Source of the DNA: Klebsormidium nitens
Taxonomy: Eukaryota > Plantae > Klebsormidiophyceae
Length of the DNA stretch: 34,308 nucleotides
Direction: 5' to 3'
NCBI GenBank assembly: GCA_000708835.1
Contig: DF237727.1
Coordinates: 1-34,308, forward strand
In this document: positions 1-34,308 of the stretch, one piece after another
How the letters are laid out: each line of letters starts with the position of its first letter
Numbering within the stretch: position 1 is the stretch's first letter
The notes under the pieces: generated by a model
Told to the model about the DNA's origin: nothing
Databases searched by the model: none
What the model saw: only the letters and a program-made list of their open reading frames with translations
Position numbers and translations under genes: made by a program

Positions 1-202
1 AAGTCCCAGCTGCTCGACCAGCAAACATCATACGAGAGTATCGTATTAATCCATATGCGCTGGATAAGGAACCTTCGTGGCCTTACTTCAAAGCAAGGTA
101 ACAGATCTACCAACTTCCGCTTCAGCGAACACCGGTAGATTGTGAGAGCGTGCTTTACTACTTTGCCACCATCTTTGAGTTTTTCATCCCATCACCTTGC
201 AG

Positions 203-310
203 AAGGAGGCTGCACTAGCGGAAGCCGCGCGCGCTCATGCTGTGCTGGAGGATCAGATCGGCGCCCTGCAGCAAGCCGCGGCCTCCTACAACAAGATCGC
301 CTTGACTAGG
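203..310 (+). CDS. Putative isolated host exon (Ala-rich, coiled-coil-like, KEAALAEAARAH...)
   Basis: Pyrimidine-rich TTGCAG acceptor at 197-202, 108-nt open phase-0 segment, GTGAGA donor at 311. Partner exons not established. Confidence 0.3.
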
Positions 311-1889
311 GTGAGAGCCGCGCCTGCCCGTCTCTCACGTTTTCACAAGTTTTCTTTGCCTCCACTGTCATCCGACCTGGCAGTTGCACGTCCGATGTAA
401 GGTTCTTCGTGATAGTATCTCGATTCTCAGCCATTCGCGGTTTGCGCACGACTGCCATTTCTGCTTCTGTCATCTCGGCAGCACCTCGTTCAGGCTACGA
501 ACTTTTGAAAGTTCTCGAGGGCGTCTCTGTTTGTGTACGATATTGAGCACGGCAATTTGGAGGGAATGCTGGCAGTCAAAATTTTGCTGTTGCGAGATGA
601 AGGATCGCGTTATTAAAAGCTTCGTGTTCAAGTCATTTTTTTGAGCCTGATCAACAAATCCAGTTGTTTGTGTTATCTTCATGCATAGTGGAACCGTACA
701 GGCCCCATTAACGATTGAAAGTTGATATCGCCGCGGCGTTTTATCATGTCTGAACCGGCGAGTCTCATGACAGTGTCTGAAGAATATTTTCTCAGAATCT
801 ACCATAATCAGTCCGATCAATATGCCCTGCGCTGTTGCGCGCTCTTTATCGGGTCAAAAGTCCGGCCGGGCTTGCGACAATAACATGGCGTTCAACGTCA
901 GAACGATCTTCCACACTATGACAAAACGGTGTGCACCAATAACTTAGAATGTTCCCTAGTAGGGATTGCGCCGCGGGTGACCACCTTGTTTGGAAACGTA
1001 AACGTCAATGTGCATATTTTCATGCAGATAGCAGCTTTTCAAGCGATCCTTCTCGTAGCCGACCCCAAGTCTGCTATCGCCGCAAAGGTGAGACCGAATC
1101 TGGAAAAACTGTGCTTTGTGGCCCCAAGTCACGGAAAGATGCTCGAGCGCGAGTTTCGCGACTCGTGACTTGATCTTCCTTGTATTGCCTGAAATCTGAT
1201 AGTGAGGGTGATTGGCGGGCCCTGCTAAGCTCTCACAAAGAAACGTCATTGCGAGTTCAACGGCTAGCTTGTGTCCTGGCGACAACGTAGCGCTTGGTCG
1301 GTACGTCTGTCACTTGAAGCTTTTGGTATTAAGTTGTAAGCGGGAATAAACCAATGGATCCCAGACTATCTTCAACCTTAAAGAGGATGTTGTGGGACAT
1401 GCCCCACACGGCGACCAGATGCCCGAGATTCCACTCGTGCAGTCGCTCGCGAAAGCCACGTGGGCCAACTTCTAGCGACGGGCATTCGATGCGCATTAAG
1501 TTAGATGTCGCCGCGAGCCACTTGCAGTAGACGCCCCCTAAAAGAAATTGGTCGATTCTAGTTCACATCAGACCCACAGCCGGCGTCCGAAAGGACGGTG
1601 GGAACGAAATTCCATATCTTGACAACGTTCGAAGATGGAAAACCAAGCTTTTCAGCCCGTCCCGGTCTTTTGTTATGCCTAAGAGCACAATTCTGCGCGG
1701 GGCGTTCTTGGCAGTGCCGGAAGCTGGGAGCTGGAAGAACGGACAACCGTCTGGTCATGGTTCTATTGGAATCAGCAAGAAAGTTGAGTGCGATGGTTAT
1801 GATACGCACAGCGCGTATCCGGCGGGTTCATTTATGTGCTTGTCTGCGTTCCCGACTGCCACATCGGAACACGCTTCTTACTCCTCCAG

Positions 1890-2075
1890 GACCTGTCAGA
1901 AGTCGCTATGGCGCAAGCGGGCGCAACGGGAGAGGCCTGGGAGGGCGAGGCGGGTCGCCTTGAACAGAAGCCGCCGGTGCAGCGCACGGTAAGGCCGCGT
2001 GTCCGAGCTAATGTCAACACGTGGTCTAACTTACAGCGTCTGCAGTATGCAGCTTTGTACACGCTGTTTGCACCG
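1890..2075 (+). CDS. Putative host exon pair (1890-1988, 2046-2075), product unknown
   Basis: CTCCAG acceptor, 99-nt open exon, GTAAGG donor at 1989, TGCAG acceptor ending at 2045, then 30 nt in frame. Confidence 0.2.
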
Positions 2076-2229
2076 GTGTGGTTGTCAATCTCATACTGAA
2101 ACCCGGCATAAAGTACCCAGTCAGGAAATCGATCAGTCGGTAGATTTTGTTGGGAGTCTGGGTGGCGAAGGAGAAGGCAAAAGAGGACTATCCGATCGCG
2201 AGGGCCTTACGGTAGAAAAAAGTGGCAGC

Positions 2230-2512
2230 TAACCAGGGCTGATGGTTACGGCCTGGTTGCCGCCTGGTTACTCCGATAACCAGACGGATAACCAGGCTCG
2301 GAACGAGGCTGATTAGCTGTTCAGGAGCCAGACTCCGGTTACTGGATAACCAGGCTACGGCCGGGCTTGGTTATCCTTCAACCAGGCCCGGACCCGGTCT
2401 GGTTATTAAGCAACCAGAAACGTAGTAACCAGACTCCGGGCCTGGTTATTCCGTTTGCCGGATAACCAGACCAGGAAGTAACCAGGCCGTAAGCAGCATG
2501 GAACCAGGTCTG
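2230..2512. repeat. Left TAACCAG/CTGGTTA motif array
   Basis: Many copies of (T)AACCAG in both orientations with irregular spacing. Confidence 0.85.
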
Positions 2513-3435
2513 AACCTTCAATGCAACACCAGATTTGGCAGTAAGCTGACGTCACCCGGCCAACGGAGTAGGGAATCGAGAGTCTGTCAGCGACAAGCAG
2601 AAGCGCATTTGGTAACTCATCGGCGGCGCGCAAATGTGGACTGGAGTAAGATTATGTCTAGTAGTAAACACTCAGAAGCTGTCACATTTCGCGAGGGCAT
2701 CAGGCATACATACGGCAAGGGGCCGGGACCCCTCAGCTATGGAAGAACACGAACATGCTGTGGCGAACGGTTGTAAAACTCTGCGTGAAAAGCAATCCCG
2801 AGCTTTCAAGTTCTTGTTTTACATTTCGTACGAAAAGTGCACGCGGTTCGATGCCAAAACATATTCACTACTCTCTCGTTTTGATTTAAGTGTGGCCAGT
2901 CCTTGTCGTCTAATGGGATGCTTTCTGAAAGATGCTCTTGCTGATGTATCTTCCCTACGCCTTTCTCCTACTATCGTAACTGTCAACTAACTCCTAACTC
3001 GTTATTTTCAACTCGTATCTGGTTCCAGGGATCTCTTGTTTCATGTCCGTTTCCTTACGTTTGCATGATCCCAAGTGTGTCTCATTCAGCCGTACTTCAA
3101 GGCCCTTCTGAGGCACAGCGGATGCTGAAAGAGCGTGCGTCTTCTCGCATCGGCTTTGGCTCTCCTGTCTTTTGCGTTGCCGCTAGCGCGATACGTGCTT
3201 GCAGAAAAGCATGCACATGTTTGGCGCCAGGTTTGAGTCCTTTCCTGTTTTGAAGTGGAATGACTCTGGCCTGATTGTTTTAAGCAAAGCAAAACGCGAA
3301 GCTCGCTCATATTGCATCAAAGCATGCGTTTCTTGACTGTCGCCTGCGTACTTGCTCGTTGCCCTCCTTTTCTTCTCCTTCCGAAGACGGAAGAAGTATG
3401 TAATGCGAGAACTACACGCATAAACAGTGAGCCAG

Positions 3436-3691
3436 GCTGTAACCAGAATCTGATGCGCCTGGTTACTAATATAACCAGACTCTATCCTAACCAGGGTCGA
3501 CCGAGCCTGGTTAGCGGATAAGCAGACTCGGCGGACCCTGTTTAGCCGTTAACCAGTCTCGACGACCCTGGTTGTCCGCAATAACCAGGCCTGAGCCTGG
3601 TAGTCCCTTACCAGACCCGGCCGGAGCTAATTACCGTTAGTAACCACCCTGGTTACGGCCGGGCTGCCCAGTCTAGTTACAAAGGCTGGTT
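3436..3691. repeat. Right TAACCAG/CTGGTTA motif array
   Basis: Same motif as 2230-2512, both orientations. Confidence 0.85.
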
Positions 3692-3898
3692 CACTGCCAA
3701 TTGAAACTGCCAGTTTAAACTTTCTTGTGATACAGCCTTACAACTCAGCGCAAAAAAAATGCGCGCGGTATCGAGTTGATCCGCACCACAGTGAAAGTTG
3801 CCCTAAAAAGAGTGGTTTGTTAAATGCTTGATCATATATAGGGCGCCCCGCCTGTCATGTCCTCTGATAGCGTATCAAAATCCTACTTTTTCCAACAG

Positions 3899-4088
3899 GT
3901 AGCCGTGGTGCGCGTCGGCCCCAACAAAATCGTTTGTCTGCCCCCGGAGACGACAGGCGCCGACGCCGCCCGAATGATGGAAGTGGGCTATGGTCCCGGA
4001 CTTCTCCAGCGGCTGCCCGACAGCTTGACTGTTGTCAACACGTCGACAACGGCAGTCGGCGTGGCCGACTACATTTACGCCCGGCCCG
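3899..4088 (+). CDS. Putative host exon (VAVVRVGPNKIV...DYIYARP)
   Basis: TTTTTCCAACAG acceptor, open frame, GTAAGA donor at 4089. Confidence 0.25.
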
Positions 4089-4830
4089 GTAAGAAACATT
4101 TGTTTGCCTTTGATCAAATTGTAATCGTGGTGATTAGTTGAGTGGTAGAATGCTGACCTTTGAAAGAACTTCAACGTGGTGACTGCTTGGCCGATCAATT
4201 TCATTGCATGCTCGGATCCCCATTGCCAACGCCAACTTCTGCAAACACCGCGGTGACGGAATCCAAGATCGATCCTGATTGTTTGATCCATTCTCAAGCA
4301 TCTTCGGCGCTTCAGCCCCTGCATGAAGGTCGGCGACCTTCAAACTATCGTCTTGAACCAACATCAAACTGCGGATGACAATTCGTTTAGAACTTTAGAA
4401 GCATATGCCCCAAGTCGAAGTGTGGCCCCGGTTCGAAATTCTTTCAGAACAAAATGCAACACCGCGCAGTCTCTAGTGCTTGTTAACAATCACGGGTTGA
4501 ACCCAGCTCTGTGATCAGTTGTGTCGCTGTTCGTCGACACCTTTGAACGGGATGTGAGCACATCTGACTGCACGTCGAAGTCTCAATTGAACAGTCCAAC
4601 TGCAACTTGAGATACAGATTTGATGTAGTCGAGGATCCGGACATAAACGCAATACTTAACGGTGTTAATAACTGGCGGACCTCTTGCGAAGCTCATCATA
4701 GGATCGAGTCAGTGGGGTAGGCGGCATCATGCATGGTAAAAGGGTCTGCAAAACGATACTGAGTTGAACATCGATTCAACCGTGACGAGGTCAAACCGTT
4801 GAAACCCAATTAAAAACCCAGTTAACAGGG

Positions 4831-5140
4831 TGTTGGATTGTGACGAGACAATCCGGACGCCAAACATTAGGGTTAGTAGATTAGGGTTTGAGGGTTAGAG
4901 TCGGAATTAGATCGAGTTAGACCCGAATCTAGGTTGCGTGACTCGGAGTAAGGGGAGTACCCCAGATCTGGAAGTCTCTAGAAGTAGATCTGGGTAGGCC
5001 GGAAGTTAGGACAGAGACCTGACTCGAACCTGCATCATAACAAGAGTGTGCCTTTGTGCAATTGAGAGTGAAGGGCGCCTCCCATGTGCTTTGTGTGAAC
5101 CTCTGCATCCATGTGTGCTGTCTCTAGCTGATTTCCAACA
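4831..5140 (+). mobile_element. 5' LTR of a Ty1/Copia retrotransposon (310 bp)
   Basis: Begins TGTTGGA and ends TCCAACA (7-bp terminal inverted repeat), immediately followed by a Copia-type PBS and then gag. Confidence 0.85.
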
Positions 5141-5153
5141 GGTTATGGGCCCA
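5141..5153 (+). promoter_or_regulatory. Primer-binding site, half-tRNAiMet type
   Basis: GGTTATGGGCCCA directly after the LTR CA end. This is the internal tRNAiMet-fragment PBS type known from Drosophila copia and Volvox Osser. Confidence 0.85.
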
Positions 5154-5289
5154 CCATTGCAAGGGTGAATCTGCTGTTGCGGGGTGAAGTCAGCGCTGAG
5201 AGAGAAGCCGTGTGGTGTAGAGAGCCTGTCCTGACAGAGCCTGGGTGAATTCTTGAAGCTTGAGGGAGTAGAGAATTCAGAAGGCAGCA

Positions 5290-5610
5290 ATGGGGAGCTT
5301 AAAGATAACGATGGAGCCTCTCTCGGAGGGGAACTACCACTCCTGGTCGATCAAGATGAAGAGTTATCTGATCACCAAGAGTCTGTGGAAGGGAGTAACG
5401 GATCCTTCAGCAAACGCTGAGGAGTCAGAGCAGGCGTTGGCACTGATCACGTTGAACGTGGCAGATCATCTGCTCGGGAGCCTGTCAGAGCTTGCAAACG
5501 CTGGGAAAGCGTGGAAGCAGCTGGAGAGTACTTTCAAGAGCAAGAGCGTGGCTCGGAAGTTGCAGCTAAAGAGGGAGCTGCAGACACTCAAGATGAAGGG
5601 AGAGGAGAGT
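5290..5610 (+). pseudogene. gag: Copia gag N-terminal part, truncated; reads on in frame into a viral-type sequence (whole ORF 5290-5973)
   Basis: LSEGNYHSWSIKMKSYL...LW...A.KAWKQLESTF......RKLQLKRELQTLKM is the Copia gag (UBN2/Retrotran_gag_2-type) signature. No zinc knuckle, pol or 3' LTR follows. Confidence 0.85.
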
Positions 5611-5973
5611 GACACTAATCTCTTCCGGGACTCCTACGCCTTCCTCTCGTGCCCCGAGCTGAACACGAGCTTCCACGAGACCACCTACAATCGATCCCTC
5701 ACCAACGCCATTGCACCGGCGGTGTCCAACGCGTTCGCGAGGCTGGCGATGTTTGGGGAGTCTGGCGGAGTGACTTTCTACTCGACCAACACGGCGACCA
5801 TGGTCAGGAAGGTCTTCAAACCGCCCCTAGCCAAGCTGGATCAGATGGAGTTTATGTGGCTGCGCAAGGACGGAACGCCTGTAGATTTTCAGGGCTTGGA
5901 TAACTCTTTCATCCTGCGCTTCAATTGCCGAGGAAGGTCCCTCGGCATGCCGCAGCTCACGGCACGCACCTGA
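5611..5973 (+). pseudogene. C-terminal half of a DUF5901/penton-like giant-virus protein, 5'-truncated at the Copia junction
   Basis: FARLAM...KVFKPPLAKLDQMEFMWLRKDGTPVDFQGLDNSFILRF resembles the C-termini of 19037-19534 (PPLPKLDRLNVTF) and 28201-28902 (ISRLSVILLDDAGALYDTRGADHSLVFEF). Confidence 0.65.
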
Positions 5974-6025
5974 GCGAGGCGACACGGCTGCGACAATTTT
6001 CCAATACAACTGGTAGAGTCGCAAG

Positions 6026-7171
6026 ATGGGGAAGACCACCCTCAACGCAGAGAAGTTTCTGCTCCCCATATCGGGGGACGAGCTGAGCTTTAGGGAAGCC
6101 CCCTGGAACCAGAACCTGACTGGTGGAAACTGCTACTCGTTCAGTCTCAACACAGACAAGGCGTCGGCGACCGAGAAACCGCAGCCGGGAGACATCGCGG
6201 TCGTCTATTCGGACATGCACGAGCCCTACAAACTGCTCGAGCCCTTTGATCTGACCGACTGCACCACGTTGCAGAGGCGGGTCATGGCAGACGGTATCGC
6301 GATGAAACGCATCATGGACAGAAGCAATGACGGAGAGCTCTTCGATCACCTGAAGACCGTGATACGAATCGGCAAGATGAATGACAAGCCGCCGAGGGGC
6401 ACGTACAAGATAGCAGCGGTGATAGACAAGGGCAACGACTATCATTTCTTCAGGCAGGACGTGTTGGACATCTACAACCTCTATACGTGTCCGATCTACG
6501 TCTACAGGAACGGCAAGACCTTCTCGGCCCCCAAGAACCCTTACCAAGTCTTGCAGATCGATGCCTTCACGAGCGGCAACTCTATAATGGACATGTACGA
6601 CAGCAAGAGAAGGTACGACGAAGCGACGAAAGATGCCTTCAAGAAGTTGACACGCGACTTTGGCCCGGCCTTCGAGGGAGCTCCCGCTCATCTCAACAGG
6701 GCGATCACCAACGTCACCATACACGTGCGTCGCATGCCCAGATACGTCATAGAAGAAGGAAATCTCATCGTGGACCCATTCTGGCTCCTCGACACCCCCG
6801 ACGATGGCACGGGACTCAAGAAGAAAGGAGACGCGCTGTACGACTTCTTCGTGAGGACCGATCGGCAGTTGCACGCCCTGACGGTGCAGGCGGCCCTCCG
6901 CGATTGCGAGCGCATACTCCGCGACCGCACTCTGGCTCCTCAGAAGCACCAGCTGATAGGGCTCTGGAGTCAGAAGCTCGGCTTCGCGACTCCGGCCATC
7001 AACACGGACGGCTTCATGAAGCTCATCTTTGACCCGAGGCGAGCCATGAGGCAATTCGGAAACGGCTCTAGCGGCTTCCAGTACAAGGTGTTCTGCACCG
7101 CCTTCTACGTGGACAGGAACCACGGCATCACGAGCGTCCCCCAAGGTCTCGGAGAGTTCGGCCTCGCGTGA
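6026..7171 (+). CDS. Giant-virus papain-like (Cys-His) peptidase-fold protein, 381 aa
   Basis: LPISGDE...GNCYSFS...KPQPGD, YKIAAVID..NDYHFFRQD, WSQKLGFAT....D....IFDP..A.R.......Y..FC..F.V match my recollection of a conserved prasinovirus/chlorovirus family. About 170 aa are inserted between DYHF and WSQK. Confidence 0.7.
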   Translation: MGKTTLNAEKFLLPISGDELSFREAPWNQNLTGGNCYSFSLNTDKASATEKPQPGDIAVVYSDMHEPYKLLEPFDLTDCTTLQRRVMADGIAMKRIMDRSNDGELFDHLKTVIRIGKMNDKPPRGTYKIAAVIDKGNDYHFFRQDVLDIYNLYTCPIYVYRNGKTFSAPKNPYQVLQIDAFTSGNSIMDMYDSKRRYDEATKDAFKKLTRDFGPAFEGAPAHLNRAITNVTIHVRRMPRYVIEEGNLIVDPFWLLDTPDDGTGLKKKGDALYDFFVRTDRQLHALTVQAALRDCERILRDRTLAPQKHQLIGLWSQKLGFATPAINTDGFMKLIFDPRRAMRQFGNGSSGFQYKVFCTAFYVDRNHGITSVPQGLGEFGLA

Positions 7172-7206
7172 TTTTCGGACGGAGTGTGAAAAAAACTTCT
7201 GCGTTA

Positions 7207-7233
7207 CAGTCTGTTCAGAATAAAATGGCACAC
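7207..7233 (+). repeat. TIR (3'/omegaRNA end of the Fanzor element)
   Basis: CAGTCTGTTCAGAATAAAATGGCACAC preceded by TA. Confidence 0.9.
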
Positions 7234-7330
7234 TCGCCACAGTACTCAGCCGTATCTCGGGTTCTCACCGAGGTGCCTAGATGAACTCGTTTCTAGGCAG
7301 CTATGTCTTCGAACTATCTATCTGATAGCC
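7207..7330 (-). ncRNA. Predicted Fanzor1 omegaRNA scaffold (boundaries approximate)
   Basis: Lies between the ORF 3' end and the element end, the usual omegaRNA position. Hairpins TGCCTAGA/TCTAGGCA (7274-7299) and CTCGG/CCGAG (7256-7272). The motif TATGTCTTCGAACTAT is shared by both Fanzor copies. Confidence 0.55.
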
Positions 7331-8473
7331 CCAGACTCCTGCTCTCGTAAACTCCGCTGGCCTGTCCTGGCCTCTTGCTATGCGCATACAGATCCAAGCT
7401 ATGTTACGAGCTGCGTTGACGTCTCTATTCCACACCATGCGACAGAACGGGTTAGTACACGCTCGCACGTTGTGGCACGTCTTGTAGCTCGTCCTCCCTC
7501 GTCCGTCCTCGTCCTCTCGACCCCCTCCCTCGGTCACCGTCTGGATCCCATCCTCCGTCACATGCTGCCTCTTAAGCACGGCGAACTTGTCGACGTCCGA
7601 GTGGCATGTGCTGCACACCTAGCTCGTCCTGTACTCGTCTATCATGACGACCGTCGCCCCGTGATGGCTGCTGAGGCGCCTCTTCACCGACTCACACGGA
7701 CCACACTGCCTCTTGGTCCTACCCGCCCACACCTGTGCGGCCCCGAAAGCCACCACGGTCTTCTTCCCTGCCGTGATCCTCTTGCAAGCTCTGTCTACCT
7801 CGATCTGCCTCTTGATCGTCACTCTCCGCCTCAGCTTTCGGACCCTCCTCGCGGTGTGAAAGCGTACCAAACAGTACAGGTTCGCAGCGACGAAGGTCAC
7901 CCTCTTCCCAAACTCCTCCAGGCTCACGGTGGTCCCGGGAGGAGCATTCTCGTTGAAGGCTGCCACATCCAGGTCTCTGGACATCCAGGTGTGCATGAGG
8001 AACGTCCGTTTCTTGAATCCCGCTCGGTGGTAGAAGTCCCTGGTCCCCAGGTCGATGATCTCTTCCTGGCGCTCGATTCCGTCCCAGTCGCCGGTCACGG
8101 CGATGCCGGTGAGGAAGTCGGGATGCTTTCCTGGGTCCAATCCCACCACGCGCTGCTTGGGGTGGATATGCACCGCTCGGTCCTCCGGAGGGGGCGTCCT
8201 CTTCTCCACCAAGAAGTACACGCTTGCGGACACTCCGTCCGTCGTGATCCGGTCTGCGAAGGTCTTCCCACCGCTCTCCAGTCGTCCGATTGAGGGAAAA
8301 GCATCGTGGAGCTCTCCCGGAGCCTTTCTCTTGCCGCTCTTGGGCTGCAGCTCGGGCCATATGGTGGGAGTCACCGCGATGAAAGGTGCCGAGAAGGAGG
8401 CGTGAGGCACCAGCGAGAAAGACCGCAGCTCGCGGTCCGAGAACTCCTCGCTGATGATCCTCATCCAGCGCAT
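7301..8473 (-). pseudogene. Second, diverged Fanzor1 copy: 3' half only, with a premature stop
   Basis: Same RuvC/zinc-finger sequence as 8517-10415 with many substitutions. CAG to TAG stop at 7619-7621 (EYRTS*). The 5' part is cut by the gap at 8474. Confidence 0.85.
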
Positions 8474-8516
8474 NNNNNNNNNNNNNNNNNNNNTATGTCT
8501 TCGAACTATGTATCTG

Positions 8517-10415
8517 TCATCCCCAGACTCCTGCTCTCGTGAACTCTGCCGGCCTGCGCTCGCCTCTCGCTATGCTCATACAGATCCAAGCTATGTTGCG
8601 AGCTGCGTTGACGTCTCTATTCCACACTATGCGACACAGCGGGTTCGTACACGCTCGCACGTTGTGGCACGTCTTGTAGCTCGTCCTCCCTCGTCCGTCC
8701 TCGTCCTCTCGACCCCCTCCCTCGGTCACCGTCTGGATCCCATCCTCCGTCACCCGCTGCCTCTTGAGCACGGCGAACTTGCCTACGTCCGAGTGGCACG
8801 TGCTGCACACCTGGCTCGTCCTGAACTCATCTATCATGACCACCGTCGCCTTGTGGTGGCTGCTGAGTCGCCTCTTCACCGACTCGCATGGACCACACTG
8901 CCTCTTGGTCCTGCCCGCACCCACCTGTGCTGCACCAAGAGCCACCACGGTCTTTTTCCCTGCCGTGATTTTCTTGCAGGCTCTGTCCACCTCGATCTGC
9001 TTCTTGATCGTCACTCGCCTTCTAAGCTTTCGGACCCTCCTCGCGGTGTGAAAGCGTACCAGGACGTACAAGTTCGCACAGATGAAGGACACCCTCTTCC
9101 CGAAGTCCTCCAGGCTCAAGGTGTTCCCCGAAGGAGCATTCTCGTTGAAGGCTGCCACATCCAGGTCTCTGGACATCCAGGTGTGCATGAGGAACGTCCG
9201 ATTCTTGAATCCCGCTCGGTGGTAGAAGTCCCTGGTCCCCAGGCTGATGATCTCTTCCTGGCGCTCGATTCCGTCCCAATCGCCGGTCACGGCGATGCCG
9301 GTGAGGAAGTCGGGATGCTTTCCTGGGTCCAATCCCACCACGCGCTGCTTGGGGTGTATATGCACCGCTCGGTCCTCCGGAGGGGGCGTCCTCTTCTCCA
9401 CCAAGAAGTACATGCTTGCGGACACTCCGTCCGTGGTGATCCGATCCGCGAAGGTCTTCCCACCGCTCTCCAGCCGTCCGATGGACGGAAAAGCATCGCG
9501 GAGCTCTCCCGGAGCCTTTCTCTTGCCGCTCTTGGGCTGCAGCTCGAGCCATGTGGTAGGAGTGATCGCGATGAAAGGTGCAGAGAAGGAGGCATGAGGC
9601 ACGAGGGAGAATGACCGCAGCTCTCGGTCCGAGAACTCCTCGCTGATGATCCTCATCCAGGGCACGTAGAGGTGAGGTCTGCTCTGGGGCGCCGCAGGCA
9701 GCGGCCCGACCTCAGGCCTGATGGAGTCGACCAGACCCTGCAGGCACTCGATGGCAGCCTCTGAGATCCTCCCACGAATACGGGGGTACTCCGGCAGCAG
9801 CTCTCGGACGCTCTCGTTCGGGCGCCACAACGTGGCGGTCGTCAGCAGCCGGGTGCACGACTCCACATCCTCGTCCGCGTCCCCGAAGAATGGCACATCT
9901 GGAGAAGCCTCTAGCAGGAGTAGCTTCACGAAGGCCCTGTGTCGTGACTGGAAGAGGACAGAGACGTGATTCTTGATGTTACAGAGGAGTTGGTTGCGGA
10001 GCTCCAGGAGGATGTTGGCGATGCGAGGGAGACAGCTGTTGTTCGGACGGTTGGGGCAGAGGGGGAGGTAGTGGTGGACGAATGTTTCGTGGAGGTCTGG
10101 GTCTGCTTGCGGCTTCTTAGAGTACGTACACTGCATCGCGCGTCCGACCAGGTTCTGGTCGATGACGGGTATGGGCCGTCCCTCATCCAGGAGGCGGATG
10201 AAGTGGAGGTTGAGAAAGAGGCATGTCTCGACTCGGATGCGGGTCACCTCCGGAATGATCTCCTCGATCCGATCTCTTATGCCGCGTTCCTGGCAGAGGA
10301 ACTTCCATCCCGTCTGGACCACGGATGTCTCCTTGTCCTTCCTCAGCGTTCTCCGGAGGGTAATATCTGGGCGCTTCCTCTTTGCCTCCTCGGAGTCATC
10401 TGCCTCTTCGTCCAT
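8517..10415 (-). CDS. Fanzor1 (eukaryotic TnpB-like RNA-guided nuclease), 632 aa, apparently intact
   Basis: RuvC-I VVGLDPG; RuvC-II with Gly at the canonical Glu position (VVALGAA) and the alternative Glu in IDEFRTS; CxxC...CxxxxC zinc finger; RuvC-III WNRDVNAARNI; long N-terminal helical region; KRKRP NLS-like motif. Confidence 0.9.
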   Translation of the reverse strand: MDEEADDSEEAKRKRPDITLRRTLRKDKETSVVQTGWKFLCQERGIRDRIEEIIPEVTRIRVETCLFLNLHFIRLLDEGRPIPVIDQNLVGRAMQCTYSKKPQADPDLHETFVHHYLPLCPNRPNNSCLPRIANILLELRNQLLCNIKNHVSVLFQSRHRAFVKLLLLEASPDVPFFGDADEDVESCTRLLTTATLWRPNESVRELLPEYPRIRGRISEAAIECLQGLVDSIRPEVGPLPAAPQSRPHLYVPWMRIISEEFSDRELRSFSLVPHASFSAPFIAITPTTWLELQPKSGKRKAPGELRDAFPSIGRLESGGKTFADRITTDGVSASMYFLVEKRTPPPEDRAVHIHPKQRVVGLDPGKHPDFLTGIAVTGDWDGIERQEEIISLGTRDFYHRAGFKNRTFLMHTWMSRDLDVAAFNENAPSGNTLSLEDFGKRVSFICANLYVLVRFHTARRVRKLRRRVTIKKQIEVDRACKKITAGKKTVVALGAAQVGAGRTKRQCGPCESVKRRLSSHHKATVVMIDEFRTSQVCSTCHSDVGKFAVLKRQRVTEDGIQTVTEGGGREDEDGRGRTSYKTCHNVRACTNPLCRIVWNRDVNAARNIAWICMSIARGERRPAEFTRAGVWG

Positions 10416-10634
10416 CTGGGAATGTCGTGAGAAATAACGTTTTCTGGTATATATACTCCGAGCGAGATCTCTCTCGGACGGTCGTCCGAATGGGAGATGC
10501 TTCTGGGCTGTCTCTCTTCGGACGCCTGTCGTTTCGACGTGGCGATCTAGAAGCTTCTGGAGCTGGGGTTTCGGACGCTGGCGTCCGAGACGCTTCCATG
10601 ATACTCTTGAGAATCAGTTTTTCCAGAAAACCAG

Positions 10635-10661
10635 GTGTGCCACTTTATTCTGGACAGACTG
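10635..10661 (-). repeat. TIR (5' end of the Fanzor element)
   Basis: GTGTGCCACTTTATTCTGGACAGACTG followed by TA; reverse complement of 7207-7233 with 2 mismatches. Confidence 0.9.
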
Positions 10662-10673
10662 TAGGCGTAGCAT

Positions 10674-11927
10674 ATGGAAAACGCTTCGACGGAATGGTCG
10701 AAAGTCTTGCAAGCAGCTAACAGCGGAGACGGTTTCGCAGTAGATCACTTGGTGGAAGGTAAGCTGAAGGGAATACTCCCTGCGTTCGTAGAGGAGGCTT
10801 TCGAAGAACAGTGTTTTCTCTTCTGGAGTAGGGACGGGGAGTACACCGAGGAGATCAGGGCGGCGTGCACCGCACATGACCCTCTGGAACCAGCGGTACA
10901 GAGAGACGTCGACGTCGTGGTCCTTGATGTGCGCTTCATAGACCCCTCCTCCGCTCACAGATTCTTGGGGATAGGGATGGAAGGAGAGTTTGCGGTGAGC
11001 GTTACTTATCACGCGAAGAGCGCAAAGTCCATACGAGTCCTCATATGGGAGGAGGACAGCAGGGAGGACGGCGAGCTGTACGTCAGGGTACGGGGTTGGG
11101 AGGCGAGCGGTTTCAAGCTCGTCAGAGAGTGGACGCCCAGGACCAGAGTCTCGTCGGCCCGAACGAGGATCTCGTTCGGCAAGCCGGAGAGCGAGAGGCC
11201 GAGCATCCTCTTCAAGGGGAGGTCCGTATGTTACACGATCAAGACCTCGGAGCAGATCCCGCAGAACAAGTCTGCCACCGGCGTCAAGAGGGGAAACGTG
11301 AACCTCACGTTAAGGGTCGGCCTGAGAGAGCCCGTCGTGGGCTCAGAAGACGACCTGGTCGTCATGCGGGTGCAAGCGGAATGTATAGTCGTACCAGAGG
11401 TCGGAAAGGGGGTCAAGAGCGTACGCGTTCGTTCCGTTTGTAAGATCGGGGGCTCGCAAGGATCATGCAGTCTCGTGGACGGCAACTCCGGTCACCAAGA
11501 AGAAGGTGCTACTGACTATTGCAATTGGAAGTACGGGGGAGACGTCTTCGACTGCGGCCGTACTCATCTGATAGACAGCGCGCGCCAGACGCATTCGCTG
11601 CTCAGACCGGACACCCTATGGATGCTATCCAGCAAGGGGCTTCAGGCCGTGACGGTCGCGACGGAGCACGAGATGGGCGAGAGCGAGGGCAAGGTCGGAA
11701 TAAAGGCCAGGCTCTCGCGCCTCTTCTCCGACGAGAGCGGCAACAAGCTGGTGACCTGTAGCAGACACCTCAGGATCTCGGTGGTGAGCGACATGGCTTT
11801 CTTGAACGCTTTGGAAAAAGCATGCATGATGTGTCGGATACGGAAGCAGAACGGCAGCTGGAACAAGACTCACGAGCAGAACGTCCGCGCGAAGAGAGAG
11901 AAGCTGATAGCTTCGGCTAGGTTTTAA
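10674..11927 (+). CDS. Hypothetical viral protein, 417 aa
   Basis: Long ATG-initiated ORF, beta-strand-rich centre, no motif confidently recognised. Confidence 0.7.
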   Translation: MENASTEWSKVLQAANSGDGFAVDHLVEGKLKGILPAFVEEAFEEQCFLFWSRDGEYTEEIRAACTAHDPLEPAVQRDVDVVVLDVRFIDPSSAHRFLGIGMEGEFAVSVTYHAKSAKSIRVLIWEEDSREDGELYVRVRGWEASGFKLVREWTPRTRVSSARTRISFGKPESERPSILFKGRSVCYTIKTSEQIPQNKSATGVKRGNVNLTLRVGLREPVVGSEDDLVVMRVQAECIVVPEVGKGVKSVRVRSVCKIGGSQGSCSLVDGNSGHQEEGATDYCNWKYGGDVFDCGRTHLIDSARQTHSLLRPDTLWMLSSKGLQAVTVATEHEMGESEGKVGIKARLSRLFSDESGNKLVTCSRHLRISVVSDMAFLNALEKACMMCRIRKQNGSWNKTHEQNVRAKREKLIASARF

Positions 11928-12852
11928 GGACCGGTGACGAACGGCTCTTCTGCAACCAAGGGTGTTCCAAGGCCTGCGACGCAGTGAGGCGCCCCTTGAC
12001 ATCTCTCGTGAGCAGATTCTGCAGAAAGTTCTTGGCGTCGTTAGTTATGGCCACCCCGTCGTAGTTTGGACTCTTCGACAGGACCGCCTCGAATACCTCC
12101 GACTCGGTCCTGCCGTAGAACGGTCGTGATCCGACCAGCAGGATGTAAGTCAAGACCCCGATGCTCCACTCGTCAGCTTTCAGATCGTACGCCTTCTTCA
12201 GTACCTCTGGAGCTACGAAGTAAGGACTGCCGACGATGTCGTCCAACACTTCTCGCTCTCCACATAATCCAGAGAGGCCGAAATCGATCGCTTTCAGGAG
12301 CGAGTCCTTTTCTTCGCTGGCGAACAAGAAGTTCTCGGGTTTGATATCCCTGTGGATCACTCCCATGCGATGCATGTATGCGACGGAGCTCAATATCTGC
12401 CAGACGATCGGAATTGCGCTCTCCTCCGAGCAACGTCCTCCGACGTCGAGTATGCGGTCGGCCAAGTCACCACCATGACATAGTTCCATGACTATGTACA
12501 CGTTCATGACATCCTCATAAGCCTCTATAAAGTCGACCACGTTATCATGGCGTTGCAACATGCGTAAGATGGTCACCTCGCGGACTACATCGTCCACTTC
12601 TACCTGACTTGTCATCCTGCGTTTCGGAATGACTTTCACCGCCACTCGCTTTCCTCCAGCAATCTTTTTGGCGATAGCGACGTGCGTCCTTCCGAAACTT
12701 CCACTCCCAATCTCGAGTCCAAGCTCATAATCGTCGTAGAATCTCCTCTTGAAAGAAAACACCTTGTTGTCTATAGTTGGCCTGTGTGGGCTAGGCTGTT
12801 CGACAGGCCCCCGTTCCGTGGATCTATCCGGTGTATTCAGACATTGTCCCAT
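11917..12852 (-). CDS. CDPK-related (CRK-like) Ser/Thr kinase, kinase domain only, intronless
   Basis: GSGSFG, VAVK, HRDIKPENFLF, LKAIDFGLS, DIVGSPYFVAPEVL, GSRPFYGRTESE, ALEHPW. The GGRxSEE and SRPFxxRTES motifs resemble plant CRKs. MGQC acylation motif at the N-terminus. Ends right after the kinase domain. Confidence 0.9.
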   Translation of the reverse strand: MGQCLNTPDRSTERGPVEQPSPHRPTIDNKVFSFKRRFYDDYELGLEIGSGSFGRTHVAIAKKIAGGKRVAVKVIPKRRMTSQVEVDDVVREVTILRMLQRHDNVVDFIEAYEDVMNVYIVMELCHGGDLADRILDVGGRCSEESAIPIVWQILSSVAYMHRMGVIHRDIKPENFLFASEEKDSLLKAIDFGLSGLCGEREVLDDIVGSPYFVAPEVLKKAYDLKADEWSIGVLTYILLVGSRPFYGRTESEVFEAVLSKSPNYDGVAITNDAKNFLQNLLTRDVKGRLTASQALEHPWLQKSRSSPVLKT

Positions 12853-12880
12853 CTCTCTGACATAAAGAACAATATTTTGT

Positions 12881-13839
12881 TCAGTGGAATTGCATGACGA
12901 ATCTCACGTTCTGCATGAGGGCAGCCTTGTGTTGAACTACCGTCCTCTTGCCCTCTCCCCCGTCCTTTGCTTTTTTCTTCACGTCCGAATCGGGCCATCT
13001 CTCCGTCTCCTCGTTCTTGACTCTCGTGGATTCGATCATGTCCTTCTCGATGGCTTGTTTGCTGAATTTCGCATACTCCAAGACTCCGTAATCTATCGCA
13101 AACTTGAAAAAGTTCAGCTGGCAGACGGTGGTGACCAGGCTGTGGATCACGCTGTCCTTTGGGTATTCGTGACGCTTGGCCTCCTCCGGGAAGATCAGCT
13201 TGATCTCCATCCCTTCTTCGCCTCCGATGGTCGTGGTCGGTGCTTTCGGGTTGTTGCGGACGTCGATGATGGGAAAAACGATGCGTTCGCGTCTGTTGAA
13301 CGGGTCGAACTGTCGCTTCGAATATGCCCTCAGCTGGTCTTTGTAGGCGAGAGAAAGGTTCACCGGTCTGCCATCGTGAATGTAGGAGACACCCTTCTTC
13401 TTGGCGTAGTTAGTGACTGCACACGAAGATATCACGCACACCGTTTTACAAAGTGCTGGTTTTCTGACCTCAAATAGGCGGGAGCGCTCGGTTATCTCAT
13501 ATCCCAGCGCTCTCAATCTCTCTATACAGTCTGGATTCAGAGACTCTCTTTTCACTACGGTGAAGCTGTAACAGCCACCTTTCGTAACCTCGTCGAACTG
13601 CCGTACGACCTGGTGGGCATCCATGATCCTGCTAGACCGGTCGTTCCCCGCGTCCCTAAGTAGACTGCTGATCTTATCCGAGAGCAAGAGGAAAAAACAC
13701 ACTCACTCAACCAATCGATGGTCCGGAGGCTCGGGTACCCGGACTTTTGTTGGAGTACATCCAGTAGTGTAGAGCAGTGTGTCGGGTCGTTGTAGTAGAT
13801 CCGCAGCTTCTCCAGCAACAGGTGCTGTTTGTCCGACAT
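12881..13839 (-). CDS. Conserved giant-virus protein split by one intron (exons 13839-13707 and 13416-12881; 222 aa spliced)
   Basis: SLRTIDWL in one frame and TNYAKK...YKDQLRAYSKRQFDPFNRRERI...TTVCQLNFFKFAI...IEKDM in another. These are parts of one family I recognise as conserved in large DNA viruses. Splicing joins them as IDWLITNYAKK. Confidence 0.8.
13417..13706 (-). other. Spliceosomal GT-AG intron, 290 nt, phase 1
   Basis: Donor A|GTGAGT at 13706, acceptor TCTTCGTGTGCAG| ending at 13417. Removal restores the frame and the conserved motif. Confidence 0.75.
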
Positions 13840-14005
13840 GATTTCCGTAGGATGCTGACTCTAGAGAAGTTTTTGAGGGTGCTAGCTGTCATATTGGCAG
13901 ATTGCCCTATATGAACACCACACTCCCGGAGTTGCGTCCGAGCGCGTCTTAGCCCGCGATAAATTTCTCTGTTAAAGTTATATGATAGCAGTCCGAACCT
14001 GACAG

Positions 14006-14896
14006 ATGACTCACTCTAAGCGCACACATGCAGGGGCTACCGTGGATGCGAAGACCTTCGCTACCGGGAAGGACTCCACCTCAGCGGATGTCGTGGTCGA
14101 TGACACCTCGTTCCCACAACTCCCCGTCTCCGAGGAGGTTCGTGGCAGCCCTAAAAAGCATGCCAAGAAGGATGAGAAGCACGCCGCCTCTCCCCGGACT
14201 CCCAAGAGAAAGGACGACACCACGATCCCGCACAAGCATCATAAGAAGGATGACGATTCGAAGCAGGAGACCGTCGTCGTCCCAGAGACCAACGAGGAGG
14301 AAGCGGTGGTGCAGGACACAGAGAAGGACGCTGTCACCCGACGGGCTCGACGGGAGGAAGCGACTGCGGAGGAGACCACGGAGGACGTGACCGCGGAAGA
14401 CCTGGTCGCTGAGGAGGCCCGGAAGGACGAGACGACTGACGAAAAGGGCGAGCTGCTGGAGGTGCCTTCCACGTACACCGCCATGACCGTGGACCGCGCC
14501 GCCATCGAGAACAGCGGAGATCCGGCGGAGCCCGGTGCCATCGCCAATCAGGTGGACGGCGTCCCCAACGTGCAAGCCGTGGCTTACGACCAGCAAGACG
14601 GCATCACAAAGGCCACCAACGTCACCCTGCCGCCCGGTTCTCTGCCGGACATCGTCCCGGGTGTGCCCAACGTGCCCCTCACCTCTCTGCTTGGGACCAA
14701 CACCACCCAGGATCTGGGGGCCATCCCCCTGCCGGATATCATCCCCGGCGTGCCCAACGTTCCCGCTATTGTGGTGACCAATCCGGACGCGGAGCCCGAT
14801 AAGCAGGATACTCGAGGAACCAACGTGGCTGCTACCGCGCAGATCCAGCCCAGCGACGTAGAACTCAAACAGATGCCTCGTTTCGCACAGCAGTAA
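14006..14896 (+). CDS. Low-complexity charged / Pro-rich hypothetical protein with LPDI(V/I)PGVPNVP repeats
   Basis: 296-aa ATG ORF; basic then acidic tracts; two 12-aa repeats near the C-terminus. Confidence 0.7.
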   Translation: MTHSKRTHAGATVDAKTFATGKDSTSADVVVDDTSFPQLPVSEEVRGSPKKHAKKDEKHAASPRTPKRKDDTTIPHKHHKKDDDSKQETVVVPETNEEEAVVQDTEKDAVTRRARREEATAEETTEDVTAEDLVAEEARKDETTDEKGELLEVPSTYTAMTVDRAAIENSGDPAEPGAIANQVDGVPNVQAVAYDQQDGITKATNVTLPPGSLPDIVPGVPNVPLTSLLGTNTTQDLGAIPLPDIIPGVPNVPAIVVTNPDAEPDKQDTRGTNVAATAQIQPSDVELKQMPRFAQQ

Positions 14897-14973
14897 GACA
14901 TCCCGCTCCGACATCCCTAATCCGATAATCCCGCTCGATCGCGGCTACCTCTGGTAGCTGCTTTGGAACGCCT

Positions 14974-15351
14974 TCATCTCTCGTACAGTTTCTCGAGCAT
15001 CCGTCTGTAATGGTCGGGGTCGCGTCGCGGCGGCTTGACCACGTCCTGGCCCGTCGGAAAGATGATCTTCAAGGGCAGGTTGAATGAATGGCAATGCGAT
15101 TCGAGTTTGCCCAGTTGGATCTCCTGGAGCTGCGAGTCCGGATCGAATTGAAAAAGGAACTCATCTGCGTACGCCTTGTCCGAGAACACCATGGCCATAG
15201 GTGGTTCCATGGAAAAATGAGGTGACAACGGTGCCCGTAAGATGTTTTCGTTTCGTCTGAGGACGTAGACATTGTCGGTCCTCTTCAGCAGCGGGAGGCG
15301 AGCGCAAGCCCTCACGGGAGGGTGGGCGAAGGCGAGTGCATGCGATCCCAT
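14974..15351 (-). CDS. Hypothetical viral protein, 125 aa
   Basis: ATG ORF filling the space between neighbouring genes. Confidence 0.55.
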   Translation of the reverse strand: MGSHALAFAHPPVRACARLPLLKRTDNVYVLRRNENILRAPLSPHFSMEPPMAMVFSDKAYADEFLFQFDPDSQLQEIQLGKLESHCHSFNLPLKIIFPTGQDVVKPPRRDPDHYRRMLEKLYER

Positions 15352-15426
15352 AATATACTATAGGCAAGAAAAGAGGTACGATTCGCGATTCTTTTTCCTC
15401 TGAACTCATCGTAGCGAGGGGCCGAG

Positions 15427-16191
15427 ATGAACGGTCCGCAAGACATAGGCGGCCTGGTGGACCGTCTGAGACGGTACGTCACCAAGTATGCAGAGACGGA
15501 TAAAGTGTTTATCAGTGGCCTCAAGGACACTCTGAATGACCTCGACGGTACCACCATTCGCTGGAGGGATGCGTTCAGGGATTGTCAAGCGGTGTGTCGC
15601 AAGCTATCGGAATTGCTAGAGAGTTGGGAAGTGCCCTTGGACATGCTGTCCATAGGTCTAGATCAATTTCGTAACGGCCAAGAGAACTCGGCTATGCGAG
15701 TCTTTAACAGGATTCCCGTCTTCATGTCCGGCCTCTCCAATCTGGAGGAGGATCTCTCGGAACTATCCAGGATCGAGGTGAATGCGAACGCGCTGAAAAA
15801 GGCGGTGAACGGACTCGTCAAGAAGTTGGTGATCAGGATGGTGAAACTACAAGCGCGCTCGGAGAGCCACGCGTGCTTCTGTTGCAAGAGGGTTCCTCAG
15901 AAGACGATAGATGAGATATTAGATGTACTCGTCGACGTGAGCGCTTGCTACAGCTGGCAGTGTAGGAACATCGACAGGTGCATCTCCCGGCTCTGTATAG
16001 CGTACGAGTGCACTACTTCCGTCGCCGACGTCTTTAGAAACTGCGGGTTCAAGGAGGGACGGAGCCTGGATCACATAAGCGAGAACATCATACGGAGCGA
16101 AATCATCACGCAACTCCGGACGACCAGGCTAGCGGTACATCGGGTCATGCAGACCATGACGGACGTGTGCGAGAAACTCGTGGAGAAGTGA
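15427..16191 (+). CDS. Hypothetical helical protein, 254 aa
   Basis: ATG ORF in tandem with 16226. Confidence 0.7.
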   Translation: MNGPQDIGGLVDRLRRYVTKYAETDKVFISGLKDTLNDLDGTTIRWRDAFRDCQAVCRKLSELLESWEVPLDMLSIGLDQFRNGQENSAMRVFNRIPVFMSGLSNLEEDLSELSRIEVNANALKKAVNGLVKKLVIRMVKLQARSESHACFCCKRVPQKTIDEILDVLVDVSACYSWQCRNIDRCISRLCIAYECTTSVADVFRNCGFKEGRSLDHISENIIRSEIITQLRTTRLAVHRVMQTMTDVCEKLVEK

Positions 16192-16225
16192 GGCAAAATT
16201 CTTTATGAGTTAGTAGGTATGCGAG

Positions 16226-16798
16226 ATGGACTTTCAGAGGACCCCGGTCGAGCGATTCTGCCCCGTCGTCCCTCTCTACAAGGTCGACTCGTTCCCCGTG
16301 GGGGTGGCGACGCAGAGCCCGCTCGTGACGAACGCTCAGCAATACACGAGGCTTCCTCTCGACAAGGAGAAACTCTTCGTGTACAGAGAACCCACTTTTC
16401 AAGAAGAGAACGTGTTTCAATCGCTAAAGCAGCGACCCATGGAGTTGCATTATGAGTTCTTTGGCAACACGAACGTGGTCCGGTTGCATGCAGAACTGAC
16501 GAAGCGTGTAAGAGAACAGACGGGTTACACCATAGACCGGCAATCAGACGAGACGTTGAGCATCATCATGCGTTACATATTCGAAGAGAACGCTCTGCAT
16601 CAGCCGCACGATATACCAGGCCAGGTAGCCGCTCTGAACGAGTTGGTCCTCGCCACCATAGTGCCCATGGCCGTCACTCGCATCAAGATGCATCTCGCAT
16701 ACCTGAAAGACATCACCACTCTTCCGGAACCATTAGCCCGAGCGGTCAACACCAGCACCATCGGCACGGCCGGTCTGGAGATGAAGCGATACATCTGA
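16226..16798 (+). CDS. Minor capsid protein P8-like (DUF5761-type) giant-virus protein
   Basis: FFGNTNV......V...TGYTIDRQS...L.IIMR.IF.....Q..ALN..VL......YLKDI..LPEPL..AVNTS..G pattern, recalled as the P8 central-region family of algal giant viruses. Confidence 0.7.
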   Translation: MDFQRTPVERFCPVVPLYKVDSFPVGVATQSPLVTNAQQYTRLPLDKEKLFVYREPTFQEENVFQSLKQRPMELHYEFFGNTNVVRLHAELTKRVREQTGYTIDRQSDETLSIIMRYIFEENALHQPHDIPGQVAALNELVLATIVPMAVTRIKMHLAYLKDITTLPEPLARAVNTSTIGTAGLEMKRYI

Positions 16799-16807
16799 GT
16801 CTAGTGG

Positions 16808-17320
16808 TCAAAGATCGATATCTACTCTCTCCAAGTTACTCAGAACTTTGTCGAGTCTCTTGCGTAGCTTTCTCATTCGGGCTACATCTACCTGATCCAT
16901 GATCCGAATGAAACGCTCTACGAGTCTTCTGATCCTCGCCACGTCTTCGACAGAGAAGTTTGGAGAACGCGTCAGAGGCGGCACCAGAGGGTCGGCACAA
17001 TCACAAAAGTACAGGCTCTTCAGGCGAACTTCCGATCCATCTACCCAGCACTCGCTGCTCAGGTCTGTTGGCAGATCCTCGAACATCTCTTCGTCCAAGA
17101 GCCACCCCAACGAGCTCAATGAGGCTTCGAAATGAAAGAGATTCAAATACACGGCACGATGTGCACTATCTTTCGTCTTCTTGGTTCCCTTGTCCCTCGG
17201 GAACGAGTTCAGGATGGTGGCGAGCTCCTTCGTCGCCGCGGCGAACTCCTTCGCCTGCGTCATATGATGTCGGATCTTCTCGGCTTCCTGGGGAGTGGTT
17301 TCCTTGCGTGAGTACTTCAT
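16808..17320 (-). CDS. Hypothetical protein, 170 aa
   Basis: ATG ORF convergent with 16226. Confidence 0.6.
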   Translation of the reverse strand: MKYSRKETTPQEAEKIRHHMTQAKEFAAATKELATILNSFPRDKGTKKTKDSAHRAVYLNLFHFEASLSSLGWLLDEEMFEDLPTDLSSECWVDGSEVRLKSLYFCDCADPLVPPLTRSPNFSVEDVARIRRLVERFIRIMDQVDVARMRKLRKRLDKVLSNLERVDIDL

Positions 17321-17404
17321 CGTCGTAGGTGGACTGAATGCTCGTTTCGCAAAGTCGATGCAGCGAGCTTTGGATGAAATGCTCGCCTTATGTACAACTA
17401 CCTT

Positions 17405-17528
17405 TCGGACGCCGAAGAGTCGAAAAATGGCGTCCGATTCGGGCGCTCTTTAGGTCCTCTCACCATTTCGGGCGCCGATAGGACCTGAAGAGCGATCGTT
17501 TGATTTTCGGTCTGGCTTTTCGGACGCC
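17405..17528. promoter_or_regulatory. Cluster of five TCGG(A/G)CGC(C/T) motifs in a divergent intergenic region
   Basis: Copies at 17405, 17429 (reverse), 17439, 17468 and 17520, between divergent genes 17320(-) and 17587(+). Confidence 0.45.
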
Positions 17529-17586
17529 GGTCTCACAGTTACATAAGCAGCCCTTCTCGAACACTTCCTTCACACATCTCGCAGAC

Positions 17587-18987
17587 ATGGCGAAGCGAGG
17601 GCCGAGAAAGATCCACTTCCAGCACTTTCCCACCGACGTGCAAGCTCTGGTGCTCAGCAAGCTGGAGCGCCCAGATGACCTCGCGAACGCGCTGTACGCT
17701 CTGGCTCACCCGGGCAAGGTCGGCAGGGACGTGACTCAGCGAGAGGCACACACGTTCGTCGAGCGCTTCGTCTCCTCGGACGCGCCCAATCCATGGCGCC
17801 CCGTGCTGCGAGCTTCCCTGGACGCCACGGGAACGGCGGCCTTTACCAGGCTCCGGAAGCGAATGGGAGGCATGGTAGGAGAGGCAGGTTTTGCGGTCAC
17901 CCGTGGTCAACTGGGCCCGATTCGGACGGCGATCGAGAGGCGGGGCGACGAGCTCGAGGTACGGGACTCGGCCAAGAATGCCAGGCTGGACTCGGAACTG
18001 CTGCTCTTCAACCGCATCGGCTCCCTCCGCCAGGGCTGGGAAGATTGGTCCCGCAACGCCGTGGATCCGCAGTACGTGGATGTCGGGGAGATCTTCGTTG
18101 CGACCGGACGTGGGCGCTGCGTGGGCGTCGCAAACGCGGCACGTAAGGCTCCGCAGGAGAAGGCCTTGTGCAGGCCGCTTAATCTGCCCCAACAGCTGGC
18201 CGTGAACGCGTGCGAGGGGATGGTGCAGATCATGAGCTCCCTCAGGATCAAGCTGGTCATAGACATCACCATGTCGGAGGCCGTCTACGAGGGCATGTTC
18301 CACTTCCCGCACTCCCGAGAGATCGTCAAAGAGGGAGAGAGGACGGTGGCGCGCTTCGTGGTCTGCATGATATTCGACCACAGGCGCTGTAACCCTTGCG
18401 CGGCGGCGCACGAGAAGCTGGAGTACGAGCTGCAGAGCGACGGGACCCTCCTGTACAACGTCTGGGGAGTGCACCACGCCGACGTCGACATCCTCTCGTG
18501 GAGAGGCACGGACCCAAATACGGGTGCCCTCTTCGACACTGCGCGGTCGCGCGAACTGTTTGCAAAGGGACTCGAGAAGCTGATCACCAACATCCGACAC
18601 CCAGACCTCGGGCAACACAAGCTGGAGGTCTGGGGCTGTCGCACCATGGTGCAGATCGAGACGAAGGAGCTCGGGTGCCCCATCTTGCAGGATCGCATCT
18701 CTTCCATACAGGAGGTGGAGGAAGATTTCCTATCCGATGACGAGGGCGACAGCCTCTACGTCAAGCTGGACTGGGGGCGTCTCTTCCGCATCCTGATCAT
18801 CCAGCAGACCCTGGGCCCGAGCACGCTGAGCTTCGGGTTCCTCAGGGAGCCGTGCGGCCTCGACACGGAATGGTGCCACTGGATGCACGGCTGTTCTAAG
18901 ATACCCACCGCTAAGTTCGGGGCACGCATGCAGGAGCTGCTAGGCGGAGCGCGCGTAGGCAGGAAGAAGCGCAAGCGAGTAGCCTGA
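17587..18987 (+). CDS. Hypothetical protein with an F-box-like N-terminus and a C-terminal NLS-like tail
   Basis: First ATG at 17587; FQHFPTDVQALVLSKL is F-box-like; ends in RKKRKR. Confidence 0.65.
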   Translation: MAKRGPRKIHFQHFPTDVQALVLSKLERPDDLANALYALAHPGKVGRDVTQREAHTFVERFVSSDAPNPWRPVLRASLDATGTAAFTRLRKRMGGMVGEAGFAVTRGQLGPIRTAIERRGDELEVRDSAKNARLDSELLLFNRIGSLRQGWEDWSRNAVDPQYVDVGEIFVATGRGRCVGVANAARKAPQEKALCRPLNLPQQLAVNACEGMVQIMSSLRIKLVIDITMSEAVYEGMFHFPHSREIVKEGERTVARFVVCMIFDHRRCNPCAAAHEKLEYELQSDGTLLYNVWGVHHADVDILSWRGTDPNTGALFDTARSRELFAKGLEKLITNIRHPDLGQHKLEVWGCRTMVQIETKELGCPILQDRISSIQEVEEDFLSDDEGDSLYVKLDWGRLFRILIIQQTLGPSTLSFGFLREPCGLDTEWCHWMHGCSKIPTAKFGARMQELLGGARVGRKKRKRVA

Positions 18988-19014
18988 AACATTCTCTGAG
19001 ACAGAACGTAGGAT

Positions 19015-19534
19015 ATGGCAGAAAGGAAAGCAATACTTGCTCATCGACAATAGGTCCAGAGACGTGACCCTGGATGTTCAAGAGTCTAAGAACGTGGGTG
19101 GCAACGCCGCACCATTTCAATATGCATTGTCTCTCAGTAGTCTGGGCGTCGGCCCTATCACGAACGTAAAGAGTCTGACGATCAAAGCCGTCACCATGGC
19201 CCGCCCTCAGACCGAGGATTGGGTCAGCCTGTACATAGAACCTTCCCTCTCCAGCAACGTGTATTGCACCGACGATGGGACCACCAATGCAACCATGATC
19301 ATCGCATTCGAAAACTATTTCGCAGACAATTCAAGCGTATGCGTTAGAGCAGATAACTTATTCGGTGCCACTCAAGTATTCGTGCCACCTCTTCCCAAGT
19401 TGGATAGGTTGAACGTGACATTCAAGAAATTCGGGGGGTTACCCCTCACCGAAACCGACTTTCGGAGAGCGAATACAGACATCGTTCCTTTCTGGGACAG
19501 GCACACTATATTCATGGAGATAGTCACATCTTAG
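19015..19534 (+). pseudogene. DUF5901/penton-like giant-virus protein with a probable 1-nt frameshift near the start
   Basis: LLIDNRSRD...FQYAL.....ITNVKSLTIKAV...PPLPKLDRLNVTF. The only ATG nearby (19015) is out of frame by +1; removing one A from AGGAAAGC gives MAERKQYLLIDNRSRD. Confidence 0.6.
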
Positions 19535-19897
19535 CTACACCCCTAGCTTCAACCAGTCCCTAGCCTTATTCAACTGTCTCTTCAAGTCGGCCACCTCCTG
19601 CTGGTGCTGTTGCATGAGCCACTTATAATGCTCCTTTGCGATCTGGTGATGCCCCACCGCAAGATGCTTCCTAGCCTCTGCCTCACTAGCGCACCTCTTG
19701 AGTGTCCCCAGCTCCCTTATCAGCCTCTCCGTCTCGCTATTCAGCTCCGAAGCTCTCCGTAGCTCGGCTCTCAGCTGCTCGTTCTCCTCCAAAGCTGCAT
19801 CCCGCTCTTTCTCCACCCCTCTGAGCTGCTGCAGAAGCTCCTTCTTCTCTCTTTCCAGCAGAAATCTCCTCGCCAATTCTTCTGCCAGTGCTGCCAT
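19535..19897 (-). CDS. Coiled-coil hypothetical protein, 120 aa
   Basis: ATG ORF rich in E/L/R/K heptads. Confidence 0.65.
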   Translation of the reverse strand: MAALAEELARRFLLEREKKELLQQLRGVEKERDAALEENEQLRAELRRASELNSETERLIRELGTLKRCASEAEARKHLAVGHHQIAKEHYKWLMQQHQQEVADLKRQLNKARDWLKLGV

Positions 19898-19903
19898 CAG
19901 CCC

Positions 19904-20437
19904 CTAATACCTTGCACTGTGGTTGATCAAATACCTTTCTTCCAGAGGCTTGTACTTTGCGACTGCTTCCCTGAGATTGATGTTGCTAATCAGCTGCCGA
20001 ATGTGCAATTCACTGCGCGTGAAAGGGTCTATGGGCGTTGCTGCCAGCCATCTGATGATGTTCTTCCTGTCGAAGCTCTGACCGGAGATCGGACTGATCA
20101 CCGGATCGTCCAACCATCCACCTGAAATCGGGCAACGAAATGGTTCGGGAATATCCTCTCGGGCGGCGATGTTGGCTTCCTGAATCTGAATGATTCTATC
20201 GTATGCCTTTCTTCCGAGCATGCCCCAATCAGCGAGTTCACCATCAAGTTTCATCGACTCCAACGCCTGCTGCAGTCGCTTCAAGACGCCTCTTTCGCTT
20301 ACGTCATCTAGATCGGCAGCACGTACTTCAGCGACTGTCGTCAGTCCGGCCCTCTGGAAGAGTTCGAGCAGTCGGCCACGGCCCATTATCTTCAAGTCGA
20401 CCAGGTCAGCACTTCTGGGCATGTTTTGTTGTACCAT
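19904..20437 (-). CDS. U-box domain protein (E3 ubiquitin ligase-like)
   Basis: IPEPFRCPISGGWLDDPVISPISGQSFDRKNIIRWL....DPFTR......LISNINLREAV is a U-box. First ATG at 20437. Confidence 0.85.
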   Translation of the reverse strand: MVQQNMPRSADLVDLKIMGRGRLLELFQRAGLTTVAEVRAADLDDVSERGVLKRLQQALESMKLDGELADWGMLGRKAYDRIIQIQEANIAAREDIPEPFRCPISGGWLDDPVISPISGQSFDRKNIIRWLAATPIDPFTRSELHIRQLISNINLREAVAKYKPLEERYLINHSARY

Positions 20438-20794
20438 CTCTGACAAAAAGGTTTGAGTCGTTTACAACCGTCCGATACGAAAAGTGAAGGCACACAGGTA
20501 CGAAAGGGCTACTTTCATCATAGTGTCATCTGCTGACCTGTATATGACGTCACTATCGTGCTAATCCCACGTGAATATCTAATCGGACGGCTGTCCATCC
20601 TGTCGCTGAGTTGTCAAACCCCCAGGCTTCTAGGGCAGTCCTTTCGTGGATATCAGGGCAGTCCTCCTGGAAGGTCTTCGGAAACCTATAAAAGCAAAGT
20701 TGGGGCTGGTGCTTTCATTCATTTTCAGGAAGTCCACATCCTGCCATCAGCAACCATTTTTCCGTCTGCCGAATACAAGCCCTCCAACAGAATC

Positions 20795-20962
20795 ATGCCT
20801 GAAAAGGCCCCCATGACTGGTGACGCCGCATCCAGGATCCAGTCGGCCACCGCAAAGGCTGGTGATGGAGGGGTGTCAAAGGGTAGCTTTGCGGCAAGGG
20901 CTCAAAGTGCGGCTGCTACCAATGTCAACACCGGCGTGTCCCAGCCTTCTGGAAAGAAGTAG
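20795..20962 (+). CDS. Small SMP/LEA-like (seed maturation protein motif) peptide, 55 aa
   Basis: MT..AASRIQSA.....G.V.KGSFAARAQSAAA.N motif. Followed by a GTAAGT donor and CTAAC...TTCAG branch/acceptor signals, so it looks host-like. Confidence 0.65.
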   Translation: MPEKAPMTGDAASRIQSATAKAGDGGVSKGSFAARAQSAAATNVNTGVSQPSGKK

Positions 20963-21172
20963 CTGCCGCGTAAGTATATCTTTGGGCATCTCTCTCAAGA
21001 ATCTGCTTGTCAACTCATTTATGCATCCTGTCTATGATATGCACCGTCTGAACAGGAAGCCTGAGCTAACCATGTGATGCTCTCTATGTTCAGGACCTTT
21101 CGGTTCTTGAGTCCTGTGGGATAGTTTGGGTGGACATTGTGAAGCTCCAGTAGAGGCGGAATGCACCGCACC

Positions 21173-21254
21173 ATCTCAAGAACTGTAGGGTCCTGAGGAA
21201 GCCTGAGCTAACGATGCGTTCCTTGTTTCTTCAGGACCTTACAGTTCTTGAGAT
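21173..21254 (+). ncRNA. 24-bp near-perfect hairpin (pre-miRNA/siRNA-like candidate)
   Basis: Arms 21173-21196 and 21231-21254 are complementary with one G-U pair; 34-nt loop. Confidence 0.35.
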
Positions 21255-21411
21255 AGTCCCACGGCATCGAGTACTCAGCAGGGTTGGTTGGAGATTGTAA
21301 TGCTCAGTGGAGGCGGATTGTACTTGAGGTATGAGGGACATATGACGCTTTGATTGGCAAGTACCAGGATAGTCGCATGGCCCAGACATGTTCTTGCCAG
21401 CAGGGTACGTA

Positions 21412-22281
21412 CAGTCTGTTCAGANNNNNNNNNNNNNNNNNNNNNNNNNNNNNNNNNNNNNNNNNNNNNNNNNNNNNNNNNNNNNNNNNNNNNNNNNNNN
21501 NNNNNNNNNNNNNNNNNNNNNNNNNNNNNNNNNNNNNNNNNNNNNNNNNNNNNNNNNNNNNNNNNNNNNNNNNNNNNNNNNNNNNNNNNNNNNNNNNNNN
21601 NNNNNNNNNNNNNNNNNNNNNNNNNNNNNNNNNNNNNNNNNNNNNNNNNNNNNNNNNNNNNNNNNNNNNNNNNNNNNNNNNNNNNNNNNNNNNNNNNNNN
21701 NNNNNNNNNNNNNNNNNNNNNNNNNNNNNNNNNNNNNNNNNNNNNNNNNNNNNNNNNNNNNNNNNNNNNNNNNNNNNNNNNNNNNNNNNNNNNNNNNNNN
21801 NNNNNNNNNNNNNNNNNNNNNNNNNNNNNNNNNNNNNNNNNNNNNNNNNNNNNNNNNNNNNNNNNNNNNNNNNNNNNNNNNNNNNNNNNNNNNNNNNNNN
21901 NNNNNNNNNNNNNNNNNNNNNNNNNNNNNNNNNNNNNNNNNNNNNNNNNNNNNNNNNNNNNNNNNNNNNNNNNNNNNNNNNNNNNNNNNNNNNNNNNNNN
22001 NNNNNNNNNNNNNNNNNNNNNNNNNNNNNNNNNNNNNNNNNNNNNNNNNNNNNNNNNNNNNNNNNNNNNNNNNNNNNNNNNNNNNNNNNNNNNNNNNNNN
22101 NNNCGGATACTTGCTTTCGGACGCATTGTTTCGGATACTTGCTTTCGGATGCTTCCGCTGTGATATGCCTTTCGGATGCTTCCGCTGTGATATGCCTTTC
22201 GGATGCTCCGATGCTCCCAAGCTCTCGGACGAGACCTTCGGACGCCGATTTCTCGCGTGCCATTTTATTCTGGACAAAGTG
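21412..22281 (-). mobile_element. Second insertion of the same TIR/TA element family; interior lies in the assembly gap
   Basis: TA|CAGTCTGTTCAGA at 21410-21424 is identical to the start of the 7207 TIR up to the gap. GCGTGCCATTTTATTCTGGACAAAGTG|TA at 22255-22283 resembles the 10635 TIR. Confidence 0.8.
22103..22207 (+). repeat. Subterminal tandem repeats of element 2
   Basis: 27-bp unit TTCGGATGCTTCCGCTGTGATATGCCT at 22144-22170 and 22171-22197 plus a partial third copy; CGGATACTTGCTTT also occurs twice. Confidence 0.85.
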
Positions 22282-22448
22282 TAATATTCTGCTGCATAGA
22301 AAGGGGACAGAGAGTGATGCGAAACATGTATCCTGGCCATTGTTGAAAGTCTGTATCAGTCATCTTTTGCTGATTACGCTGCATTGCATTGTGCTCGACG
22401 GGGGTGTAAGGCTTGAAAATAATAATCTTGCTATATAGTACCCTTGGC

Positions 22449-23390
22449 ATGCGAAGTCAGCCACAATGTAGCATTATATGCAAACCCTTGGTTCTCTTCG
22501 CCACCTTCGCTACCCTCGCGCTGATGCCGAATCATGTCCTGTGTGGAAGGATGTTAAGATCCAGTGATGGTTTCGAGACGTGGACCGATAAAATAGGTGA
22601 TGCTAATGCTACGATGCCCGAACGGAGGAGTACTCTTGGCTTTGGTGATTCTGCTCCCGTCACGGTGACTTTCTACTCTAGCCCCGGCATGGACTGTGCG
22701 ACCGGCAACGGTCAGTGCGGGTATGGTTCGGACGTCAATGGAGATACGGACTTTGTCAAGACCAGCTTGTACCCTCTGCATGTCGCTTCTGGGAATTATG
22801 ATTTTTTGGGAGGTTGCTCGAGTTGTGGAATTCTGTCATACAACGGTAAATCACGAGGGTATAGTGTGACCGATATCACTGATGCCATCGATTCTCTCGG
22901 TGACCGTGCCTGGCCTCCTCAGGGAAGTCACATAGACATGTGCTGCAATGAGTTTGACTGGTTCCAAAGTCTCAGAGACGGAAGTGGTAACGTCAACTGC
23001 AACAACGGTGGCATCTTCACGGGGTCATGGACGCGCGTGCCATGCGAGAGTCTGGGAAGCCCAAATTATCCAGACAACGACCATTTCGTGGTGCGCACCG
23101 AAGCTTGGAACAGGTGGGCCAAGGCGATTGTGCCATCACGACTTCACGGTGTAGGAGAAGTCAAGCAAGTCGACTTCGAAACGCGTAACGGAGGGTTCAA
23201 GAAGGGAGAGAAGGTTGCAGGTTGGGGGGGTTGGTACACGCCGAATGGAGACCTCTCCGGTCAAGGAGGCGTCAATCTCATCATCACCATGGCAGATGGA
23301 AGCGTGGTGAAAACCGTTGATTTCCCAATGCCCTCATTTGAAGTGTGGAAGACTGGCGATGTTTATGATATTCCATACCCAACCGTCTAA
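22449..23390 (+). CDS. Secreted expansin-like protein (DPBB/GH45-like domain plus probable CBM63-like domain), intronless
   Basis: Hydrophobic signal-like N-terminus; TFY, GNGQCGYG, CSSCG, TD, HIDM (HFDL-like) and WTRVPC motifs in expansin order. Confidence 0.65.
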   Translation: MRSQPQCSIICKPLVLFATFATLALMPNHVLCGRMLRSSDGFETWTDKIGDANATMPERRSTLGFGDSAPVTVTFYSSPGMDCATGNGQCGYGSDVNGDTDFVKTSLYPLHVASGNYDFLGGCSSCGILSYNGKSRGYSVTDITDAIDSLGDRAWPPQGSHIDMCCNEFDWFQSLRDGSGNVNCNNGGIFTGSWTRVPCESLGSPNYPDNDHFVVRTEAWNRWAKAIVPSRLHGVGEVKQVDFETRNGGFKKGEKVAGWGGWYTPNGDLSGQGGVNLIITMADGSVVKTVDFPMPSFEVWKTGDVYDIPYPTV

Positions 23391-23404
23391 GCTACCGTTT
23401 CCTT

Positions 23405-24828
23405 CTAGGTAGAGTCGTAAAATAATTTCTCTTCCACGAACGATTTTTCTGGGATGTTTGCTACATGGTACAGGAAGCGATCTACCAACTTCGACACCCT
23501 ATTCTCGTAGTCCTTCTTGTCTTTCAAGAGCATGGCGCCATTGGCCTTATGAAGGCCGAAGCACGAGTTTCTGCGCGCCCCCTGCTCATCTACATATCCG
23601 TCCGGATTGAAACGAAGCATGACGGTAGGCCGGTTCGCCACGGACTCCAATATCATCATGTTCCGCTTGTTCTCGCATGAGTACGAACCCTAAAACCCCC
23701 CTTATGCTGATTCTCGTCGTTCTCTATCACGATGACGTGCGTGAGTAAGTCCACGAAGACGTCGGGGCGGATCGCGTGGCACGTCTCGCCGTCGATCCGC
23801 TTGTTGAAGTCGAGCTCGAACTCCGGCAGCAACTGCTTCAGCTCTTCGCGCAGCGCTCTCTCCTTGGTCAGGCAGTTGTTCACGACGGGGGCGTCCGGAA
23901 AGAGGTGCATCCGGCACGGTAGGCAATACTCGAGATGATTGGCGATCAGTGTATCGCATAGTGCGCCGCTGCATTTTCTGCACGTACTTATCATGTCTGG
24001 TGTCTTATGCTTCAAACATCGCTTCGCTTCGTGTCGCTTTGACCCCACCAGGGCGAATGATGCGATCGTCTGGCAACCTGCTATCTCGCACTTTGTTGAC
24101 TTCACATTGATCATACCCTCGTCTTCATGTTTGTAACAACGCGTGTGCTTAGCCCCTGGCGGCCCGAAGTTTGCCGTCGTAGAACATCCGGGTTCATCGC
24201 AGTAAGTTGCACAAAGATTGGTCATGATGTCGTCTTTGTGCTTAGAGCAGCGCGTCCGATGTCCTCCAAGTAATCCAAACGATGCCCTCTTCTCACAGAC
24301 GGTCACTTCGCACTTTCTGGCACCGAGATCGACCATGTCATCGTCTTTGTGCCTCGAACAGCGAGTCGGCTTCTCTCCAGCACGACCGAACTTGGGTTGC
24401 GTGGAGCACCCGTCGACACCACAGCGCTTCGCACCAAAAAGTATCATCTTTTCCTCCTTGTGCTTCGTGCATCGACACTTCTTCTTTCCAGCGAATCCGT
24501 AAGAAGCAGCCGTGGGGCAGCCCTTGAAGGTGCACCGTGCAGCAGAGAGACATGTCATGCCCGCTTCCTGGTGTTTCGAGCAGCGGCGTCGCGCCTTCCC
24601 CTCGAAGCCGAAGTTTGCAGACTTCCCGCAGCCCTCTACAACACATCGTGTCGCCTTGAAATTTATCATGTCGATAGCCTTGTGGGTGGAGCAGCGTGTC
24701 GCTTTTTTGTTCCCACGCTCTCCGTACGTTGGTTGCTTCTTGCATCCGACTGTTTCACAGAGCCTGCGGGGTCTGGGGTTGCGGGCCATCTCGGACGCTA
24801 CGTGGTATCCTGCCTTACCCCTACCCAT
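23405..24828 (-). pseudogene. EsV-1-7-type Cys/His-repeat protein with a C-terminal PD-(D/E)XK-like nuclease domain, frameshifted
   Basis: Seven roughly 37-aa C...GC...(A/P).(F/Y)G......RC..H....M repeats, then RPDVFVD...VIVIENDENQH; SCENKR...P.VMLRFNPD continues in another frame from about 23686. Confidence 0.75.
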
Positions 24829-24866
24829 CCCTCGCCCTAAATAGAGTCACTTCCGGACCCACGTGC

Positions 24867-25553
24867 CTACCTGAGGTACTCTGGGAGGCGCAGGAAGGGC
24901 AGCCTGACGACCCTGTCCGTCATCGGCGACTTCACCCTCCCTCCTTCGCCGAACCATCTGTAGAGTGACTCCGGCTCGTAGACCCTGTGTATCCTGCCGT
25001 CCCGTACGTTCTCCTGGATGAAATACGCTTGGCTCCGATCCCGAACCTCGTCGTACGCGATGGGGTCGAAGAATGCATCTGCTTCTATCGTGTAGGTCGG
25101 CACGTTCCAGGTTCGGGTATCTATGAATTTTTGCGTCTCCGTCCTGTCATCGTCGGGCAGAAGGGCCTGCCAATTCAGACTGAAATACGGAGGCTTGTAT
25201 GCATCGAAGATCACGAACGTGTCATCCGTCGGCCCAAGTCGCAGCCGACGTAGTTTGATGAGAATGAGTTCGCCAAACTGTTCTAGGATGTCGGGGCTGC
25301 TCAAGCTCGTGACCAGCTCCTCGCCCGTCGGGAAGACTCTCCTTCCTTGACTGGAATACCTTTTGAAAACGAATAGAGGGCTCGGAGCGATGCCATCTCT
25401 GCGCGGTGGAGAGTACTCGCGTTCGACCGAGAATAGCTTGTCGTTCCCGGCGCGGAAGGACAGAGCGAAACGCAACGCGTTCCCCGGTTCTATCTCAGGT
25501 AAATTGTGAAGAAGCTGAAATAGAACGTCACGGGCCGCTCTCTGGAGTGCCAT
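24867..25553 (-). CDS. Hypothetical protein with a degenerate RING/U-box-like C-terminus
   Basis: FFDPIAYDEV...YEPESLYRWF....KSPMTDR resembles the DPI...L..W...SP.TR U-box skeleton. Confidence 0.6.
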   Translation of the reverse strand: MALQRAARDVLFQLLHNLPEIEPGNALRFALSFRAGNDKLFSVEREYSPPRRDGIAPSPLFVFKRYSSQGRRVFPTGEELVTSLSSPDILEQFGELILIKLRRLRLGPTDDTFVIFDAYKPPYFSLNWQALLPDDDRTETQKFIDTRTWNVPTYTIEADAFFDPIAYDEVRDRSQAYFIQENVRDGRIHRVYEPESLYRWFGEGGRVKSPMTDRVVRLPFLRLPEYLR

Positions 25554-25596
25554 ATGTCTAGGTTAGTATATCTCTAGCAAGAAGAATTTGTTGGCT

Positions 25597-26400
25597 TCAG
25601 GGTGGTGCCCAGAACGGCGGGCTGACCTCATCTCGCGATCCATTCGCTCTGATGCGATTTCTATCGTGCAGCACGGGAGGGAAAGGAATATCGGGGCTGG
25701 GAAACATTCTCGGCCGTTGGATCTTCAGACGGTCTGCGAGACCTCTCAAGAGTCTCGTGTGGTTCAAGACAGCTTCGTACGCATTCGTCGAGATCTGGTC
25801 CAACCTGGACACATTTCTATGATTTCCGAAATGTACGGAAGGTACCTCGTCGTCGCTGTCGACCAGTCGCATGGCCATGAAGATTACGCGGGGATTCAAG
25901 TGGCCGATGCGCAGCGCAAACGTTCTCTTGAATCTGGCGATCTCTGCTTGATATGGGTTATCCATCTCATTTGGTCTTCGCAACAAACCCTCTCTGAGGA
26001 TGTAAGCACGTATCGCTGGAAACATTCGTATCTTGTCCGCCAACAAGATCGCCATCTTCTCTTCCAGCACGTTCGCCAGGTATACCCCGGTCTCCTGGTA
26101 TGTCCTTCTGAGAATATCGAAATACTTTTTTTTGGCTGCTGCACGAGATCCCGTAGTCTCCAAGAAACGCGAGAACATGTCTGCATTCTTTTCGGCGTAC
26201 TCCTGTCTCAATTGCAAGTTCTCGCCAGTGCATTTTTCAAGCGCTCTCTCGTGACTCGCGAATTCCTCGAAACCACATGGGCGAGTTTCTTACTGGCCAG
26301 AGCGGCCGGGTATTGAGATCCCGGGGGCATCTTCGCAACGATCTGCTCCAACGATCTGCTCCAGGATCTCGTCCACATACGTCACGGGATGAGCGGCCAT
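25597..26400 (-). pseudogene. F-box-like protein, probably disrupted
   Basis: ATG at 26400 and a 13-bp tandem duplication at 26336-26361. Removing one copy gives VDEILEQIVAKMP....AALASKKLAHVV (F-box-like). A second 1-nt shift near 26220 is needed to join ORF 25597-26217. Confidence 0.5.
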
Positions 26401-26431
26401 ATCAGATATCATTGTTCTACATTTTTTTCTC

Positions 26432-27391
26432 CTACCACGCCCTCCTGACTCGAGCCATCCTCTGCTGCCAAGCTTCGTAGCGCAGGCGATTGACGAGCTT
26501 GCGCTCTTCGGGGAGGACCCATTTCAAATACGTCGCCAACATCTTTCCATCCGCGTTGTAGTCCTGGATGTACCCATGCGTCAGGTGGTCTATAGTGCGT
26601 GCGAAAATCTCTAGTCCCGGGTATCTGGCCGGGTCAAAGCTCCTGACGGCGTCCCGGATGGCGAACGGTAGCAGGAGAGTCATGCCGGCGTCGATTATCG
26701 TGACCTTATCGTTCTTGACGTCGTACAATATGTTGTTCGCGTGGGAGTCTCCGTGAACGAATCCTAGCGACCACATGGAGACGAAGGTCTTCTCCACGGC
26801 GACGTACTGCGTGGCGGTCAGTCCGTTCTGCCTGACGGCGATCGCGTGCAAGGTGTCACCGGGCGCCCTCGTCATGACCTGTATGCTGATAGCCATTCCT
26901 CCGCCAAAGAGTATCCCTGCGTAACAGATCTTAGGGACCAAGTCCTTGCCGCTGACGGGTCCGTACGTCTCCAAGCTTATCAAACCCTGCATCTTCGACT
27001 CCCTCACGAAAGCATCGATAGCCTTCTTATCTTTCACGAGAGCCGTCTTGATCACGCACTGTTCGAAATGGCAATCGGGGTCACCGGTGCGGAATTGCAG
27101 GTCCTTATACATAGCGATGTGGAACTCGGGAGGTAGCCCGTTTGCGGAGTATGCCGTCCCGTATGCGCCTTCGCCGAGCCATTTGATCATGGGCAGGTAC
27201 TCGTACGGGACCGATGCGATATTCATCGCGAGCGCGATGAGATTGGGGAGCTTTCGGAAGGACGGGGACTGGAAGCCCAGCCTCGTGGCTCTGGCGTTCG
27301 TGTATTGGATGTGCTCATCGAGGTACTCCTCCGGCGTCTTTCTTCCGTTTAGGGTGTAGACGGGCGACTCGTACATATGAGACGCGGCCAT
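26432..27391 (-). CDS. Viral-type Ser/Thr protein kinase, 319 aa
   Basis: LGEGAYGTAY, VIK, RE, HGDSHANNILY and IIDAG motifs; divergent chlorovirus-like kinase style. Confidence 0.85.
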   Translation of the reverse strand: MAASHMYESPVYTLNGRKTPEEYLDEHIQYTNARATRLGFQSPSFRKLPNLIALAMNIASVPYEYLPMIKWLGEGAYGTAYSANGLPPEFHIAMYKDLQFRTGDPDCHFEQCVIKTALVKDKKAIDAFVRESKMQGLISLETYGPVSGKDLVPKICYAGILFGGGMAISIQVMTRAPGDTLHAIAVRQNGLTATQYVAVEKTFVSMWSLGFVHGDSHANNILYDVKNDKVTIIDAGMTLLLPFAIRDAVRSFDPARYPGLEIFARTIDHLTHGYIQDYNADGKMLATYLKWVLPEERKLVNRLRYEAWQQRMARVRRAW

Positions 27392-27453
27392 GATATACTC
27401 GGTACTCTATGTCCAGAATTTCGAGCTGACTCCTTTGGATATTCAAGCAGGCA

Positions 27454-27735
27454 CTAATGAGACAGGACGTAGCTGGTGAGCGTATTCCACATGCACCCCC
27501 TAACCTCGTCAAATCTCTTTATCAGAGCGTTCAAACTCTTACGCGACTCTCCTGCTGACCTCGCAAAGACGCTGAGTTCGTTGATCGCATCCGTGCATCC
27601 GAGAAAGTCTGCAACCAGTCTCCTGAAGTGTGCGTCTTCGGACAGACGGCCCCGATCCGGGTAGCCGTTCGAAGGATCCTCGAGCAATGTGCGGATCCTT
27701 TCGTCCATGATTCGACTCCTACTCGAAGCGTTCAT
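27454..27735 (-). CDS. Hypothetical protein, about 93 aa
   Basis: ATG ORF filling the space between the kinase and the deaminase. Confidence 0.5.
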   Translation of the reverse strand: MNASSRSRIMDERIRTLLEDPSNGYPDRGRLSEDAHFRRLVADFLGCTDAINELSVFARSAGESRKSLNALIKRFDEVRGCMWNTLTSYVLSH

Positions 27736-27746
27736 GATCGTACTTC

Positions 27747-28175
27747 CTATGTCTGTTCATCCACGTACTCTATGTCGACCCCAGCCTCGTCGAGCATCTC
27801 TTTAGAAAAGTGCCATTCCTCTTCCCACAGGAGACTCCTACCTATGCGCGGAACGCATATTTTGCGAATGCCTACTTGGATGATCGCTTTCGTGCAGGAG
27901 ATGCAGGGGAACAGCGTTTGGATGCACGTCGCACCTCGCAGCGAGACGCCCGAGCTAGCAGCCTCGGCGATGGCATTCAGCTCTGCGTGGACCACGTAAT
28001 TGTACTTGGTCGGTCGAACCCAGCGGTAAGATGGAGAGTCGTCGACGCCGGTCGGGAACGAGTTCACTCCGGCGCTGAGGACCTTCCCAGAATCGTTCAC
28101 GATCAAACACCCTACTTTCGTGTGCGGATCCTTACTCTTCTGCTGCGCGAGCCTCTTCGCTTGCTCCATCGTCAT
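27747..28175 (-). CDS. dCMP deaminase (start may be 28175 or 28211)
   Basis: SKDPHTKVGCLIV, G.N.FP.G, KY.YVVHAELNAI and TLFPCISCTKAIIQ.GI (HAE and PCxxC zinc motifs). Confidence 0.92.
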   Translation of the reverse strand: MTMEQAKRLAQQKSKDPHTKVGCLIVNDSGKVLSAGVNSFPTGVDDSPSYRWVRPTKYNYVVHAELNAIAEAASSGVSLRGATCIQTLFPCISCTKAIIQVGIRKICVPRIGRSLLWEEEWHFSKEMLDEAGVDIEYVDEQT

Positions 28176-28200
28176 GACAGCACCGAGACACCTACCAGCC

Positions 28201-28902
28201 CTAAACCACATCTTCGGCGGGCCCTTCCGGCCCAAACAGACGCCAGGCACCGTACGCGCACGCCAACCCCGTCAGCCCGAAGAACGCGTACGTCGTGTAC
28301 TTTGCTGCCGTCACGGGTTCATTTGGTCTCTTTGCGGTCTTCTCGAAGCTGACCACCGCTCTTGGTGCAGGGGGTATCGGCTCGTACTTGGCCGGCGGAG
28401 GGGGATCCGTGGGCAAGCGCAACCTCTTCCCCAGCGTCTTGAACTCGAAGACCAGAGAGTGATCGGCACCTCGAGTATCGTATAGTGCCCCCGCGTCGTC
28501 CAGCAATATGACGCTCAGCCTGGATATAGAGACGGGGTCGCAGAGGTTGTCCCCTATCTCGGTGATCGCGGGCCTGTAATTCTTGACCTTTCCGAGCGGT
28601 GAGTCCATCGGTAAACGTGCCAGTATCGACCGGCCTTGCGTCTCGTTCTCGCTGAAGGCCTCGTCTCTGTACACGGCCGTCTGACAGGAGGGCTTTGGCG
28701 CCTCGTCCACCGCGACGTCCAGGTAGAGCGTCTCGGCCGTGTTCGGTATCATAGCAGATATGAGGCGCAGGGAGACGCAATTTTGTATCGAGTACGGAAG
28801 GCGTATGCTGTACGAGTTCGAAGAGGGGTACGCCGCAATGTTCCTGCTCGAACTGTTCAAGCAGACGTGGAATCGAAAGAAGCAAGGGACGCTCTGATCC
28901 AT
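28201..28902 (-). CDS. DUF5901/penton-like giant-virus protein with a C-terminal transmembrane segment
   Basis: LNSSSRN..AYP..NSY.I.LP..IQNCVSLRLISAMIP...ILARLPM...ISRLSV.LLD..G.LYD..G.DHSL.FEF; hydrophobic TYAFFGLTGLACAYGAW near the C-terminus. Confidence 0.7.
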   Translation of the reverse strand: MDQSVPCFFRFHVCLNSSSRNIAAYPSSNSYSIRLPYSIQNCVSLRLISAMIPNTAETLYLDVAVDEAPKPSCQTAVYRDEAFSENETQGRSILARLPMDSPLGKVKNYRPAITEIGDNLCDPVSISRLSVILLDDAGALYDTRGADHSLVFEFKTLGKRLRLPTDPPPPAKYEPIPPAPRAVVSFEKTAKRPNEPVTAAKYTTYAFFGLTGLACAYGAWRLFGPEGPAEDVV

Positions 28903-28944
28903 GAGGACCGCATAAGTTCACGCAGGAGAATTCTCGCGTGAGAG

Positions 28945-29241
28945 CTACGCATACTGCGCCCTGCCCCACGTCTTCTTCTTGAGATGAGTACACGCTTTCA
29001 TCAGATCCTGATCCACCGTGTCTCCGCTCTCCTTCAACTTTGCAAATTCCGCCTCTAGGACCTCCGTCGGGACGTCTCCGTCTCGGCTCTGCAGTGGGCA
29101 CACATCCAGGAGGATCTCAAGCAACAGGGCGAACGTCTGCGTAGGATCGTTCAGCATGAAGATGAGAGCCTTTCCCTCGTGCGAGCCCAGCTTGACGAAT
29201 TGCCTCCCCCTCTTCCCAAAGGGATAAGCGAATACTTCCAT
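28945..29241 (-). CDS. Hypothetical protein, 98 aa
   Basis: ATG ORF co-oriented with its neighbours. Confidence 0.55.
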   Translation of the reverse strand: MEVFAYPFGKRGRQFVKLGSHEGKALIFMLNDPTQTFALLLEILLDVCPLQSRDGDVPTEVLEAEFAKLKESGDTVDQDLMKACTHLKKKTWGRAQYA

Positions 29242-29323
29242 GACTACACGTACTGCGTAGATTTGTCGGGGGTGCCAGAACGCGGCAGCGAGGCCGAGTA
29301 CATTTGCATCGAGGTCTCATAGC

Positions 29324-29767
29324 ATGGACAAGATCTCATCCGACCAACTCACGTGGGTGCTGTCCAAGGCAAGGTCCTACGCGCTCGCCGTGTGTTCGTT
29401 CAGGGAACCGAAAGACGTCATGATCACGCTGGACACGTGGGGCTGGGAGCTCCTCTCGCGCAACATAGCATGGCTGTGCGAGATACCGAGCGAGCACGTG
29501 TGTTCCATGCCGGTGAAGGGAGAGTGGAGATGCTACGTGCACGAAGGAGCTCTCAACTACTACAGGGGTGACATCGCCAAGGCAGCACGTTATACATTGC
29601 ACGTACACACAACTAAGAACCACGGCGCATTCTGTGTGCTCAGAGATAATGAAGACCGGCCCTTGAAGAGACAAACGTTGCACTTTTTGGACATCACGAA
29701 CGCCGACGAGCTGAAAACGAGAATGGGAGCTCTGCCACCACTCGACGGCACGATAGCGTTGGTTTGA
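29324..29767 (+). CDS. Hypothetical protein, 147 aa
   Basis: ATG ORF divergent from 29241. Confidence 0.6.
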   Translation: MDKISSDQLTWVLSKARSYALAVCSFREPKDVMITLDTWGWELLSRNIAWLCEIPSEHVCSMPVKGEWRCYVHEGALNYYRGDIAKAARYTLHVHTTKNHGAFCVLRDNEDRPLKRQTLHFLDITNADELKTRMGALPPLDGTIALV

Positions 29768-29999
29768 AGTCAGACACGCACTCTCAGATGTCTCTCGACA
29801 TGTCCAGCAAGATATTATCTACCGACGGTAGATGACTTACACCAGTTCTTTTCTTCCTGGGATCTATCTCTCCAGATAGCGTCTCCCACGCCCGCAACGA
29901 CACCTGTCCCTTCCTCCTAGTGCTGCATGACAGCTTGTGCTCCTGCTAGTCGCTGACCGAGCATTTCTTGGAGCAATACGCCCTAAAACCCATCATCTT

Positions 30000-30185
30000 C
30001 CAAGGTCGATAGGTACTTCAGACTGCGTAGGAGTTTGAGCACCATGAAAGCTACGTCGGTGATGTACTCTCCGATGGATCAATCACTGAACAGACCAAGA
30101 CATCACTACAATTGTCCAGTGGTCTGTCAGGCTAAGCATGACATATCTGCCATGGCTCCATCTTGCAGTCGCCCCTAGGGGCGAA
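30000..30185 (-). ncRNA. Predicted Fanzor2 omegaRNA (boundaries approximate)
   Basis: Directly downstream of the stop codon: perfect 16-bp palindrome TCGCCCCTAGGGGCGA (30169-30184) and an ACAGACC/GGTCTGT stem-loop (30090-30127). Confidence 0.5.
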
Positions 30186-31931
30186 TTACTTCCTTCGTAT
30201 CGCACGAAGTAGTATGTTCCGAGCACCATTGCAATCCCTGTCTATGACTGCGAAGCAGCTTCCGCACTTGAAGGTCCTCGCACCCTCTAGGTTTTGCTTT
30301 ACTTCCCCGCACCTGCCACAGGTCTTGCTCGTGTAATGCTCGGAAACGATCAGGACTCTCACTCCCCTGCCAGCAGCCTTGGCTATCAGCCGCTGTTTGA
30401 ACTTGTAGTGCGACAGGAACGACATCTGCCTGACACTCTTGCTCCCGATCCGCCGTTGGAATCTTCGGACCATCTCGCTGGTCTCGAACGTCGGCAACAG
30501 AATGATCTTCGCTTTTCGTGTGAGGAAGTCCGCGACCTTGTAGTGCATCTCGTCACGCAGATGAGCTATCTTTCTTCGTGTCTTGATGATTCTCAATCTC
30601 ACTGCTCTTTGTTTTTTCCGATGGTCCTTCGGGATGCGCTTCTCGAAAGCGAGTAGTCTGTCCAAGGTGATAGCCAACGAGAACAGGCGTTGTGCACACC
30701 CATCGCCCAATTTGTATGCCTCGCTGGGGCTGTAGGCGGTCAGGAATGTTCTGACTCCCGGGTCCAGGGCTATCACTGCCTCTCTCGTCTCGTTGATGAG
30801 AGATTTGGTGTTTCCCTTCACTTTAGCTGGATGCGTTTTTGAGTAGGGCAAGAGGAGATAATACTTGGCACCATCGAATTGCAGCTGACAGTCCTTGGTG
30901 ATCTCGCCGATGGCACCCAACGTCTCGAACTCCCAAGGGCAATAATCTCCGTAGATGATCAGGGTGCGATTGCCCCTGCGCTTGACAGCAGTCTTTGCAA
31001 TCCCCAAGCACCACCCCTTCGAGTCCTCTTTTTTCTTCGTCTTGAAGGAAAATCGGAACCCGGTGATGTTCCCACGTTCTCGATTGCTGAAGCAGGATTT
31101 AGCATTCTTGGCCGCTTCGAAAACCGCAGCGGCCCTCACGTCCTTGGGTGTCTTCAAGAGGTGTGGCTTGTCTCCATTCACTTCAACTGGGGTGATCAAG
31201 TCCCGGAGGTACATCTTGTTGAAGCTCGCTGTCTCGTTCATGAGGAACACTGCCTTGTTGTAGCTGTATCGAGCCGCGTGCCTCCAGTCGTTCAGCATCC
31301 TCTTCTGATACTTCTTTGGGAGGATCCGAACTTTCCGCATCCTGATCAACTCCTCTGCTTCTTCGTGCTCGCTTTCTTCGTCCTTTGGTACCGTCTGTTC
31401 CTCCTCCGTAACGTCTTCTCCCGTTCCATCGACAACCGAACACCTGAACGACCGCGAGCACGTCCTCTGCCAGCTCTGCCTCTGGAGACTTATCGTCTTG
31501 TTGGAGAACCACGAGGCGGACACCGTGTCTTTCGAAGAACCACGAGAGCAGATCGAATCCGAAACGACACAGTCTGTCTTTTGAGGCAACCACAACCTCT
31601 CGTACAAGTCCCTTCTCGCTCTGTTCCAGAAGGGATAGAAGTCCCTTCCTCTTGAAATTGAGGCCCGATCCGACGTCGCTGATAACTGAGTGTCCGGGGT
31701 ACTGGTCACGCATATATGACTCTTGACGTCGAAGATCGTTCTTCTGTTTCTGGCTGGACACTCTGGTATAGATGTAGGAGGCGCGCTCGCTGGAGGGATC
31801 GAGGCTCTTGAGGTCGTAGATACGCTTGCCTCCAGGGCTACGCTCGACCTTGATCTTCCCGGCAGCTTCCCATCTGATGAGAGTCCTAGTGCACACACCG
31901 AAGTGGTCGGCTGCTTCGGACAACCTGACAT
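30186..31931 (-). CDS. tnpB: Fanzor2 / IS607-type TnpB RNA-guided nuclease (581 aa from 31931, or 384 aa from the Met at 31340)
   Basis: RuvC-I VIALDPGVRTF; RuvC-II with Pro at the canonical Glu position (IILLPTF) and the alternative Glu in VSEHYTSKTC; CxxC/CxxC zinc finger; IDRDCNGARNI. Confidence 0.92.
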   Translation of the reverse strand: MSGCPKQPTTSVCALGLSSDGKLPGRSRSSVALEASVSTTSRASIPPASAPPTSIPECPARNRRTIFDVKSHICVTSTPDTQLSATSDRASISRGRDFYPFWNRARRDLYERLWLPQKTDCVVSDSICSRGSSKDTVSASWFSNKTISLQRQSWQRTCSRSFRCSVVDGTGEDVTEEEQTVPKDEESEHEEAEELIRMRKVRILPKKYQKRMLNDWRHAARYSYNKAVFLMNETASFNKMYLRDLITPVEVNGDKPHLLKTPKDVRAAAVFEAAKNAKSCFSNRERGNITGFRFSFKTKKKEDSKGWCLGIAKTAVKRRGNRTLIIYGDYCPWEFETLGAIGEITKDCQLQFDGAKYYLLLPYSKTHPAKVKGNTKSLINETREAVIALDPGVRTFLTAYSPSEAYKLGDGCAQRLFSLAITLDRLLAFEKRIPKDHRKKQRAVRLRIIKTRRKIAHLRDEMHYKVADFLTRKAKIILLPTFETSEMVRRFQRRIGSKSVRQMSFLSHYKFKQRLIAKAAGRGVRVLIVSEHYTSKTCGRCGEVKQNLEGARTFKCGSCFAVIDRDCNGARNILLRAIRRK

Positions 31932-31938
31932 ACCCCAT
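31183..31938 (-). CDS. tnpA: IS607-family serine recombinase/transposase TnpA
   Basis: N-terminal MerR-like HTH (EAADHFGVCTRTLIRW), YTRVSSQKQ catalytic Ser motif, DVGSGLNFKRKGL, DRLCRFGFDL, ELAEDV and RRY. ATG at 31938. Confidence 0.95.
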   Translation of the reverse strand: MGYVRLSEAADHFGVCTRTLIRWEAAGKIKVERSPGGKRIYDLKSLDPSSERASYIYTRVSSQKQKNDLRRQESYMRDQYPGHSVISDVGSGLNFKRKGLLSLLEQSEKGLVREVVVASKDRLCRFGFDLLSWFFERHGVRLVVLQQDDKSPEAELAEDVLAVVQVFGCRWNGRRRYGGGTDGTKGRRKRARRSRGVDQDAESSDPPKEVSEEDAERLEARGSIQLQQGSVPHERDSELQQDVPPGLDHPS

Positions 31939-31956
31939 CTGTGTTTGACATACCCC
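31926..31956 (-). repeat. IS607 left-end direct repeats (11 bp, two copies 20 bp apart)
   Basis: TGACATACCCC at 31926-31936 and 31946-31956; the first overlaps the tnpA and Fanzor2 start codons. Confidence 0.7.
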
Positions 31957-32109
31957 TATAGAAAAGAGGTCAGAGTTTGAACGCACTTGTCTGCGATCGT
32001 TCATCCAACCGTAAAAACACGTAAGGTAACCCTATAGCTCTCCCAAGTTTTTTTTAAACGATAAGCGTCGATATAGGGCCGTCGGTCTCCGTAACCGAAG
32101 TCAGGCACC

Positions 32110-33000
32110 ATGGAGCATACCGAGCGTGCACCGACCTCGCCCATCGAGTCCGTCGACGCGGACGTGCTGCTGGAACTGCTCGACAGACATTCGGACATGA
32201 GGGCCTCTTCCGTCGCCTCCCTGGCATGCACCTCGAGGAGCTTCAGAGACGCCACTGGAAGGGCTTGGCCGTTGATGATGGCAGCATACGAACGAAGGTG
32301 TGACGAAACGTCCAGAGCGAGGCCTTCCATAGACCTGGGCCGATGCGTCGATCCACTGGCGTGCGAGGAAGACTGCGAGTATGAGGCGGACACCACGCCC
32401 TCGGGAAAACCATACGTGAGCTTCTCCGTCCGGAATCTCATGATGGAGGCGGAGAAGGAGGCCGCGTTGATGCCCGTGTCAGCAGCCAGAAAGACCTTCT
32501 TCCTTGCGTCCGAGGATTTGAGGTCGCTGCGAGCACACAAAGACGTGCACGCGAGGAAGTTCTTCCGCTTCCGCGACGTCATCGAGGCGACGATGCTACG
32601 CTTCGGGCGGAGAGAGGCCATGAAGAAGATGCTGGCGTACGCGAGGAAGCGAGACAGGGCTCAGGATGCTCGAGCTTCGAGGTGGCGGGAAGTGGAGGAG
32701 ATCTCTCGCTCCACCGTCCAAGAGAGCGACTGGCCGTGCTTTCAAGACCTCCTGGAGATAGCGGGGGACTACCTGAGGAAGGGGACGGGCGGCTTGCGAC
32801 TCGTGAGGGAACGGTGCAAGAGATTCCAACTGTTCTTGGCCATGGTAGGTCAGGGGGCATGGAGCTGGCCGGAACCCTACTTCCTGATGCCTCACGAGAA
32901 GGGAATCGTGCAGCACCTGCACGTGGGTTACTGCCTGACGGGAGACAGGCGGTTCGTCCAGGACGCGATCAGGGCGGTCAGGGACAGGCGTGCGATTTAG
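32110..33000 (+). CDS. F-box-like protein with an XPA-C-like helical motif
   Basis: VDADVLLELL......VASLACTSRSFRD (F-box-like); VSAARKTFFL...DL..L.......F...DV..A....FG (XPA C-terminal-like). Confidence 0.6.
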   Translation: MEHTERAPTSPIESVDADVLLELLDRHSDMRASSVASLACTSRSFRDATGRAWPLMMAAYERRCDETSRARPSIDLGRCVDPLACEEDCEYEADTTPSGKPYVSFSVRNLMMEAEKEAALMPVSAARKTFFLASEDLRSLRAHKDVHARKFFRFRDVIEATMLRFGRREAMKKMLAYARKRDRAQDARASRWREVEEISRSTVQESDWPCFQDLLEIAGDYLRKGTGGLRLVRERCKRFQLFLAMVGQGAWSWPEPYFLMPHEKGIVQHLHVGYCLTGDRRFVQDAIRAVRDRRAI

Positions 33001-33053
33001 GAAAACTCTTTTCTCGTGCTTTAGTATCAGTACCATATCGTGGACGCAAAGAC

Positions 33054-33860
33054 ATGGCGACATCAGTGATCGCCAAGCAGACCGTCACCTTCATGAGGGC
33101 CACCGCCGCACCATCCCGCCGTCAGGATCTCCACACAACATCCACCGTTCCCCGTCGCCGAAACGTAGCGAGGAGGGACGGGGGCTACTTCTTCGAGAAG
33201 CTCAGGAGGATCGGAAAGGCTGCGGAACTGAACACGCTCGAGAGGAGGGAGAGGCGCAACTTTCAGCTGAAGCGTTTCATCAGGCAGGTGGATCAGGATG
33301 CGAGGAAAAACGCCGAGCAGACCCTCGCGCGTACCCTGGTGACCCTCGCCGACGGCTACGACGGCCTCAGGGAGCTGTTCCCTGAGGAGAGCGACTTGCT
33401 GAGCGATTCTGGGACCGACATCCGGGATTTCTGGCGCGAGAACTCTCACGAGTACGACGACGAGGTGGTCTACCTCAGGAAGCTGTTCAGAGACCACGAG
33501 GAGGAGGAGGACCGGAAGAAGAGAGGGGGGAGGGCGTACGACGAGCCTTGGAAGCGTTCCGGCGAGAGGAAGGATTCACGTCGGGTCTGGGAAGACGTCA
33601 AGAAGGAGGGCGATCACGTCCTGGAAGAGAAGGAACGTATCCAGGAGCACAGAGCACAGGTCGAGAAGAAAGCGGAGCAGAGAGCGGAGGAGGACGCGAA
33701 CAGAGAGAAGGAGCGTAGGAAGGATGACAGGAAGAGGGCAGAGCAGCGTGCAGAGGAAGATGAGGAGCGCGTTCAGGAGCAGGAGAAGAAGGCAGAGAGA
33801 AAGGCAGAGAAGCGTAGCAAGGAGGACAGGCAGGAGTGGAACGACGGATCTTACATGTGA
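33054..33860 (+). CDS. Hypothetical protein with a transit-peptide-like N-terminus and a highly charged coiled-coil tail
   Basis: ATG at 33054; first 40 aa are Ala/Thr/Ser/Arg-rich with one acidic residue; E/K/R repeats at the C-terminus. Confidence 0.7.
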   Translation: MATSVIAKQTVTFMRATAAPSRRQDLHTTSTVPRRRNVARRDGGYFFEKLRRIGKAAELNTLERRERRNFQLKRFIRQVDQDARKNAEQTLARTLVTLADGYDGLRELFPEESDLLSDSGTDIRDFWRENSHEYDDEVVYLRKLFRDHEEEEDRKKRGGRAYDEPWKRSGERKDSRRVWEDVKKEGDHVLEEKERIQEHRAQVEKKAEQRAEEDANREKERRKDDRKRAEQRAEEDEERVQEQEKKAERKAEKRSKEDRQEWNDGSYM

Positions 33861-33902
33861 AAACTGTGTGTCTGGTTTTTTTCTATCATAGAAGCATGAA
33901 CG

Positions 33903-34308
33903 ATGGATCTCGACGTTCTGGCTGATGCACCGAAGTTGGCCGAGAATGCCGCGCATATCGCTAAGAAGAATGCGAATGCAGCCGGGAAGGTCGCGAATCT
34001 GTCCGACAAGGTGGCCTCGCTGGACGTCAAGCACAATGCTTTCTTGGCGAACGGTCATGCCATCAGTGCCGCTCACGAAGCCGAAGAGGCGGAGAACCAT
34101 ACCAACATAGCCAAGCATGCTGCGGAACTCGGCGATCATGAAACGGCGGGGCAAGCCGCATTGGCGGCCCTGACCAACGCACAGAATGCATCCATGCACG
34201 CACAGTTGGCTGCACATGCTGCAGAAGACGCAGGCGTACATCCAGTGGTCACGAACAAGATCGCGGATGATGCGGCAGATAGTCATGCGGAGGTGGAGCA
34301 GGCAAAGA
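33903..34308 (+). CDS. Ala/His/Asn-rich protein, truncated by the window end
   Basis: ATG at 33903, frame open to 34308. Confidence 0.65.
   Translation, partial: MDLDVLADAPKLAENAAHIAKKNANAAGKVANLSDKVASLDVKHNAFLANGHAISAAHEAEEAENHTNIAKHAAELGDHETAGQAALAALTNAQNASMHAQLAAHAAEDAGVHPVVTNKIADDAADSHAEVEQAK

Follow-up and report, generated by a model that had tools for sequence, protein, structure and literature searches.

KnFNuc, SpuFz1 and other Fanzor proteins bind a structured RNA that comes from the 3' end of their gene and the downstream repeat. The RNA extends into the adjoining flank, which serves as the guide, and the complex cleaves double-stranded DNA where a short motif lies beside the guide match. 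KnFNuc, a Fanzor1 of Klebsormidium nitens, was described by Jiang et al. in 2023 (Sci Adv, PMC10530073); it occurs in five copies per genome, has no introns, was purified with its RNA and has TTA as its TAM. The same report states that the guide RNA was sequenced and derives from the 3' noncoding region adjoining the right end, that the cuts were mapped and were focused nicks, and that editing in human cells reached up to 2% (PMC10530073). KnFNuc is presented there as the Fanzor1 representative "from a plant", and the accessible text does not give a viral setting. SpuFz1, from a chytrid fungus, has a CATA TAM and its own 30-nt repeats (PMC10432273); the other two Fanzor1 proteins compared in this study were PpFz1 from a mucoralean fungus and GtFz1 from a cryptophyte alga.

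Bao and Jurka (2013) described mariner-type elements with TA flanks that carry only Fanzor1, some of them in integrated algal-virus DNA (PMC3627910). Their PUl-4 elements and the ESv-1 family of Ectocarpus siliculosus virus 1 resemble the K. nitens family described below in having Fanzor1 as the sole gene, terminal inverted repeats and TA flanks, and some of these elements lie within a large algal DNA virus or its integrated copies (PMC3627910). They differ from it in hosts and in repeat sequences; moreover, PUl-4 has a known mariner partner with identical repeats (PMC3627910), whereas none was found for the K. nitens family.

TnpB of the IS200/IS605 elements has the RuvC/zinc-finger core in common with the protein studied here, but the predicted structure matched it far more weakly than it matched SpuFz1 (Foldseek). 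The guide RNA of TnpB comes from the right end of its element, the TAM is the left-end flank, and cutting of the unoccupied site has been proposed as its role. TnpB elements move as single strands with TnpA and have neither terminal inverted repeats nor a TA duplication, and most TnpBs keep the RuvC glutamate at the canonical position.

In this study, a stretch of 34,308 nucleotides (the window), which makes up an entire K. nitens scaffold, was analysed. It is highly probable that the locus belongs to a small non-autonomous Fanzor1 family which resides in endogenous giant-virus DNA and is very probably KnFNuc. The features of the locus are as follows.

7185..7204, minus strand: adjoining sequence, which would provide the natural guide should the RNA continue beyond the repeat end
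7205..7206, no strand: TA dinucleotide outside the RE (gene-downstream) repeat; TA was present at every repeat end seen, in every copy
7207..7233, minus strand: 27-nt terminal inverted repeat of the RE type, marked by T at repeat position 9, on the downstream side of the gene
7207..7480, minus strand: candidate guide-RNA (omegaRNA/fRNA) scaffold, a conserved noncoding block with shared predicted hairpins
7302..8473, minus strand: copy A, an incomplete second gene copy that covers the 3' 1172 bp and ends at the gap
8474..8493, no strand: assembly gap of 20 N, outside the intact open reading frame
8517..10415, minus strand: copy B, the intact Fanzor1 gene, 632 aa
10416..10634, minus strand: 5' untranslated/subterminal region
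10635..10661, minus strand: 27-nt terminal inverted repeat of the LE type, marked by C at repeat position 9, on the upstream side of the gene
10662..10663, no strand: TA dinucleotide outside the LE (gene-upstream) repeat
21410..22283, minus strand: second element of the same family in the window, recognised by the shared repeats

The Fanzor1 protein and its probable relation to KnFNuc

The reading frame at 8517..10415 (minus strand) is open across 632 aa. The Pfam Cas12f1-like TNB domain was detected at 26.6 bits against a cut-off of 26.3, and a profile of the family matched SpuFz1 over its full length (E 3.9e-64), followed by PpFz1 (E 2.7e-51) and GtFz1 (E 7.7e-45), while Fanzor2 reached just 2e-10. 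A structure prediction from 13 sequences was unusable (pLDDT 42), and the AlphaFold2 model built with 83 sequences (pLDDT 90.6) was used instead. The best Foldseek matches of this predicted model were SpuFz1 structures (E ~1e-21, TM 0.69-0.73), with a TM of 0.25 to mimivirus Fanzor2 and ~0.24 to Cas12f. SpuFz1, PpFz1 and GtFz1 (8GKH, 9CF0, 9CER) thus share with the protein a full-length profile match and, as predicted, the same fold, although identity in the structural alignments was merely 14-17%.

The active site was compared residue by residue. In an alignment of 83 proteins, D363 was invariant and G494, E530 and D601 were at least 90% conserved; in the profile alignment, D363, E530 and D601 fell on D383, E541 and D606 of SpuFz1, which are its magnesium ligands (PMC10432273). 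The Asp/Glu/Asp ligands and the rearranged glutamate are likewise features in common with SpuFz1, PpFz1 and GtFz1. In proteins of the rearranged-Glu type, Gly or Pro stands where the RuvC-II glutamate is canonically found; in the alignment G494 occupies this place, and the protein is therefore assigned to this type. Furthermore, T533, S534, C537, C540, C589, R600 and D601 were nearly invariant among the 83 proteins, the zinc-finger cysteines include C537, C540 and C589, and the 632-aa protein contains the Fanzor1 motif of Bao and Jurka, D ... [TS][TS]-x-x-C4 zinc finger ... RD (PMC3627910). By profile match, predicted fold and aligned active-site residues, the protein is a Fanzor1. The initial annotation, which had described an intact 632-aa Fanzor1 with three RuvC acidic residues of the rearranged-Glu type, was borne out by the reading frame, the profile and the fold together, and the N-terminal basic motif KRKRP that it had named was located at residues 12-16.

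Five proteins of the family are annotated in K. nitens, namely GAQ91395.1, GAQ92588.1, GAQ89740.1, GAQ90636.1 and GAQ90634.1, and the first of these (KFL_007780030) is the window's own. Very probably these proteins belong to the family from which KnFNuc was published, a match that rests on organism, Fanzor1 type, copy number, lack of introns and TTA flank bias. The number of annotated proteins, exactly five, corresponds to the five copies per genome given, together with the absence of introns, in the KnFNuc report. A T preceded the TA at seven of nine upstream ends and at one of eight downstream ends, a small sample, and this T-TA bias at the upstream flanks agrees with the reported TTA TAM. 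The upstream flank at the window locus is itself CTA, not TTA, in contrast to that TAM, and a second Fanzor1 family in K. nitens is possible. The initial annotation had considered the guide RNA and TAM uncharacterised and had proposed a candidate new programmable nuclease. Both proposals have been overtaken, because the RNA, the TTA TAM, cleavage and editing of a K. nitens Fanzor1, very probably of this same five-copy family, were published in 2023 (PMC10530073). The locus is a real and intact Fanzor1 gene of an ordinary, already known kind, and it has little value as a new tool, as a K. nitens Fanzor1 has, according to the same source, already been purified, given a TAM and used for editing.

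Layout of the interval and the two gene copies

The 27-bp terminal inverted repeats in TA flanks, which had been claimed from the sequence at the outset, are present at 7207-7233 and 10635-10661. With the TA included, the two arms (7205-7233 and 10635-10663) are 93% complementary, and the 27-nt pattern matched three times in the window against 0 expected by chance in 100 shuffles. The repeat starts with CAGT, which is typical of Tc1-type elements. The variant specific to the downstream end, T at position 9, recurs at the downstream ends of copies on three other K. nitens scaffolds (L001, L002 and L007). Upstream of the gene, the 10416..10634 region holds three CGTCCGAA motifs and, ~45 nt ahead of the ATG, a TATA-like box.

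The 3459-bp interval is not a single clean element, because it contains a direct repeat of which both arms end at the gap. Positions 7302-8473 and 8494-9665 form this 1172-bp direct repeat, which is 92.2% identical without indels and terminates, in both arms, precisely at the 20-N gap. The sequence across the gap is discontinuous, with the left edge in the middle of copy A and the right edge immediately beyond the complete gene; the stop codon of copy B lies 23 nt to the right of the gap, and its reading frame does not span it. Copy A matches approximately residues 250-632 of the Fanzor1, with one in-frame stop and no frameshift. The gap and copy A separate copy B from the downstream repeat and RNA region, and the own 3' end of copy B is unassembled. 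Accordingly, the single element at 7205-10663 described in the initial annotation has to be revised, an internal duplicated half-gene having been missed. The public gene model for the locus (864 aa) is chimeric, since its splicing crosses the assembly gap, and should not be used.

That A and B are two reads of one sequence was ruled out by their 8% difference and a dN/dS of 0.20. Either the locus holds two copies, or reads from another copy went into the assembly of one contig end. There is about an even chance that the interval represents one 2.27-kb element plus an assembly artefact, in which two contig ends running into the repeat family were placed side by side across a minimal gap. One of these ends would derive from another copy's reads, for example from the interior of the second element, which lies 13 kb away and is likewise a gap in the assembly. 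The coincidence of both repeat arms with the gap edges supports this reading, as does the length of the interval: after one arm and the gap are subtracted, ~2267 bp are left, near the 2273-2276 bp of uninterrupted sister elements. Moreover, synteny with a contig described below (L006) shows that both flanks are true neighbours. The divergence of A and B speaks against an artefact, since they differ by 8% with a signature of selection (dN/dS 0.20 over 382 codons) and neither is more than 92.3% identical to any other fetched copy; both are therefore real, distinct gene copies, and no source of the stray one was found.

Two genuine copies, arising from a partial tandem duplication or from two adjacent elements, fall just short of an even chance. 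The sequence hidden by the gap would then be that of copy A's upstream half together with the end of copy B on its downstream side. The two are each other's closest relatives (92.3%), copy A being at most 91% identical to any fetched copy besides B. Similar arrangements occur in the family, as L002 shows two upstream-type repeats 405 bp apart and L001 contains two elements within 6 kb. However, repeat boundaries that coincide with the gap edges have no natural explanation under this reading, and the gap was estimated at just 20 bases.

The repeat family and its giant-virus surroundings

The same TA-flanked repeats bound five more K. nitens copies, of which two are on L001, one on L002, one on L007 and one in the window itself; they also bound relatives with 58-69% protein identity (L004 and L005) in environmental giant-virus contigs. 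The initial annotation had named repeats confined to a single copy as one outcome that would speak against it; the repeats were found to bound other copies, and that objection therefore falls away. The second element in the window, at 21410..22283, consists from left to right of a TA with 13 nt of an RE-type repeat, a 679-N gap (21425-22103), and an LE-type repeat with TA; in its subterminal region it shows homology to L002 187-591. The canonical element measures ~2.27 kb and is composed of 27-nt inverted repeats, TA flanks and Fanzor1 as its single gene. Uninterrupted reading frames of 632-646 aa are kept in four full-size K. nitens copies, while the L002 copy is broken. At the DNA level, the window copy and its K. 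nitens sisters share 88-92% identity, and the flanking sequence differs at every locus.

TA was present at all 17 repeat ends seen. Of the TA duplications that had been claimed, the TA outside both arms stands; duplication itself is consistent with this and unproven, because on the syntenic contig L006 that spot is taken by two other genes, so that it gives no clean unoccupied site, and none was found elsewhere. An exact-pattern scan for the repeat in a viral contig collection gave no match, and protein-pattern scans of viral and metagenome contig collections gave no confirmed relative; the samples of the known relatives are evidently absent from these collections.

The window genes include P8 minor capsid, EsV-1-7 repeats, DUF5901, DUF7197 and dCMP deaminase. 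In the search for an unoccupied site, a 55.9-kb contig (L006) was reached through the right-flank gene; it is syntenic with window positions 5617-16794, is without the element, and its synteny resumes 3 nt beyond the TA at 10662..10663. These hallmark genes and the L006 synteny bear out the viral setting that had been proposed, and by sequence the surrounding DNA is endogenous giant-virus (Nucleocytoviricota) DNA. Endogenous giant viruses in K. nitens have been reported in the literature. In addition, viral neighbours were present on three of the four K. nitens scaffolds carrying copies, every copy with judgeable surroundings lies within endogenous giant-virus DNA, and contigs of the relatives carry Pox_A22, PCNA and ribonucleotide reductase genes. 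The family appears to be part of a giant-virus lineage rather than of the alga proper, an affiliation which bears on how Fanzors spread between eukaryotes.

Viral-origin genes of K. nitens have been reported to be enriched for methylation, and the copy may therefore be silent in the alga. A tentative reading, to which we give somewhat less than half of our belief, is that the element arrived with the virus, that methylation and decay affect the integrated virus, and that the gene is now inactive in the alga. Besides the reported methylation, the breakage of copy A and of the L002 copy is in line with such decay, as is a copia-type gag sequence that interrupts the left edge of the viral stretch. 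Against it stand the four intact reading frames with conserved catalytic residues and low dN/dS, and the activity of a K. nitens Fanzor1 expressed outside the alga (PMC10530073); silence in the host would, moreover, be uninformative about function in the virus.

We further considered that the published "plant" Fanzor1 is a passenger of a giant-virus lineage, and that virus populations may maintain it mainly through RNA-guided cleavage of empty sites on co-replicating genomes and not through transposition. This is rather unlikely; it is suggested because the repeats and the 3' RNA region are shared with 58-69% identical genes in environmental giant-virus contigs, because the neighbours are viral, and because no transposase was seen.

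Candidate guide RNA and the question of transposition

The candidate scaffold at 7207..7480 comprises the final coding part of the gene, its 3' untranslated stretch and the downstream repeat. Three shared hairpins were predicted in 7207-7325, and the same three recurred in seven of the eight folded sequences; in one predicted hairpin, an arm is supplied by the inner half of the downstream repeat. The 95 noncoding nucleotides are 90% identical to those of the L004 relative, compared with ~71% for the whole element. The support for RNA structure from sequence is weak, with one compensatory pair in the alignment and fold z-scores from +0.4 to -2.7. Rfam and tRNA scans gave no match, and an exact-pattern scan for the conserved RNA core found none in viral and metagenome contig collections, from which the relatives' samples are evidently absent.

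The flank at 7185..7204 is proposed as the guide source because other Fanzors use theirs in this way (Jiang et al., Saito et al.). The natural guide would then match the flank lying downstream of the element itself, and the motif would be the TA and the base before it on the upstream side. With the guide given by one flank and the motif by the other, the complex would therefore recognise the insertion site without the element, for example an element-free site in a co-replicating virus genome. Repair from the occupied genome would then preserve or spread the element, as has been demonstrated for bacterial TnpB.

To reach new TA sites, as in the mobilisation in trans that the initial annotation had proposed, the element would depend on a repeat-recognising transposase from elsewhere, and none was found. 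The window contained no transposase, nor did one lie within 6 kb of any other copy (~10 copies), and the element encodes only Fanzor1, as had been claimed for a transposase-less element. It is very unlikely that no transposase is needed at all, with the element persisting in virus populations solely through RNA-guided cutting of unoccupied sites and copying-in, and the repeats serving the RNA: the lack of a transposase near any of the ~10 copies and the predicted hairpin arm in the inner half of the downstream repeat favour this, but the upstream repeat, which lies outside the RNA, is conserved down to 58-69% protein identity and the copies occupy unrelated sites, and these two facts point to a transposase that recognises both ends. 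The conserved upstream repeat implies a transposase partner yet to be found for the non-autonomous family. Such a partnership has precedents, as Fanzor1-only elements share their repeats with confirmed mariner elements (Bao and Jurka, PMC3627910).

The Fanzor1 protein and its element

The initial annotation had placed a Fanzor1 gene in an element with terminal inverted repeats and TA flanks; this element proved real, and the family assignment was sound. The following features define it:

7205-7233 and 10635-10663: inverted repeat arms, 93% complementary with the outer TA counted
10415 to 8517, minus strand: Fanzor1 ORF, 632 aa (copy B)

The 27-nt repeat pattern had zero matches in shuffled sequence. 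The window (34,308 bases), itself a K. nitens scaffold, contains two N runs, at 8474-8493 and 21425-22103, and the ORF lies entirely to the right of the first, with its stop codon 23 nt away from the gap. At its N-terminus, the protein carries an acidic stretch followed by KRKRP (residues 12-16).

Pfam analysis of the 632-aa protein returned only a marginal match to the TNB domain. In a complete scan covering 1.84 billion representative proteins, 1091 relatives reached E 0.001 or better, and a family profile built from 83 relatives matched SpuFz1 over its full length (E 3.9e-64), followed by PpFz1 (2.7e-51) and GtFz1 (7.7e-45), whereas mimivirus Fanzor2 reached just 2e-10. Moreover, an AlphaFold2 model from the 83-sequence alignment (pLDDT 90.6, pTM 0.87) placed SpuFz1 structures at the top of a Foldseek search (E ~1e-21, TM 0.69-0.73), with PpFz and GtFz next and Cas12f and Fanzor2 down at TM ~0.25. 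Residues D363, E530 and D601 aligned with D383, E541 and D606, the magnesium ligands of SpuFz1, and G494 occupied the canonical TnpB glutamate position; such a rearranged glutamate has been reported for all Fanzors. The conserved G500 and E536 of Bao and Jurka (PMC3627910) appear to be the G494 and E530 positions.

Related copies and the duplicated gene

The repeats were shared by other copies, both at further K. nitens loci and in metagenomic relatives:

Window, 21410-22283: second element, interior a 679-N gap
L001 (K. nitens scaffold DF237614.1): two elements, both clean sisters, at 5749-8024 (2276 bp) and 34-2480 (2447 bp, extra tandem repeats)
L007 (K. nitens scaffold DF237505.1): one element, a clean sister, at 7567-9839 (2273 bp)
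L002 (K. nitens scaffold DF238013.1): one element, with an additional upstream-type end 405 bp before it
L004 (127-kb giant-virus-like metagenomic contig): relative, 69% protein identity
L005 (43-kb giant-virus-like metagenomic contig): relative, 59-60% protein identity
Window 10483-10577 and 22116-22244; L001 60-400; L005 5400-5950: upstream subterminal motif or tandem-repeat regions

The sizes of the clean sisters indicate a canonical element of ~2.27 kb rather than 3.46 kb. A TA flanked 17 of 17 ends seen, and the flanking sequence differed at every locus. ORFs of 632-646 aa were intact in four full-size K. nitens copies; the L002 copy was broken, its longest ORF being 539 aa. In the K. nitens copies, repeat position 9 was consistently C at the upstream end and T at the downstream end (relative to gene direction), which oriented the second window element. 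This element may be complete or a shortened derivative; its upstream subterminal region carries 14- and 27-nt tandem repeats and is not like that of the first element. For the motif CGTCCGAA, 13 occurrences were counted in the window where 1.7 were expected, concentrated in the upstream subterminal regions, and in some copies 59-60-bp tandem repeats replaced it there; the motif and repeats could be transposase-binding or promoter elements. At L002 187-618, two upstream-type repeats separated by 405 bp each followed a TTA, and the subterminal region of the first resembled that of the second window element; an assembly join could explain this, as could an insertion within or next to another element.

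The 3.46-kb interval of the first element contains a direct repeat: 7302-8473 (copy A, minus strand) was 92.2% identical to 8494-9665 over 1172 bp without indels, and both arms stopped exactly at the gap 8474-8493, where the sequence on either side is discontinuous. Copy A is a partial second copy covering the 3' three-fifths of the gene, with one in-frame stop and no frameshifts. The 91 differences between the copies fell 22/16/52 by codon position, and dN/dS was 0.20 over 382 codons; therefore, the two arms diverged as working genes, and this bias ruled out two reads of one sequence. The best match of either arm to any other fetched copy was at most 92.3%. Synteny with the related virus contig L006 showed that the genes flanking the interval are true neighbours. 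The locus may truly contain two gene copies; alternatively, one contig end may have been built from reads that belong to another copy, for example the second window element, whose interior is unassembled. The public model of this locus, GAQ91395.1 (864 aa), is an annotation chimera that runs from copy B into copy A over the gap; in its final 277 residues it agrees with the translated copy A at 99% identity. Similarly, GAQ90634.1 (1040 aa), a public model on L001, joins a Fanzor element to an adjacent protein kinase.

The RNA region and the relation to KnFNuc

Elements that carry Fanzor1 alone, together with mariner repeats and TA duplications, were already known from Bao and Jurka 2013 (PMC3627910), who also reported TA-flanked Fanzor1 elements in Ectocarpus virus DNA and in its integrated copies. 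Jiang et al. 2023 (PMC10530073) report KnFNuc, a K. nitens Fanzor1 with no introns and five copies per genome, which was purified with RNA from the 3' noncoding region adjoining the right end, has a TTA TAM, makes focused nicks on both strands and edits in human cells at up to 2%. The RNA, TAM and cleavage of a K. nitens Fanzor1 are thus already described, and the novelty that the initial annotation had seen in them does not hold. The window's family comprises exactly five annotated K. nitens proteins, in agreement with the five KnFNuc copies. Furthermore, T preceded the TA at 7 of 9 upstream ends and just 1 of 8 downstream ends, as expected if the TTA TAM lies in the flank of the left end, although the upstream flank of the first element is CTA. 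We infer that the window's family is very probably KnFNuc, including in sequence.

Conservation was unusually high from the end of the ORF through the 3' untranslated stretch and into the downstream repeat; the noncoding 95 nt were 90% identical to L004, against ~71% over the whole element. Three common hairpins were predicted in seven of the eight sequences folded, and in the third of these the repeat's inner half pairs with the bases immediately before it; in L005, a stem of different sequence stood at the place of the first. Because the copies are closely similar, covariation and fold statistics were weak (one compensatory pair; z-scores +0.4 to -2.7). Rfam held no family matching this region. 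A relative with 72% protein identity, on metagenomic contig L003 (7924-8120), keeps the first two hairpins without the downstream repeat; truncation or a different kind of end may account for this.

It has been shown elsewhere that Fanzor proteins bind RNA encoded by the 3' end of the gene and the element end, and cut DNA carrying a TAM beside a guide match. Here, the natural guide would be the downstream flank (7185-7204, minus strand, at the first element) and the TAM the upstream flank base plus TA, so that the natural target would be a copy of the insertion site that lacks the element, with virus genomes replicating alongside as the most plausible place for it. Conservation of the upstream repeat, and the lack of relation between the sites where copies sit, suggest a putative trans-acting transposase; no gene for one was found in the window, nor up to 6 kb from the other copies.

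The giant-virus setting

Giant-virus insertions in Klebsormidium have been published, and methylation is reported to be enriched among viral-origin genes in K. nitens. In the window, neighbouring genes encoded a P8 minor capsid domain, an EsV-1-7 cysteine-repeat protein, DUF5901, DUF7197, dCMP deaminase and protein kinases, and 5617-16794 was syntenic with L006 (55.9 kb; Logan, SRR16630550). In place of the element (window 7165-10666), L006 has LRAT-like and EF-hand genes (4339-5993). Homology restarted 3 nt past the element's right end, and the 40 bp to its left (7165-7204) had no match in L006; a deletion or gene gain went along with this difference. Among the other K. nitens scaffolds (L001, L002 and L007), the surroundings could be judged for L001 and L002, whose flanks had homologues in the metagenomic virus contig L004.

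ORF 5290-5973 (plus strand) is chimeric: a Pfam match to copia-type gag covers residues 11-107, and over residues 110-227 it shares 96% identity with the C-terminal end of the L006 DUF5901-like gene. Viral synteny begins at ~5617; the viral gene is therefore cut at that point, either by a retroelement or by the junction with host DNA.

The window also holds another TnpB-like ORF, unrelated to the first (581 aa; 30186-31931, minus strand), around which no convincing terminal repeats were found. It matched the TNB domain (69 bits) and HTH_OrfB_IS605, and its best solved relative was mimivirus Fanzor2 L79 (9B0L; E 3e-24). These matches suggest a Fanzor2, in which case a single viral stretch would carry both Fanzor types.

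Follow-up and report, generated by a model that had tools for sequence, protein, structure and literature searches.

In a scaffold of Klebsormidium nitens, the tnpA gene of a mobile element is overlapped along its entire length by a second open reading frame, and the pattern of stop codons and synonymous substitutions across its relatives confirms that coding in the two frames is real and under selection, and not a product of chance. The +1-frame sequence belongs to the Fanzor2/TnpB-family nuclease that follows tnpA, to which it contributes an N-terminal extension, an assignment supported by its similarity to a solved Fanzor2 structure. On the same comparative evidence, this dual coding is an inheritance from cyanobacterial mobile elements and was not invented for eukaryotic life. 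The window analysed, that is, the whole stretch of 34,308 nucleotides, comprises positions 1 to 34,308 of contig DF237727.1. We regard the region described here as most probably the tnpA of a mobile element that belongs to the IS607 family and, within it, to the pro-Fanzor/Fanzor2 clade, lying in a giant-virus-like stretch of the scaffold, with the N-terminal part of the nuclease overprinted on it in the +1 frame.

All features are on the minus strand unless otherwise stated. tnpA extends from an ATG at 31938 to a stop at 31185-31183 (31183..31938), and the overlapping +1-frame ORF from an ATG at 31931 to a stop at 30186, both frames being open over approximately 750 nt. The start region reads ACAG-ATG-GGGT-ATG-TCA, so that the two ATGs are 7 nt apart; positions -3 and +4 are C and G around the first and G and T around the second, and both contexts are intermediate in strength. 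These nested ATGs, the first with a pyrimidine and the second with a G at -3, had been pointed out in a first-pass annotation of this DNA and are read directly from the sequence. Its further statement, that the second frame has neither a stop nor another Met for 197 codons, agrees with the translation of the ORF, which is stop-free over 581 aa and in which Met198 at 31340 (MRKVRILPKK) corresponds to the canonical TnpB N-terminus. Two more ATGs lie upstream, at 31951 in the third frame and at 32004 in the tnpA frame. Elsewhere, the window encodes an EsV-1-7 repeat protein, a kinase, and a second TnpB-like ORF that is unrelated at the BLAST level. Long alternative-frame ORFs are frequent in the window.

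The tnpA product, identified by Pfam and tblastn as an IS607-type serine recombinase of 251 aa, has the domain order of an IS607 TnpA: a MerR-like HTH (~31920-31816; MerR, E 1.7e-7) is followed by a resolvase catalytic domain (~31776-31414; Resolvase, E 1.8e-19) in which the RVSS motif is present. Searching with this protein by tblastn recovered 47 viral and 80 cyanobacterial loci, with matches covering residues 1-178 only, and the C-terminal tail (~31400-31186) is not conserved. Viral contigs scanned with the canonical TnpB core as the query gave just one weak locus, and it was the TnpA query that proved productive. As is characteristic of IS607 elements, a tnpB is found directly downstream on the same strand, recognizable from Cas12f1-like_TNB (E 3e-19), HTH_OrfB_IS605 and matches to TnpB and Fanzor2 structures in the PDB.

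The best match of the full ORF (30186..31931), in both sequence and fold, is ApmFz2, the Fanzor2 of Acanthamoeba polyphaga mimivirus (L79; PDB 9B0L, entry 9b0l_P). From Met198 onwards (30189..31340) it comprises a canonical TnpB/Fanzor2 core (WED/REC/RuvC/Zn finger), predicted by AF2 with a pLDDT of 80-95, matched by Foldseek to 9b0l, 8h1j and 8iaz, and carrying the Pfam domains HTH_OrfB_IS605 at residues 199-228 and Cas12f1-like_TNB at residues 508-573. Fanzor2 and pro-Fanzor proteins are distinguished by a DPG motif in RuvC-I and a catalytic Glu moved to just upstream of the zinc finger (PMC10711439, PMC13565253), and our ORF shares both features with ApmFz2. The DPG is found in ALDPGVRT, with D390 and G392 invariant, and the relocated Glu is E531 in SEHYTSKTC, seven residues ahead of the first Cys; E531, R565 and D566 are likewise invariant in the alignments. 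Fanzor2 is further defined by its host, a eukaryote or a eukaryotic virus, and this element is on a K. nitens contig.

The 197-aa extension has no Pfam match, and three parts can be distinguished in it. Residues ~1-85 (31677..31931), which lie over the HTH region of tnpA, are stop-free in this copy, not conserved in sequence and predicted to be disordered (pLDDT <40). Residues ~86-150 (31482..31676) form a conserved block in the +1 frame of tnpA catalytic-domain codons, with the motifs P-F-W, LWLPQKTD and SWFS, and are delimited by synonymous constraint, the AF2 model and the alignment with ApmFz2; the genuine dual coding is centred on them. The first-pass annotation had likened FYPFWN, LWLPQKTD and SWFS to other viral IS607 TnpB N-termini; these are indeed the P-x-W, LWLPTKTD and SWFS blocks of our alignments (A1, A2 and A4), common to viral IS607 TnpBs. 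The third part is a linker of low pLDDT that leads to the canonical start (31341..31481) and in which alignments A1 and A2 show a lineage-specific insert; read in the Fanzor frame the insert is acidic, whereas the tnpA frame gives a basic sequence there (KGRRKRARRSR). Within the extension, AF2 is confident only at the conserved motifs, where it models residues 104-112 as a helix and 144-148 as a strand, and its confidence is low in residues 1-98, 119-136 and 151-184.

The relationship of the block to a known structure supports its assignment to the nuclease. ApmFz2 also has an extension, of 130 residues, before the canonical TnpB start, and its N-terminal domain is structured in the cryo-EM model, where it abuts RuvC and is also in contact with the guide RNA (PMC11832414). 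When profile A1 is aligned to ApmFz2 (E 2e-74; envelope from 40), the alignment begins at residue 77 and the SWFS region falls on residues 77-90, in a structured RuvC-R segment, so that an ApmFz2-like N-terminal domain is recognizable over part of its length; the P-x-W/LWLP part does not align to 9B0L, and PDB TnpBs align only from about profile position 158. Indirect support for translation of both frames comes from recombinant ApmFz2, which, produced from the annotated ORF, has the homologous domain folded (PMC11832414). We think it very likely that, across the family, translation of the nuclease includes the conserved block.

Stop codons in the +1 frame were counted in 39 giant-virus and 67 cyanobacterial relatives, and for the window the expectation was obtained by shuffling synonymous codons of tnpA. 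Shuffled window tnpA is expected to have 3.9 stops in the +1 frame (P(0) = 0.005), 1.4 of them in the first 70 codons and 2.4 in codons 71-178. With only 1.4 stops expected, the first 70 codons would be open by chance with a probability of ~0.25, and their lack of stops is not significant on its own. Among the relatives, codons 71-178 contain 6 stops against 137.8 expected in the viral loci and 0 against 164.7 in the cyanobacterial loci, while the +2-frame control is at expectation (686 versus 687 and 813 versus 799, respectively). Thus, in diverged homologues the second frame is held open well beyond the control frame in codons 71-178, and only there is the effect this strong: the first 70 overlap codons have stops at the chance rate in viral relatives (53 versus 58.5 expected) and show moderate avoidance in cyanobacteria (24 versus 53.7). 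The first-pass annotation had called for stop avoidance to be looked for in relatives, and it is strong in codons 71-178; it had also named stops in the overlap of homologues as evidence against its reading, and such stops, which count in part against that reading, do occur in the 5' part of viral loci, but the remainder of the conserved overlap is nearly free of them.

Synonymous variation gives the same regional picture. At conserved tnpA residues, the synonymous-codon identity ratio is at baseline in codons 1-70 (0.97-1.04), as it is in non-overlapping tnpB (1.01-1.07), and rises in codons 71-145 to 1.27-1.50 in viral loci and 1.86-1.94 in cyanobacteria, the reduction in synonymous variation being confined to the overlap. 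For example, of 52 non-redundant sequences, 51 use an NTG codon (CTG or TTG) for tnpA Leu104, which puts Trp in the +1 frame; the background frequency is 23%. At codons 102, 112, 115, 142 and 143, it is the +1-frame residue that is 87-96% conserved, compared with 38-65% for the tnpA residue. Whole-gene amino-acid identity in the +1 frame was also compared with a shuffle null (z 21.6), and was dropped in favour of the regional synonymous-site tests because the +2 control was high as well (z 13.9). Double constraint can accordingly be demonstrated at ~31730-31400 only, within the overlap of ~750 nt; 5' of ~31730 there is constraint on tnpA only, and 3' of this region, in the tnpA tail, there is conservation in TnpB only. 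Where one frame has decayed, it is usually tnpA: the tnpA frame is broken and the +1 frame stop-free in 24 of 80 cyanobacterial loci, with the reverse in 4.

TnpB is in the +1 frame relative to tnpA in nearly all viral and cyanobacterial loci, and in 79 of the 80 cyanobacterial loci tnpA is overlapped in the +1 frame in the same way. The +1-frame ATG is found in the same Tyr-Val codons of tnpA in 28 of 43 non-redundant cyanobacterial loci. The architecture therefore predates eukaryotic hosts, and the earlier suggestion that the overlap is a eukaryotic route replacing bacterial translational coupling does not hold. The whole-gene overlap is absent from seven IS607 elements of other lineages, in which the tnpA/tnpB overlaps range from -57 to +38 nt and +1-frame stops are at expectation. 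Our literature search found no description of a tnpA-wide overlap. Database annotations reflect the ambiguity of the start: many relatives are annotated from the canonical Met (~370-435 aa), and pipelines are about evenly split between short models (~380 aa) and long ones (~510-620 aa).

Spacing between the nested ATGs, the conservation of which the first-pass annotation had proposed to check, is not conserved among viral relatives. In cyanobacteria a "conserved 7-nt spacing" was considered and rejected, the real tnpA starts (ATG, ATT or TTG) lying one codon upstream, which makes the spacing 10 nt; the +1-frame ATG is a by-product of the Tyr-Val codons. In 23 of 39 viral loci there are stops in the first 70 codons, and internal +1-frame ATGs are used; in four of these loci the internal ATG is exactly 64 nt past the tnpA ATG, and in three more it is 67-73 nt past it. 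Among viral loci that start internally, intervening ATGs are not depleted, nor is presence of the Tyr-Val ATG associated with openness of the 5' part (Fisher p 0.63 and 0.70). In the window, ATG 31931 lies in the conserved Tyr-Val codons and inside a repeated GGTATGTCA motif; both offer an explanation for it.

ATG 31931 is nevertheless the sole AUG in this copy that could include the conserved block, there being none between 31931 and 31340, and this makes a choice between 31938 and 31931 the most likely route of expression. Ribosomes on a single 5' transcript would pick AUG 31938 for TnpA or AUG 31931 for Fanzor2, and the TnpA:Fanzor2 ratio would follow from that choice. By analogy, leaky scanning is plausible in this copy, because close out-of-frame AUGs compete in eukaryotes (PMC9743702). 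The upstream ATGs at 31951 and 32004 could interfere, depending on where transcription starts, and this copy, in an algal scaffold, may be a silent relic. On balance we put 31931 being the start used in this copy at about an even chance.

Selective dual coding inherited from bacteria has to be weighed against readings that explain the open frame, or its start, differently. The nested AUGs and long overlap might be a eukaryote-specific adaptation, in which leaky scanning on one capped mRNA takes the place of bacterial coupling. The 7-nt spacing, the C and G at the respective -3 positions, an extension with no other Met, and the competition of close out-of-frame AUGs in yeast, human and viral mRNAs (PMC9743702) all fit such an adaptation. 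It is contradicted, however, by the cyanobacterial loci that share the architecture and, in 28 of 43 cases, the Tyr-Val ATG; nor do the viral relatives, with stops at chance level in the first 70 codons, undepleted intervening ATGs and no link between ATG and openness, conserve the arrangement. We consider this explanation improbable. A rather unlikely one is that the nuclease and its conserved block are expressed from their own transcript starting inside tnpA, with an internal AUG in the relatives and a near-cognate codon here, the open 5' third and ATG 31931 being incidental. The 23 viral loci with 5' stops and internal ATGs, the undepleted intervening ATGs and the chance probability of ~0.25 for the open 5' part of the window favour this, but between 31931 and 31340 the window lacks any AUG, and in cyanobacteria the 5' part also avoids stops to a moderate degree.

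That Fanzor2 simply begins at Met198 (31340), the upstream frame being an untranslated relic or a chance opening in a GC-rich coding region, seems to us very unlikely. Met198 aligns to canonical TnpB N-termini (HTH_OrfB_IS605; PDB TnpBs), many relatives are annotated from this position, and long alternative-frame ORFs are common in the window; however, frame-specific stop avoidance and synonymous constraint are family-wide, the extension is kept where tnpA decays, and its homologue in 9B0L is a structured domain. Least credible, and in our view extremely improbable, is a TnpA-Fanzor2 fusion produced by +1 ribosomal frameshifting or by splicing. A constant +1 relationship at nearly all loci would suit frameshifting, and in the public K. 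nitens gene model P0001 residues 1-60 of tnpA are followed directly by residues 103-581 of the +1 frame. Yet frameshifting needs a short overlap only and not a gene-wide open frame, no slippery site was identified, bacteria share the layout without spliceosomal splicing, and a chimera such as P0001 is the expected output of a gene finder where two frames both look coding.

Cyanobacterial pro-Fanzor IS607 TnpBs, such as that of ISArma1 of Arthrospira, resemble the present one in gene order (tnpA-tnpB), in lying in the +1 frame, in their extension motifs and in the DPG/alternative-Glu signature, and descent of Fanzor2 from them has already been proposed (Yoon et al. 2023, PMC10711439); a word search of that paper returned no account of a whole-gene overlap or a shared N-terminal block. 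They differ in that their hosts are bacteria, and scanning-type initiation is therefore not applicable to them. Canonical IS607 of Helicobacter pylori, ISChh1 and IS1535-like elements also have an HTH serine-recombinase TnpA followed by TnpB, often in the +1 frame, with subterminal repeats at their ends, and orfA/orfB overlap is known in IS607 elements (PMC6188088, PMC3673617). In these relatives, however, there is a gap or an overlap of just 4-38 nt, and +1-frame stops are at expectation (9-30 per gene). The ApmFz2 structure paper describes the N-terminal domain as unique to Fanzor2 and mentions neither tnpA nor an overlap (PMC11832414), whereas the homologous block here is also found in cyanobacterial TnpBs, encoded inside tnpA; a further difference is that the pre-core linker of the window protein is acidic and the "thumb" of ApmFz2 basic.

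Two AUGs a few nucleotides apart that open two long overlapping frames are known from the bicistronic mRNAs of TYMV (p69/p206) and influenza B (NB/NA), where competition between the close AUGs was shown experimentally (Matsuda and Dreher 2006 and Williams and Lamb 1989, as cited in PMC9743702). Those are RNA viruses with experimental proof, while the present case is predicted from sequence, its spacing is not conserved in viral relatives and its layout is bacterial in origin. Viral genes born de novo by overprinting place a younger frame over an older gene, are partly disordered and taxonomically restricted, and leave synonymous constraint in the older frame (PMC8227390), traits that the +1-frame block on tnpA shares. 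Here, in contrast, the product is an added N-terminal domain of the adjacent gene and not a separate protein, and the carrier is a bacterial insertion sequence.

As a family, IS607 elements lack terminal inverted repeats, do not duplicate their target and have subterminal repeats to which TnpA binds. IS607-family ends carry helically phased subterminal motifs (PMC6188088), and motifs of the GGTATGTCA type cluster at both presumed ends of this element. GGTATGTCA occurs twice as an exact direct repeat, at 31946-31954 and, 20 bp away, at 31926-31934 (31926..31954 in all). The two copies, of which the second holds the +1-frame ATG, are probably left-end subterminal TnpA-binding motifs, as judged from their sequence and position. 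Just 3' of the Fanzor2 stop, the related motifs GATATGTCA (30139-30147) and GGTCTGTCA (30121-30129, plus strand) mark a probable right-end and guide-RNA region (30121..30147). In the Fanzor2/pro-Fanzor clade the guide (omega) RNA is encoded at the 3' end of the element; a search of Rfam over 29800-32200 gave no match.

We propose that the block was born de novo when tnpB was extended upstream into tnpA in cyanobacterial ancestors, an origin suggested by the tnpA family being universal and the +1-frame block being confined to this clade; transfer to eukaryotic viruses and eukaryotes would have come after. The constrained part amounts to ~100-120 codons on the resolvase catalytic-domain codons (~31730-31400), in which P-x-W ... 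LWLP contributes a short helix and SWFS a strand. The first ~85 codons are a variable, probably disordered leader, of which, where the long form exists, apparently only openness is required.

Such an origin relocates the N-terminal domain of Fanzor2, called unique to that family and yet present in cyanobacterial elements, to what looks like a birth inside the coding sequence of another gene. Practically, nuclease constructs begun at the canonical Met would miss a domain which, in the solved structure, touches both RuvC and the guide RNA. The TnpA:TnpB ratio may be set at the level of start-codon choice. The two ORFs of pro-Fanzor IS607 elements begin no more than ~10 nt apart and would both stand at the start of one transcript, and on this ground the clade could be seen as pre-adapted to make transposase as well as nuclease once its transcript was a single capped mRNA in a eukaryote; we hold such pre-adaptation to be unlikely. 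If true, it would be part of the reason why giant viruses and eukaryotes were colonised by this clade rather than by other insertion sequences that bear a TnpB, and the "Fanzor2-specific" N-terminal domain would be a de novo domain overprinted on a transposase gene. The evolution of transposase and nuclease in this family is coupled nucleotide by nucleotide, with ~100 tnpA codons filtered by two proteins and a nuclease frame that outlasts the decay of tnpA.

On the minus strand, tnpA, a serine-recombinase gene with MerR-type HTH and Resolvase domains (Pfam), most plausibly starts at the ATG at 31938 and stops at 31183. Seven nucleotides downstream of this ATG, and in the +1 frame relative to it, the ATG at 31931 opens a frame of 581 codons (to 30186) in which Pfam places HTH_OrfB_IS605 at residues 199–228 and a zinc-ribbon TNB domain at 508–573, and in which the catalytic residues D390 (DPG), E531 and D566 are intact. 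The nested ATGs were reported in the first-pass annotation with a pyrimidine and a G at −3, contexts that are correct (C at 31938, G at 31931), and translation bears out its claim that the second frame overlaps tnpA for 197 codons with neither a stop nor another Met before Met198 (31340), the point where canonical TnpB proteins begin. The tnpA frame runs on for 157 nt beyond Met198, where its sequence forms a non-conserved tail, so that with the stop-free +1 frame about 750 nt are open in both frames. A lineage-specific insert before the canonical TnpB start (31341–31450, minus) is acidic when translated in the nuclease frame, and in the tnpA tail it gives a basic KGRRKRARRSR, which resembles a nuclear localisation signal for TnpA; the closely related proteins P0002 and P0003 share the insert in outline. 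A 258-aa antisense ORF (30879–31655, plus) spanning the dual-coding region is probably a by-product of stop-poor composition.

When the window tnpA is shuffled among synonymous codons, 3.9 stops are expected in the +1 frame, and 0.5% of shuffles have none. Given the many alternative-frame ORFs of this GC-rich window, the openness of the frame taken alone is suggestive; it is the comparison with relatives that settles that it exceeds chance. A TnpA scan of viral contigs returned 47 giant-virus loci (34–55% identity), nearly all with TnpB in the +1 frame, the open frame reaching 365–851 nt back over tnpA. Within the tnpA core of all the viral loci there are 89 stops in the +1 frame against 244 expected, and 686 against 687 in the +2-frame control. 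The depletion depends on the region of tnpA. Over codons 71–178, 6 stops were observed against 137.8 expected in 39 viral loci, none against 164.7 in 67 cyanobacterial loci, and none against 2.4 in the window; over codons 1–70 the corresponding figures are 53 against 58.5, 24 against 53.7, and 0 against 1.4. Stop avoidance in the overlap of homologues holds for codons 71–178; viral codons 1–70 are close to chance. One outlier tnpA (L041, from GVMAG-M-3300023174-55; 20% GC) has 28 stops in the +1 frame against 26.7 expected; no TnpB match was found downstream of it, and it is a tnpA-only element without the overlap constraint.

At sites where two diverged relatives agree in the tnpA amino acid, the frequency of identical codons was set against the frequency predicted by codon usage. 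The ratio of observed to expected is 0.97–1.04 in tnpA codons 1–70 and 1.01–1.07 in non-overlapping tnpB, and it reaches 1.27, 1.50 and 1.16 in tnpA codons 71–110, 111–145 and 146–178; the profile recurs in 13 non-redundant cyanobacterial genes, where it peaks at 1.86–1.94. Of 52 non-redundant sequences, 51 encode the invariant tnpA Leu104 by CTG or TTG, which puts a Trp in the +1 frame; across these genes the two codons account for 23% of Leu. At tnpA codons 102, 112, 115, 142 and 143 the +1-frame residues (P, S, L, S and W) are 87–96% conserved, against only 38–65% for tnpA's own residues. Four results thus argue that the second frame is under selection as protein, and the earlier observation of dual coding is confirmed and strengthened by the viral and cyanobacterial relatives.

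The motifs FYPFWN, LWLPQKTD and SWFS, previously linked to other viral IS607 TnpB N-termini, correspond to the conserved blocks P-x-W, LWLPTKTD and SWFS in three alignments of relatives (A1, A2 and A4). The closest solved relative is the mimivirus Fanzor2 (L79, PDB 9B0L), to residue 131 of which the canonical start of the window protein aligns; a profile of 29 full-length ORFs carries this alignment back to residue 77 and pairs SWFS with SWYE of 9B0L (E 2e-74). The mimivirus protein is reported to have a disordered nuclear localisation signal at residues 1–53 and an N-terminal domain, part of which contacts the guide RNA and completes the fold of RuvC (PMC11832414). For the window protein, an AlphaFold model (53 sequences) is confident in the core and, within the extension, only at a helix (104–112) and a strand (144–148), which are the conserved motifs; residues 1–98 are predicted to be disordered. 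Foldseek with this model ranks 9B0L first.

The +1-frame ATG itself falls within the two codons that specify a conserved Tyr-Val in the N-terminus of TnpA; the window has ATG GGG TAT GTC there, and most cyanobacteria have ATG, ATT or TTG followed by NNN AAR TAT GTC. From the tnpA start to this ATG there are 7 nt in the window, mostly 10 nt in cyanobacteria and, at some viral loci, 4 nt, and the ATG is absent where the Tyr codon is TAC. Openness of the 5' part shows no association with its presence (Fisher p 0.63 in viral and 0.70 in cyanobacterial loci), and no depletion of intervening ATGs was found in 15 viral loci in which tnpA contains the start of the +1 frame. Its nucleotides also belong to a motif, GGTATGTCA, present twice at the left end and as variants at the right end, an arrangement like that of the subterminal repeats to which TnpA binds at IS607-family ends (PMC6188088), making these candidate sites. 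Together these results speak against selection for a start at this precise position, and we therefore do not take the nested ATG for a conserved device of translation. The motifs group at both presumed element ends: the left one (31926–31954) holds two identical copies in direct orientation, 20 bp from each other, and the right one (30121–30147) a pair of oppositely oriented copies, each with one mismatch.

In the window copy, no AUG other than 31931 can take in the conserved block, and the simplest route would be its use in competition with 31938; eukaryotic AUGs at such short distances are documented to compete (PMC9743702). A serious alternative for this copy is a transcript that begins internally and is translated from a near-cognate codon. 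Two further ATGs lie upstream (minus), one at 31951 whose third-frame ORF of 21 codons crosses both start codons and one at 32004 adding 22 codons in the tnpA frame; their relevance depends on where transcription starts.

Dual coding also seems to have misled gene prediction. The public K. nitens model P0001 (537 aa, "putative Transcription regulator HTH", 30189–31938, minus), when compared with both frames, joins tnpA residues 1–60 to +1-frame residues 103–581 via a predicted intron of ~133 nt, and appears to be an artefact of gene finding. In the databases, models of relatives come in two lengths, ~370–435 aa (canonical start) and ~510–620 aa (with the extension), and newer NCBI models of the cyanobacterial genes are mostly short, so annotation of the family is inconsistent.

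Elsewhere on the scaffold, a second TnpB/Fanzor-like ORF (632 aa, 8517–10415, minus; Cas12f1-like TNB domain, E 6.8e-6) shows no similarity to the Fanzor2 ORF (30186–31931) by BLAST and has no tnpA nearby; a 20-N gap (8474–8493) lies just past its 3' end. Together with an EsV-1-7 cysteine-rich repeat protein (23656–24828, minus; 7 repeats, E 9e-61) and a Ser/Thr protein kinase (11917–12852, minus), the two TnpB-like genes suggest that the scaffold is giant-virus-derived, as an endogenous element or a co-assembled virus. A 679-N assembly gap (21425–22103) explains the apparent 21% GC trough at 21–22 kb and the spurious ORF cluster there.

Short orfA/orfB overlaps in IS607 are textbook knowledge (PMC6188088, PMC3673617), and the N-terminal domain and NLS of Fanzor2 (PMC11832414, PMC10530073) and its cyanobacterial ancestry (PMC10711439, PMC3627910) have been published. 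In the literature searched we found no description of this domain being encoded inside tnpA in another frame, of its presence in cyanobacterial elements, or of the synonymous constraint it places on the transposase gene, which is not proof of novelty.

In a word-based protein search, cyanobacterial TnpBs of 512–580 aa covered 91–99% of the 581-aa query with the same motifs. A genome scan yielded 80 cyanobacterial loci, in 79 of which TnpB is +1 to tnpA and the frame stays open for 100–225 codons ahead of the canonical start and in most cases spans tnpA completely. The tnpA frame has stops while the +1 frame has none in 24 of the 80 loci and the reverse is seen in 4, so the extension is maintained for its own sake. 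By contrast, seven IS607 elements of other lineages (H. pylori IS607, ISChh1, Lactobacillus, Streptomyces, Mycobacterium, Paraclostridium and a Calothrix plasmid) have tnpA/tnpB overlaps of only −57 to +38 nt and show no +1-frame stop avoidance in tnpA (9–30 stops, chance level). Dual coding is therefore a trait of the clade comprising Fanzor2 and the pro-Fanzors, as named by Yoon et al. (PMC10711439), and the distribution among these genomes indicates that it predates the move into eukaryotic viruses. The proposal that the overlap is a eukaryotic expression strategy, replacing bacterial coupling by leaky scanning, is not supported, the same layout occurring in 79 of the 80 cyanobacterial loci. 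Many of the cyanobacterial elements L049–L057 and L063–L073 have a TATAAT/TACAAT-like box ~45 nt upstream of tnpA, followed by TTGAGGA, a non-ATG tnpA start (ATT, TTG or ATC) and the +1-frame ATG 10 nt on. In such elements, a weak tnpA start beside a strong nuclease start could tilt initiation towards the nuclease.
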